Shown here: piece by piece, positions 1-8,493 of the stretch | How positions within the stretch are numbered: the stretch's first letter is position 1 | Layout of the letters: every line of letters begins with the position of its first letter | Virus record (IMG/VR): IMGVR_UViG_2703718808_000008 | Span: 1 to 8,493 of that record | Origin: a virus | Lineage: Duplodnaviria; Heunggongvirae; Uroviricota; Caudoviricetes | Length of the DNA stretch: 8,493 bases | Reading direction: 5' to 3' (one strand) | Position numbers and translations under genes: made by a program | The notes under the pieces: model-generated | Seen by the model: the letters and a program-made list of their open reading frames with translations, nothing else | Told to the model about the DNA's origin: nothing | Database searches by the model: none

Positions 1-354
1 TGCTGTTATATATAACTTATTTTGAATAACATATTGATTTAATTATATTTTCAATTAAGCCCGAAGTGCAAAAAAACTCAAAATAACTACACCAGTGACT
101 ACACCGTTCGGCGCACTGTATGAAACAACGTGGAACAAATAGGCACAAGAAATATAAAGGCGGGTAATTTTAAGGGGGCGTTGCTGTCGATATGGGGATT
201 CCCATATCGGGAACCCTACCGGAATTTTTTTCCGGTTAACAGTTAATCAGGCTGGTGGGCTTTACCTGTTCGGTAGGTGTTATGATTATCGTAATACCTT
301 TCCCTCAATGGGGTAAAAGCATCAACCGTAACGAAAGTCGTTATGGTTGCCGCC

Positions 355-467
355 GATACCCCAAATTTGGGTATCACGAGTAAGCCCCAAAATCTGGGTG
401 TTGCTCTTACTACCCAAACTACGGGTAGTTTCCGTAATTTCATGGTCGAGTTGCAGATCTGCAACTC
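355..467. other. Cluster of palindromic/hairpin motifs in non-coding DNA
   Basis: Three tandem units CCCAAA-N-GGGT at 355-375 (perfect 14-bp palindrome ACCCAAATTTGGGT), 385-400 and 411-427, then a perfect 20-bp palindrome GAGTTGCAGATCTGCAACTC at 448-467 with central GATC. Overlapping ORFs lack plausible RBS. Confidence 0.5.
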
Positions 468-505
468 CCCCATCAACCACAGGCGAATTTCCGCCTTCGG
501 TCATT

Positions 506-720
506 CCTTAATCATCTGCGTAATCATAATGATTATTCAGCCAGCGCAATTTTGCGCTTTGCTTTAAGTTCAACCAGTTACCGCCAGCTTCCCCCAATGG
601 GGGATTGTGGAATAATCAACGGTTTAGGCCTTAATCATCTGCGTAAACATAAGTAATCATAATGATCATTCAGCCAGCGCAATTTTGAGCTTTGCTTTAA
701 TCTCAGTGAGTTACCGCCGC
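506..720. repeat. Direct repeat, two copies of an ~85-95 bp unit (506-588 and 629-720)
   Basis: Both copies share CCTTAATCATCTGCGTA...ATCATAATGAT(T/C)ATTCAGCCAGCGCAATTTTG(C/A)GCTTTGCTTTAA...AGTTACCGCC; copy 2 has a ~10-bp insertion and includes the stop codon of the 711-992 ORF. Confidence 0.8.
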
Positions 721-992
721 AACCGTTCCGGCTTCTTCCAGTGGTACGTGATTTTCTCCTTCTCCCGATACATCTCCACGCGGCGACGGTATGCCAGCAA
801 CTCAAGGACTCTGGTTCGTATGTTGCGCATATCCACGCCGTTAAGCTCAATACCATCACGGCGCATCACCTCAGCAACAACACGCGCATAATTTTCAGCG
901 GTCACGCTGTCCGGTTGCGTGCCCTGTTCGTCATGCTGCTGGCTGATTCCGGTAACGCGGCGGATTAATCGCAGTAGTTCGGCTTCTGTCAT
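711..992 (-). CDS. Hypothetical protein, 93 aa
   Basis: ORF with G-rich SD (GATGGGGG) just upstream of ATG at 992; lies between cos and the direct repeats. No family recognised. Confidence 0.5.
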   Translation of the reverse strand: MTEAELLRLIRRVTGISQQHDEQGTQPDSVTAENYARVVAEVMRRDGIELNGVDMRNIRTRVLELLAYRRRVEMYREKEKITYHWKKPERLRR

Positions 993-1046
993 TGTGCCCC
1001 CATCGTTCTGATAGCCTGGTGTCGTCGGGTCCTTCCTGGAATTATG

Positions 1047-1140
1047 GCCCGTTACGGGGCGGCGACCTCGCGGTTTTTATCTGTTTATGAAAATTTTCCG
1101 GCAAAAGTCAGATCCGTTCTTCTTCTCTGTAACAGACTGT
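1047..1140 (+). other. Lambda-type cos site (cosN with 12-nt cohesive-end sequence at 1057-1068, plus cosB-like segment)
   Basis: 1051-1073 reads GTTACG GGGCGGCGACCT CGCGG, matching the recalled lambda right-end/left-end junction; downstream TTTATGAAAATTTTCCGG and CCGTTCTTCTTC match recalled lambda cosB-proximal sequence. Confidence 0.75.
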
Positions 1141-1218
1141 TTAACAATGAAAATATTAAAAAAAGAAAGGATCTGACACGAGGCATTTTAGCCAGAAAAT
1201 GCCATTATCAGATCCTTT
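1140..1218 (-). terminator. Intrinsic terminator downstream of TerS-like gene (nested hairpin, possibly bidirectional)
   Basis: Outer inverted repeat AAAGGATCTGA (1166-1176) / TCAGATCCTTT (1208-1218) enclosing inner GGCATTTT (1182-1189) / AAAATGCC (1196-1203); on the minus strand followed by CTTTTTTTAATATTTT. Confidence 0.6.
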
Positions 1219-1247
1219 CTCATTTTTGTTCAATAATTGCGCTTCTG

Positions 1248-1790
1248 TTACTTGCCTTTCTTCTGTAGCAACTTTTCCGGTACGTTTCCGGTTGTTTCTT
1301 TCAAGTAATCAGCCAGTATCTGTGGGAGGTTGTCGGCAACTCTGGCACTGGCATTACAGGCTTTAACCACTTCCCTTTTAAGCCTGTCCAGCATGGCGGG
1401 GGTAATCTGTGGGAAGCTCCTTTGCATAGTAAGCGGGAGGCTGTCCATGATTGATGAAATCTGACTCGCCAGCTTTGAAAGCGCGTACAGGCAAAACTCA
1501 GTATCAATCACGTCACCGCGATCGCGCTCGTTTTTAAGTTCCTGCGCCTCCGCCTGTGCTGTCAGTAATCTGATCCTGACTCGTAAGAGTTCATCATCAT
1601 CAATATCGCCTTTGTCGTTTGTAAGCTGGCTAATTGCATTGTTAACCCTATTGTCTATCACGCTGGCAACATCATAAAACGCCTCACGGCCTTTACGTTC
1701 AACGGGAGTCACTCCCCACTTGTCGAACGCTGTCGCACTTACACGGCAGCTTTTCGCCATGTTTTTTTTGTTCATCAGGTGCGATTTCAT
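1248..1790 (-). CDS. Terminase small subunit homologue, lambda Nu1-like (possibly a satellite packaging-redirection protein)
   Basis: 180-aa ORF collinear with recalled lambda Nu1: N-terminal DNA-binding region (MNKKN..., G-KG-E--YD-A-VI) and central block LTAQAEAQELKNERD...TEFCLYALSKLA...I-S-LPL--QR-FP. Start uncertain (1790 or 1775), no strong SD. Confidence 0.85.
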   Translation of the reverse strand: MKSHLMNKKNMAKSCRVSATAFDKWGVTPVERKGREAFYDVASVIDNRVNNAISQLTNDKGDIDDDELLRVRIRLLTAQAEAQELKNERDRGDVIDTEFCLYALSKLASQISSIMDSLPLTMQRSFPQITPAMLDRLKREVVKACNASARVADNLPQILADYLKETTGNVPEKLLQKKGK

Positions 1791-1913
1791 TAATACACCA
1801 ACTTAATTACTGCTTCAGGTTGGTGTATTGTTTGCATCTTTCCCTTTTCATTCATAAAGATAGAGCAAACAACAAAACCACCACCACCCCCCTGAAAAGG
1901 CTCATAAATAGCG

Positions 1914-1968
1914 AAAACGCGCGAGGTCGTCGCCCCGTAACGGGTCCATATGCCGGAAAGGACCCGTA
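1914..1968 (-). other. Second, degenerate cos-like sequence in inverted orientation upstream of the TerS-like gene
   Basis: Reverse complement reads GGGTCCTTTCCGGCATATGGACCCGTTACGGGGCGACGACCTCGCGCGTTTTCGCTATTTATGA, about 85 percent identical to 1024-1078 and matching recalled lambda GTTTTCGCTATTTATGA; two substitutions in the cohesive-end/cosN core. Confidence 0.55.
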
Positions 1969-1991
1969 AAAAAAGCCGGATTTCTCCGGCC
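1968..1991 (-). terminator. Intrinsic terminator after the capsid operon
   Basis: Minus strand reads GCCGGA-GAAA-TCCGGC followed by TTTTTTT, immediately after the stop of the 1996-2409 ORF. Confidence 0.7.
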
Positions 1992-1995
1992 TGTC

Positions 1996-2409
1996 TCAGA
2001 TGGTTTTCAGTATGCGATCGATGTCGCCGTCATCGCCCGGGTTTCTGCCATCGTATGCCATGCCAGCTGATACGGCTTGCGGGCTGTGCATGTCCATAAA
2101 GTTTTCAAAGGCTGCGGTAAGCTCCGGCGCAACCTTCGGACGTTCCTGCTCTATGGTCATGCTAAGGATGCTTTTAGCCGTACCAACATCGATACAAGGC
2201 ACGTTTGCCATTGCACGTAACAGCGGCTGATAGTCGCCAGATTCATCAAGCGCCATAATCGCATCAGCGCGCGGCTTGTCCTGCTCTTCCAGTTTGTTAA
2301 GTTGATATATGGCCTCGTAGGTTGATAACCCTCTGTCAGCCATTGCCCGCGCTTCGGCTTTAAATTTACTCGCCAGCGGTAGCGTCATGATGCTTTCATT
2401 CGTTGCCAT
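1996..2409 (-). CDS. Hypothetical protein, 137 aa, last gene of the capsid operon
   Basis: SD AGGGGGAA upstream of ATG at 2409; starts 13 bp after the decoration gene stop and is followed by a terminator. No family recognised. Confidence 0.7.
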   Translation of the reverse strand: MATNESIMTLPLASKFKAEARAMADRGLSTYEAIYQLNKLEEQDKPRADAIMALDESGDYQPLLRAMANVPCIDVGTAKSILSMTIEQERPKVAPELTAAFENFMDMHSPQAVSAGMAYDGRNPGDDGDIDRILKTI

Positions 2410-2421
2410 CGTTCCCCCTGC

Positions 2422-2757
2422 TTATCGGGCCAGCGGCTGAACGGATACGCCAGACCCCGCAAAGGCAGCGCATTTTTTCGCGTCAGTGTCGGCGCTCTCA
2501 GGCCAGTTTACGGCAGCGATATTAAATATCCCCGTCTTGTAACACTGTGCTGATTTCTGCGTCGACGTGTCCACGGGGTACGAAGTCAGATAAACAGCCT
2601 TGCCAGATTCCTGACCATCCCACGGCTTAAACTCGCCATTGTCCGCCAGCATCAGCGGGGTAAATTCCTGAATAACGCCAGCATCAGCGGCAAAATGTAC
2701 CAGCGTCGTGGCGACCTGCTGACTGCCTGCGAATAACTCAATGTATGGAGTGTCCAT
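2422..2757 (-). CDS. Head decoration protein, lambda gpD-like
   Basis: 111-aa ORF sharing blocks with recalled lambda gpD (TPLML, WDG, YK-G-F, WPE, KK-AFAG); SD GGGGGA; 11-bp gap after the capsid gene stop. Confidence 0.85.
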   Translation of the reverse strand: MDTPYIELFAGSQQVATTLVHFAADAGVIQEFTPLMLADNGEFKPWDGQESGKAVYLTSYPVDTSTQKSAQCYKTGIFNIAAVNWPESADTDAKKCAAFAGSGVSVQPLAR

Positions 2758-2768
2758 AGAATCCCCCG

Positions 2769-3824
2769 TTAACCAATTTTGACGGTAACAAATTTGCGAA
2801 TATCTGCCGGTACCGGCTGCGGTGCGCTGTGTGTCTGCACGTACTCAATCGCCGGATCGCCGTCCTCAATCCAGTTTTTCGGGTAGTACATGTTTTGCGT
2901 TGCGCCCGTTCTGACCGCTTCCTGATCCATAATCGCACCATAGGCCACCAGGCCTTTATTGTTGGTGTTACCCAGGACCAGTAAATCAGGCTCAAGGAAA
3001 TATTTTTCGGTGCCGTCGCTGTCAGCGTATTTGCCGGAATAGACGATAAGGGCAATATCGCCCAGATAGCCTTTAAAGCTCACCACTTCGCCCAGGTTTT
3101 TACAGGCCAGTTCTGCGGCGGATTCTGAACCACGGGAAAGATCGTACAGCTCACGGAATTTTTTAAAGCTGCGTAACGTGCGCCATACCTCAGCGCCCAT
3201 AATCATGACGTTTGCGGGGCAACCAGCCTGATCTGCATAAAGCTCGATGTCATAGATTGGGTCGTGCATCTCTTTATCCTGCTCGGACCATTTTTTACCC
3301 TTGGCCTGCTCTATGATGCAGTTTTCCGGTATTTTCCAGTCTATTTCATAGCGTTCTATGCCTTCGCCCTCAATAATGTTTTTTCCGGTCGTTATCGCAT
3401 TCACCGCCAGCCATTCCACGCGCGCTTTAATGGCGTTTACCTGGCGGCGCATGTTGCCAGTAATCAGGCGCATACGTCGGTAGGTAGGGTCGTTAAGCTG
3501 TGCCGGATCTTCTCCAGCCATGCGCATGATGGTTTTTGTTGGATCGATTTCGTGCTTTGGCTTCATGTAGCCAGGTTTAATCGTGCTGGTTTCGTATCCT
3601 TTATCGCGCTGTACCTGGCTGCCAACCATAGGCGAACAAAACGCCGACATGGTGACTTCTTCAATGTCCAGGGTATCCAGCATGATGTTTTGGGTGCTGA
3701 ATGTCGCCACGTTCGGGAAAAACAGCGTGGTAAACAGCGGACTGAATTTAAATTCCGCAATATCCCCGCGATTCAGGTACGCAAAAAGCTGGTTAGTGTT
3801 AAGTGCCGTTGCTTTGCCTGCCAT
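2769..3824 (-). CDS. Major capsid protein, lambda gpE-like
   Basis: 351-aa ORF sharing many collinear blocks with recalled lambda gpE (FKF-PLF-LFF, PGY-KPKHE, DP-YRR-R-I-NMR, RSFK, RGS-S, VS-KG-GD-A-VYSG-Y, VLGNT, YPKNW, GDPA); SD GGGGG; start overlaps upstream stop (TAATG). Confidence 0.92.
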   Translation of the reverse strand: MAGKATALNTNQLFAYLNRGDIAEFKFSPLFTTLFFPNVATFSTQNIMLDTLDIEEVTMSAFCSPMVGSQVQRDKGYETSTIKPGYMKPKHEIDPTKTIMRMAGEDPAQLNDPTYRRMRLITGNMRRQVNAIKARVEWLAVNAITTGKNIIEGEGIERYEIDWKIPENCIIEQAKGKKWSEQDKEMHDPIYDIELYADQAGCPANVMIMGAEVWRTLRSFKKFRELYDLSRGSESAAELACKNLGEVVSFKGYLGDIALIVYSGKYADSDGTEKYFLEPDLLVLGNTNNKGLVAYGAIMDQEAVRTGATQNMYYPKNWIEDGDPAIEYVQTHSAPQPVPADIRKFVTVKIG

Positions 3825-4030
3825 TATTCACCCCCATAATTTTTATGCATCCCAAGCGCCGCAAGTAAATAAGAGCGCACAAGTGAACCTATCGACGGCT
3901 CCGGCGTCATCAGCGGATCCAGTCCAGCCGCTACGCCAGCCTCATAGTTTTTTTTGTGGCGCTGCTTGAGCACCTCCACGATTTCGGGGCTTATGTACAC
4001 GGTCACCCCGCCTTTTTTCTCTTCTGCCAT
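3824..4030 (-). CDS. Hypothetical 68-aa protein, first gene of the capsid operon
   Basis: ATG at 4028-4030 (MAEEKK...) preceded by SD AGAGGAA; the track's earlier start at 4063 lies inside the operator palindrome. Stop coupled to the capsid gene start. No family recognised. Confidence 0.6.
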   Translation of the reverse strand: MAEEKKGGVTVYISPEIVEVLKQRHKKNYEAGVAAGLDPLMTPEPSIGSLVRSYLLAALGMHKNYGGE

Positions 4031-4060
4031 AGTCAGAAATTCCTCTTTGACTAAAAAAAT

Positions 4061-4114
4061 CATAACTGGATGTTCATCCAGTTATGATTATAATCATGAT
4101 TGCATTTTGTGCAA
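4061..4114 (-). promoter_or_regulatory. Putative sigma70-type promoter of the capsid operon with overlapping operator palindrome
   Basis: Minus-strand -35 TTGCAC (plus coords 4109-4114), 16-nt spacer, -10 TATAAT (4087-4092); perfect 12-2-12 inverted repeat CATAACTGGATG-TT-CATCCAGTTATG at 4061-4086 around the predicted start, and 14-bp palindrome ATGATTATAATCAT at 4085-4098. Confidence 0.4.
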
Positions 4115-4192
4115 TGATGTTGAGTTGTGTTGCAAATTATGAAATTATTATCCCGATCATGTGTGTCAGTGCACCAAAAAAACCTCATATGC

Positions 4193-4234
4193 AAAAGCCC
4201 GATAAGTTTCCTCTGACCTTATCGGGCTTTTTTA
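4193..4234 (+). terminator. Intrinsic terminator, likely bidirectional
   Basis: GCCCGATAAG (4197-4206) / CTTATCGGGC (4218-4227) stem flanked by AAAA upstream and TTTTTT downstream. Confidence 0.6.
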
Positions 4235-4408
4235 TCTGCCTGCAAAGATGTCGAACAAAAATTAACCACAACCATCATCTTTTTTGCATCAAAACAATTA
4301 AAAACAATAAATTACGCTCATGATGATGATGACGATAAAATCACAAAAATGCGCTTTTTTCCGCGCCGACCCGCCTCGTGGACAGGCCCCCCCGCCAGGA
4401 GTACCTAC

Positions 4409-4431
4409 AAAAAAGCCGGATTTTCTCCGGC
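4409..4431 (-). terminator. Intrinsic terminator after the SSB-like gene
   Basis: Minus strand reads GCCGGA-GAAAA-TCCGGC then TTTTTT, 8 bp after the SSB-like stop; near-identical to the terminator at 1968-1991. Confidence 0.7.
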
Positions 4432-4439
4432 CATGATGT

Positions 4440-4850
4440 TCAGAAAGGAATATTGTCACCGTAGGGGTCATCGCCTCCAGCTGGTGGCTGATTACCCTGT
4501 GTGCCTGTGGTTTTGCGTCTGTTCCCGCCAGGACGTGCCGCACGGGCACTGATTACGCTGTCTGCAATAACCTGATAACCCTGCCGCGTTTCCCCGTTCT
4601 GTCCGGTCCACTGGCTTATCTGCATCACGCCAGATATGCTGGCAACGTCGCCTTTTTGATGTTTAGCCAGGAAGTCGGCCTGCTTACCAAATGCCATCAC
4701 CGATAGCCATAACGTAGCCGTTCCGTCATCTGCCTGGCTGCACGGAAGGGGGACCGCCATACGCGCCAGCGTCATCGGTGTGCCCTTGCTGGTCTGTTTT
4801 ACCTGCGGGTCGTCCACCAGCCGCCCGTAAGCGGCTATCTGTGCTGTCAT
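4440..4850 (-). CDS. ssb: Single-stranded DNA-binding protein homologue
   Basis: 136-aa ORF with OB-fold-like blocks resembling recalled E. coli SSB (GRL-DDP-V, W--V--FGK, W-G), Gly/Pro-rich linker and C-terminal ...DNIPF resembling the SSB tip DDDIPF; SD GGAGAGGTGG; start overlaps upstream stop (ATGA). Confidence 0.75.
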   Translation of the reverse strand: MTAQIAAYGRLVDDPQVKQTSKGTPMTLARMAVPLPCSQADDGTATLWLSVMAFGKQADFLAKHQKGDVASISGVMQISQWTGQNGETRQGYQVIADSVISARAARPGGNRRKTTGTQGNQPPAGGDDPYGDNIPF

Positions 4851-5161
4851 GATTCCACCTCTCCGGTTTTAACGTTGATGGTTGTTACCTGTTCCGCTTC
4901 GGCAATCTCCCGTTCTGTCAGCGTGGCAAAGTTTGCCGCCGCTGTGGTCATGAATGCGCTTATCAGTTCGGGATGTTCCTTCGCGTATCCTTCCCGCGTG
5001 TGGCGGTCTATCGTTCTGATTGCCACCTTTAAGGTGTGCTCAGTCATGTCTAACGCTTTATATTTTGGCTCTGTTCTGTCTCTGCGAATTTTGGTCATTT
5101 GTCGCCCCTGATTCATGTTTTCGGCTGGCATGTTTGTTAAGTGATTTTGATGTATGCGCAT
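4847..5161 (-). CDS. Hypothetical protein, 104 aa
   Basis: Strong SD GAGGGGGTGA upstream of ATG at 5161; coupled to the SSB-like gene; directly downstream of the iteron region. No family recognised. Confidence 0.6.
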   Translation of the reverse strand: MRIHQNHLTNMPAENMNQGRQMTKIRRDRTEPKYKALDMTEHTLKVAIRTIDRHTREGYAKEHPELISAFMTTAAANFATLTEREIAEAEQVTTINVKTGEVES

Positions 5162-5208
5162 TTATTTTCACCCCCTCGTTTAAAAAGTTTTTAGTTGTGC
5201 CTCCCCCC

Positions 5209-5431
5209 CTCTACCCATCTACCCGAATGCTCATCATGTCAGTAATGGCGCGGCTTTCAGCGGGTAGATAGCTTTTTGGGCTCCTCTACCTGCCGTCTAC
5301 CCTGCTACCTGAAACTGATAAAATCAGGTAGAAGAGGTAGAGAGCTTTTATTAGCCTTCCACCTGGCCCTCTACCCACTTATCATGTTGAATAATATACG
5401 TTTATTTCATTCAGGTAGATGGGGTAGAGGG
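5209..5431. repeat. Iteron array, putative origin of replication
   Basis: At least 11 copies of (C)TCTACC(C/T) in both orientations (5209-5224, 5262-5269, 5283-5311, 5325-5344, 5366-5377, 5412-5430) with an AT-rich stretch at 5376-5411, directly downstream of the primase gene. Confidence 0.7.
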
Positions 5432-5444
5432 CTTTTACAAAAAA

Positions 5445-7193
5445 TTATAAAAACGCGTCGCAATCGTCTGTTGTAATTGCGTTGGTCTGCGTTACTCCCT
5501 TAACTTTTCGCGTAATATATTCATGCCCGTAAACTTTCGCCGCTGGCTTCATGGCCTTGCTGAACTCAGCCACGTTTAGCGGTTTGCTCCTGCCTGCGTA
5601 TGCCATAAACGCCAGATAGACGCGGTAAAGGCTGTTCCTGGTCGTGTACTTCACTGAATCACCACCGCCACCCATCATCAGGCCGCGCGCTTCCTCCAGA
5701 AAATTCAGGAACTGGCAAAACTCAATAACCGGATCCGTCTGTTGCTTTATCGCCAGTGCTTCATCTCCGTCACGCTGTTCCAGTAGTAAAGCCCGTGCCT
5801 TCTCAGGGTCGGTAAAGTTCGCCAGCAAGCGGCGGATAATAACGGGGATTTCAGCCGCGATCTTTTCCGGTAGTTCCCTGTCTTTTTCGGCCTCACTGAC
5901 GATATTGTCGAAACGGAAAATCACGCGACGACGTGCCACACCTCCGGCCCGTTCGGTGAATATCATCGGGTTATTGTTGGTCGCCAGCACCACCGCCCTG
6001 ATTACCGCCGTGAAACGCTTTTCATATTTCGGGTTTATTTCCACGGGGTCGCCGCCCGTGATTTTCTTGATGCCCGTTCCTTCGCCTGTATATTTCGGCT
6101 GGTCTGCCAGGACGATAAGACGACTCCCGACAACCTGCGCACGTCCACCAGCATCATCAAGCGATGTCATTTCAGCGCTTACCGTGTTCTGTTTCCCTGC
6201 CAGAAGGCTGGCTATGTGCGTGAATGTACTTTTACCGCTCCCGCCATCTCCTGTGGCCTCAATAAACATCTGCCAGTCGTACCGGTTCGCCATAATCATG
6301 TACAGCGCGGCACATATACGCATCATCTTGTGCGGGTCTTTTCCGGCTGCGTGCTCAAGCCATTTATGAAAGTTTGGCGCGTTGTCGCAAATGTTCTCCC
6401 CTGGTGCTGGTGGCGTGTACTCAATGCCGTTGTGCGTGGTGATCCAGTTCTCCGGCGTGTGCGGGGAAAATTCCCCCGTTTTCAGGTCAAGTGCACCATT
6501 GGCGAACGGCAACAAATCGCCGGACGGCTCGCCCATTGGTTCGGCAATAACTTTTAACGCTTCCACGGCGTTATTGATTACGCGTTTGCTGAAAGTGGCC
6601 CTGTGCTCTGAATAGATCGCCACCATTTCGCGGCTCAGCTCCATTGTGCTGACCGGACACCATACCCCGCCGCGCCATACGTGAACGATTTCACTTTCCG
6701 GATGCACACAAACGCCATCAAAGCGCTCGGCAAGCAGCTGCGCGCGCTCACTGTCTGCCATTTGTGCCAGTTGCGTATTTTTCTGCTCCGGCATGGTAAG
6801 CCCTGCGGCAATATTTTCACGCTCAGCATTCAGATAGCGCCGCCAGTTTTCACACTTCTGGACGTGCATTCCTTCGTGGTAAAAATTTGCGTCCTGAATA
6901 TCTGCCGCCGCCAGCTTCTGACCAATCTTTTTGGTCTCCACTAAATCCAGTTCTCCGGCCTGGTACAGCCTTACGCGCTTTTTCCCATCCGGAACAATTT
7001 TCAGCGCATCAAGTTCGGCAAGCTGATTTGGCCCAAGCCACACAGGCGGCACATTATCGCCGGATGCGGGGCCATCCTGCTCCTGCCATTGTTTCGCGTG
7101 CGACCAGGCATCACTACCCGCAAAGATAATTACCTCTGTGTCTTTGTGTTTTATTCCGCGTGGCTGTTTTTTTACGTTCGGTGCCAGTTTCAT
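5445..7193 (-). CDS. Primase/helicase, P4 alpha (D5-like) family
   Basis: 582-aa ORF with Walker A GDGGSGKST and the size and layout of P4-family primase-helicase proteins; SD AGGGGT; start overlaps upstream ORF stop (ATGA). Confidence 0.9.
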   Translation of the reverse strand: MKLAPNVKKQPRGIKHKDTEVIIFAGSDAWSHAKQWQEQDGPASGDNVPPVWLGPNQLAELDALKIVPDGKKRVRLYQAGELDLVETKKIGQKLAAADIQDANFYHEGMHVQKCENWRRYLNAERENIAAGLTMPEQKNTQLAQMADSERAQLLAERFDGVCVHPESEIVHVWRGGVWCPVSTMELSREMVAIYSEHRATFSKRVINNAVEALKVIAEPMGEPSGDLLPFANGALDLKTGEFSPHTPENWITTHNGIEYTPPAPGENICDNAPNFHKWLEHAAGKDPHKMMRICAALYMIMANRYDWQMFIEATGDGGSGKSTFTHIASLLAGKQNTVSAEMTSLDDAGGRAQVVGSRLIVLADQPKYTGEGTGIKKITGGDPVEINPKYEKRFTAVIRAVVLATNNNPMIFTERAGGVARRRVIFRFDNIVSEAEKDRELPEKIAAEIPVIIRRLLANFTDPEKARALLLEQRDGDEALAIKQQTDPVIEFCQFLNFLEEARGLMMGGGGDSVKYTTRNSLYRVYLAFMAYAGRSKPLNVAEFSKAMKPAAKVYGHEYITRKVKGVTQTNAITTDDCDAFL

Positions 7194-7489
7194 TTTTTAC
7201 CCCTGAATACGTTAAGCATCTTTTTTATTTCCTGAATATTGGCGCGTGCTTTCTCCCTGCTGGTGGGCACGTTACGCGGTACGGCCTGCACAAGAGAAAA
7301 ATCACGGTCGAACTGATAAACAGGCATCACGCAATCATATTCGTAGCCTTCACGACGGTAAGTTACGCGCCGTTCCTCCACGCCCTTAATCATTACCGTG
7401 CCGCCGTACTGGTCGCGGTAAATATCACCGCGCATGAATTTAGTGCGAGTTTTGCCACTGGCAGTTAAGCCAGAATATTTAAGTTTCAT
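7190..7489 (-). CDS. Hypothetical protein, 99 aa, coupled to primase
   Basis: SD GGAGAA upstream of ATG at 7489; stop overlaps the primase start. No family recognised. Confidence 0.65.
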   Translation of the reverse strand: MKLKYSGLTASGKTRTKFMRGDIYRDQYGGTVMIKGVEERRVTYRREGYEYDCVMPVYQFDRDFSLVQAVPRNVPTSREKARANIQEIKKMLNVFRGKK

Positions 7490-7494
7490 TATTT

Positions 7495-7725
7495 TTATTC
7501 TCCGGTGTGGGGCGCGTTATTATTTTCGTGAATTGCCATTGCCTTATCCAGTTCATCAATAACAGGCGATAGTAATGTCTGAACGGCGGCAAGCATTAAT
7601 GACGAAGATTCTTCTCCAGCTTCCGTTGCTTCAATTAATTTAATTAACAACACATTCATTTCGCGTGCTTTAATTAATGCGTTTTCAGAGTGGATTAATA
7701 CTTCAAAAGGGATTTTATGCATCAC
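7495..7725 (-). CDS. Hypothetical small protein, about 75 aa
   Basis: GTG at 7725 (SD AAGGGAG, 7-nt spacing) or ATG at 7722; 5-bp gap to the downstream ORF. Predicted helical, no family recognised. Confidence 0.55.
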   Translation of the reverse strand: MMHKIPFEVLIHSENALIKAREMNVLLIKLIEATEAGEESSSLMLAAVQTLLSPVIDELDKAMAIHENNNAPHTGE

Positions 7726-7945
7726 AAATTTTCTCCCTTATTCTTTTAATGTCCTCATTAAGGATGTCTGTAACTTTTATCAGCGAGTTTTTGGCAATTA
7801 TTTTTATTGTTTTAAGTTTTCTTTTGTCGTGCTCCGACTGTGATTTTCTCTCCATGCTCTCCACCATGTGGGTAACATCAACGAGCGCACGTATCAGTAT
7901 TTGCATTGCTTCTTCTGCTGCGTCCGGTGTGGTTTTATTGTGCAT
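7715..7945 (-). CDS. Hypothetical small protein, 76 aa, first gene of the replication operon
   Basis: ATG at 7943-7945 preceded by SD AGGGGGA (the track's 7987 start is a GTG without SD); overlaps the next ORF by 11 nt. Confidence 0.5.
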   Translation of the reverse strand: MHNKTTPDAAEEAMQILIRALVDVTHMVESMERKSQSEHDKRKLKTIKIIAKNSLIKVTDILNEDIKRIREKICDA

Positions 7946-8057
7946 AGGTTTCCCCCTGGCGAATACGGGCGGCAAATACAGCAACACAACCGGACGGGCA
8001 ACGGCTACGCGCTTCGCGTTCCGTCCAGGCGGTTACGTGGATGATTTGAGATTCTCC

Positions 8058-8101
8058 GGCACTCAGTGCCAGAAAACGCCACACAAAGGCCGTTTGTGTG
8101 T
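8058..8101. promoter_or_regulatory. Two adjacent palindromes in the divergent control region (candidate operators)
   Basis: GGCACT-C-AGTGCC at 8058-8070 and CACACAAA-GGCCG-TTTGTGTG at 8081-8101, upstream of the minus-strand replication operon. Confidence 0.3.
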
Positions 8102-8209
8102 GTGCTAGTCGTGGGGTATGATTTACGGCAACCATAAATTTACCTCTCTATAGTGTTTGTGGTTAGACGCCCTGCATGTGTTCCAGCACTGTGGGGCGTT
8201 GTTTTTTTG

Positions 8210-8279
8210 GTGCAAGTCACCTTGAAATCTAGGTTACTTTTAGGTGACTTGCACTTCAAGTCTTTTTTTATTTTTTTTT
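8210..8279 (+). other. Long inverted repeat followed by a T-run (operator or plus-strand terminator)
   Basis: Perfect 13-bp arms GTGCAAGTCACCT (8210-8222) / AGGTGACTTGCAC (8242-8254), interleaved second pair CTTGAA/TTCAAG, then T-rich tract 8263-8279; about 40 bp upstream of the plus-strand gene start. Confidence 0.4.
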
Positions 8280-8320
8280 CTCCGTATACTGAACACCACC
8301 TAACAGTAAGGAGAACAGAG

Positions 8321-8493
8321 ATGCCAACAGGTACAACCAACAACAAGTCACAACAAAAAACTGCTAGAGTACCTCTAGACGTTTTAAGCGAAATGAATTT
8401 GGTAAAAGAAGAAAACGAAACAGACGCACAATTTATCGTTACTGCCATGCGCGGCGAAATCAAACGCCGCCAGCGTCGCAAGGCCAAAGAATC
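8321..8493 (+). CDS. Partial CDS (5' end only) of unknown function, divergent from the replication operon
   Basis: ATG at 8321 preceded by SD AAGGAG at 7-nt spacing; frame open to the window end (MPTGTTNNKSQQKTARVPLDVLSEMNLVKEENETDAQFIVTAMRGEIKRRQRRKAKE...); noticeably more A-rich than the minus-strand genes. Confidence 0.55.
   Translation, partial: MPTGTTNNKSQQKTARVPLDVLSEMNLVKEENETDAQFIVTAMRGEIKRRQRRKAKE

Follow-up and report, generated by a model that had tools for sequence, protein, structure and literature searches.

The closest described relatives of the element analysed here are the phage-inducible chromosomal islands (PICIs) of Escherichia coli, both the cos-type elements and the capsid-forming cf-PICIs such as EcCIEDL933 / Sakai Sp7. 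These are islands of ~12 kb with int at one end, which encode a primase-helicase with an iteron origin, carry packaging and capsid genes and a cos of their own, and have no tail or lysis genes, and all of these properties recur in the island considered below. It differs from the cf-PICIs in that their HK97/HNH set is replaced by lambda E- and D-like capsid genes, a Nu1-like TerS and a lambda-type cos. The cf-PICI papers searched make no mention of the non-coding end block that is the subject of interest here.

For the end block, partial parallels exist in other systems. The iterons of ori-lambda in gene O are likewise dyad-symmetric units of 18–21 bp standing in tandem in an open reading frame and coding for short repeated peptides (PQNEG, compared with PQNLG here), with a palindrome downstream of the units. 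They differ in their arm sequences, in their period (~20–24 bp, against 27 bp) and in their number (four, against three), and the block has neither a long A/T-rich stretch nor an initiator gene. REP/BIME elements with IHF sites (RIP/RIB) share the combination of extragenic palindromic units and oriented IHF-consensus sites downstream of operons; their sequences are unrelated, and in place of hundreds of copies dispersed over the chromosome we find the block in one to six places per genome, each of those examined being a satellite island. Intrinsic terminators and 3′-UTR stabiliser hairpins also place G+C-rich stems downstream of an operon, whereas the stems in 150–500 are not followed by U-tracts and have self-complementary centres. 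Finally, work attributed to Clerget and Boccard in 1996 is said to have found that the nin-region protein Roi of phage HK022 binds a site within its own gene, beside an IHF site. As in the system proposed below, a nin-region gene for a DNA-binding protein would carry a cis site in its coding sequence with IHF sites nearby; Roi is of the Rha/KilAC type and its gene has no comparable palindrome, and KilA-N binding in our case is putative.

The int-distal end of a satellite in tqsA

The window, by which we mean the whole stretch of 8493 nucleotides analysed, is the int-distal end of a ~12-kb PICI-like phage satellite inserted in E. coli tqsA. Over positions 1–1100 it is 99.9% identical with locus L001, in which an island of ~12 kb splits tqsA and has a tyrosine recombinase gene (int) at its far end. 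The truncated tqsA coding sequence ends at position 16 in L001, and the sequence in common with the tqsA-inserted islands L125 and L127 reaches only to ~23, placing the end of the host fragment at ~16–23. All of the genes in the window are on the − strand. The element is a small island with a specific att site and an integrase at one end; it has a replication module of its own (D5_N primase-helicase, SSB and an iteron origin at 5200–5440) as well as packaging and capsid genes (Nu1-like TerS, E- and D-like capsid genes), and tail and lysis genes are absent from L001. Judged by its sequence, it would be a member of the PICI-type satellites, presumably mobilised by a helper phage. Positions 150–500 form a non-coding end block with an att arm ending at ~150 on one side and the final packaging-operon gene on the other, in the following setting.

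1–23, + strand: 5′ fragment of host tqsA and island junction (att core region)
86–148, + strand: probable att arm, with ACTACACC twice (86–93 and 98–105) and G(R)AACAA repeated every 10 bp (122–128, 132–138 and 142–148)
506–718, + strand: direct repeat (506–585 / 629–718), dyad TCCCCCAATGGGGGA at 590–604 and IHF-consensus site at 614–626, flanking the structured block
711–992, − strand: conserved gene for a 93-residue protein (phrog_1561, function unknown), always adjoining the non-coding block
1028–1226, + strand: lambda / phage 21-type cosQ–cosN–cosB, with GGGCGGCGACCT at 1057–1068 and R-like repeats at 1107–1124, 1160–1177 and 1208–1226

The initial annotation had suggested that 150–500 may be an attachment region, a packaging-accessory region or the border of a mobile element, and the last of these is borne out: the block is inside the satellite, close to the end of the tqsA fragment. 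The probable attachment repeats are elsewhere, at 86–148, and end before 150. They are nearly invariant among islands at the tqsA site and at the phoQ 3′ site, a related version is present at the clpS site, and by their likeness to lambda attP they are probably binding sites for Int and RDF. The lambda-type cos is similarly outside the block, the cosQ–cosN–cosB alignment spanning 1028–1190 and the third R-like repeat following at 1208–1226; within 150–500 we find neither an attP arm nor a lambda cos. Nor is the region ordinary host intergenic DNA: all loci examined that carry it are satellite islands, and these occupy four sites on the chromosome.

The 93-residue protein is predicted to form three helices (pLDDT 74); it gave no Pfam match and no PDB sequence match, its model gave no fold match, and its identification as Rpp was rejected. 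A search of the genome contigs with this protein returned one locus only.

The block has a mosaic structure, in which two exchangeable modules, A (~160–351) and B (350–479), are followed by a hairpin, C′. Module A is common to Sakai Sp7. Module B has identical boundaries in ~30 distinct islands, across which it is 90–94% identical, compared with 81–86% for the adjacent 93-residue gene in the same loci; such high conservation could reflect recent recombinational spread and not selection. It is found with three different packaging modules, with several att sites and with unrelated replication modules. Its distance from the att arm ranges from ~250 to 900 bp among islands, and in some, for example L019, it is internal. 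In L003, L017 and L066, it is duplicated around an iteron/A/T-rich segment, and in capsid-forming relatives module B and a hairpin C adjoin an 83-bp piece common to the HNH–TerS intergenic (cos) region of prophages. In other islands, the same position is occupied by cargo genes (an Abi gene and a toxin-like small open reading frame). The region is present in part or whole in 1317 of 5426 complete E. coli genomes, in a satellite island at every locus examined, and a search of 50,697 phage genomes gave no match to it. An exact 19-mer from one of its palindromes, H3, occurs in IMG/VR only in module B contexts (69 loci).

Palindromes, folding and coding potential of the end block

The elements of the block are listed below.

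188–209: palindrome H1A, CGATATGGG-GATT-CCCATATCG, 9-bp stem
218–236: A/T-looped palindrome ACCGGAA-TTTTT-TTCCGGT; single uncompensated mismatches in relatives
251–258, + strand: Chi site GCTGGTGG, inside module A and conserved in most module A variants
263–353: rest of module A, with hairpins at 263–275, 276–298 and 319–353 and a lambda-iteron-like dyad, TCCCTCAATGGGG, at 301–313
350–479: module B, sharp-edged cassette of ~130 bp
355–375: unit H1, GATACCC-N7-GGGTATC, stem lengthened by a covarying pair
382–402: unit H2, AAGCCCC-AAAATCT-GGGTGTT, a weak dyad 27 bp after H1 and part of an alternative, longer hairpin (378–406)
409–429: unit H3, ACTACCC-AAACTAC-GGGTAGT
448–467: palindrome P, GAGTTGCAGATCTGCAACTC, perfect over 20 bp with central GATC
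476–501: hairpin C′, ACCACAGGCG-AATTTC-CGCCTTCGGT

Every palindrome named in the initial annotation is present in the sequence of 150–500, including the perfect 20-bp palindrome with its central GATC. Two descriptions need amendment: the A/T-looped palindrome is one base away from the 219–237 first given, and of the three tandem units, all of which are there, the second has a stem of only 3–4 bp. The units take the form NNNNCCC-N7-GGGTNNN with a start-to-start spacing of exactly 27 bp, and H1 and H3 have 7-bp stems. Palindrome P has an imperfect extension to 442–473, in which 12 of 14 pairs are formed. The hairpins at 263–275, 276–298, 319–353 and 476–501 are additional to those in the earlier list. 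Among relatives, the stretch 260–300 exists in two alternative sequence versions, and in most islands a C hairpin, GAAGGCGGAATTCCGCCCTCGG, is found on the opposite side of module B. The palindromes have at least four different sequences. Thus, the suggestion of repeated binding sites fails if copies of one site are meant, although the two readings offered in the wider proposal, binding of a dimeric protein and a structured RNA, are both still live.

The predicted fold of 150–520 has an energy of −153.2 kcal/mol, compared with −103.6 ± 6.1 kcal/mol for dinucleotide shuffles (z = −8.15 for the + strand and −6.65 for the − strand), and because it falls so far below the shuffles we consider the density of palindromes to exceed chance. 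In a scan of the whole 8.5 kb with 150-nt windows, those covering 151–525 had the lowest + strand z values (−3.9, −5.7, −6.9 and −6.5), in keeping with the earlier description of a highly structured region; on the − strand the values are −2.7, −3.7, −5.1 and −4.9, which are exceeded in depth at cosB (−6.7) and at the ori (−5.9).

Compensatory changes affect three stem pairs in seven cells, a cell count reached by none of 500 shuffles and a covariation score reached by one of 500. This covariation is thin, the number of three pairs being reached by 55 of the 500 shuffles. The pair that extends the H1 stem covaries from C–G to T–A in four sequences, the loop varying freely while the stem is constant, and the dyad of P is maintained by compensatory changes. 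Several relatives have uncompensated stem mismatches, and the transition mismatches comprise ~4 G·U events against 6 A·C events, favouring neither strand.

The block was held from the outset to have no credible coding capacity, and our searches agree. No PHROG match at E = 0.01 was obtained for the open reading frames 343–567 (+), 322–504 (−) and 243–476 (−), and the first two gave nothing significant against Pfam at a listing cut-off of E = 10; a KilA-N match within the reading frames of 150–500 covers eight residues only. Among the aligned relatives, one sequence has a frameshifting 1-nt indel and another an in-frame stop, the C-termini are not conserved and the substitutions show no bias towards synonymous positions. 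Among 5.8 billion proteins, there are only 16 sporadic short open reading frame calls. A small gene in module B was rejected on the grounds that domain matches are lacking, the reading-frame ends are not conserved and relatives carry the frameshift and the stop; more broadly, the searches found no conserved protein-coding gene in 150–500.

A search of the window and seven related loci against Rfam 15 at permissive thresholds gave no relevant family, the best overlap being the manA RNA with 18 bits (cut-off 55; E = 0.31). No intrinsic terminator, that is, a G+C-rich stem with a T-run, is present within 150–500, the only terminator-like element in the vicinity being at 543–565 on the + strand. 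Two small RNAs of pathogenic E. coli, Esr41 and Pas, are located in other elements and were rejected. So, on inspection of the sequence, were integron attC, CRISPR-like, type III toxin–antitoxin, nut-like boxA/boxB and Fur-box assignments, for which the defining partner genes or consensus are missing.

Palindromes that recur in the KilA-N genes of lambdoid phages

The KilA-N domain binds DNA. When positions 150–720 were compared with 281 non-satellite viral loci, the only recurrent pieces in common were 183/188–209/212, 353–377 and 447–467, with 23 to 180 matches each; three other segments had one or two matches each. The three recurrent palindromes are in frame at the same variable-loop position of KilA-N domains, where they code for DMGIPIS, DTQNLGI and ELQICNS, respectively, in genes assigned to this domain with Pfam E values of 8e-27 to 9e-21.

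The same 22–27 nt that form the 188–209 palindrome are found in more than 100 non-satellite viral contigs. They code for DMGIPIS in KilA-N genes (L264; Pfam KilA-N, 8e-27) and occur in addition in a non-coding nin-region spacer, beside a terminator and a NinB-like gene. The phage counterpart of H1, GATACCCAAAATTTGGGTATC, has one loop difference and codes for DTQNLGI in KilA-N genes (ST64B sb46, L221, L222 and L190); a near copy of H3, ACTACCCAAAATTTGGGTAGT, stands in tandem with an H1-like unit in the KilA-N allele of L190. For palindrome P, 20–23 nt recur unchanged in large prophages (L008, L026 and ~90 more loci), where they encode ELQICNS within KilA-N genes, and the counterpart of hairpin C/C′ in ST64B sb46, CCGAGGGCGGAATTCCACCCTCGG, codes for TEGGIPPS. 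No phage counterpart was seen for H2 or for the hairpins at 263–353. The phage copies are symmetric through their centres, which are GGATCC, GAATTC, AGATCT and AAATTT.

We group these elements as a KilA-N loop palindrome family, a category defined in this analysis: 188–209, 355–375 and 448–467 are each dyads of 20–22 bp that recur, identical or nearly so, in frame in KilA-N genes. By sequence, at least four units of the block (188–209, 355–375, 409–429 and 448–467), and probably C′, belong to this lambdoid nin-region palindrome family. A lone 20-mer match in ~10^11 nt of viral contigs is not beyond chance; the case for the KilA-N link is made by the convergence of four palindromes on one protein loop and not by any single match. 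Among KilA-N alleles, none of six palindrome codons varies synonymously, whereas 11 of 13 flanking codons for the same residues differ, which implies constraint at the nucleotide level. The copy in the nin spacer and the compensatory changes in the satellites point in the same direction as these frozen codons.

In L003, KilA-N homology continues past P in copy 1 of module B, although it is decayed and contains a stop codon (tblastn E = 0.003). The satellite window itself encodes no KilA-N protein.

Explanations for the palindrome array

Our preferred explanation, offered tentatively and at somewhat less than even confidence, is that 150–500 is a series of dyad-symmetric sites recognised on the DNA by a dimeric protein, which may be the KilA-N protein of a helper phage. 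The array would probably have arisen from a KilA-N gene fragment whose reading frame decayed while its palindromes were retained, multiplied and shuffled. These would serve as double-stranded sites for a putative dimeric DNA-binding protein; we infer a DNA and not an RNA target from the self-symmetric centres of the phage copies, for which a hairpin loop has no need, and from the transition mismatches without strand preference. The most economical candidate for the binder would be the helper's own KilA-N protein, acting at a site that matches the one in its gene. As several KilA-N alleles are represented among its sites, the array could serve to sense or to titrate the early proteins of several helpers; DNA bending at the oriented IHF sites of the adjoining block could assist. 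Points against this explanation are the thin covariation, the lack of a KilA-N gene in the window and of phage counterparts for H2 and the hairpins at 263–353, and the fact that HK022 roi has no such palindrome, for which last reason Roi is a precedent in concept only; with its different domain type, roi was rejected as a direct homologue of the palindrome-bearing genes. A more elaborate proposal, which we consider doubtful, is that lambdoid KilA-N genes carry, in the codons for one surface loop, an allele-specific perfect palindrome that acts in cis, as a site bound by the gene's own product or as a target at the RNA level. Satellites would have removed the palindromes of several alleles from the gene and assembled them into a non-coding array near the att/cos end in order to detect, titrate or, by self-complementary RNA pairing, silence the early KilA-N function of any helper that is present.

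Two other accounts are each unlikely in our estimation, and to a similar degree. The block might act as a structured RNA. It lies directly downstream of the − strand packaging operon and might form the untranslated 3′ end of that transcript, or + strand transcription might enter it from the host gene, which is oriented into the block at three of the four insertion sites. Its hairpins could then be stabilisers, barriers to processing or termination, or decoys, or they could pair with the same palindrome in the helper KilA-N mRNA, a form of antisense that would be independent of strand because a perfect palindrome is complementary to itself. The very low fold z values, those of the + strand (−3.9 to −6.9) being throughout below those of the − strand (−2.7 to −5.1), are consistent with such an RNA, as are the compensatory stem changes, the identity of satellite and phage copies over 20–27 nt and the position of the phage 188–209 palindrome immediately before an intrinsic terminator in the nin spacer. 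Set against these are the lack of an Rfam family in the window or the seven related loci, the failure to find a convincing promoter or a U-tract after any hairpin in 150–500, the wobble-type changes without strand bias, and the self-complementary centres of the phage copies, which are unexpected in RNA loops. Alternatively, the block could be a neutral relic, a captured KilA-N fragment in decay with recombination scars, its palindromes merely inherited and its conservation due to recent spread and module shuffling. An open + strand frame does run through C, H1, H2, H3 and P with KilA-N-like peptides, and the decayed homology past P in L003, the mosaic architecture with its sharp borders and duplications, the uncompensated mismatches and the cargo genes at the same position in other islands all fit this account. 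Yet module B is conserved above the adjacent protein-coding gene in every locus compared, compensatory changes have occurred, and the palindromes alone survive, the conserved KilA-N core (LNDLH..., GTYVCKEL...) being gone. Moreover, the units match at least four different KilA-N alleles and the whole string is present in no extant KilA-N protein, so that a relic would require several separate captures or selective assembly.

Accessory sites for Int, RDF or terminase, which would make the block part of the attachment or packaging apparatus, are improbable. The block is next to the att arm and on the side of cos that would be packaged last, IHF-consensus sites are abundant in the adjoining block and the 83-bp cos piece neighbours module B and hairpin C in capsid-forming relatives, but module B keeps neither a fixed distance from the att arm nor a fixed packaging module or att site, phage cos regions are without these palindromes, and the full set of lambda cos elements is present at 1028–1226. 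Still less probable is a lambdoid-type origin in which the three 27-bp-spaced dyads, an A/T-rich spacer and a palindrome bind an O-like initiator of the helper. The layout does recall ori-lambda, the DNA coding for PQNLG, CCCCAAAATCTGGG, resembles lambda iteron 1, CCCTCAAAACGAGGG, which codes for PQNEG, and the dyads at 301–313 and 590–604 resemble lambda iteron 3. Against this, an origin of the ori-lambda type would have at least four iterons bound by an O-type initiator and an A/T-rich stretch of ~40 bp, inside the initiator gene, whereas the block has only three units, its spacer is 18 bp long and it lacks an initiator gene; an O-like gene with such iterons was not found, every cluster of at least three units in 261 loci being module B; and the satellite has its own iteron origin at 5200–5440, module B occurring with unrelated replication modules. 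Nor did any of the loci retrieved contain a lambdoid origin with matching iterons. We also rejected module B as a target of the initiator encoded by the satellite itself: the origin iterons of the window, TCTACCY, resemble H3, but the association of module B with unrelated replication modules does not fit.

Helper recognition by E. coli satellites and the function of nin-region KilA-N genes are both poorly understood, and the palindromes offer a testable link between them. In the KilA-N genes of many prophages, palindromes 20 bp or more in length do not vary synonymously, and the same palindromes are gathered in a conserved non-coding cassette that roughly one in four complete E. coli genomes carries, wholly or partly. 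Should they not be targets of protein or RNA, the block would still be useful for tracing how satellite families exchange modules. If they are, they would represent a new lambdoid cis element and a new satellite–helper interface. The mechanisms of helper recognition by satellites known to us are protein-based; an array that recognises helpers would be a nucleic-acid device for the same purpose.

Palindromes and folding of the block

The stretch at window positions 150–500 was initially annotated as a highly structured region, and all the features named there were found in the sequence, with additional hairpins between them.

Dyad features of the block (H1–H3 and P are the units of module B, the part of the block at 350–479; module A is the part before it)
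188–209: palindrome, CGATATGGG-GATT-CCCATATCG
218–236: A/T-looped palindrome, ACCGGAA-TTTTT-TTCCGGT
355–375 (H1), 382–402 (H2), 409–429 (H3): three CCC-N7-GGGT units at an exact 27-bp spacing
448–467 (P): perfect 20-bp palindrome, GAGTTGCAGATCTGCAACTC, imperfectly extended to 442–473
263–275, 276–298, 319–353, 476–501: additional hairpins

Hairpin density in 150–520 is far above chance, with fold z scores of −8.15 (+ strand) and −6.65 (− strand) relative to dinucleotide shuffles. A sliding scan of the whole window placed the lowest + strand z at 151–525; on the − strand, the cosB and origin segments scored slightly below it. The element GGCGGGTAAT at 159–168, at the block start, repeats in inverted orientation the TTACCGCC box at 711–718, at the stop of the adjoining 93-aa gene, so that the whole 560-bp non-coding block is bracketed by an inverted repeat of about 10 bp; this bracket could be chance.

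The view that the block lacks credible coding capacity is upheld. Its ORFs have no significant family match and their ends vary among relatives, where one copy has a 1-nt deletion and another an in-frame stop. Substitutions tabulated in the block are spread over all three codon positions. When 5.8 billion proteins were searched with the + strand translation of module B and hairpin C, which usually flanks it, the sole matches were 16 sporadic calls of short ORFs belonging to the cassette. The Rfam covariance-model search gave no family for the block, and within 150–500 there is neither a U-tract after any hairpin nor a standout promoter.

Setting within a phage satellite

Over its first 1100 bases the window shares 99.9% identity with E. 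coli chromosomes that have tqsA split by a 12-kb island (approximate length) with a tyrosine integrase at its opposite end. All window genes lie on the − strand and encode a Nu1-like small terminase, a scaffold-like protein, lambda D- and E-like capsid proteins, an SSB, a D5_N primase-helicase (followed by an iteron origin at 5200–5440) and a DUF4222 protein. Tail and lysis genes are absent, which marks the island as a PICI-type phage satellite. The probable replication origin at 5200–5440, just downstream of the D5_N gene, contains about 11 TCTACCY copies in both orientations.

The host/island junction, at about 20, is followed by two ACTACACC repeats (86–93 and 98–105) and three G(R)AACAA repeats (122–148, 10-bp spacing). 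Both kinds are almost invariant across related islands and, by analogy with lambda attP, are read as putative Int arm and directionality-factor sites. Lambda cosQ-cosN-cosB aligns with 1028–1190, with GGGCGGCGACCT at 1057–1068, and a third R-like repeat follows at 1208–1226; 1028–1226 holds a complete cosQ-cosN-cosB of the lambda/phage 21 type with three R-like repeats. The initial annotation had suggested a possible attachment or packaging-accessory region or element border. The block starts at the end of the att arm and stops some 500 bp before cos, and is therefore neither att arm nor cos. Beside cos, the Nu1-like gene (1248–1790) is encoded on the opposite strand and points toward cos, an orientation inverted relative to lambda, in which Nu1 reads away from cosB.

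The 93-aa protein (phrog_1561; 711–992, − strand) is conserved, its gene being the last before the block in at least three satellite families. It has more than 1000 homologues, all the named ones listed being hypothetical; its model has three helices, and neither a related structure nor a known domain was matched. A direct repeat of 80–90 bp (506–585 and 629–718) duplicates the 3′ end of this gene and downstream sequence. Within each copy lie an A/T-rich palindrome with a loose resemblance to a Fur box, AATCATAATGATTATT, and a dyad, AGCGCAATTTTGCGCT. A T-run after the dyad in the first copy creates the sole terminator-like site nearby, at 543–565 (+). The dyads TCCCTCAATGGGG and TCCCCCAATGGGGGA (then TTG), at 301–313 and 590–604, closely resemble lambda ori iteron 3 (TCCCTCAAATTGGGGGATTG), and CCTCAAATTGAGG-type dyads occur in related islands.

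The 8.5 kb contain six Chi sites (GCTGGTGG), where shuffles predict 0.25, and Chi density is 2.6 per kb in the non-coding ends of related islands (loci including L003, L041 and L074). Islands of the cf type have opposed Chi sites flanking a cos-like piece, in an orientation that would halt RecBCD coming in at either cohesive end; Chi 251–258 faces the lambda-type right end. A scan of 36 related non-coding ends (22,975 nt) for the IHF consensus WATCAANNNNTTR found 48 sites on one strand and a single site on the opposite one (expected number, 0.56); a short variable hairpin usually precedes the consensus.

Chi and IHF-consensus sites in the window
251–258, 4480–4487, 4814–4821, 6145–6152, 6406–6413, 7259–7266: Chi
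614–626 (+), 39–27 (−): IHF consensus

Spread and constraint of the mosaic

Of 5426 complete E. coli genomes, 1317 carry pieces of 140–520, at one to six places per genome; none of 50,697 phage genomes has a match. Every place examined is a satellite island (tqsA, downstream of phoQ as in Sakai Sp7, beside clpS, a tRNA-Ile gene). Three different packaging modules are found among these islands, with a constant order in each case examined: island border, non-coding block of 440–1350 bp, 93-aa gene, terminase. Module A (about 64–351 with the att arm) recurs at 70–90% identity. Module B has identical sharp edges in about 30 distinct islands and is consistently better conserved than the adjacent 93-aa gene of the same loci (90–94% versus 81–86% identity). 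The block is, we conclude, a conserved, satellite-specific, non-coding mosaic.

Hairpin C (GAAGGCGGAATTCCGCCCTCGG) usually borders module B at one end, and the opposite end usually adjoins a small hairpin and an IHF-consensus box that overlaps the stop codon of the 93-aa gene. In three related loci (L003, at 5573–5687 and 6007–6120; L017; L066) module B is doubled as a direct repeat, the copies flanking an iteron and A/T-rich segment. The 320 bp or so between the L003 copies look like an origin, with three repeats of the GCGGGTTAT type and four inverted copies, together with an A/T-rich stretch. Many capsid-forming relatives carry before hairpin C an 83-bp piece (L130 1094–1176; L003 5390–5480; L010 2060–2142), absent from the window, that matches the HNH-TerS intergenic (cos) region of large lambdoid prophages at 91–94% identity and is probably the cos site of these relatives, placed after TerL instead of before TerS. 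Cargo occupies the same inter-module position in L129 (about 825–965; a 47-residue hydrophobic ORF with Shine-Dalgarno sequence and terminator, toxin-like in appearance) and L128 (603–1364; an annotated abortive-infection gene).

A 20-sequence alignment of module B, compared with 500 shuffles, has compensatory changes at three stem pairs. In four sequences the outer H1 pair is T-A instead of C-G, and C.A intermediates also occur; in P, A-T replaces G-C in the outer stem (two sequences) and at the innermost pair (one sequence). The number of doubly changed cells was met by none of the shuffles and the covariation score by one; the count of covarying pairs is unexceptional, being equalled in 55. 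The H1 stem is fixed and its loop free (CCAAATT, CTTTATT, CTATATT, CAAAATA). Uncompensated single mismatches in several relatives, above all in module A, count against the importance of the dyads.

Relation to phage KilA-N genes

Searching viral contigs with P recovered, besides module B copies, about 90 large prophage contigs in which the same 20–23 nt encode ELQICNS within a KilA-N-domain gene adjoining rusA. H1 has a counterpart in sb46, the KilA-N gene of Salmonella phage ST64B, where GATACCCAAAATTTGGGTATC encodes DTQNLGI; 45 bases upstream, CCGAGGGCGGAATTCCACCCTCGG, corresponding to hairpin C, encodes TEGGIPPS. The DTQNLGI palindrome recurs in further KilA-N alleles, one of which (L190) has an H1 unit in tandem with an H3-like ACTACCCAAAATTTGGGTAGT. 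Palindrome 188–209 is present in more than 100 further viral contigs, exact for up to 27 nt; in some it encodes DMGIPIS of another KilA-N allele (Pfam 8e-27), and in others it is non-coding nin-region spacer just ahead of a terminator and a NinB-like gene. All four peptides lie at one and the same place, immediately ahead of the conserved RGG..QGT(Y/W)V motif.

When 150–720 was compared by short-word BLAST with 281 non-satellite viral loci, only palindromes 188–209, H1 and P matched recurrently (23 to 180 each), three other segments matching in one or two loci each. Across KilA-N alleles in which 11 of 13 flanking same-residue codons differ, all six degenerate palindrome codons are invariant; judged from these codons, the palindromes are constrained at the nucleotide level. 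The key units of the block belong to a palindrome family of lambdoid phages, set in one KilA-N loop and in nin spacer. Copy 1 of module B in L003 runs into a decayed KilA-N continuation with a stop codon (tblastn E 0.003); a KilA-N gene fragment is therefore the most likely ancestor of the satellite cassette. The whole string C-H1-H2-H3-P is in no extant KilA-N protein among 5.8 billion searched, and the exact H3 19-mer is restricted to satellites.

We favour the palindromes as putative cis-acting sites, in double-stranded DNA, for a dimeric protein, because the dyad symmetry of the phage copies runs through their centres (GGATCC, GAATTC, AGATCT, AAATTT), there is no strand bias, and KilA-N is a DNA-binding domain. 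The rival reading of a structured RNA would share the compensated stems; in an attractive variant, a palindromic RNA would pair as antisense with KilA-N mRNA at the palindrome they have in common. Wobble-type changes in module B are about equally frequent for either strand and so do not tell the strands apart. Another rival, a KilA-N relic that is neutral and was spread through recombination, would agree with the decayed continuation and the uncompensated mismatches, and sits less easily with the higher conservation of module B than of the 93-aa gene. An accessory to att or cos, both of which lie outside the block, is poorly supported, as is an array like that of ori-lambda, in an island with its probable origin at 5200–5440.

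For double-stranded DNA sites, the simplest candidate binder would be the helper's KilA-N protein. As a precedent, HK022 Roi reportedly binds within its own gene, with an IHF site alongside, although roi lacks a palindrome of the KilA-N-gene kind. No description of the block or of palindromes embedded in KilA-N genes was found in the searchable literature. Our confidence that the observation, its context and the phage link are real is high; in the proposed mechanism it is moderate to low. On present sequence comparisons the block is most suitably classed as a satellite-borne array of cis-acting dyad sites, which may serve several KilA-N alleles.

Follow-up and report, generated by a model that had tools for sequence, protein, structure and literature searches.

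The window, by which we mean the whole 8,493-nucleotide stretch analysed here, encodes a primase, an SSB, and gpE-like and gpD-like proteins (Pfam search), and it is the packaging end of an EcCICFT073-family Gram-negative PICI, a phage-parasitic chromosomal island. The backbone is that of a PICI, since a 98%-identical element in JNE181771 lies inside tqsA and has an integrase at its far end. The gene order of CFT073 is identical (MCP, gpD-like, 137 aa, cos, rppA, cos, 93-aa ORF), and CFT073 carries the same inverted arms. On alignment with CFT073 and the published sequences, the right copy (cosR) is homologous to cos1, which precedes rppA, and the left copy (cosL) to cos2, with near-identical cosQ-cosN flanks. 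The two-cos layout is therefore already known from the model island EcCICFT073, and the present locus is a variant of a known system, with a Nu1-family terS in the place of an rpp gene between the two sites. No terL is present in the island (ORF list and Pfam), and an Rfam search of the window returned no match. Of complete E. coli genomes, about 9% have an island of this type, O157:H7 included. A literature search outside the subscription journals gave no publication on how terS-type E. coli PICIs are packaged and none on the orientation of cos2.

The two sites share inverted arms of 76 nt (1026..1101 on the plus strand and 1891..1966 on the minus strand) that are 78% complementary and comprise the cosQ-cosN-I2 parts of cosL and cosR. 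This bears out an earlier note on this DNA, which described a terS gene lying between two inverted cos-like sequences. Each arm contains both cosQ and cosN. In cosL, cosQ (GGGTCCT, 1027..1033) is found at -30 to -24 from the nick, with the sequence and spacing of lambda, and cosN (GGGCGGCGACCT, 1057..1068) is identical to the lambda cohesive end at 12 of 12 positions, in agreement with the note. The corresponding elements of cosR are GGGTCCT at 1965-1959 and GGGCGACGACCT at 1935-1924, both on the minus strand. The window holds three matches to the lambda cosN 12-mer with at most one mismatch against 0.06 expected, a number reached in 0 of 200 shuffles. The third match (6046-6057) falls inside the primase gene, is not accompanied by cosQ and is probably due to chance.

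The note had counted two substitutions in the right cohesive-end core. There is only one, G6->A at window base 1930; the second difference is at +17, outside the core. The substitution is private to this strain, as RM10466 is identical over 1000-2000 but for this base, and it occurs in 0 of 157 fetched loci. The implicit premise of a canonical left copy and a degraded right copy is mistaken: it is the right copy that corresponds to the essential cos1, and close relatives have it in perfect form. Elsewhere among the island lineages the two arms have one non-lambda cosN in common and are up to 98% identical over 80 nt, which indicates that the pair is being kept matched.

The only small terminase gene, terS (1248..1790, minus strand, 180 aa), converges on cosL, ending with a stop codon at 1248-1250. 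The start codon, an ATG at 1790, is found at +146 relative to the right cosN. The product matches PF07471 (Phage_Nu1) with 83 bits against a cut-off of 30 over residues 33-148, matches phrog_57 (E 3e-53), and is 35% identical to lambda Nu1 over its full length (E 1e-34). The C-terminal half aligns to the end of Nu1 and appears to retain the TerL-binding region; its closest relatives are TerS proteins of PhiR5_1/L181-type phages (58%). The N-terminal region, a putative winged helix-turn-helix DNA-binding domain, is diverged and defines what we call class 1. Its residues 6-45 can be aligned with residues 3-50 of Nu1, the wing being shortened, in a stretch outside the Pfam match, and a PDB sequence search gave no meaningful match, leaving the N-terminal fold without structural support. 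BLASTP detects no similarity between the terS product and RppA (E = 1.3). A sigma-70 promoter scan between cosR and terS found no site. Just upstream of cosR, 3' of the 137-aa gene, a minus-strand intrinsic terminator (1973..1992; -15.6 kcal/mol, z -4.4, followed by U7) isolates the terS cassette from the capsid operon.

The cosB of cosL (1105..1220, plus strand) contains three R-like elements in lambda register, with a CAGATCC core. The R3-like element is at 1105-1120 (+49-64; lambda R3 49-64), the inverted R2-like element at 1164-1179 (+108-123; lambda R2 109-124) and the R1-like element at 1205-1220 (+149-164; lambda R1 151-166). The stretch 1027-1220 thus unites the cohesive-end 12-mer, the cosQ heptamer and three R elements of a lambda-type cos, but the co-oriented terS and terL that should follow are missing, no plus-strand gene being present. 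The note had seen a cosB-like sequence here; the layout is indeed that of lambda, but the specificity is not, the R core being CAGATCC as opposed to CGTTTCC in lambda. This core is common to Gifsy-1 and SerU-LTIIb. A scan for lambda cosN with a CAGATCC R3 yielded 43 viral contigs. About 33 of 36 newly fetched contigs with this combination, up to 50 kb long, are phages with the order cos->terS->terL, an association that is partly one of ascertainment in the IMG/VR loci, as CAGATCC itself was the search motif. CFT073 cos2, too, has its counterpart in the cos of real phages, which account for 92 of 120 hits. A contig scan with GGATCTGA N20-45 TCAGATCC was too loose and recovered only chance palindromes from unrelated phyla.

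The cosB of cosR (1791..1890, minus strand) features TGGTGG-type elements at the R3 and R2 positions. Comparison of 11 distinct sequences identifies invariant blocks at 1886-1875 (TGGTGGTGGTTT, +50-61, the R3 position) and, inverted, at 1826-1814 (ACACCAACCTGAA, +110-122, the R2 position), as well as a less conserved block at 1801-1791 (GTTGGTGTATT); the TGGTGG and ACACCAACC blocks do not vary. We rejected the hairpin AATACACCAAC/GTTGGTGTATT before the terS start as an R2/R1 pair or operator, given that only its upstream arm is invariant across islands. The TGGTGG motif precedes 22 of 22 class-1 terS genes and no phage terS, and single copies are found upstream of four class-2 genes. More generally, the upstream R motif tracks the type of TerS DNA-binding domain across five classes, so that the co-variation comprises only about five independent cases. 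Island PEC199 has this terS and cosR and lacks the CAGATCC cos. The co-variation of the TGGTGG elements with the diverged TerS domain suggests that cosR is a private, island-specific site.

These observations bear on the three readings offered in the earlier note, namely an inversion of the terS segment, a decoy or regulatory cos, and two packaging signals with different specificity. Judged from the R-element types, the phage cos matches and the published cos1/cos2 experiments, the last appears to be the best supported. We consider it probable that this EcCICFT073-type PICI has a private cosR used by its own TerS and a helper-type cosL, inverted with respect to cosR, and that the two sites bound the cassette. 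cosR, upstream of and co-oriented with terS, keeps the lambda layout, but its R elements are private: TGGTGGTGG occupies the position of R3 and GGTTGGTGT, inverted, that of R2. The island TerS would bind these TGGTGG-type elements through its diverged N-terminal domain, as the co-variation implies, and recruit the helper TerL through its conserved C-terminal half. The helper terminase would then cut cosR and package island concatemers leftward in window coordinates. A whole TerS would in this way do the job of the RppA adaptor in EcCICFT073. cosL, for its part, copies, element by element, the cos of a real group of lambdoid phages with lambda cosN, CAGATCC R elements and a '..DVRTIT..' TerS. 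The unmodified terminase of such a helper could start packaging at cosL in the opposite direction, and this may widen the helper range or compete for helper terminase. With the sites inverted, a packaging run that starts at one would not be terminated at the other, and the cassette may also be guarded from deletion.

Both cos sites of EcCICFT073 let lambda and phi80 transfer plasmids; deletion of cos1 lowers island transfer and the double deletion abolishes it, and RppA together with helper TerS acts on the cosB of cos1 only (Fillol-Salom et al., PMC6092414, PMC6739421). Deletion of cos2 raised transfer by lambda and phi80 (PMC6092414, PMC6739421), which means that cos2 is dispensable, even costly, with these two phages. 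We assume that the benefit of cosL and cos2 comes with helpers other than lambda and phi80.

The most serious competitor, which we nevertheless regard as unlikely, is that cosL is a non-functional relic of an old phage recombination, kept by its linkage to terS or as a terminator palindrome for that gene. Its R2/R1 elements do form a hairpin on the terS mRNA (-33.7 kcal/mol, then U7), and part of their conservation could reflect such a role. Moreover, some islands are without the CAGATCC cos, L006 among them, and deletion of cos2 in EcCICFT073 gave no drop in lambda or phi80 transfer. However, a terminator needs no cosQ at -30, no perfect 12-nt cosN and no R3 at +49-64, all of which are conserved in cosL. 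Compared with CAGATCC phages, cosL is 90-93% identical at functional-element positions, as defined from lambda's functional elements, and 65-70% at other positions (p about 1e-4, with values of 3e-5 to 2.5e-3). The matched non-lambda cosN sequences in both arms of other lineages and the plasmid transduction supported by both EcCICFT073 sites also argue against a relic.

We find it somewhat less plausible still that cosL is mainly a weapon or decoy, with many replicated island copies soaking up or misdirecting helper terminase and hindering helper packaging. Mimicry of a real phage cos would suit this purpose, and PICIs are known to interfere with helper packaging (PMC6092414, PMC6739421). The cost of cos2 with non-cognate helpers also indicates that this site interacts with terminase. 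On the other hand, a terminase that cuts cosL on a concatemer is expected to package island DNA, and a decoy is hard to separate from alternative initiation. The decoy reading partly overlaps that of two packaging specificities.

An exchange of roles, in which the island TerS recognises cosL, the site with the full R3-R2-R1 set, while the helper-type site is cosR, is very improbable. The cosB of cosL is the more complete and lambda-like of the two, and the CAGATCC cosL is physically linked to the conserved terS 3' end in many islands. Yet this downstream cosB is identical for two classes of island TerS with unrelated DNA-binding domains. It is the upstream cosB that changes with the domain, TGGTGG accompanying class 1 and CATGTCGG the 21-like class 2, and the real phages with a CAGATCC cosB carry a third domain type, '..DVRTIT..'. 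It is also on cos1, the homologue of cosR, that the island-specific factor of EcCICFT073 acts.

The cassette itself, cosB(CAGATCC), terS and cosB(TGGTGG), spans 855 bp (1069..1923) between the two cosN sites. Comparison of genomes demonstrates that recombination within the 24-nt core common to the arms (CCCGTTACGGGGCGGCGACCTCGC) flips it and that both orientations exist in nature. A query with the segment between the cosN sites flipped gave unbroken full-length matches in 5 E. coli genomes, against 487 genomes with the terS cassette as in the window; in two of the 5, verified gene by gene, orf93, p137 and the capsid genes are unchanged. The rppA cassette of EcCICFT073 relatives is native in 68 cases and inverted in 15. 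Opposite terS orientations in L012 and L017 do not represent a cos-arm flip, as BLAST reveals that the inverted stretch is larger, about 3.4 kb, and ends elsewhere. The inversion proposed in the earlier note is thus real, but it does not account for the 'wrong-way' cos. The crossover falls in the cosN core common to both arms, which means that a flip carries each cosB along; whichever way the cassette lies, the CAGATCC cos is convergent with the 3' end of terS. Neither an ORF nor a Pfam match in 700-2400 points to an invertase or recombinase, the only recombinase being the island integrase about 8 kb away.

A more speculative idea, to which we give little credence, is that the inverted cosN pair is a terminase-cut 'sticky-end' module. 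Were both sites cut, the fragment would have the same 5'-GGGCGGCGACCT overhang at its two ends and the backbone the complement, and the cassette could be re-ligated either way or into the cut backbone of a co-resident island. This would explain flips with crossovers confined to the cosN core, the unrelated cassettes found between the same arms (terS class 1, terS class 2, rppA and a short gene-less form) and the near-identity of the arms in some islands. Plain homologous recombination in the 24-nt identical core accounts for the same data. Finally, a programmed invertible switch that toggles terS expression or packaging direction is hardly credible: both orientations are indeed represented in at least three lineages of the island, and one genome has them in two of its islands, and the terminator isolates the cassette from the capsid operon, but no invertase or recombinase gene lies in or beside the cassette, the skewed ratios (487:5, 68:15), which are between-genome comparisons, look lineage-bound as rare homologous events would, and each cos keeps its own cosB after a flip, so neither specificity changes.

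In E. coli, virulence and defence genes are spread by cos-type PICIs, whose packaging has so far been explained by one model, in which an Rpp adaptor acts at cos1. The locus described here appears to embody a second solution at the cos1-type site, a complete island TerS with its own cosB. The reading of two packaging signals with different specificity would also give a role to the second cos, so far unexplained, which both here and in EcCICFT073 faithfully reproduces that of an existing lambdoid phage group. If this reading is true, each island would possess one private and one public packaging signal, and the helper range could be readable from the sequence of the cos2-type site. That the cassette occurs in two orientations and that its contents are interchangeable suggests that the cos pair is a hotspot at which satellites and phages swap packaging specificity.

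Several known systems resemble parts of this arrangement. The Hin/Gin/Cin systems and shufflons likewise have a segment bounded by inverted repeats and found in both orientations, whereas the present segment lacks a recombinase gene, has terminase sites as its repeats and looks lineage-fixed in orientation. The TerS of SaPIs, the pac-type staphylococcal islands, pairs with the helper large terminase and redirects packaging to the satellite. The outline of a satellite small terminase with a helper TerL is similar, and for the present island it is deduced by analogy; SaPIs, however, use headful (pac) packaging and an unrelated TerS family, in contrast to the cos-type packaging, Nu1 homologue and defined cosB of this locus. 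Cosmids and some cos-type islands, such as SaPIbov5, simply carry the helper's cos. On paper, cosL is such a borrowed helper cos, through which an unmodified terminase could package the replicon, but it co-exists, in inverted orientation, with a private cos and an island-encoded specificity protein.

The cos-Nu1 region of lambda is reproduced at cosL as a whole layout at lambda spacing with identical cosQ and cosN, and at cosR as cosQ, cosN, I2, conserved blocks at the R3/R2 positions and a co-oriented terS. Unlike lambda, the island has two sites instead of one, R-element specificities that differ from lambda at both, and no terL to follow. Nu1 starts at +191 in lambda, and the equivalent position at cosL is 1247, where the convergent terS has its stop codon.

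The closest relative is the cos1-rppA-cos2 module of EcCICFT073, which shares the backbone, the gene order, the two inverted cosQ-cosN arms and a specificity gene between the sites that is co-oriented with the cos1-type copy. The cassette here encodes a full-length Nu1-family TerS, whereas EcCICFT073 has a 144-aa Rpp adaptor. The private cosB also differs (TGGTGGTGG with its inverted partner, as opposed to CACCACCACCAC in cos1), as does that of the cos2-type site (CAGATCC-type here, CATGTCCGG-type there). In the texts and supplements of PMC6092414 and PMC6739421 the string 'inverted' is absent, and the sites are never described as inverted. The same papers state that no phage cosB was found in either EcCICFT073 site; in our comparison, each of the two cos2-type sites matches a cos found in real phages.

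The terS gene, which encodes a Nu1-family small terminase (1248-1790, minus strand), is bracketed by two inverted cos-like copies, as an earlier note had proposed. A repeat finder identifies inverted arms of 76 nt at 1026-1101 and 1891-1966 that are 78% complementary. The left arm contains GGGTCCT (1027-1033) and GGGCGGCGACCT (1057-1068), which correspond to lambda cosQ and cosN by sequence and spacing; the right arm carries GGGTCCT (1965-1959) and GGGCGACGACCT (1935-1924) on the minus strand. The left copy (cosL, placed by the note at 1024-1078) indeed has a perfect plus-strand lambda cosN, and the minus-strand terS converges on it. The right copy (cosR, placed at 1914-1968) occupies the expected lambda-like position upstream of terS, with the ATG at +146 from its cosN. 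Only one of the two substitutions ascribed to the right cohesive end lies within it (G6→A, base 1930). RM10466 matches the window over 1000-2000 except at this base, and the variant is found in none of 157 fetched loci. The base reflects either a private change or a sequencing error in a site that is otherwise perfect. The cosN 12-mer has three matches in the window with at most one mismatch, against 0.06 expected. The third near-match, GGGCGGCGACCC (6046-6057, minus strand), lies inside the primase gene and is also present in the JNE181771 relative. It is probably due to chance, because its flanks contain neither cosQ nor cosB-like sequence.

The window represents most of a Gram-negative phage-inducible chromosomal island (PICI) of the EcCICFT073 family, because E. 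coli JNE181771 has a 98%-identical element that disrupts tqsA and carries a tyrosine integrase at its end, and because E. coli CFT073 shows the same gene order with a 144-aa rppA in place of terS. Every gene of appreciable size is on the minus strand. In addition to terS, these genes encode a DUF4222 protein (7190-7489), a D5_N/P4-type primase (5445-7193), an SSB (4440-4850), a lambda gpE-family capsid protein (2769-3824), a gpD-family decoration protein (2422-2757), a 137-aa protein (1996-2409), and a 93-aa ORF (711-992). Other annotations call the 137-aa protein a head-tail connector; its match is to the C-terminal end of phrog_53, the head maturation protease family, and it therefore looks like a Nu3-type scaffold. 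If so, capsid, decoration and scaffold-like proteins would all be island-encoded, with the gene order E, D, Nu3-like. Of 5,426 complete E. coli genomes, 487 have the 1-kb cos-terS region at no less than 80% coverage, many O157:H7 strains among them.

Elsewhere, the window is mosaic relative to close relatives at 4234-4405, 5102-6830 and 8138-8493; RM10466 has a DUF927 protein in place of the primase, and the right end past 8137 has no match in the JNE181771 element. A tandem duplication of about 80-90 nt (506-585/629-718, period 123-133 nt, 89-96% identity) sits in non-coding DNA that separates the 93-aa ORF from the left end of the island, and has no match in Rfam. Direct and inverted GGTAGA(N)GGGTAGAG-type repeats cluster at 5214-5440, directly downstream of the primase gene, which is the reported location of PICI replication origins. 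The gap upstream of the capsid operon contains a perfect 15-nt inverted repeat, AATCATAACTGGATG/CATCCAGTTATGATT, with overlapping palindromes (4058-4105), which could be an operator.

The two cos copies differ in their cosB regions. Across 11 distinct versions of the cosR region from cosN to the terS start, two blocks are invariant, TGGTGGTGGTTT at +50-61 and ACACCAACCTGAA at +110-122. They fall at the positions of the lambda cosB repeats R3 and R2, the second being the inverted partner of the first (GGTTGGTGT). Island TerS proteins form two classes. In class 1, which includes the window protein, the N-terminal region is diverged (..RVSATAFDKW..) and its wing shortened, and TGGTGG elements precede the gene in all 22 loci. 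In class 2 this region is phage-21-like (..VDPRTIERW..), and the gene is preceded by a canonical cosB whose elements are CATGTCGG, like that of phage PhiR5_1. The 3' half of terS and the downstream CAGATCC cos are common to the two classes. In phages, each TerS domain type goes with its own elements (ASIRTIQNW with GTTTCC, VDIRTIDRW with ATGTC(C/G), CDVRT(I/V)T with AGATCC). Because the DNA-binding domain is tracked by the upstream but not the downstream cosB, and because the published island factor acts at cos1, the EcCICFT073 homologue of cosR, we infer that cosR is the island TerS's own site. The window TerS is full length and 35% identical to Nu1 through the C terminus; the nearest relatives of its C-terminal half are the TerS proteins of PhiR5_1/L181-type phages. 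According to lambda-21 hybrid work, this half sets TerL specificity.

The left copy resembles a phage cos. Aligned with lambda, its elements fall at +49-64, +108-123 (inverted) and +149-164, within 2 nt of lambda R3 (49-64), R2 (109-124) and R1 (151-166), but their core is CAGATCC rather than CGTTTCC. Two prophages, Gifsy-1 of Salmonella and SerU-LTIIb of E. coli, have the same core in the cosB that precedes their own terS. Lambda cosN followed by CAGATCCGTTC was located at 43 loci when viral contigs were scanned. Gene order was read in the 36 newly fetched loci, about 33 of which, on contigs of up to 50 kb, have the ordinary lambdoid arrangement of cos, co-oriented terS at +182 (DNA-binding region ..DVRTIT..) and terL. 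Over 201 nt, the identity between the window cosL and these phage sites is 75-78%; it is 90-93% at lambda-defined functional positions versus 65-70% elsewhere (Fisher p 3e-5 to 2.5e-3). Over ~170 nt, EcCICFT073 cos2, whose elements read CATGTCCGG, is nearly identical to real-phage cos sites, and 92 of its 120 matches are arranged cos, terS, terL. Because both sites match real-phage cos, cos2-type sites are copies of cos from phage specificity groups other than those of lambda and phi80.

Of the functions considered in the earlier note, two packaging signals of different specificity is judged the most likely, given that the upstream cosB tracks the TerS domain and cosL is phage-like. One of them would most likely be private and served by the island TerS, the other public and copied from the cos of a group of lambdoid phages. 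Some islands carry different cosN sequences on either side of terS, which fits two sites addressing different helpers: two class 1 loci (L026, L028) have a lambda-type cosN upstream and a GGGGGTAGCCATACGCGC-type cosN downstream. In island PEC199 (L006 1760-1830), also class 1, the downstream site has yet another cosN-like sequence, the third variant, and lacks the CAGATCC cosB. In other lineages terS likewise lies between inverted cos copies, but with non-lambda cosN sequences, and the two arms can be as much as 98% identical. In a 12-kb viral contig (L010 1392-4168), a different HTH/TerS-like gene is enclosed by inverted cos-like repeats that form two nested pairs (1392-1465/4095-4168 and 2426-2501/2876-2951).

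Inversion of the terS segment between the cos repeats, also raised in that note, fares less well. Both orientations do exist: with the segment between the cosN sites reverse-complemented as query, five genomes contain the flipped terS cassette full-length and in one piece, and in the second JNE181771 island and PM4-5 the terS strand is opposite to that of the 93-aa ORF, 137-aa, capsid and primase genes. Nevertheless, inversion fails to explain the converging geometry, because a flip leaves each cosB with its site. The JNE181771 islands, at tqsA and near yejO, are related and have oppositely oriented terS cassettes. In flipped islands the cosQ-to-cosN spacers stay with the backbone and both cosB regions move with terS; the crossover is therefore confined to the 24-nt stretch common to the arms. 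The rppA cassette is inverted in 15 cases versus 68 native, one inverted example occupying the same phoQ-side site as EcCICFT073 with an identical RppA, and strain ST130 has a flipped form that contains no gene. The cassette has therefore flipped several times. With no recombinase near the cassette and skewed orientation ratios, rare homologous recombination is the simplest cause. A separate ~3.4-kb inversion (L012 7958-11333 versus L017 7831-11238) carries the entire cos-terS-cos module and a 270-aa gene, but its end points are not the cos arms.

Lambda terminase packages from cosN toward cosB and terminates only at a cos met from the cosQ side. This established polarity offers a possible reason for the inverted order. 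Two direct-order sites 870 bp apart could each terminate packaging runs begun at the other, and could recombine to delete the cassette. Inverted sites would permit neither, leaving a harmless flip as the only rearrangement. As for transcription, the 137-aa gene is followed by a strong terminator (1992-1973) that separates the capsid operon from the cassette, and the R2/R1 palindrome with its U7 run is the probable terminator of terS.

EcCICFT073 has two cos sites, each of which lets lambda and phi80 transfer a plasmid; island transfer is lower without cos1, higher without cos2 and abolished without both (Fillol-Salom et al., PMC6092414). RppA binds helper TerS; of the two cosB regions, their complex recognises only the one in cos1 (PMC6739421). 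The published sequences place cos1 directly upstream of rppA and cos2 past its 3' end (Fillol-Salom et al., supplementary figure). The cosQ-cosN flanks of cos1 and cos2 are almost identical to those of the right and left window copies, respectively, and the bracketing is therefore a homologue of the studied arrangement; the feature is the terS-bearing counterpart of the cos1-rppA-cos2 module. According to the Fillol-Salom et al. papers and the Murialdo-Feiss review, neither cos1 nor cos2 has a recognisable phage cosB. None of these sources discusses the inverted orientation, the review nowhere mentions cos2, and their sole remark on terS-type islands is that some Gram-negative PICIs have a terS homologue. 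Relative to the literature searched, the phage identity of cos2-type sites, the lambda-like but private cosB of terS-type islands and the natural invertibility of the cassette appear to be new. The satellite TerS would likely borrow the helper TerL instead of using an Rpp-type adaptor. Such a mechanism would differ from that of EcCICFT073, whose Rpp is an adaptor, and would resemble that of the pac-type SaPIs, in which a satellite TerS works with the helper TerL.

Follow-up and report, generated by a model that had tools for sequence, protein, structure and literature searches.

The region between positions 1047 and 4114 of the window (the whole stretch of 8,493 nucleotides analyzed here, positions 1 to 8,493 of virus record IMGVR_UViG_2703718808_000008) most probably forms the module for packaging and "capsid morphogenesis" within a classical Gram-negative phage-inducible chromosomal island (PICI) of the TerS-carrying, IHE3034-like type, integrated in tqsA and operating by the mechanism inferred below (rough probability 0.85). 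The element is already known, its classical Gram-negative PICI architecture having been published (PMC6092414, PMC6739421, PMC10085698, PMC10111431); E. coli PICIs are a common satellite kind and the genes in the window are real. The minus-strand genes named in the original prediction (a 68-aa protein, gpE-like and gpD-like proteins, a 137-aa protein and a Nu1-like TerS) were all recovered as open reading frames with Pfam/PHROG support, as were the P4-type primase, by its domain matches, and the iteron origin, by motif count. The features, in the order of the minus strand, are as follows:

5445–7193, minus strand: primase-helicase of the P4/D5 family (Pri-Rep), 582 aa, with D5_N, DUF5906 and Pox_D5 matches (phrog_864, 1.1e-169)
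5210–5428, no strand assigned: predicted iteron replication origin just downstream of the primase gene, 10 RGGTAGA copies in both orientations (motif count)
4087–4114, minus strand: candidate sigma-70 promoter of the cassette, TTGCAC at 4114–4109, a 16-nt spacer and TATAAT at 4092–4087 (read from the sequence)
4058–4089, minus strand: perfect 15-bp inverted repeat, AATCATAACTGGATG / CATCCAGTTATGATT (repeat search; also listed as terminator-like)
3824–4030, minus strand: 68-aa protein, first gene of the cassette (open reading frame, match to phrog_3255)
2769–3824, minus strand: major capsid protein of the lambda gpE family, 351 aa (Phage_cap_E PF03864, 4.6e-51; phrog_29, 2.8e-108)
2422–2757, minus strand: decoration protein of the lambda gpD family, 111 aa (Pfam HDPD PF02924, 1.8e-17)
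1996–2409, minus strand: 137-aa Nu3-like protein (PHROG, BLASTP, alignment)
1973–1992, minus strand: intrinsic-terminator-like hairpin with a T run, directly after the stop codon of the 137-aa gene
about 1863–1965, minus strand: cosUp, co-oriented with terS and directly upstream of it (sequence comparison)
1248–1790, minus strand: small terminase TerS of the Nu1 family, 180 aa (Phage_Nu1 PF07471, 2.3e-23; phrog_57, 3.2e-53)
1027–1221, plus strand: cosDown, inverted relative to terS (sequence comparison)
711–992, minus strand: 93-aa conserved protein (phrog_1561), the last gene of the module in four of four islands

The SatelliteFinder PICI model takes an integrase, a regulator, a primase-replicase, capsid morphogenesis genes and TerS as core components. 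In the window, a primase-replicase gene is followed by the replication origin, where all 10 RGGTAGA copies of the window lie within 5210–5428 (0.91 expected by chance in the whole window), and a capsid homologue and a TerS gene with cos lie downstream of this replication module. The tyrosine integrase and AlpA fall beyond the end of the window at 8493 and are present in an 11-kb island that splits tqsA and is 98% identical to the window at the DNA level; its integrase carries Arm-DNA-bind_3 and Phage_integrase domains and a 62-aa protein matches Phage_AlpA (5e-18). An AlpA gene is also found in the IHE3034 island, and an island of OkiPb01677 shares window positions 8100–8493 exactly before continuing into an AlpA-type gene, an integrase and tqsA. 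The size of about 11 kb lies within the 10–15 kb of the class, the island has its own att site in the split tqsA, and TerL, portal, tail and lysis genes are annotated neither in the 98%-identical tqsA island nor in the IHE3034 island. Compared with curated satellite families, as the original prediction had proposed, the element thus falls with the classical Gram-negative PICIs and not with the cf-PICIs or P4-like satellites.

At the DNA level the window shows about 92% identity to the published IHE3034 island (EcCIIHE3034; PMC6092414, among the TerS PICIs of Fillol-Salom et al. 2018). That island has the same order of DUF4222, Pri-Rep, SSB, 68-aa, capsid, decoration and 137-aa genes, cos, TerS, cos and 93-aa gene, and differs in its integration site (the clpS/cspD region instead of tqsA). 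A cat marker was inserted in that island beside its 93-aa gene, and its transfer from the native strain yielded at most 40 transductants (PMC6092414), which is counted against the preferred explanation. A 170-bp segment is common to Stx phages, the window and the IHE3034 island. Helper-dependent induction, packaging and transfer as well as helper interference are documented by experimental data from the sister island EcCICFT073 only (PMC6092414). This model Gram-negative PICI (PMC6092414, PMC6739421) has the same order of 68-aa, capsid, decoration and 137-aa genes, followed by Rpp in the place of TerS and by the 93-aa gene, and shows 96–99% identity to the window in the capsid, decoration and 137-aa proteins. 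It also has the same promoter and palindrome as well as two inverted cos sites around its packaging-specificity gene.

The sigma70-like promoter with an operator-like palindrome claimed by the original prediction was found upstream of the cassette, and the promoter/palindrome block is nearly invariant across four islands, with a few changes in the arms of the palindrome. The candidate −35 matches at 3/6 positions only, and the promoter was therefore not listed by the consensus scan. The inverted repeat overlaps the −10 element and the likely transcript start and is followed by a run of seven Ts; judged from its position, it could act as an operator, or as a terminator for read-through from upstream. 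Gene order and strand agree with the single minus-strand operon that had been proposed, but the hairpin at 1992–1973, which is also present in the IHE3034 and CFT073 islands, stands between the 137-aa gene and cos/terS, so that one operon including terS is unproven. Moreover, the consensus scan of the window found no promoter for terS, while a terminator precedes cosUp and terS, which we count against the preferred explanation.

TerS scores 83 bits against PF07471 (cut-off 30) and can be aligned over its whole length with lambda Nu1 (35% identity) and N15 gp1 (46%), and it has the predicted make-up of a Nu1-type TerS, namely a full-length Nu1 domain, an N-terminal winged helix-turn-helix and a C-terminal TerL-binding segment. 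The winged helix-turn-helix is 58% identical to that of N15 gp1 (30/52 residues) and matches the TerS of four lambdoid phages (lambda, 21, PhiR5_1 and SerU-LTIIb) at 13–15 of these 52 residues; in its C-terminal half the protein most resembles PhiR5_1 and lambda-type TerS. Within the last 27 aligned residues (140–166, with 14 more following), only 7–11 positions match known phage TerS, so that no TerL partner can be named, a further point against the preferred explanation. EcCICFT073 encodes instead the 144-aa Rpp, which is devoid of the TerL-binding tail and acts as a heterodimer with the helper TerS.

Where the original prediction had one cos site, the exact lambda cosN (GGGCGGCGACCT, 1057–1068, plus strand) was confirmed, but this site, cosDown, is not single, as a second, inverted cos lies at about 1965–1863. 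In this cosUp, cosQ (GGGTCCTTTCCGG, 1965–1953) is followed by a cosN with one mismatch (GGGCGACGACCT, 1935–1924) and by a cosB box (GGTGGTGGTGGTTTTGTTGTTTGCTC, about 1888–1863) that has TTGTTGTTT in common with the cosB of phage N15; positions 1902–1973 are 94% identical to the cos region of phage PhiR5_1. The mismatch is a G-to-A change absent from the sister islands, including that of IHE3034; it could weaken the site and is likewise counted against the preferred explanation. In cosDown, cosQ lies at 1027–1039 and three predicted TerS-binding-type R boxes, CAGATCC(G/T)TTCT, occupy 1108–1125 (R3), 1165–1178 (R2, inverted) and 1208–1221 (R1) in a layout as in lambda cosB; the boxes match the cosB of phage SerU-LTIIb, and positions 1051–1106 are 89.5% identical to the cos region of phage 21. 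The TerS of the window and that of IHE3034 differ in the last residue only (99.4% identity) and the cosUp cosB boxes of the two islands are identical, whereas the R boxes of cosDown are not the same in both (CAGATCC in the window versus the phage-21-like CATGTCG in IHE3034). Together with the N15 likeness of both TerS and the cosUp box, and with EcCICFT073, where the cosB of cos1 is the one that Rpp-TerS recognises (PMC6739421), these comparisons suggest that TerS and cosUp belong together and that cosDown may mimic the cosB of a helper phage. The cosB beside the packaging-specificity gene reads CACCACCACCAC in EcCICFT073 as compared with GGTGGTGGTGG...TTGTTGTTT in the window.

Matches to Phage_cap_E and HDPD bear out the capsid-family identity of the gpE- and gpD-like open reading frames, on which the original prediction depended. 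For the capsid protein, identity to gpE is 42–46% in lambda, phage 21 and Gifsy-1, while EcCICFT073 c1499 is 96% identical to it, with dN/dS of 0.09–0.16. The decoration protein is 97% identical to EcCICFT073 c1500; over residues 32–105 it shares 44% identity with its counterpart in CFT073 prophage 4, and its N-terminal part has diverged from the phage gpD homologues. Within close islands the dN/dS of the cassette is 0.05–0.16, and at dS of about 0.8–1.0 it amounts to 0.088 for the capsid and 0.119 for the decoration gene; such strong purifying selection (dN/dS about 0.1) indicates that the cassette is functional. In the phage collection, no phage capsid or TerS protein exceeded 60% identity to that of the island, so that neither gene appears to be a recent capture. 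The AF2 model of the 68-aa protein (pLDDT 72.6) contains strand-helix-helix elements and gave no significant Foldseek match; a longer, 79-aa reading of this gene was rejected since in IHE3034 a stop codon lies inside it.

The original prediction also held that A, W, B, C and Nu3 are absent. Queried by six-frame tblastn with the head genes of a phage-21-like prophage and of lambda, the window and two complete sister islands gave no match to A/TerL, W, B/portal, protease domain, FI, FII or tail genes, and connector genes are likewise absent from all three. The exception is Nu3, as the 137-aa protein is, by alignment, a homologue of the C-terminus of gpC/Nu3, and a scaffold-like gene is thus present. 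About 45 residues at the N-terminus of the protein are unique to it, and one Nu3-type repeat and the Nu3/gpC C-terminal tail come next; the protein matches positions 494–567 of the 583 of phrog_53 (head maturation protease; E 1.3e-8), residues 416–493 of the 501 of the S49 protease of CFT073 prophage 4, a phage-21-like gpC (BLASTP, 37% identity, E 2e-10), and, weakly, residues 126–199 of lambda Nu3. P0041, which is distantly related, is a Nu3-type repeat protein of 195 aa, and the EcCICFT073 counterpart is 98.6% identical. The sole protease-related match in the window is to a non-catalytic C-terminal tail. Since portal, protease, TerL and tail genes are encoded neither in the window nor in the two complete sister islands, these functions must be borrowed from a lambdoid helper, as had been proposed for this satellite.

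These results suggest a model in which a lambdoid helper would induce AlpA, upon which the island would excise and replicate from the iteron origin. Island TerS would bind cosUp at the N15-like box through its N15-like DNA-binding domain and, through its Nu1-type C-terminal half, recruit the helper TerL, which would cut the lambda-type cosN and package island concatemers into helper-derived heads with helper tails. As a phage-type cosB whose R boxes vary among islands with the same TerS, cosDown may let the helper's own terminase package the island too. The capsid, decoration and Nu3-like proteins would form a conserved shell kit acting only with helper portal and protease; we consider it more likely that they would co-assemble with helper procapsids or modulate them than that they are essential as a capsid of the island itself, and the null phenotype of the EcCICFT073 deletions described below counts against a role of the kit.

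The complete shell trio, kept under strong purifying selection, would also fit an island that builds its own, possibly smaller capsids from capsid protein, decoration protein and Nu3-like scaffold on the helper portal with the helper protease, and the diverged decoration N-terminus would fit specificity for the island's capsid protein. Size redirection has precedents in the SaPIs, with CpmB (described as acting as a scaffolding protein) and the capsid homologue Ccm. The altered capsids of the original prediction are, however, contradicted for the near-identical EcCICFT073 cassette, where all packaged DNA was phage-sized and deletion of c1499 (capsid) or c1500 (decoration) left transfer and lambda interference unchanged (PMC6092414), and capsid genes are reported in the literature to be dispensable for PICI transfer. 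We therefore regard this explanation as unlikely. A narrower form, in which the trio of TerS-type PICIs would assemble satellite-specific shells with their natural lambdoid helpers, on borrowed portal and protease and maybe with a smaller T number for one or two 11-kb genomes, appears similarly doubtful; if true, it would make these shells an intermediate between classical PICIs and cf-PICIs that could have been missed in the EcCICFT073 experiments with lambda and phi80.

The shell proteins may alternatively be interference factors, divergent subunits that would divert or poison the assembly of helper procapsids, in redundancy with the packaging redirection that TerS or Rpp brings about. PICIs in general interfere with their helpers, the capsid homologue Ccm does so in SaPIbov5, and in EcCICFT073 Rpp alone blocks lambda and would mask a second mechanism; yet lambda interference persisted in the single deletion mutants, poisoning would not obviously call for a decoration protein, and this reading is again an improbable one. 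A decayed lambdoid prophage remnant devoid of a functional satellite module would account for lambda-family head genes that follow one another as E, D, Nu3-like, cos and Nu1, a scrambled version of the lambda order, but this explanation is largely refuted and very improbable: the capsid pair occurs in 598 of 5426 complete E. coli genomes with the cassette intact and coverage always at least 80%, at several att sites (tqsA; beside clpS and cspD; beside phoQ), constantly accompanied by integrase, AlpA and Pri-Rep and without pseudogenes, at dN/dS of about 0.1, and the sister island EcCICFT073 is experimentally mobile.

Like P4, the island is about 11 kb long, encodes a tyrosine integrase, an AlpA-type regulator and a primase-helicase of the P4/D5 family, and is packaged at cos by a helper terminase; it differs in its lambdoid instead of P2 helper and in its own TerS and lambda-type shell genes, and for Sid, Psu, Delta and Epsilon there was no Pfam/PHROG match or annotation among those open reading frames of the window that were scanned, in the tqsA island or in the IHE3034 island. 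The SaPI proteins CpmB, Ccm and TerS offer functional analogies only (a TerS redirecting helper TerL, a capsid homologue and a small scaffold-type protein): they are unrelated in sequence, belong to Gram-positive hosts and mostly to headful (pac) packaging, and small capsids are proven for SaPIs and not for the present PICI family. The cf-PICIs, such as EcCIEDL933, have the integrase, AlpA, Pri-Rep and SSB backbone in common with the island, but encode an HK97-type capsid protein, prohead protease, portal, connectors, HNH, a P27-type TerS and TerL, whereas the island carries no portal, protease, connectors, HNH or TerL; a true cf-PICI occupies the same tqsA site in strain OkiPb01677, whose island is the one sharing window positions 8100–8493.

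All substantial open reading frames of the window lie on the minus strand, and its features, from the right end leftwards, are as follows.

7935-8135, minus strand: Icd-like protein (NCBIfam)
right-end part of the window, near the Icd-like gene, minus strand: small hypothetical genes
7190-7489, minus strand: DUF4222 protein
5445-7193, minus strand: D5/P4-family primase-helicase
5210-5428: iteron cluster, RGGTAGA
between the iterons and the non-coding stretch, ahead of SSB, minus strand: 104-aa protein
4440-4850, minus strand: SSB
3824-4030, minus strand: 68-aa protein
2769-3824, minus strand: gpE-family capsid protein (Pfam, 4.6e-51)
2422-2757, minus strand: gpD-family decoration protein (Pfam, 1.8e-17)
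1996-2409, minus strand: 137-aa protein
1248-1790, minus strand: Nu1-family TerS (Pfam, 2.3e-23)
711-992, minus strand: conserved 93-aa protein, after terS in the reading direction

A non-coding stretch separates SSB from the five-gene capsid/TerS region, in which the lambda-type capsid, decoration, 137-aa and TerS genes of the original prediction are confirmed, with three corrections. The predicted iterons were likewise recovered, all 10 RGGTAGA copies of the window falling within 5210-5428, with 0.91 expected by chance. The Icd-like protein was the sole match in the NCBIfam search, no Rfam family was found over the whole window and no tRNA was detected in it by ARAGORN, and a search of genome contigs with the capsid protein returned 34 pattern matches, none of which was confirmed, and thereby gave no context from other species.

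Six-frame tblastn searches covered the window plus two complete sister islands (JNE181771 and IHE3034), the queries being lambda Nu1, A, W, B, C, Nu3, D, E, FI and FII, and all head and proximal tail genes of CFT073 prophage 4, which is phage-21-like. In all three targets, matches were limited to TerS, the decoration and capsid proteins and the extreme C-terminus of the protease; a portal, TerL or protease domain elsewhere in the element was not found. The complete sister islands are about 11 kb long with chromosomal genes on either side, the JNE181771 island interrupting tqsA and the IHE3034 island sitting between clpS and cspD, and both terminate in an AlpA gene and a tyrosine integrase. As they hold no other head genes, the search for portal, protease and TerL elsewhere in the element was negative, and the proposal of a satellite that borrows these functions and its tails is borne out. 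The left end of the window (1-16; 8873-9016 of L001, the JNE181771 locus) falls within the tqsA 5' fragment, so that the window holds the left chromosomal junction of the island. No long exact att repeat was found, the ends of the L001 island having only a 76-nt block at 75% identity in common. Near the left junction, a tandem duplication of about 130 bp (506-585 and 629-718, copies 89-96% identical) takes in the 3' end of the 93-aa gene, as mapped via L001 9506-9718.

The element is a known kind of satellite, already described in 2018-2019. The window is 98% identical to the JNE181771 island over 94% of its length and about 92% identical to the IHE3034 island, in which a cat marker has been placed beside the 93-aa gene and which is said to encode TerS (Fillol-Salom et al. 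2018, PMC6092414). The same cassette is present in EcCICFT073, the model Gram-negative PICI, with capsid (c1499), decoration (c1500) and 137-aa proteins that share 96%, 97% and 98.6% identity with their window counterparts, and the sole difference in the cassette is Rpp (c1503, 144 aa) in the TerS position. Of 29 reference Gram-negative PICIs, 21 have capsid genes, which are dispensable for transfer (PMC10111431), and the PICI model of SatelliteFinder counts "capsid morphogenesis" and TerS among its five core components (PMC10085698). Among 5426 complete E. coli genomes, the capsid-decoration pair was found in 598 and the cos-terS block, at a coverage of at least 80%, in 759. The element thus adds little, being one more copy of a family that roughly one in ten complete E. 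coli genomes carries, O157:H7 strains included.

Two relatives differ in their head genes or in their location. In E. coli OkiPb01677 (L011, locus 1-13400), an island at the same tqsA site has the same backbone (integrase, AlpA-type, Icd, DUF4222, primase, SSB) and includes a stretch 100% identical to window positions 8100-8493. Where the window has the lambda-type cassette, this island has a complete head module of the cf-PICI kind (HK97 capsid protein, protease, portal, connectors, HNH, P27-type TerS and TerL), which makes it a clear example of modules being exchanged between PICI and cf-PICI. The divergent family member of E. coli CFIAFB20180511 (L012, locus 1700-12000) has a capsid protein 85.5% identical and is a helper-embedded PICI: it is housed in a prophage, with lambda-type head genes (FI, head-tail joining) on one side and P2-like contractile-tail genes on the other. 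It encodes a 146-aa protein resembling Rpp and a Nu3-like protein of reduced length, 115 aa.

The absence of Nu3, part of the original prediction, did not hold. Over its residues 49-131, the 137-aa protein has 37% identity (E 2e-10) with the 501-aa S49 protease of CFT073 prophage 4 (residues 416-493). Further matches are to the end of the PHROG protease family, on its C-terminal side, and, weakly, to the lambda Nu3 C-terminus; the alignment with these protease/Nu3 C-termini runs to the last residue. HMMER searches, word-based and exhaustive, returned a very small family, nearly all from E. coli, the exhaustive search adding one 195-aa repeat protein of Nu3 type. Judged by this homology, the 137-aa protein is Nu3-like, i.e. 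scaffold-like. The RefSeq label "head-tail connector" found no support in this analysis.

For the 68-aa protein, an AF2 model of moderate confidence gave nothing below E = 1.9 in a Foldseek search against the PDB, and PDB sequence searches with the 137-aa, 68-aa and TerS proteins gave no significant match; its assignment as a ribbon-helix-helix regulator is only a guess. A longer, 79-aa reading of this first gene was ruled out by a stop codon in IHE3034, and homology to lambda gpW, also of 68 aa, was rejected for lack of similarity in six-frame tblastn.

The capsid protein and TerS have no counterpart above 60% identity in any phage of the collection, and the capsid protein is closest, at 44-46%, to those of Gifsy-1, phage-21-like and lambda-like phages, which argues for an old lineage and not for recent captures. 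The dN/dS values of 0.05-0.16 among close islands, and of 0.088 (capsid) and 0.119 (decoration) against the divergent helper-embedded relative (dS ~0.8-1.0), point to strong purifying selection on the shell genes. Such retention of intact genes would fit the original suggestion that the satellite supplies its own shell and possibly builds altered capsids. For EcCICFT073, however, this is contradicted by near-identical genes: deletion of c1499 or c1500 left both transfer and lambda interference unaltered, and the packaged DNA was all phage-sized (PMC6092414). The suggestion is unsupported, and we consider it unlikely for TerS-type islands with natural helpers. A role of the shell genes in interference, which Rpp or TerS would mask, appears about as unlikely. 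The conservation of a capsid, decoration and scaffold-like trio, yet with no laboratory phenotype upon capsid or decoration deletion, is a puzzle in the PICI field, made more testable by the Nu3-like 137-aa protein and the two-cos arrangement. The remaining interest of the element is this unexplained conservation, together with the two cos sites and their testable helper-phage predictions.

The predicted cos site is present, but is not single: terS is flanked by two cos sites in inverted orientation, a layout also found in the JNE181771, IHE3034 and CFT073 islands, and two functional cos sites have been published for EcCICFT073. The upstream site (cosUp, ~1965-1863, minus strand) has the phage layout cosQ, cosN, cosB, then terS, and its cosB shares TTGTTGTTT with N15 cosB. 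The N-terminal DNA-binding domain of TerS agrees with N15 gp1 at 30 of 52 residues, compared to 13-15 of 52 for the TerS of lambda, 21, PhiR5_1 and SerU-LTIIb. In the downstream site (cosDown, 1027-1221, plus strand), an exact cosN is accompanied by three R boxes, CAGATCC(G/T)TTCT, in a lambda-like layout, and these boxes match phage SerU-LTIIb cosB; at this position the R boxes are phage-21-like in IHE3034 and of a third type in CFT073. Since the window and IHE3034 have an identical cosUp cosB and TerS proteins differing solely in the last residue, whereas their cosDown R boxes differ, cosUp co-varies with the specificity protein of the island. On these comparisons, variation in cosDown is independent, and the site appears to mimic one of a helper phage. 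A private cos matched to the island's own TerS and a variable, helper-mimicking cos would allow prediction of which phages act as helpers. The cosUp cosN of the window (1924-1935, minus strand) reads GGGCGACGACCT where the JNE181771, IHE3034 and CFT073 islands carry the exact cosN GGGCGGCGACCT, a difference that may weaken the cos site belonging to this copy.

TerS aligns with lambda Nu1 over Nu1 residues 3-180 of 181; its C-terminal half agrees with PhiR5_1 at 36 of 66 residues, but only 11 of the last 27 aligned (140-166 of 180) match. Following the literature on EcCICFT073, we infer that a lambdoid helper would induce AlpA, with excision and iteron-driven replication ensuing. EcCICFT073 Rpp, without a TerL-binding tail, acts as a heterodimer with helper TerS, whereas the full-length Nu1-type TerS of the window would bind cosUp directly and recruit helper TerL, a strategy known for SaPI TerS. 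cosDown would then provide a second packaging route through the helper holoenzyme.

The candidate cassette promoter has a perfect TATAAT -10, a -35 matching at 3 of 6 positions and a 16-nt spacer; its -10, together with the likely transcript start, is covered in part by a perfect 15-bp palindrome. A consensus promoter scan did not call it, and found none for terS. With its TATAAT and with a promoter/palindrome block nearly invariant across islands of differing flanks, the predicted sigma70-like promoter appears plausible; the palindrome could be the predicted operator and, with its T run, would also terminate transcripts coming from upstream. The genes of the proposed single operon do lie on the minus strand; a terminator-like hairpin (1992-1973) between the 137-aa gene and cosUp/terS, together with the lack of a detected terS promoter, leaves the inclusion of terS unproven. 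A near-identical terminator hairpin, GGCCGGAGAAA(A)TCCGGC followed by a run of T, occurs twice on the minus strand, once after the SSB gene (4414-4432) and once after the 137-aa gene (1973-1992). An inverted repeat of 10 bp, ATACACCAAC / GTTGGTGTAT (1793-1827, minus strand), directly precedes the start codon of terS; it overlaps the expected ribosome-binding region and may control terS translation.

About 170 bp of non-coding sequence (4244-4413), present in the IHE3034 island and absent from those of JNE181771 and CFT073, matched no Rfam family and showed no unusual folding (z = -1.27). Stx1- and Stx2-converting phages carry a counterpart at 84-88% identity. In VT1-Sakai this counterpart is located between Rz and H0025, a small-terminase-like gene, some 70 bp upstream of the latter and co-oriented with the minus strand of the window. 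The segment could have been borrowed from Stx phages as a late-region or packaging signal.

Follow-up and report, generated by a model that had tools for sequence, protein, structure and literature searches.

What controls the capsid-like genes of a phage satellite, and what part does the long palindrome at their promoter play in that control? The window in which this question arises (the whole stretch of DNA analysed, 8,493 nt) is an E. coli phage-inducible chromosomal island (PICI) of the EcCICFT073 type. It is 98% identical to an 11-kb island that is integrated in tqsA and encodes an integrase together with an AlpA-like HTH protein, the gene order along the window is that of EcCICFT073, and the layout is the one that characterises the type (int-alpA-...-primase-...-capsid homologue-...-cos, unidirectional, about 10-12 kb), with cosN at 1057 within the window. 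The location in tqsA, seen in the genome closest to the window, is a difference from EcCICFT073, as are the absence of the upstream PerC-family gene from the window's island and the presence there of a 180-aa Nu1-like gene, where EcCICFT073 has a 144-aa gene at the rppA (c1503) position. The capsid-like module shares its gene order with c1498-c1501 of EcCICFT073, its 68-aa first gene corresponds to c1498, and the palindrome and promoter are identical in the two islands (L087:10349-10440 in EcCICFT073). CFT073, Nissle 1917 and O157:H7 are among the strains with such an island. Of the phage late genes in Gram-negative PICIs, homologues of capsid genes are the most frequent, with 21 of 29 reference islands carrying them (bioRxiv 10.1101/2022.07.18.500453). 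The c1498-c1501 genes were described by Fillol-Salom et al. 2018 (PMC6092414) and have been named the 'adaptable module' (PMC10530653); c1499 and c1500 gave no phenotype, c1498-c1501 has been treated as replaceable, and deleting or replacing it leaves transfer by lambda or phi80 unaffected (PMC6092414, PMC10530653).

The capsid-like unit and its limits

In the direction of transcription, the unit and its flanks read as follows.

4414 to 4432, minus strand: terminator-like hairpin just after the SSB gene (scan)
4186 to 4238, minus strand: upstream hairpin GCCCGATAAG...CTTATCGGGC, then TTTT (repeat search; conserved in the family)
3824 to 4030, minus strand: 68-aa first gene, ATG to TAA, homologue of EcCICFT073 c1498 (phrog_3255)
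2769 to 3824, minus strand: major capsid protein homologue, lambda gpE family (Pfam PF03864, E 4.6e-51; c1499 in EcCICFT073, PMC6092414)
2422 to 2757, minus strand: head decoration protein homologue, lambda gpD family (Pfam PF02924, E 1.8e-17)
1996 to 2409, minus strand: 137-aa last gene of the unit (phrog_1999, E 7.8e-65)
1973 to 1992, minus strand: G+C-rich terminator-like hairpin and T-run, 4 nt past the stop of the 137-aa gene, at the 3' end of the unit

The four genes form a unit that runs from about 4114 to 1970, with terminator-like hairpins on either side. The hairpin at 4186-4238 went uncalled by the terminator scan because its loop is 11 nt long; together with the site at 4432-4414, it would insulate the capsid unit from the replication operon. 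Within the unit, the 68-aa gene ends in TAATG, its stop codon sharing bases with the start codon of the major capsid gene, which is translationally coupled to it. The 137-aa product matches positions 494-567 of 583 in phrog_53 (E 1.3e-8), a stretch near the C-terminus of this head maturation protease/scaffold family, and it is this product, rather than the 68-aa one, that we put forward as the candidate scaffold-like protein of the operon.

A palindrome around a predicted LexA box

The promoter region carries several overlapping elements.

4130 to 4144, no strand: dyad 2, TTTCA-N5-TGCAA, one mismatch, 30 bp upstream of dyad 1 (family conservation)
4100 to 4114, no strand: dyad 1, TTGCA-N5-TGCAA, overlapping the -35 and the spacer (family conservation)
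4109 to 4114, minus strand: -35 hexamer TTGCAC, 3/6 (TTG), with a 16-nt spacer to the -10 (read from the sequence)
4087 to 4092, minus strand: -10 hexamer TATAAT, 6/6, identity 0.993 in 67 unique family sequences (read from the sequence)
4058 to 4089, no strand: perfect 15-2-15 palindrome AATCATAACTGGATG-AA-CATCCAGTTATGATT (repeat search, shuffles)
4064 to 4083 (written 4083-4064), no strand: predicted LexA box, the 20-mer AACTGGATGAACATCCAGTT, with its CTG-N10-CAG core at 4066-4081 (heterology index, conservation)
4053 to 4059, minus strand: run of seven T, overlapping the hairpin's 3' arm and extending past it, terminator-like together with that hairpin

The original prediction had described a perfect 12-2-12 palindrome at the transcription start of a near-consensus promoter, and had taken it for the operator of a dimeric regulator that might link capsid-gene expression to helper induction. 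The palindrome exists and is perfect, and its size had been under-counted: the repeat search found arms of 15 nt each (4058-4072 and 4075-4089) that are 100% complementary and stand 2 nt apart, making it 15-2-15, or 32 bp. It is the longest perfect inverted repeat in the window (loop <=10), and its arms are far beyond chance, the longest arms in 100 mononucleotide shuffles and 100 random sequences of the local 40% GC composition being 6-11 nt. The palindrome begins inside the -10 hexamer, whose last three bases are its own first three, and it spans the predicted start site at about 4080. The description of the predicted sigma-70 promoter as near-consensus fits in part, with a perfect -10 and a weak -35, and because the -35 matches at just three of six bases the consensus scan made no call at 4114-4087. 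Across the 67 unique family sequences both hexamers are almost invariant, and the TTGCA of the -35 is wholly so. A sigma-54 promoter was also considered by eye, in TTGCAC-N4-TGCA, and was rejected for having TG in place of GG and the wrong spacing.

The centre of the palindrome resembles an SOS box. We scored it by heterology index (HI), using a matrix derived from 18 SOS boxes of E. coli (PMC3009722 Table 4) in unsymmetrised and symmetrised versions. The HI of the window box is 6.98-7.43, inside the leave-one-out range of the 18 validated E. coli operators (0.6-12.6 with the unsymmetrised matrix or 2.0-17.0 with the symmetrised one) and mid-range among them, near recA (6.6-7.1), cho (about 8) and ruvA (about 8.6); 8 of those 18 boxes have a poorer score than the window box when the symmetrised matrix is used. 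Such a site is rarer than chance would have it: it is the best-scoring site in the window (the runner-up has an HI of 12.8-13.6), none of 200 shuffled windows reached its score, and in 73 kb of related genome (24 kb of L001 and 49 kb of L087) the window-type box is the only 20-mer with an HI <=7.5.

The gammaproteobacterial SOS-box consensus is TACTG(TA)5CAGTA (PMC6590174), and the window box has the 16-bp CTG-N10-CAG core inside a 20-bp imperfect palindrome by which SOS boxes are defined. The E. coli LexA operators of ruvAB (CGCTGGATATCTATCCAGCA), cho (CACTGGATAGATAACCAGCA) and recA (TACTGTATGAGCATACAGTA) have in common with it this core, an A/T-rich centre and overlap with a promoter. Where the consensus has T and A adjoining CTG and CAG, the window box has G and C, a feature common to weaker boxes such as ruvA and cho, whose CTGG...CCAG variant is identical in the window. 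Unlike these operators, which serve chromosomal repair genes, the predicted box sits on a mobile phage satellite and is embedded in a 32-bp perfect palindrome followed by a T-run. It is placed 3 nt downstream of the conserved TATAAT, roughly between -3 and +17 on the predicted promoter; in Salmonella, LexA-dependent SOS genes with bistable expression have LexA boxes that overlap the start site (PMC8072944).

The box is also conserved across orthologous loci. It is kept by 85 of 87 E. coli loci, with HI values of 6.1-10.2, and by Salmonella islands (GACTGGATGAAAATCCAGTA, HI 7.45) whose small protein is just 56-57% identical. Wherever it is kept, CTG and CAG are invariant and the centre varies, and in the 67 unique family sequences the entropy is lower for the LexA core (0.17) than for the outer arms of the palindrome (0.45 and 0.28). 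The palindrome, perfect in the window, carries two left-arm substitutions in SSGNw2 (L002). The box is absent from two divergent relatives, ETEC1732 (L005) and Edwardsiella (L088), where the promoter and the dyads are kept, so LexA control would not be universal in the family.

The expectation of an operator for a dimeric regulator is supported by these results: the core of the palindrome is a mid-strength, conserved SOS box on the predicted promoter, and the likely regulator is the host LexA repressor, whose binding we predict. Because a good and conserved LexA-box match lies on the promoter of the capsid module, the SOS response probably turns the module on directly. We think it probable, by a fair way short of certainty, that the 32-bp palindrome is built around a LexA operator and that the four-gene unit is LexA-repressed and SOS-inducible. 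In an undamaged cell, a LexA dimer on 4083-4064, covering the predicted start, would block initiation of the unit; upon DNA damage, RecA-stimulated self-cleavage of LexA would derepress it, independently of the island's AlpA activator. The signal for derepression would be the same one that induces lambdoid helper prophages. Of the suggested link to helper induction this would preserve a shared DNA-damage signal, but the link would be only indirect, running through the host rather than through a helper-encoded cue. The searchable literature yielded no data on LexA binding or DNA-damage induction at the box, and no published account of SOS (LexA) control of the capsid module was found in the literature searched.

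Other readings of the palindrome

The palindrome can also be read as RNA. The terminator scan calls a terminator-like site at 4089-4058 (14 pairs, four of them G-C, a 4-nt loop, then the T-run), the palindrome RNA folds at -17.7 to -20.6 kcal/mol (z -5.5 for the -20.6 fold), and variation within the family points to pairing: changes on both sides of the stem account for six cells, a count reached in 0/500 shuffles, with compensatory changes at three stem pairs (C-G to U-A; U-A to G-C and C-G; A-U to G-C), and ten cells hold G-U wobbles, pairs that form on the sense strand only. A T-run of 5-7 is retained in every variant, and the Salmonella sequence keeps the hairpin at -15.3 kcal/mol. It is therefore conceivable that the palindrome is mainly an RNA element, a third intrinsic terminator or attenuator directed against read-through from the AlpA-driven replication operon or against transcripts from an upstream promoter (TTGCAA-16-CAAAAT is an alternative candidate), and that the LexA-box match is incidental. 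We consider this unlikely. A hairpin directly followed by 5-7 U is what the palindrome has in common with Rho-independent terminators, but its stem is long and A+T-rich with just four G-C pairs, it overlaps the -10 and the predicted start, and it stands downstream of two canonical, stronger G+C-rich terminators. Transcription starting about 7 nt past TATAAT would yield a transcript that has little of the 5' arm. Conservation is lower in the outer arms than in the LexA core, one stem pair is a G-A mismatch in 9 of 21 unique variants, pairing in the outer or inner stem is disrupted in others, and a C-to-A variant (CATACAG) weakens the hairpin yet lowers the HI to 6.42. Template-switch 'quasipalindrome' mutation can yield compensatory changes in DNA palindromes without selection, and those seen here, including a double change in L007, could have arisen in this way. 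We also estimate that CTG would fall at the offset giving N10 in about 1 in 64 random palindromes. The relatives that lack the box, L005 and L088, are also without a stable hairpin on folding, so these two relatives do not help to choose between the LexA and hairpin readings. An Rfam scan of the window gave no family at threshold; weak matches to the GcvB and Spy sRNAs, on the opposite strand at 4053-4235, fell far short of the gathering scores.

LexA contacts about 20 bp, and neither the extra length of the 32-bp palindrome nor the compensatory changes in its outer arms are explained by LexA. One might suppose that the palindrome is instead the operator of another dimeric regulator, encoded by the island or a helper (the 68-aa RHH-like product, AlpA, a PerC-family protein or a phage repressor), and the resemblance of the first gene to small RHH DNA-binding proteins would fit, as RHH autorepressors encoded by the first gene of an operon, Arc and CopG among them, are common. 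This too we hold to be improbable. Outer-arm positions swap freely among T-A, C-G and G-C across the family, which would be unexpected for base-specific protein contacts, and L005 and L088 have lost the palindrome entirely while retaining the small protein, in which the strand residues are invariant, and the TTGCA-N5-TGCAA dyads. The window and SSGNw2 keep the palindrome without a PerC gene, and by eye there is no resemblance to lambdoid operators. Still less probable, to the point that we give it very little weight, is that the palindrome has no regulatory role and is a quasi-palindrome, owed to chance or kept up by mutation, within an A+T-rich leader. The module might be under weak selection, given that c1498-c1501 is dispensable for lambda/phi80 transfer (PMC6092414, PMC10530653), but against this stand arms of 15 nt versus a maximum of 11 in the 200 random controls, conservation of the element from E. 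coli to Salmonella with CTG/CAG invariant, and coding-type constraint on the downstream genes. Two further roles were considered and rejected. A Fur box at 4083-4101 agrees with the 19-bp Fur consensus at 14/19 positions, and was dismissed because agreement just as good is found at other places in the window and in 19% of shuffles. For a cos or ori site the surroundings are wrong, with cosN at 1057 and the replication genes upstream of the terminators.

The first gene, the dyads and a proposed SaPI parallel

The 68-aa ORF is preceded by an AAGAGGA Shine-Dalgarno 10-11 nt upstream, and RefSeq annotates the identical product in near-identical islands. Its entropy at codon positions 1/2/3 is 0.30/0.21/0.56; with third positions the most variable, we take it to be a real gene under purifying selection. 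A 79-aa extension from an ATG at 4063, the start used in a few database entries (P0003, P0009, P0010), was rejected, as it begins inside the palindrome without a Shine-Dalgarno, RefSeq has the 68-aa product in all five E. coli genomes inspected, and the N-terminal extension is unconserved in Salmonella and Edwardsiella. Relatives of the protein were obtained from an IMG/VR scan. Searches of Pfam, NCBIfam, PDB sequences and Foldseek/PDB gave no significant family, tblastn gave no match in 50,697 phage genomes, a profile search of 1.84 billion representative proteins returned just 18 matches, mostly fragments, and a genome-collection scan for relatives returned a single spurious Acidimicrobiales locus. 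By these searches the family is an orphan, satellite-specific and restricted to enterobacterial islands. An apparent link to PerC did not survive alignment: P0025, which has a PerC domain, is a chimera of a PerC N-terminus fused to the C-terminus of the 68-aa family.

The small protein had been proposed as a scaffold, size-determination or regulatory factor. Several hints of an RHH fold, weak and sub-threshold and all in one direction, favour the regulatory option and make a scaffold or size role less likely, and we tentatively regard the product as a ribbon-helix-helix DNA-binding protein. P22 Arc, pMV158 CopG and the N-terminal domain of TraM are small and made of an N-terminal strand and then two helices, as predicted for the 68-aa product, and like the first-gene RHH autoregulators it is encoded by the first gene of an operon, under a promoter that carries conserved dyads. 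It differs from RHH proteins in a long inter-helix loop and in putative DNA-facing residues that are Thr, Tyr and Ser, not Arg, Lys or Asn, and no Pfam or NCBIfam model matches it at threshold.

Dyad 2 is the most conserved non-coding block (entropy 0.038, 12 of 15 columns invariant), and the dyads are better conserved than the palindrome. They are retained in L005 and L088, islands without the LexA box, and in L088 both copies are perfect matches, 32 bp apart. Since these two islands keep the small protein and the dyads and have lost the palindrome, the dyads are the better candidate site for an island-specific factor, and dyad 1 is a candidate operator for such a second regulator. We speculate that the 68-aa product feeds back on the promoter via the two conserved TTGCA-N5-TGCAA dyads overlapping the -35. 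A more elaborate version of this model, which we find possible if rather doubtful, is that the palindrome has a dual use, as a LexA operator in DNA and a terminator or 5' stem-loop in RNA, which together with RHH feedback via the TTGCA dyads would make an SOS-triggered, self-limiting capsid/decoration/scaffold unit that is AlpA- and helper-independent and convergent with SaPI operon I. The 'phenotype-less' capsid genes might then act only under DNA damage or with helpers beyond lambda and phi80, for example to build or poison capsids.

If the predicted LexA box works as we propose, the capsid module would have been silent in the assays used so far unless SOS was on, its control being separate from AlpA, and SOS would be the condition under which experimenters should look for its function. 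A direct host-SOS input would be added to the Gram-negative PICI model, which currently assumes helper-only induction, and in islands engineered as delivery vehicles, the native promoter would put any cargo inserted at c1498-c1501 under SOS regulation. It would also reveal convergence with the staphylococcal SaPIs, in which operon I, for packaging and morphogenesis, is repressed by LexA (Ubeda et al. 2007, as cited in PMC6092414). Our best reading is an insulated, LexA-repressed and SOS-inducible unit analogous to SaPI operon I. The S. aureus operon is a satellite's capsid/packaging operon wired to the host SOS repressor, as we propose for the window's unit, and in both the LexA input would be separate from the master regulator, Stl in SaPI and AlpA in the window's island. 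The window differs in having a Gram-negative host with a different LexA box consensus, and in that the helpers tested can transfer the island without the E. coli module, whose SOS control is predicted from sequence. The gene content is likewise unrelated, the E. coli module holding gpE, gpD and Nu3-like homologues and the SaPI operon cpmA/B, ptiA and terS.

A predicted LexA box at the module promoter

An inverted-repeat search of the window finds a perfect 15-2-15 palindrome, AATCATAACTGGATG-AA-CATCCAGTTATGATT, at 4058-4089, longer than the 12-2-12 repeat of the original prediction; palindrome arms in random controls never exceeded 11, and the same 32 bp are present, identical, in EcCICFT073. 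The predicted promoter elements are:

4114-4109, minus strand, -35 hexamer TTGCAC, 16-nt spacer to the -10
4092-4087, minus strand, -10 hexamer TATAAT, upstream of and overlapping the palindrome

The final three bases of the -10 also open the palindrome, so the predicted start (~4080) lies in the palindrome's 5' arm. The description of this promoter as near-consensus does not hold at the -35, where the match is limited to TTG, and a consensus promoter scanner called no promoter at the module start. Both hexamers are almost invariant among 67 unique family sequences. Four copies of the motif AATCAT/ATGATT lie around the -10.

The palindrome centre, CTGGATGAACATCCAG (4083-4064), has the form CTG-N10-CAG, as does the core of the gammaproteobacterial LexA box (consensus TACTG(TA)5CAGTA; PMC6590174). 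Using a count matrix derived from 18 E. coli SOS boxes (PMC3009722, Table 4), we computed the Berg-von Hippel/Lewis heterology index (HI; lower is closer to consensus). The 20-mer scores 6.98-7.43. In a leave-one-out test the real boxes fall between 0.6 and 12.6 with the unsymmetrised matrix and between 2.0 and 17.0 with the symmetrised one, and recA scores 6.6-7.1, cho ~8 and ruvA ~8.6; the ruvA and cho boxes share with the window box a CTGG...CCAG variant. The second-best 20-mer in the window has an HI of 12.8-13.6, and in 200 shuffles of the window no site scored as well as the observed one. The module-promoter box is the only 20-mer with HI <=7.5 both in 24 kb around a related island (L001) and in 49 kb of CFT073 (L087). 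It begins 3 nt past the -10, at roughly -3 to +17 of the predicted start. In Salmonella, SOS genes that depend on LexA and are expressed bistably have LexA boxes overlapping the start site (PMC8072944). Every sequence-level property of a LexA operator that could be tested was found here, and we consider it probable that the palindrome core functions as a LexA operator, at a promoter that the SOS response induces.

Weaker LexA-box-like 20-mers lie outside the window, upstream of alpA and between int and alpA: TACTGTTTTTTTATACACTG (L087 4289-4308, HI 8.85) and TAATGTATAAAAAACCAGCT (L001 17448-17467, HI 10.2). In published reporter assays, induction of alpA did not depend on SOS (PMC6092414).

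Conservation of the box and the hairpin alternative

Scanning IMG/VR with the small protein gave 80 loci, and E. coli genome hits brought the set to 87, with 52 unique upstream sequences. In 85 of the 87 the box is kept, at HI 6.1-10.2; one locus (L049) has a 1-nt insertion in the box centre, and the divergent ETEC1732 island (L005) has a deletion. Salmonella islands retain a box, GACTGGATGAAAATCCAGTA (HI 7.45), though their small protein is 56-57% identical, and an Edwardsiella island has no LexA box. The CTG and CAG are invariant, with substitutions confined to the degenerate centre. The original interpretation as a whole is partly supported and sharpened; its operator for a dimeric regulator is supported, with a good, conserved predicted LexA box at the core.

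It is also possible that the palindrome acts as a terminator or other RNA element. Together with seven T it is terminator-like in a terminator scan, and its hairpin folds at -20.6 kcal/mol (z -5.5). Among 21 unique gap-free variants, three outer-stem pairs have changed on both sides (C-G to U-A; U-A to G-C and C-G; A-U to G-C), amounting to six cells, a number reached in none of 500 shuffles; a further ten cells hold G-U wobbles, which pair on the sense strand only. These changes are genuine evidence for the importance of outer-arm pairing. Against that, the variants are closely related sequences, one pair is a G-A mismatch in 9 of the 21, a transcript beginning ~7 nt past TATAAT would miss most of the 5' arm, and template-switch "quasipalindrome" mutation, which perfects imperfect DNA palindromes with no need for selection, could account for such changes. 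Column entropy is 0.17 in the 16-bp core vs 0.45 and 0.28 in the outer arms, and the recurrent CATCCAG-to-CATACAG change weakens the hairpin from -17.7 to -12.2 kcal/mol and brings the box closer to consensus (HI 6.42). Variation of this kind is more easily reconciled with a LexA site than with a 15-bp stem, and we regard an RNA function as secondary and possibly additional. Folding finds no stable hairpin in the two relatives without a LexA box either, so they do not separate these readings.

The capsid cassette and its first gene

Over 94% of its length, the window shares 98% identity with an 11-kb island that several E. coli genomes carry in tqsA and whose gene order is integrase, AlpA-like HTH, Icd-like, DUF4222, primase, SSB, 68-aa, capsid, decoration, 137-aa, Nu1-like. 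The relevant features are:

5445-7193, minus strand, D5-type primase gene (family assignment)
4440-4850, SSB gene
4432-4414, minus strand, terminator-like hairpin directly after the SSB gene (terminator scan)
4238-4186, minus strand, conserved upstream hairpin GCCCGATAAG...CTTATCGGGC then TTTT (inverted-repeat search)
4144-4130, dyad TTTCA-N5-TGCAA, 30 bp from the first dyad
4114-4100, first dyad, TTGCA-N5-TGCAA, overlapping the -35 and spacer
4030-3824, minus strand, 68-aa hypothetical gene (RefSeq-annotated)
2769-3824, minus strand, lambda gpE-family major capsid gene (family assignment)
2422-2757, minus strand, gpD-family decoration gene (family assignment)
1996-2409, minus strand, 137-aa gene (family assignment)
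1992-1973, minus strand, G+C-rich terminator-like hairpin four nt past the 137-aa gene
1248-1790, minus strand, Nu1-like (Nu1-family, TerS-like) 180-aa gene (family assignment)

EcCICFT073, the model Gram-negative phage-inducible chromosomal island (PICI), lies at L087:2931-13700 of the CFT073 genome, and its gene order matches this one. Its capsid gene is c1499 and its decoration gene c1500 (PMC6092414), which makes the 68-aa gene the c1498 homologue; no phenotype was detected for c1499 or c1500 (PMC6092414). In EcCICFT073, c1498-c1501 have been swapped for cargo with transfer retained (PMC10530653, PMC10460865). The 68-aa stop overlaps the capsid ATG. The flanking terminator-like hairpins delimit a four-gene cassette (68-aa, capsid, decoration, 137-aa), which they should insulate from both the AlpA-driven replication operon and the downstream Nu1-like gene; its extent coincides with the c1498-c1501 "adaptable module".

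The 68-aa ORF has an AAGAGGA Shine-Dalgarno, a RefSeq annotation and a coding pattern of variation, and it lies directly upstream of the capsid gene in every locus whose context was examined. Its family is a tiny orphan, with 27 matches among 5.8 billion sequences in a word-indexed search and 18 among 1.84 billion representatives in a full HMM search, all informative ones from E. coli, Salmonella or Edwardsiella. There was no match in 50,697 phage genomes, so this is not a standard phage head gene. In the AF2 model (pLDDT 76) the N-terminus is extended and leads into helices at residues 15-34 and 47-58. The sole DNA-binding families among sub-threshold Pfam matches are ribbon-helix-helix (RHH; BrnA 0.017, RHH_1 0.15), and hhalign against a small hand-typed classical RHH set places GVTVYISPEIVEVLK on the strand-helix in the right register (P 0.003, probability 10%); Foldseek of the model against PDB gave no match. 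From these weak but agreeing signals, none significant alone, we judge the chances of an RHH fold to be about even. If the fold is indeed RHH, the gene more probably encodes a regulator than a scaffold, and of the roles originally suggested for it (scaffold, size determination, regulation) the regulatory one is favoured. The scaffold-like candidate is instead the product of the 137-aa gene. Its match to phrog_53, a head maturation protease/scaffold family, covers the C-terminal segment of that family (494-567 of 583; E 1.3e-8), a Nu3-like scaffold position, and this product may be the real candidate for scaffold or size determination. The gene's annotation differs by genome, "head-tail connector" in some and "hypothetical" in others.

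The best-conserved non-coding blocks of the family are the two dyads, not the palindrome. None was found elsewhere in the islands, each of which carries them here only, and they are retained in both lineages without the LexA box; the Edwardsiella copies are both perfect, 32 bp apart. They are a candidate operator of an island-specific regulator, perhaps of the 68-aa product if it is RHH; Arc and CopG act on their own promoters. On the plus strand, a direct repeat (AATCATGATTGCATTTT, 4092-4108, and AATCATAACTGGATGTT, 4058-4074; 76% identical, 34 nt apart) connects a half-site of the first dyad with a LexA half-site.

Many E. coli genomes contain, alone and unannotated, the non-coding block that separates the second hairpin from the SSB terminator (4244-4419), at 85-88% identity (hits H32-H39), and EcCICFT073 and other islands have a PerC-family regulator gene at its position. 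One E. coli protein matching the 68-aa family (P0025, 79 aa) is a natural chimera of a PerC-family N-terminus and the C-terminal 26 residues of the family, presumably formed by a deletion joining adjacent perC and c1498-like genes. The Nu1-family gene occupies the place of a 144-aa ORF in EcCICFT073 (L087:12660-13094), which from gene order we infer to be rppA (c1503), and its 180-aa product could be either a variant Rpp or a true small terminase. Downstream of it is an exact lambda cosN, GGGCGGCGACCT, at 1057-1068 (plus strand), presumably the island's cos site; EcCICFT073 has two cosN copies, at L087:12559 (plus strand) and 13309 (minus strand).

A proposed SOS input and its precedents

We propose that in undamaged cells LexA on the box would block initiation at the module promoter, and that after DNA damage RecA-stimulated LexA cleavage would derepress the cassette, with possible feedback on the dyads from its first product. 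Derepression would be concurrent with induction of a lambdoid helper prophage, yet via a host signal and independent of AlpA. The suggested link between capsid-gene expression and helper induction would be only indirect, with the cue coming from the host.

The closest system-level precedent for a LexA-controlled satellite module comes from the staphylococcal islands, whose packaging operon, SaPI operon I, is reportedly under LexA control (Ubeda et al. 2007, cited in PMC6092414); a LexA box on the capsid module suggests convergence between Gram-negative PICIs and SaPIs. In key Gram-negative PICI papers LexA appears in reference lists only, a full-text literature search found no paper on LexA control of these islands by title or abstract, and a preprint on helper-embedded satellites assigns SOS sensing to the helper's CI repressor (bioRxiv 10.1101/2022.07.18.500453). 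Direct LexA input into the capsid module appears to be unreported within the searchable literature. Although a LexA box is an ordinary type of element, here it gives a widespread satellite module of so far no known function an explanation that can be tested.

In Edwardsiella tarda (L088 5001-10213), a short Phage_portal_2-family ORF (257 aa), which may be truncated, comes directly after the small-gene/capsid/decoration module; beyond it lie the protease, decoration and capsid genes of a lambda-like prophage, an arrangement that resembles the "helper-embedded satellite" of that preprint.

Follow-up and report, generated by a model that had tools for sequence, protein, structure and literature searches.

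What keeps the replication operon of a Gram-negative PICI switched off? These satellites have been reported without a known repressor, reliant on the activator AlpA, and have been described as transcribed in one direction (PMC6092414). The window analysed here, the whole stretch of 8,493 nt, contains a minus-strand replication operon and, pointing away from it, a plus-strand gene, with an intergenic region between the two at 8136–8320. A sequence-only reading had proposed a divergent control region at this position and had offered two identities for the plus-strand gene, an island repressor or accessory cargo of separate origin. Our analysis favours, with a probability of about 0.62, a predicted two-layer switch at 8094–8500 in which a ribbon-helix-helix repressor would act on three DNA sites and a SymR-like antisense RNA would act on the first gene of the operon.

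In this prediction the region serves an E. coli phage satellite, a Gram-negative PICI, as its control switch. The window carries genes for a primase and SSB, an E-like capsid gene, a decoration gene and terS. A 98%-identical island in JNE181771, inserted in tqsA, adds alpA (Pfam Phage_AlpA, E 5e-18) and an integrase, and in OkiPb01677 the same control cassette is found in an island with portal, protease and TerL. This is the gene content of a Gram-negative PICI or capsid-forming PICI, taken here as an island of ~10–17 kb with an integrase, alpA, a primase-type replication gene and phage-derived packaging genes. DNA similar to 7900–8493 was found in 886 of 5426 complete E. coli genomes. For comparison 116 related loci, about 100 of them unique, were fetched from many Enterobacterales genera; the total of unique loci differs from test to test. 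A tblastn search of the plus-strand protein against 50,697 phage records gave no match at 1e-5. The homology to the closest islands breaks at 8137, making the region a mosaic, and this break is the apparent exchange of a specificity cassette between satellites and not the import of cargo.

The plus-strand gene begins with the ATG at 8321, rather than 8322 as first read, and is preceded at a distance of 7 nt by the strong Shine–Dalgarno sequence that had been pointed out before (AAGGAG, 8308–8313). The window holds codons 1–57 (8321–8493), and downstream sequence places the stop 7 nt past the window end, giving a complete protein of 59 residues. The sequence-only reading had suggested that a frame ending shortly beyond the window would speak against its proposal. 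The frame does end there, but the test was ill-posed since 59 residues is the full length for the YlcI/YnfO family, to which the protein belongs (NCBIfam NF041551, 61.7 bits against a cut-off of 30, residues 9–50; 60.6 bits for the L002 variant). The gene is correctly described as A-rich (A 0.40 on the coding strand against 0.23–0.32 for the other genes), and this composition follows from a protein sequence rich in Lys, Asn, Gln and Glu. A search of the literature on YlcI, YnfO or DUF3950 returned gene lists only, with no functional study found. In E. coli a small gene of 67–75 aa follows the ylcI-like gene; it was considered as an obligatory partner of ylcI and rejected, as only 33 of the 116 loci have it.

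An AlphaFold2 model of the 57-residue fragment encoded in the window (pLDDT 83.7) has an extended N-terminus followed by helices at residues 19–28 and 35–56. This is the beta-alpha-alpha arrangement with an N-terminal strand expected of a ribbon-helix-helix protein, and the YlcI-like protein is therefore predicted to be an Arc-like DNA-binding protein of this fold. Comparison with Pfam, Arc and PHROG gave no significant match to a curated or solved ribbon-helix-helix member: Pfam returned nothing at E up to 0.1 for either the YlcI-like or the Icd-like ORF, a PHROG "Arc-like" family matched only the L002 variant (E 0.088), and the profile alignment with Arc, while in register, was non-significant (E 0.73–0.84). 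In this non-significant alignment residues 12, 14 and 16 coincide with Gln9, Asn11 and Arg13 of Arc, which are its base-contacting residues. Arg16 is invariant across the relatives.

Two back-to-back promoters are predicted in the intergenic region. That of the Icd-like gene and the replication operon (8231–8259, minus strand) has a −35 element TTGAAG at 8259–8254, a 17-nt spacer and a −10 element TAACCT at 8236–8231. In 97 of 100 unique loci a −35 of the form TTGA[ACG]G is found at a fixed offset from the second of the sites described below, and a TAnnnT hexamer follows it 17 or 18 nt downstream, again in 97 of 100. The −10 of the window is a poor match, agreeing at only 3 of 6 positions, which explains why the promoter was not flagged by a generic sigma-70 scan of 7900–8493, a scan that found no promoter at all. 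The promoters put forward in this work are based instead on conservation across loci. On the plus strand the predicted −10 of the ylcI-like gene is TATACT at 8285–8290; the hexamer is always 36 nt before the ATG, and among 103 unique loci 83 have TATACT at this place and 11 have TATAAT, while the hexamer 17 nt upstream of it is T-rich across the loci (CTTTTT, GTTTTA, CTTTTA and others). Between the promoters is the long T tract of the sequence-only reading, T7-A-T9 at 8263–8279. On the other strand this is an A tract lying shortly before the minus-strand −35, for which it would be UP-element-like; the plus-strand promoter also has its −35 region within the tract.

The 13-bp-arm inverted repeat noted earlier is also present, with perfect arms at 8210–8222 and 8242–8254 and a spacer of 19 nt. 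None of 300 dinucleotide-preserving shuffles of 7900–8493 reached an arm of 13 bp (mean 7.2, maximum 11). Each arm contains an ~11-bp site of the form GTG-N5-CAC; there are three such sites in all, which we predict to be operators. O1 (GTGCAAGTCAC, in inverted orientation, 8210–8220) is in the left arm, at about +4 to +14 of the predicted minus-strand promoter, and O2 (GTGACTTGCAC, 8244–8254) is in the right arm, within the spacer of the same promoter and overlapping its −35 by 1 nt, such that the pair brackets the −10. The third copy of the repeat unit, O3 (CTGAACACCAC, 8289–8299), which had gone unnoticed, begins inside the plus-strand −10, after the start of that hexamer, and covers the predicted transcription start. 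All three sites are present in 96 unique loci. The distance from O2 to O3 is 44–46 bp and nearly always 45, the value in the window; that from O1 to O2 is mostly 22–25 or 34–36 bp. O3 differs from O2 at 0–2 positions in most cassettes and at 4 of the 9 compared positions in the cassette of the window. In about 45 loci the site copies are direct repeats, and they cannot therefore be RNA hairpins. With three matching sites on two back-to-back predicted promoters, the suggestion of a divergent control region is supported.

Across about 100 loci from many Enterobacterales genera each predicted beta-strand motif of the YlcI-like protein pairs with one site core. QQLNARF is found with GTGAATCGCAC in many genera, QQKTAR[VI] with GTGACTTGCAC, QALKARV with GTGTGGCCCAC and KKLEARV with GTGTCAGCCAC, to name some of the pairs, and the mutual information with the site core peaks at residues 14, 12 and 13. 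In two E. coli islands with identical AlpA (WP_000953271.1) and Icd-like proteins that are 93% identical, both the site cores and the N-termini of YlcI differ, and AlpA was for this reason rejected as the binder of the three sites. The co-variation could partly reflect physical linkage, the protein and the sites being within about 170 bp of one another and moving as one cassette; linkage gives no explanation, however, for the concerted change of the three sites. The "island repressor" identity fits the predicted fold, the position of the sites on promoters and the co-variation of site core and residue.

Between the operator sites and the start of the Icd-like gene there is an unannotated and conserved plus-strand RNA gene at 8130–~8208, overlooked in the sequence-only reading, which is predicted to encode a SymR-like cis-antisense RNA of ~78 nt. 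In stem-loop 1, 8130–8139 pairs with 8155–8164; its loop bears an anti-Shine–Dalgarno sequence, CCTCTC (8143–8148), and its 5′ arm bears CAU (8133–8135). A linker, GGTTAGA, leads to stem-loop 2 (8166–8200), which is followed by a U run at 8202–8208; this second strong hairpin with its U run on the plus strand (8166–8208) had likewise been missed. As the U tract after the hairpin is interrupted in many loci (UUCGCAUUU), the 3′ end of the RNA may not form by simple intrinsic termination. The promoter of the RNA (8094–8122, plus strand), a prediction from sequence only, is embedded in the Icd-like ORF and consists of a −35-like TTGTGT at 8094–8099, a 17-nt spacer and a −10 TATGAT at 8117–8122, with the predicted start at A8130, 3 nt before the CAT of 8133–8135. 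The TAnnnT hexamer is present in 63 of 64 unique loci, and its distance to the start-codon CAT is 10 nt in 44 of them and 4 nt in 15.

The RNA is predicted from its structure, its strand bias and its relatives. A covariance model built here, R1, scores 64.7 bits on the RNA of the window, and the element is found upstream of ylcI in all 100 loci searched. Compensatory changes are seen in 18 of its 23 pairs; 96.3% of the cells form pairs, against 84.6% in shuffles, of which none in 500 reached the observed value. The plus strand folds better than the minus strand in 67 of 69 and 67 of 68 unique variants, by 13.3 kcal/mol on average (−13.3, with −3.2 for the composition control), and G–U pairs also favour it (171 vs 26 and 185 vs 27). 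Against the Rfam model for SymR (RF01809), whose gathering threshold is 61 bits, the window scores 25.9 bits (E 0.15); the related locus L006, at 35.5 bits (E 0.0031), is also below the threshold. In the reverse direction R1, which was built without SymR, finds K-12 SymR with 32.6 bits over all 81 positions and at the annotated start (E 2.5e-6, R1 E-values being rough). In the window and seven related loci neither C4, IsrK nor any other Rfam family besides SymR was found at E up to 1. Permissive matches to the XIST intron, mir-1284, GcvB, Spy1186876 and manA were rejected as noise.

The gene opposite this RNA is the Icd-like ORF (66 aa; 7935–8135, minus strand), the first of the replication operon. 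It matches NCBIfam NF033153, phage_ICD_like, with 64.7 bits against a cut-off of 25, a 100%-identical E. coli record annotates a host cell division inhibitor Icd-like protein, and its product is probably toxic. The two adjacent palindromes that had been placed in the intergenic region, GGCACT-c-AGTGCC (8058–8070) and CACACAAA-ggccg-TTTGTGTG (8080–8100), do exist, but both are inside the coding sequence of this ORF, where they encode the stretches HTQTAFVW and LALSA. On the minus strand the second palindrome (8100–8080) is followed by GCGTTTTCTG / GCGUUUUCUG and is terminator-like. This hairpin is confined to an Icd-like subtype, MVAVNH...HTQTAFVWRF, and since only roughly 9 of 100 unique ORFs carry it, it is not part of a family-wide mechanism; as a general translation-coupled attenuator it was rejected.

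From the fold prediction, the architecture and conservation of the sites, the co-variation of protein and site, and the structure, strand and SymR relation of the RNA, all computed here, we infer that the protein binds the sites and represses, that the RNA is made, and that the helper phage or AlpA may override the switch. The 59-residue YlcI-like protein, a predicted ribbon-helix-helix protein of the Arc/Mnt kind, would bind the three ~11-bp GTG-N5-CAC sites. Occupancy of O1 and O2 would turn the minus-strand promoter off, leaving the Icd-like gene, the primase and the rest of the operon silent, while O3, which lies over the start of the protein's own promoter, would give autoregulation. In the cassette of the window autoregulation is probably weak and may be absent, because O3 is degenerate here. 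The promoter inside the Icd-like ORF would produce the ~78-nt plus-strand RNA, which would be fully complementary to the 5′ leader, Shine–Dalgarno sequence and AUG of the Icd-like mRNA and would block translation of, and destabilise, any leaky Icd-like transcript, as SymR does on symE.

Other readings of the locus have to be weighed against this one. The 13-bp arms could fold into a long hairpin, and a scan finds a smaller terminator-like one on the plus strand at 8246–8262 with the T tract directly after it; the repeat and the tract might thus be a terminator or attenuator RNA element that separates the divergent units, and not a protein site. Both elements exist as first described, but because the tract starts 8 nt beyond the 13-bp stem they do not make a canonical terminator. 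The smaller hairpin is not kept in other cassettes, the homologous copies are direct repeats, unable to pair, in about half of the related loci, the other promoter has a third copy at a constant distance of 45 bp, and the truly conserved plus-strand hairpin with a U run is further left, at 8166–8208. We consider a terminator or attenuator here very unlikely. It would be slightly harder still to accept that the conserved hairpins act as a stabiliser or processing site in the minus-strand mRNA leader, with no separate antisense RNA. If the minus-strand promoter is correctly predicted, the Icd-like mRNA would also carry the segment 8130–8208, as its 5′ leader, and Watson–Crick covariation alone is blind to strand, but G–U pairs (171 vs 26, 185 vs 27) and the fold energy (13.3 kcal/mol better, 3.2 being expected from composition) point to the plus strand, the U run follows the hairpin on that strand only, the TAnnnT hexamer is at a symR-like distance and the SymR match holds in both directions.

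A plus-strand gene unrelated to control of the operon, being either accessory cargo with a separate origin or the antitoxin-like partner in a TA pair, would be suggested by its A-richness and lower G+C, by the mosaic cassette with its homology break at 8137, by the common occurrence of ribbon-helix-helix proteins as antitoxins and by the small gene that follows it in E. coli. This small gene is found in only 33 of 116 loci, however, whereas neither the position nor the promoter geometry of the ylcI-like gene changes across the 116 related loci fetched, from many genera, and three sites on promoters track the predicted reading residues of its protein. With position and promoter geometry this constant the earlier suggestion of cargo fails, and cargo or another role unrelated to the operon seems unlikely. 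There is a rather better, though still low, chance that the protein does bind the three sites but only activates or switches the plus-strand operon, leaving AlpA alone to govern the minus-strand operon and the RNA as the sole local negative control. Over-expression of AlpA alone induces a related island, with alpA itself induced by the helper phage (PMC6092414), and some ribbon-helix-helix proteins, for example AmrZ, both activate and repress (PMC3325190). Against it, O2 in the −35/−10 spacer and O1 at about +4 to +14 are positions that would normally occlude RNA polymerase.

The switch that we favour, of repressor and antisense RNA, resembles several known systems in part. K-12 SymR (Kawano et al. 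2007, PMC1891008) and the predicted RNA of the window are each ~77 nt long and cis-antisense to the 5′ end, start codon included, of a first gene with a harmful product. In both the −10 is inside the target ORF, as predicted for the window, and the start is 3 nt before the start-codon CAT; the symR promoter, with its experimentally mutated −10 TAGAAT followed by 7 nt and AGTCAT (PMC1891008), has the same geometry as the predicted promoter of the window RNA. The two also share two hairpins, a UUGUGRUUAG linker and a GUGUU...GCAC apex. They differ in their targets, SymE with its AbrB fold on the one hand and an Icd-like protein on the other, and in their setting, a chromosomal locus in K-12 and a mobile phage satellite. 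The symE promoter carries LexA boxes while that of the window's target carries ribbon-helix-helix-type sites, and no LexA box of the form CTG-N10-CAG is present in 8136–8320.

The arrangement is similar to immI of P22 (Mnt, Arc and sar RNA), though the sequence relation is not significant (E 0.7–0.8). P22 has one compact operator in place of three dispersed sites, its RNA targets the arc-ant junction and not the ribosome site of a first gene, and it has an antirepressor, for which the window has no gene. In immI of P1 the translation of an Icd-type first gene is under a small RNA, and this control sets the expression of the genes behind it. Small-RNA control of the translation of such a first gene is also proposed here, but C4 of P1 and P7 comes from the same strand and has repeated target sites on which it acts in trans, whereas the RNA of the window would be cis-antisense. 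YlcI (DLP12) and YnfO (Qin) of K-12 belong to the same NCBIfam family as the window protein and have the R-x-P ... F-x-x-W/F-I/V pattern in common with it; K-12 ylcI is beside a prophage cos site, divergent from nohD, and has neither an Icd-like neighbour nor an array of sites. The genes for Stl and Rpr, the master repressors of Gram-positive PICIs, likewise diverge from the replication operon and occupy the map position of the ylcI-like gene (PMC6092414), but the proteins, helix-turn-helix proteins with a few hundred residues, are unrelated to the one of 59 residues here.

The window and about 115 related loci thus have a conserved divergent gene with a predicted repressor architecture at the Stl/Rpr map position, and the ylcI-like gene is a candidate for the repressor whose absence from Gram-negative satellites had been assumed. 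A wider proposal, that many Gram-negative PICIs and cf-PICIs carry an unrecognised immunity-type switch, made of a 59-residue ribbon-helix-helix master repressor in a dozen or more protein/operator specificity classes and a SymR-family RNA guarding the first gene of the replication operon, is put forward tentatively, at somewhat less than even odds. If true, the "missing repressor" would have been found, the coexistence of several satellites in one cell without cross-talk would be explained, and symR-symE of K-12 would be related to a satellite control module, perhaps as its domesticated remnant. If the protein acts as predicted, the silence of these satellites could be tested with one 59-residue protein, three 11-bp sites and one small RNA, and the natural specificity classes would be a ready set of orthogonal repressor/operator pairs. 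Through this RNA the SymR family, so far one chromosomal locus, would come to include a widespread mobile-element module missed by current annotation.

The long ORFs of the window all lie on the minus strand and comprise terS (1248-1790), a head-tail connector-like gene, a decoration-like gene, an E-like capsid gene (2769-3824), SSB (4440-4850), a primase (5445-7193), a DUF4222 gene and several small ORFs. As an ~11-kb island in tqsA of E. coli JNE181771 is 98% identical to the whole window and, beyond its content, carries an AlpA-family gene and an integrase, the window belongs to a Gram-negative phage-inducible chromosomal island (PICI). Over its final 594 bases the window matches, at 100% identity, another island, that of E. 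coli OkiPb01677, whose portal, protease and TerL genes mark it as the capsid-forming type. An AT-rich trough (4051-4350, G+C 0.33) separates the capsid module from the SSB gene and may form a terminator or promoter boundary between early and packaging genes. It includes a strong hairpin with a T run near 4195-4231 (AAAAGCCCGATAAG...CTTATCGGGCTTTT), weak Rfam matches there to GcvB and Spy1186876 are probably noise, and the equivalent place in OkiPb01677 is occupied by a PerC-family gene.

Upstream of the replication operon, the sequence-only reading had described an inverted repeat with 13-bp arms, a T tract and two adjacent palindromes, facing an A-rich plus-strand gene with a strong ribosome site. 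The repeat is real and perfect (8210-8222/8242-8254), the longest perfect repeat in 300 dinucleotide shuffles being 11 bp (0/300 reach 13 bp), and so are the T tract (T7-A-T9, 8263-8279), the ribosome site (AAGGAG, 8308-8313) and the A-rich composition of the ORF, which starts at ATG 8321. The palindromes exist (8058-8070 and 8080-8100) but are not intergenic, lying inside a minus-strand ORF (7935-8135, 66 aa) that scores 64.7 bits against a cut-off of 25 with the NCBIfam Icd-like model and is annotated as Icd-like in the identical E. coli record. The plus-strand frame does end shortly beyond the window, which that reading had counted against its gene: in the identical record the stop lies 7 nt past the end, giving 59 aa in total, which is full length for this protein family.

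This 59-aa protein scores 61.7 bits against a cut-off of 30 with the YlcI/YnfO family model and has 119 close relatives across the Enterobacterales; a Pfam search matched no family. Its AlphaFold2 model (44 sequences, pLDDT 83.7) has an extended N-terminus followed by two helices. By sequence it is not a member of the curated ribbon-helix-helix families, and the in-register alignment to Arc (R-x-P-x-[DE]-V) that a profile search against PDB sequences gave is not significant (E 0.7-0.8). In that register residues 12, 14 and 16 match the base-contacting Gln9, Asn11 and Arg13 of Arc. Five related loci (L016, L017, L024, L025 and L028) encode longer family members of 98-103 aa, which have an additional helical stretch at the C-terminus (LLSSLDAL...EELQQRK) reminiscent of the Mnt tetramerisation tail; sites at these loci are inverted with 22-bp spacing. 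The context of K-12 YlcI is different: in the DLP12 prophage (L118, 6252-6840) ylcI, the namesake of the family, adjoins the cos site (complement GGGCGGCGACCT), diverges from nohD and is without an Icd-like neighbour, so the lambdoid-prophage branch of the family sits in a packaging rather than a replication-control context.

Two scans gave 34 related loci from GTDB species representatives (Cedecea, Citrobacter, Pectobacterium, Dickeya, Serratia, Morganella, Proteus, Xenorhabdus, Photorhabdus, Yersinia and others) and 80 viral-catalogue contigs, mostly of 7-20 kb. By tblastn an Icd-like gene is divergent and immediately upstream in at least 13 of the 34 GTDB loci, and on inspection the Icd-like motif is found in the first minus-strand ORF of most loci. 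Aligned on the ylcI-like start codon, the upstream regions have one architecture in common. Of 103 unique regions, 83 have TATACT and 11 have TATAAT as the plus-strand -10, at exactly 36 nt upstream of the ATG. On the minus strand, 97 of 100 regions have a -35 of the form TTGA[ACG]G, and a TAnnnT hexamer follows 17 or 18 nt past it, also in 97 of 100. The T tract, which on the minus strand is an A tract just upstream of this -35, is the spacer between the predicted back-to-back promoters. An ~11-bp unit, GTG-N5-CAC, is present in three copies. The predicted operator O3 (CTGAACACCAC in the window, 8289-8299) begins within the plus-strand -10; O2 (GTGACTTGCAC, 8244-8254) lies in the spacer of the minus-strand promoter, almost always 45 bp (44-46 bp) left of O3; and for most loci O1 (GTGCAAGTCAC, inverted, 8210-8220) is found another 22-25 or 34-36 bp to the left, on the minus-strand start or immediately past it. 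The inverted repeat seen earlier is O1 together with O2. The array might be read as an RNA hairpin, but in ~45 loci the three copies all have the same orientation, as direct repeats, which makes a hairpin very unlikely and points to protein-binding sites.

The N5 core varies between cassettes, is constant over the three sites of one cassette and follows the predicted beta-strand of the YlcI-like protein one to one. QQLNARF goes with GTGAATCGCAC from Citrobacter to Xenorhabdus, QQKTAR[VI], the window's own class, with GTGACTTGCAC, QALKARV with GTGTGGCCCAC, QKLQARA with GTGGAnTCCAC, QKMSARV with TGGCACCCA, QMTTVRI with GTGAAATACAC, KKLEARV with GTGTCAGCCAC and QS[IV]TVRVL with GTGTCTTACA. The residue that shares most mutual information with the core is 14 (2.40 bits, all its entropy), followed by residues 12 (2.02) and 13 (1.92); Arg16 and the GTG/CAC flanks are invariant. 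The correlation is partly co-inheritance, the sites and N-terminal codons being tightly linked, but the concerted change of three sites nevertheless requires a cassette-specific binder. AlpA or Icd might supply the specificity instead; against this, the OkiPb01677 and JNE181771 islands have an identical AlpA accession and 93%-identical Icd-like proteins, and their cores and YlcI N-termini differ. A given protein/site class is found with differing RNA hairpin variants and Icd subtypes, so the co-inherited unit is the sites plus approximately the first 45 codons. We consider it likely that the YlcI-like protein binds the three predicted sites.

The control region is an exchangeable cassette. It has a sharp mosaic boundary at 8137: there, precisely at the start codon of the Icd-like ORF, homology to the best whole-window relatives (98%) stops, and it returns at ~8425, where the ylcI-like gene encodes the C-terminal third of its product. 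The exchange thus took in the RNA body, the sites, the promoters and the part of the YlcI-like protein predicted to read DNA. OkiPb01677 has a second tandem module (12890-13290 of its record, ~400-800 nt past the window's right end), with a truncated Icd-like start (AGCCAT...), a SymR-like element (12970-13052, 77.3 bits with the covariance model of this analysis), a palindromic site unlike that of the first module (AATGTGTATATACACAT) and another gene for a 59-aa ribbon-helix-helix protein (13107-13286, PHROG 'Arc-like repressor', E 1.5e-6). This second module resembles a scar left when satellites recombined; the annotated 75-aa ORF that separates the two modules has a paralogue on the far side of the second.

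Between O1 and the Icd-like start every locus has a conserved block, consisting in order of a TAnnnT hexamer inside the Icd-like ORF, the start-codon CAT in the 5' arm of stem 1 with a loop containing CCUC or CUCC (anti-Shine-Dalgarno), the linker GGUUAGA, a long second hairpin and a U-rich tail. RNAalifold on 50 non-redundant sequences predicted 23 pairs, 18 of them with compensatory changes; 96.3% of cells are paired on the predicted structure versus 84.6% in shuffles, 0/500 shuffles equalled the observed value on any of five measures, and slid controls gave 34-46% pairing. The plus strand folds better in 67 of 69 unique variants of hairpin 2 (-22.6 versus -16.6 kcal/mol; G-U pairs 171 versus 26) and in 67 of 68 of stem 1 (-11.3 versus -5.1 kcal/mol; 185 versus 27). 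The whole element is more stable on this strand by 13.3 kcal/mol, versus 3.2 from composition alone, with a mean z score of -5.7 against shuffles. As the G-U bias settles the strand, the predicted antisense RNA is placed on the plus strand, from A8130 to ~8205-8208 with a good U run at T8202-T8208. A covariance model from the 50 sequences found the element in all 100 loci searched, and such an RNA probably exists. The 8080-8100 palindrome, 35 nt inside the Icd-like ORF, reads on the minus strand as a terminator- or attenuator-like hairpin with a perfect 8-bp stem and GCGUUUUCUG after it. Only the MVAVNH...HTQTAFVWRF subtype of the Icd-like gene conserves this hairpin, whose right arm overlaps the -35-like hexamer of the predicted antisense-RNA promoter. 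The int-alpA RNA (Rfam RF02996) scores above gathering in the Pectobacterium locus (L006, 847-913, minus, 60.9 bits) and in L029 (5501-5569, minus, 42.1 bits), so the regulatory end of these islands contains two or more small structured RNAs.

The only Rfam match at the element is SymR, with 25.9 bits (E 0.15) at 8130-8203 and 35.5 bits (E 0.0031) in the Pectobacterium locus against a gathering score of 61; by score and by target it falls outside Rfam SymR, and with no Rfam C4 match it falls outside C4. Our covariance model, whose 50 input sequences do not include SymR, recovers K-12 SymR from its annotated start (32.6 bits, E 2.5e-6); the relation holds both ways. The TAnnnT hexamer lies 10 nt before the CAT in 44 of 64 unique loci, an arrangement matched in symR (TAGAAT, 7 nt, AGTCAT), where mutation of the -10 showed that it drives the 77-nt RNA that represses symE (PMC1891008). 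In three loci (L074, L047 and L013) the gene opposite the RNA has a different N-terminus and is not Icd-like, so the RNA/promoter cassette can precede different first genes, as SymR does with symE in K-12. The control logic resembles that of P22 immI (Mnt/Arc and sar RNA) and P1 immI (c4-icd-ant). Neither a functional study of YlcI/YnfO nor a description of this module was found in the literature searched, which omits many subscription-journal papers, and a prior description is possible; the single satellite paper with a mention lists the YlcI-type protein as an accessory "prophage-associated protein" of capsid-forming PICIs, beside Icd.

In the integrated state, the YlcI-like protein would sit on O1 and O2 and occlude the minus-strand promoter, and O3 would give feedback on the protein's own promoter, probably weakly in the window because O3 is degenerate there. 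The promoter of the antisense RNA would not be covered by the protein, and any Icd-like mRNA that escaped repression would have its ~89-nt leader paired with the RNA and its ribosome site blocked. More speculatively, the RNA may also lower expression of the genes behind the Icd-like ORF, by analogy with P1 icd-ant. We put the probability of this full repression model, protein and RNA together, at about 0.6. AlpA is the activator of such islands and alpA is induced by helper phage (PMC6092414). Transcription from alpA would cross the ylcI-like gene antisense and enter the control region, and it is conceivable that this read-through overrides the block.
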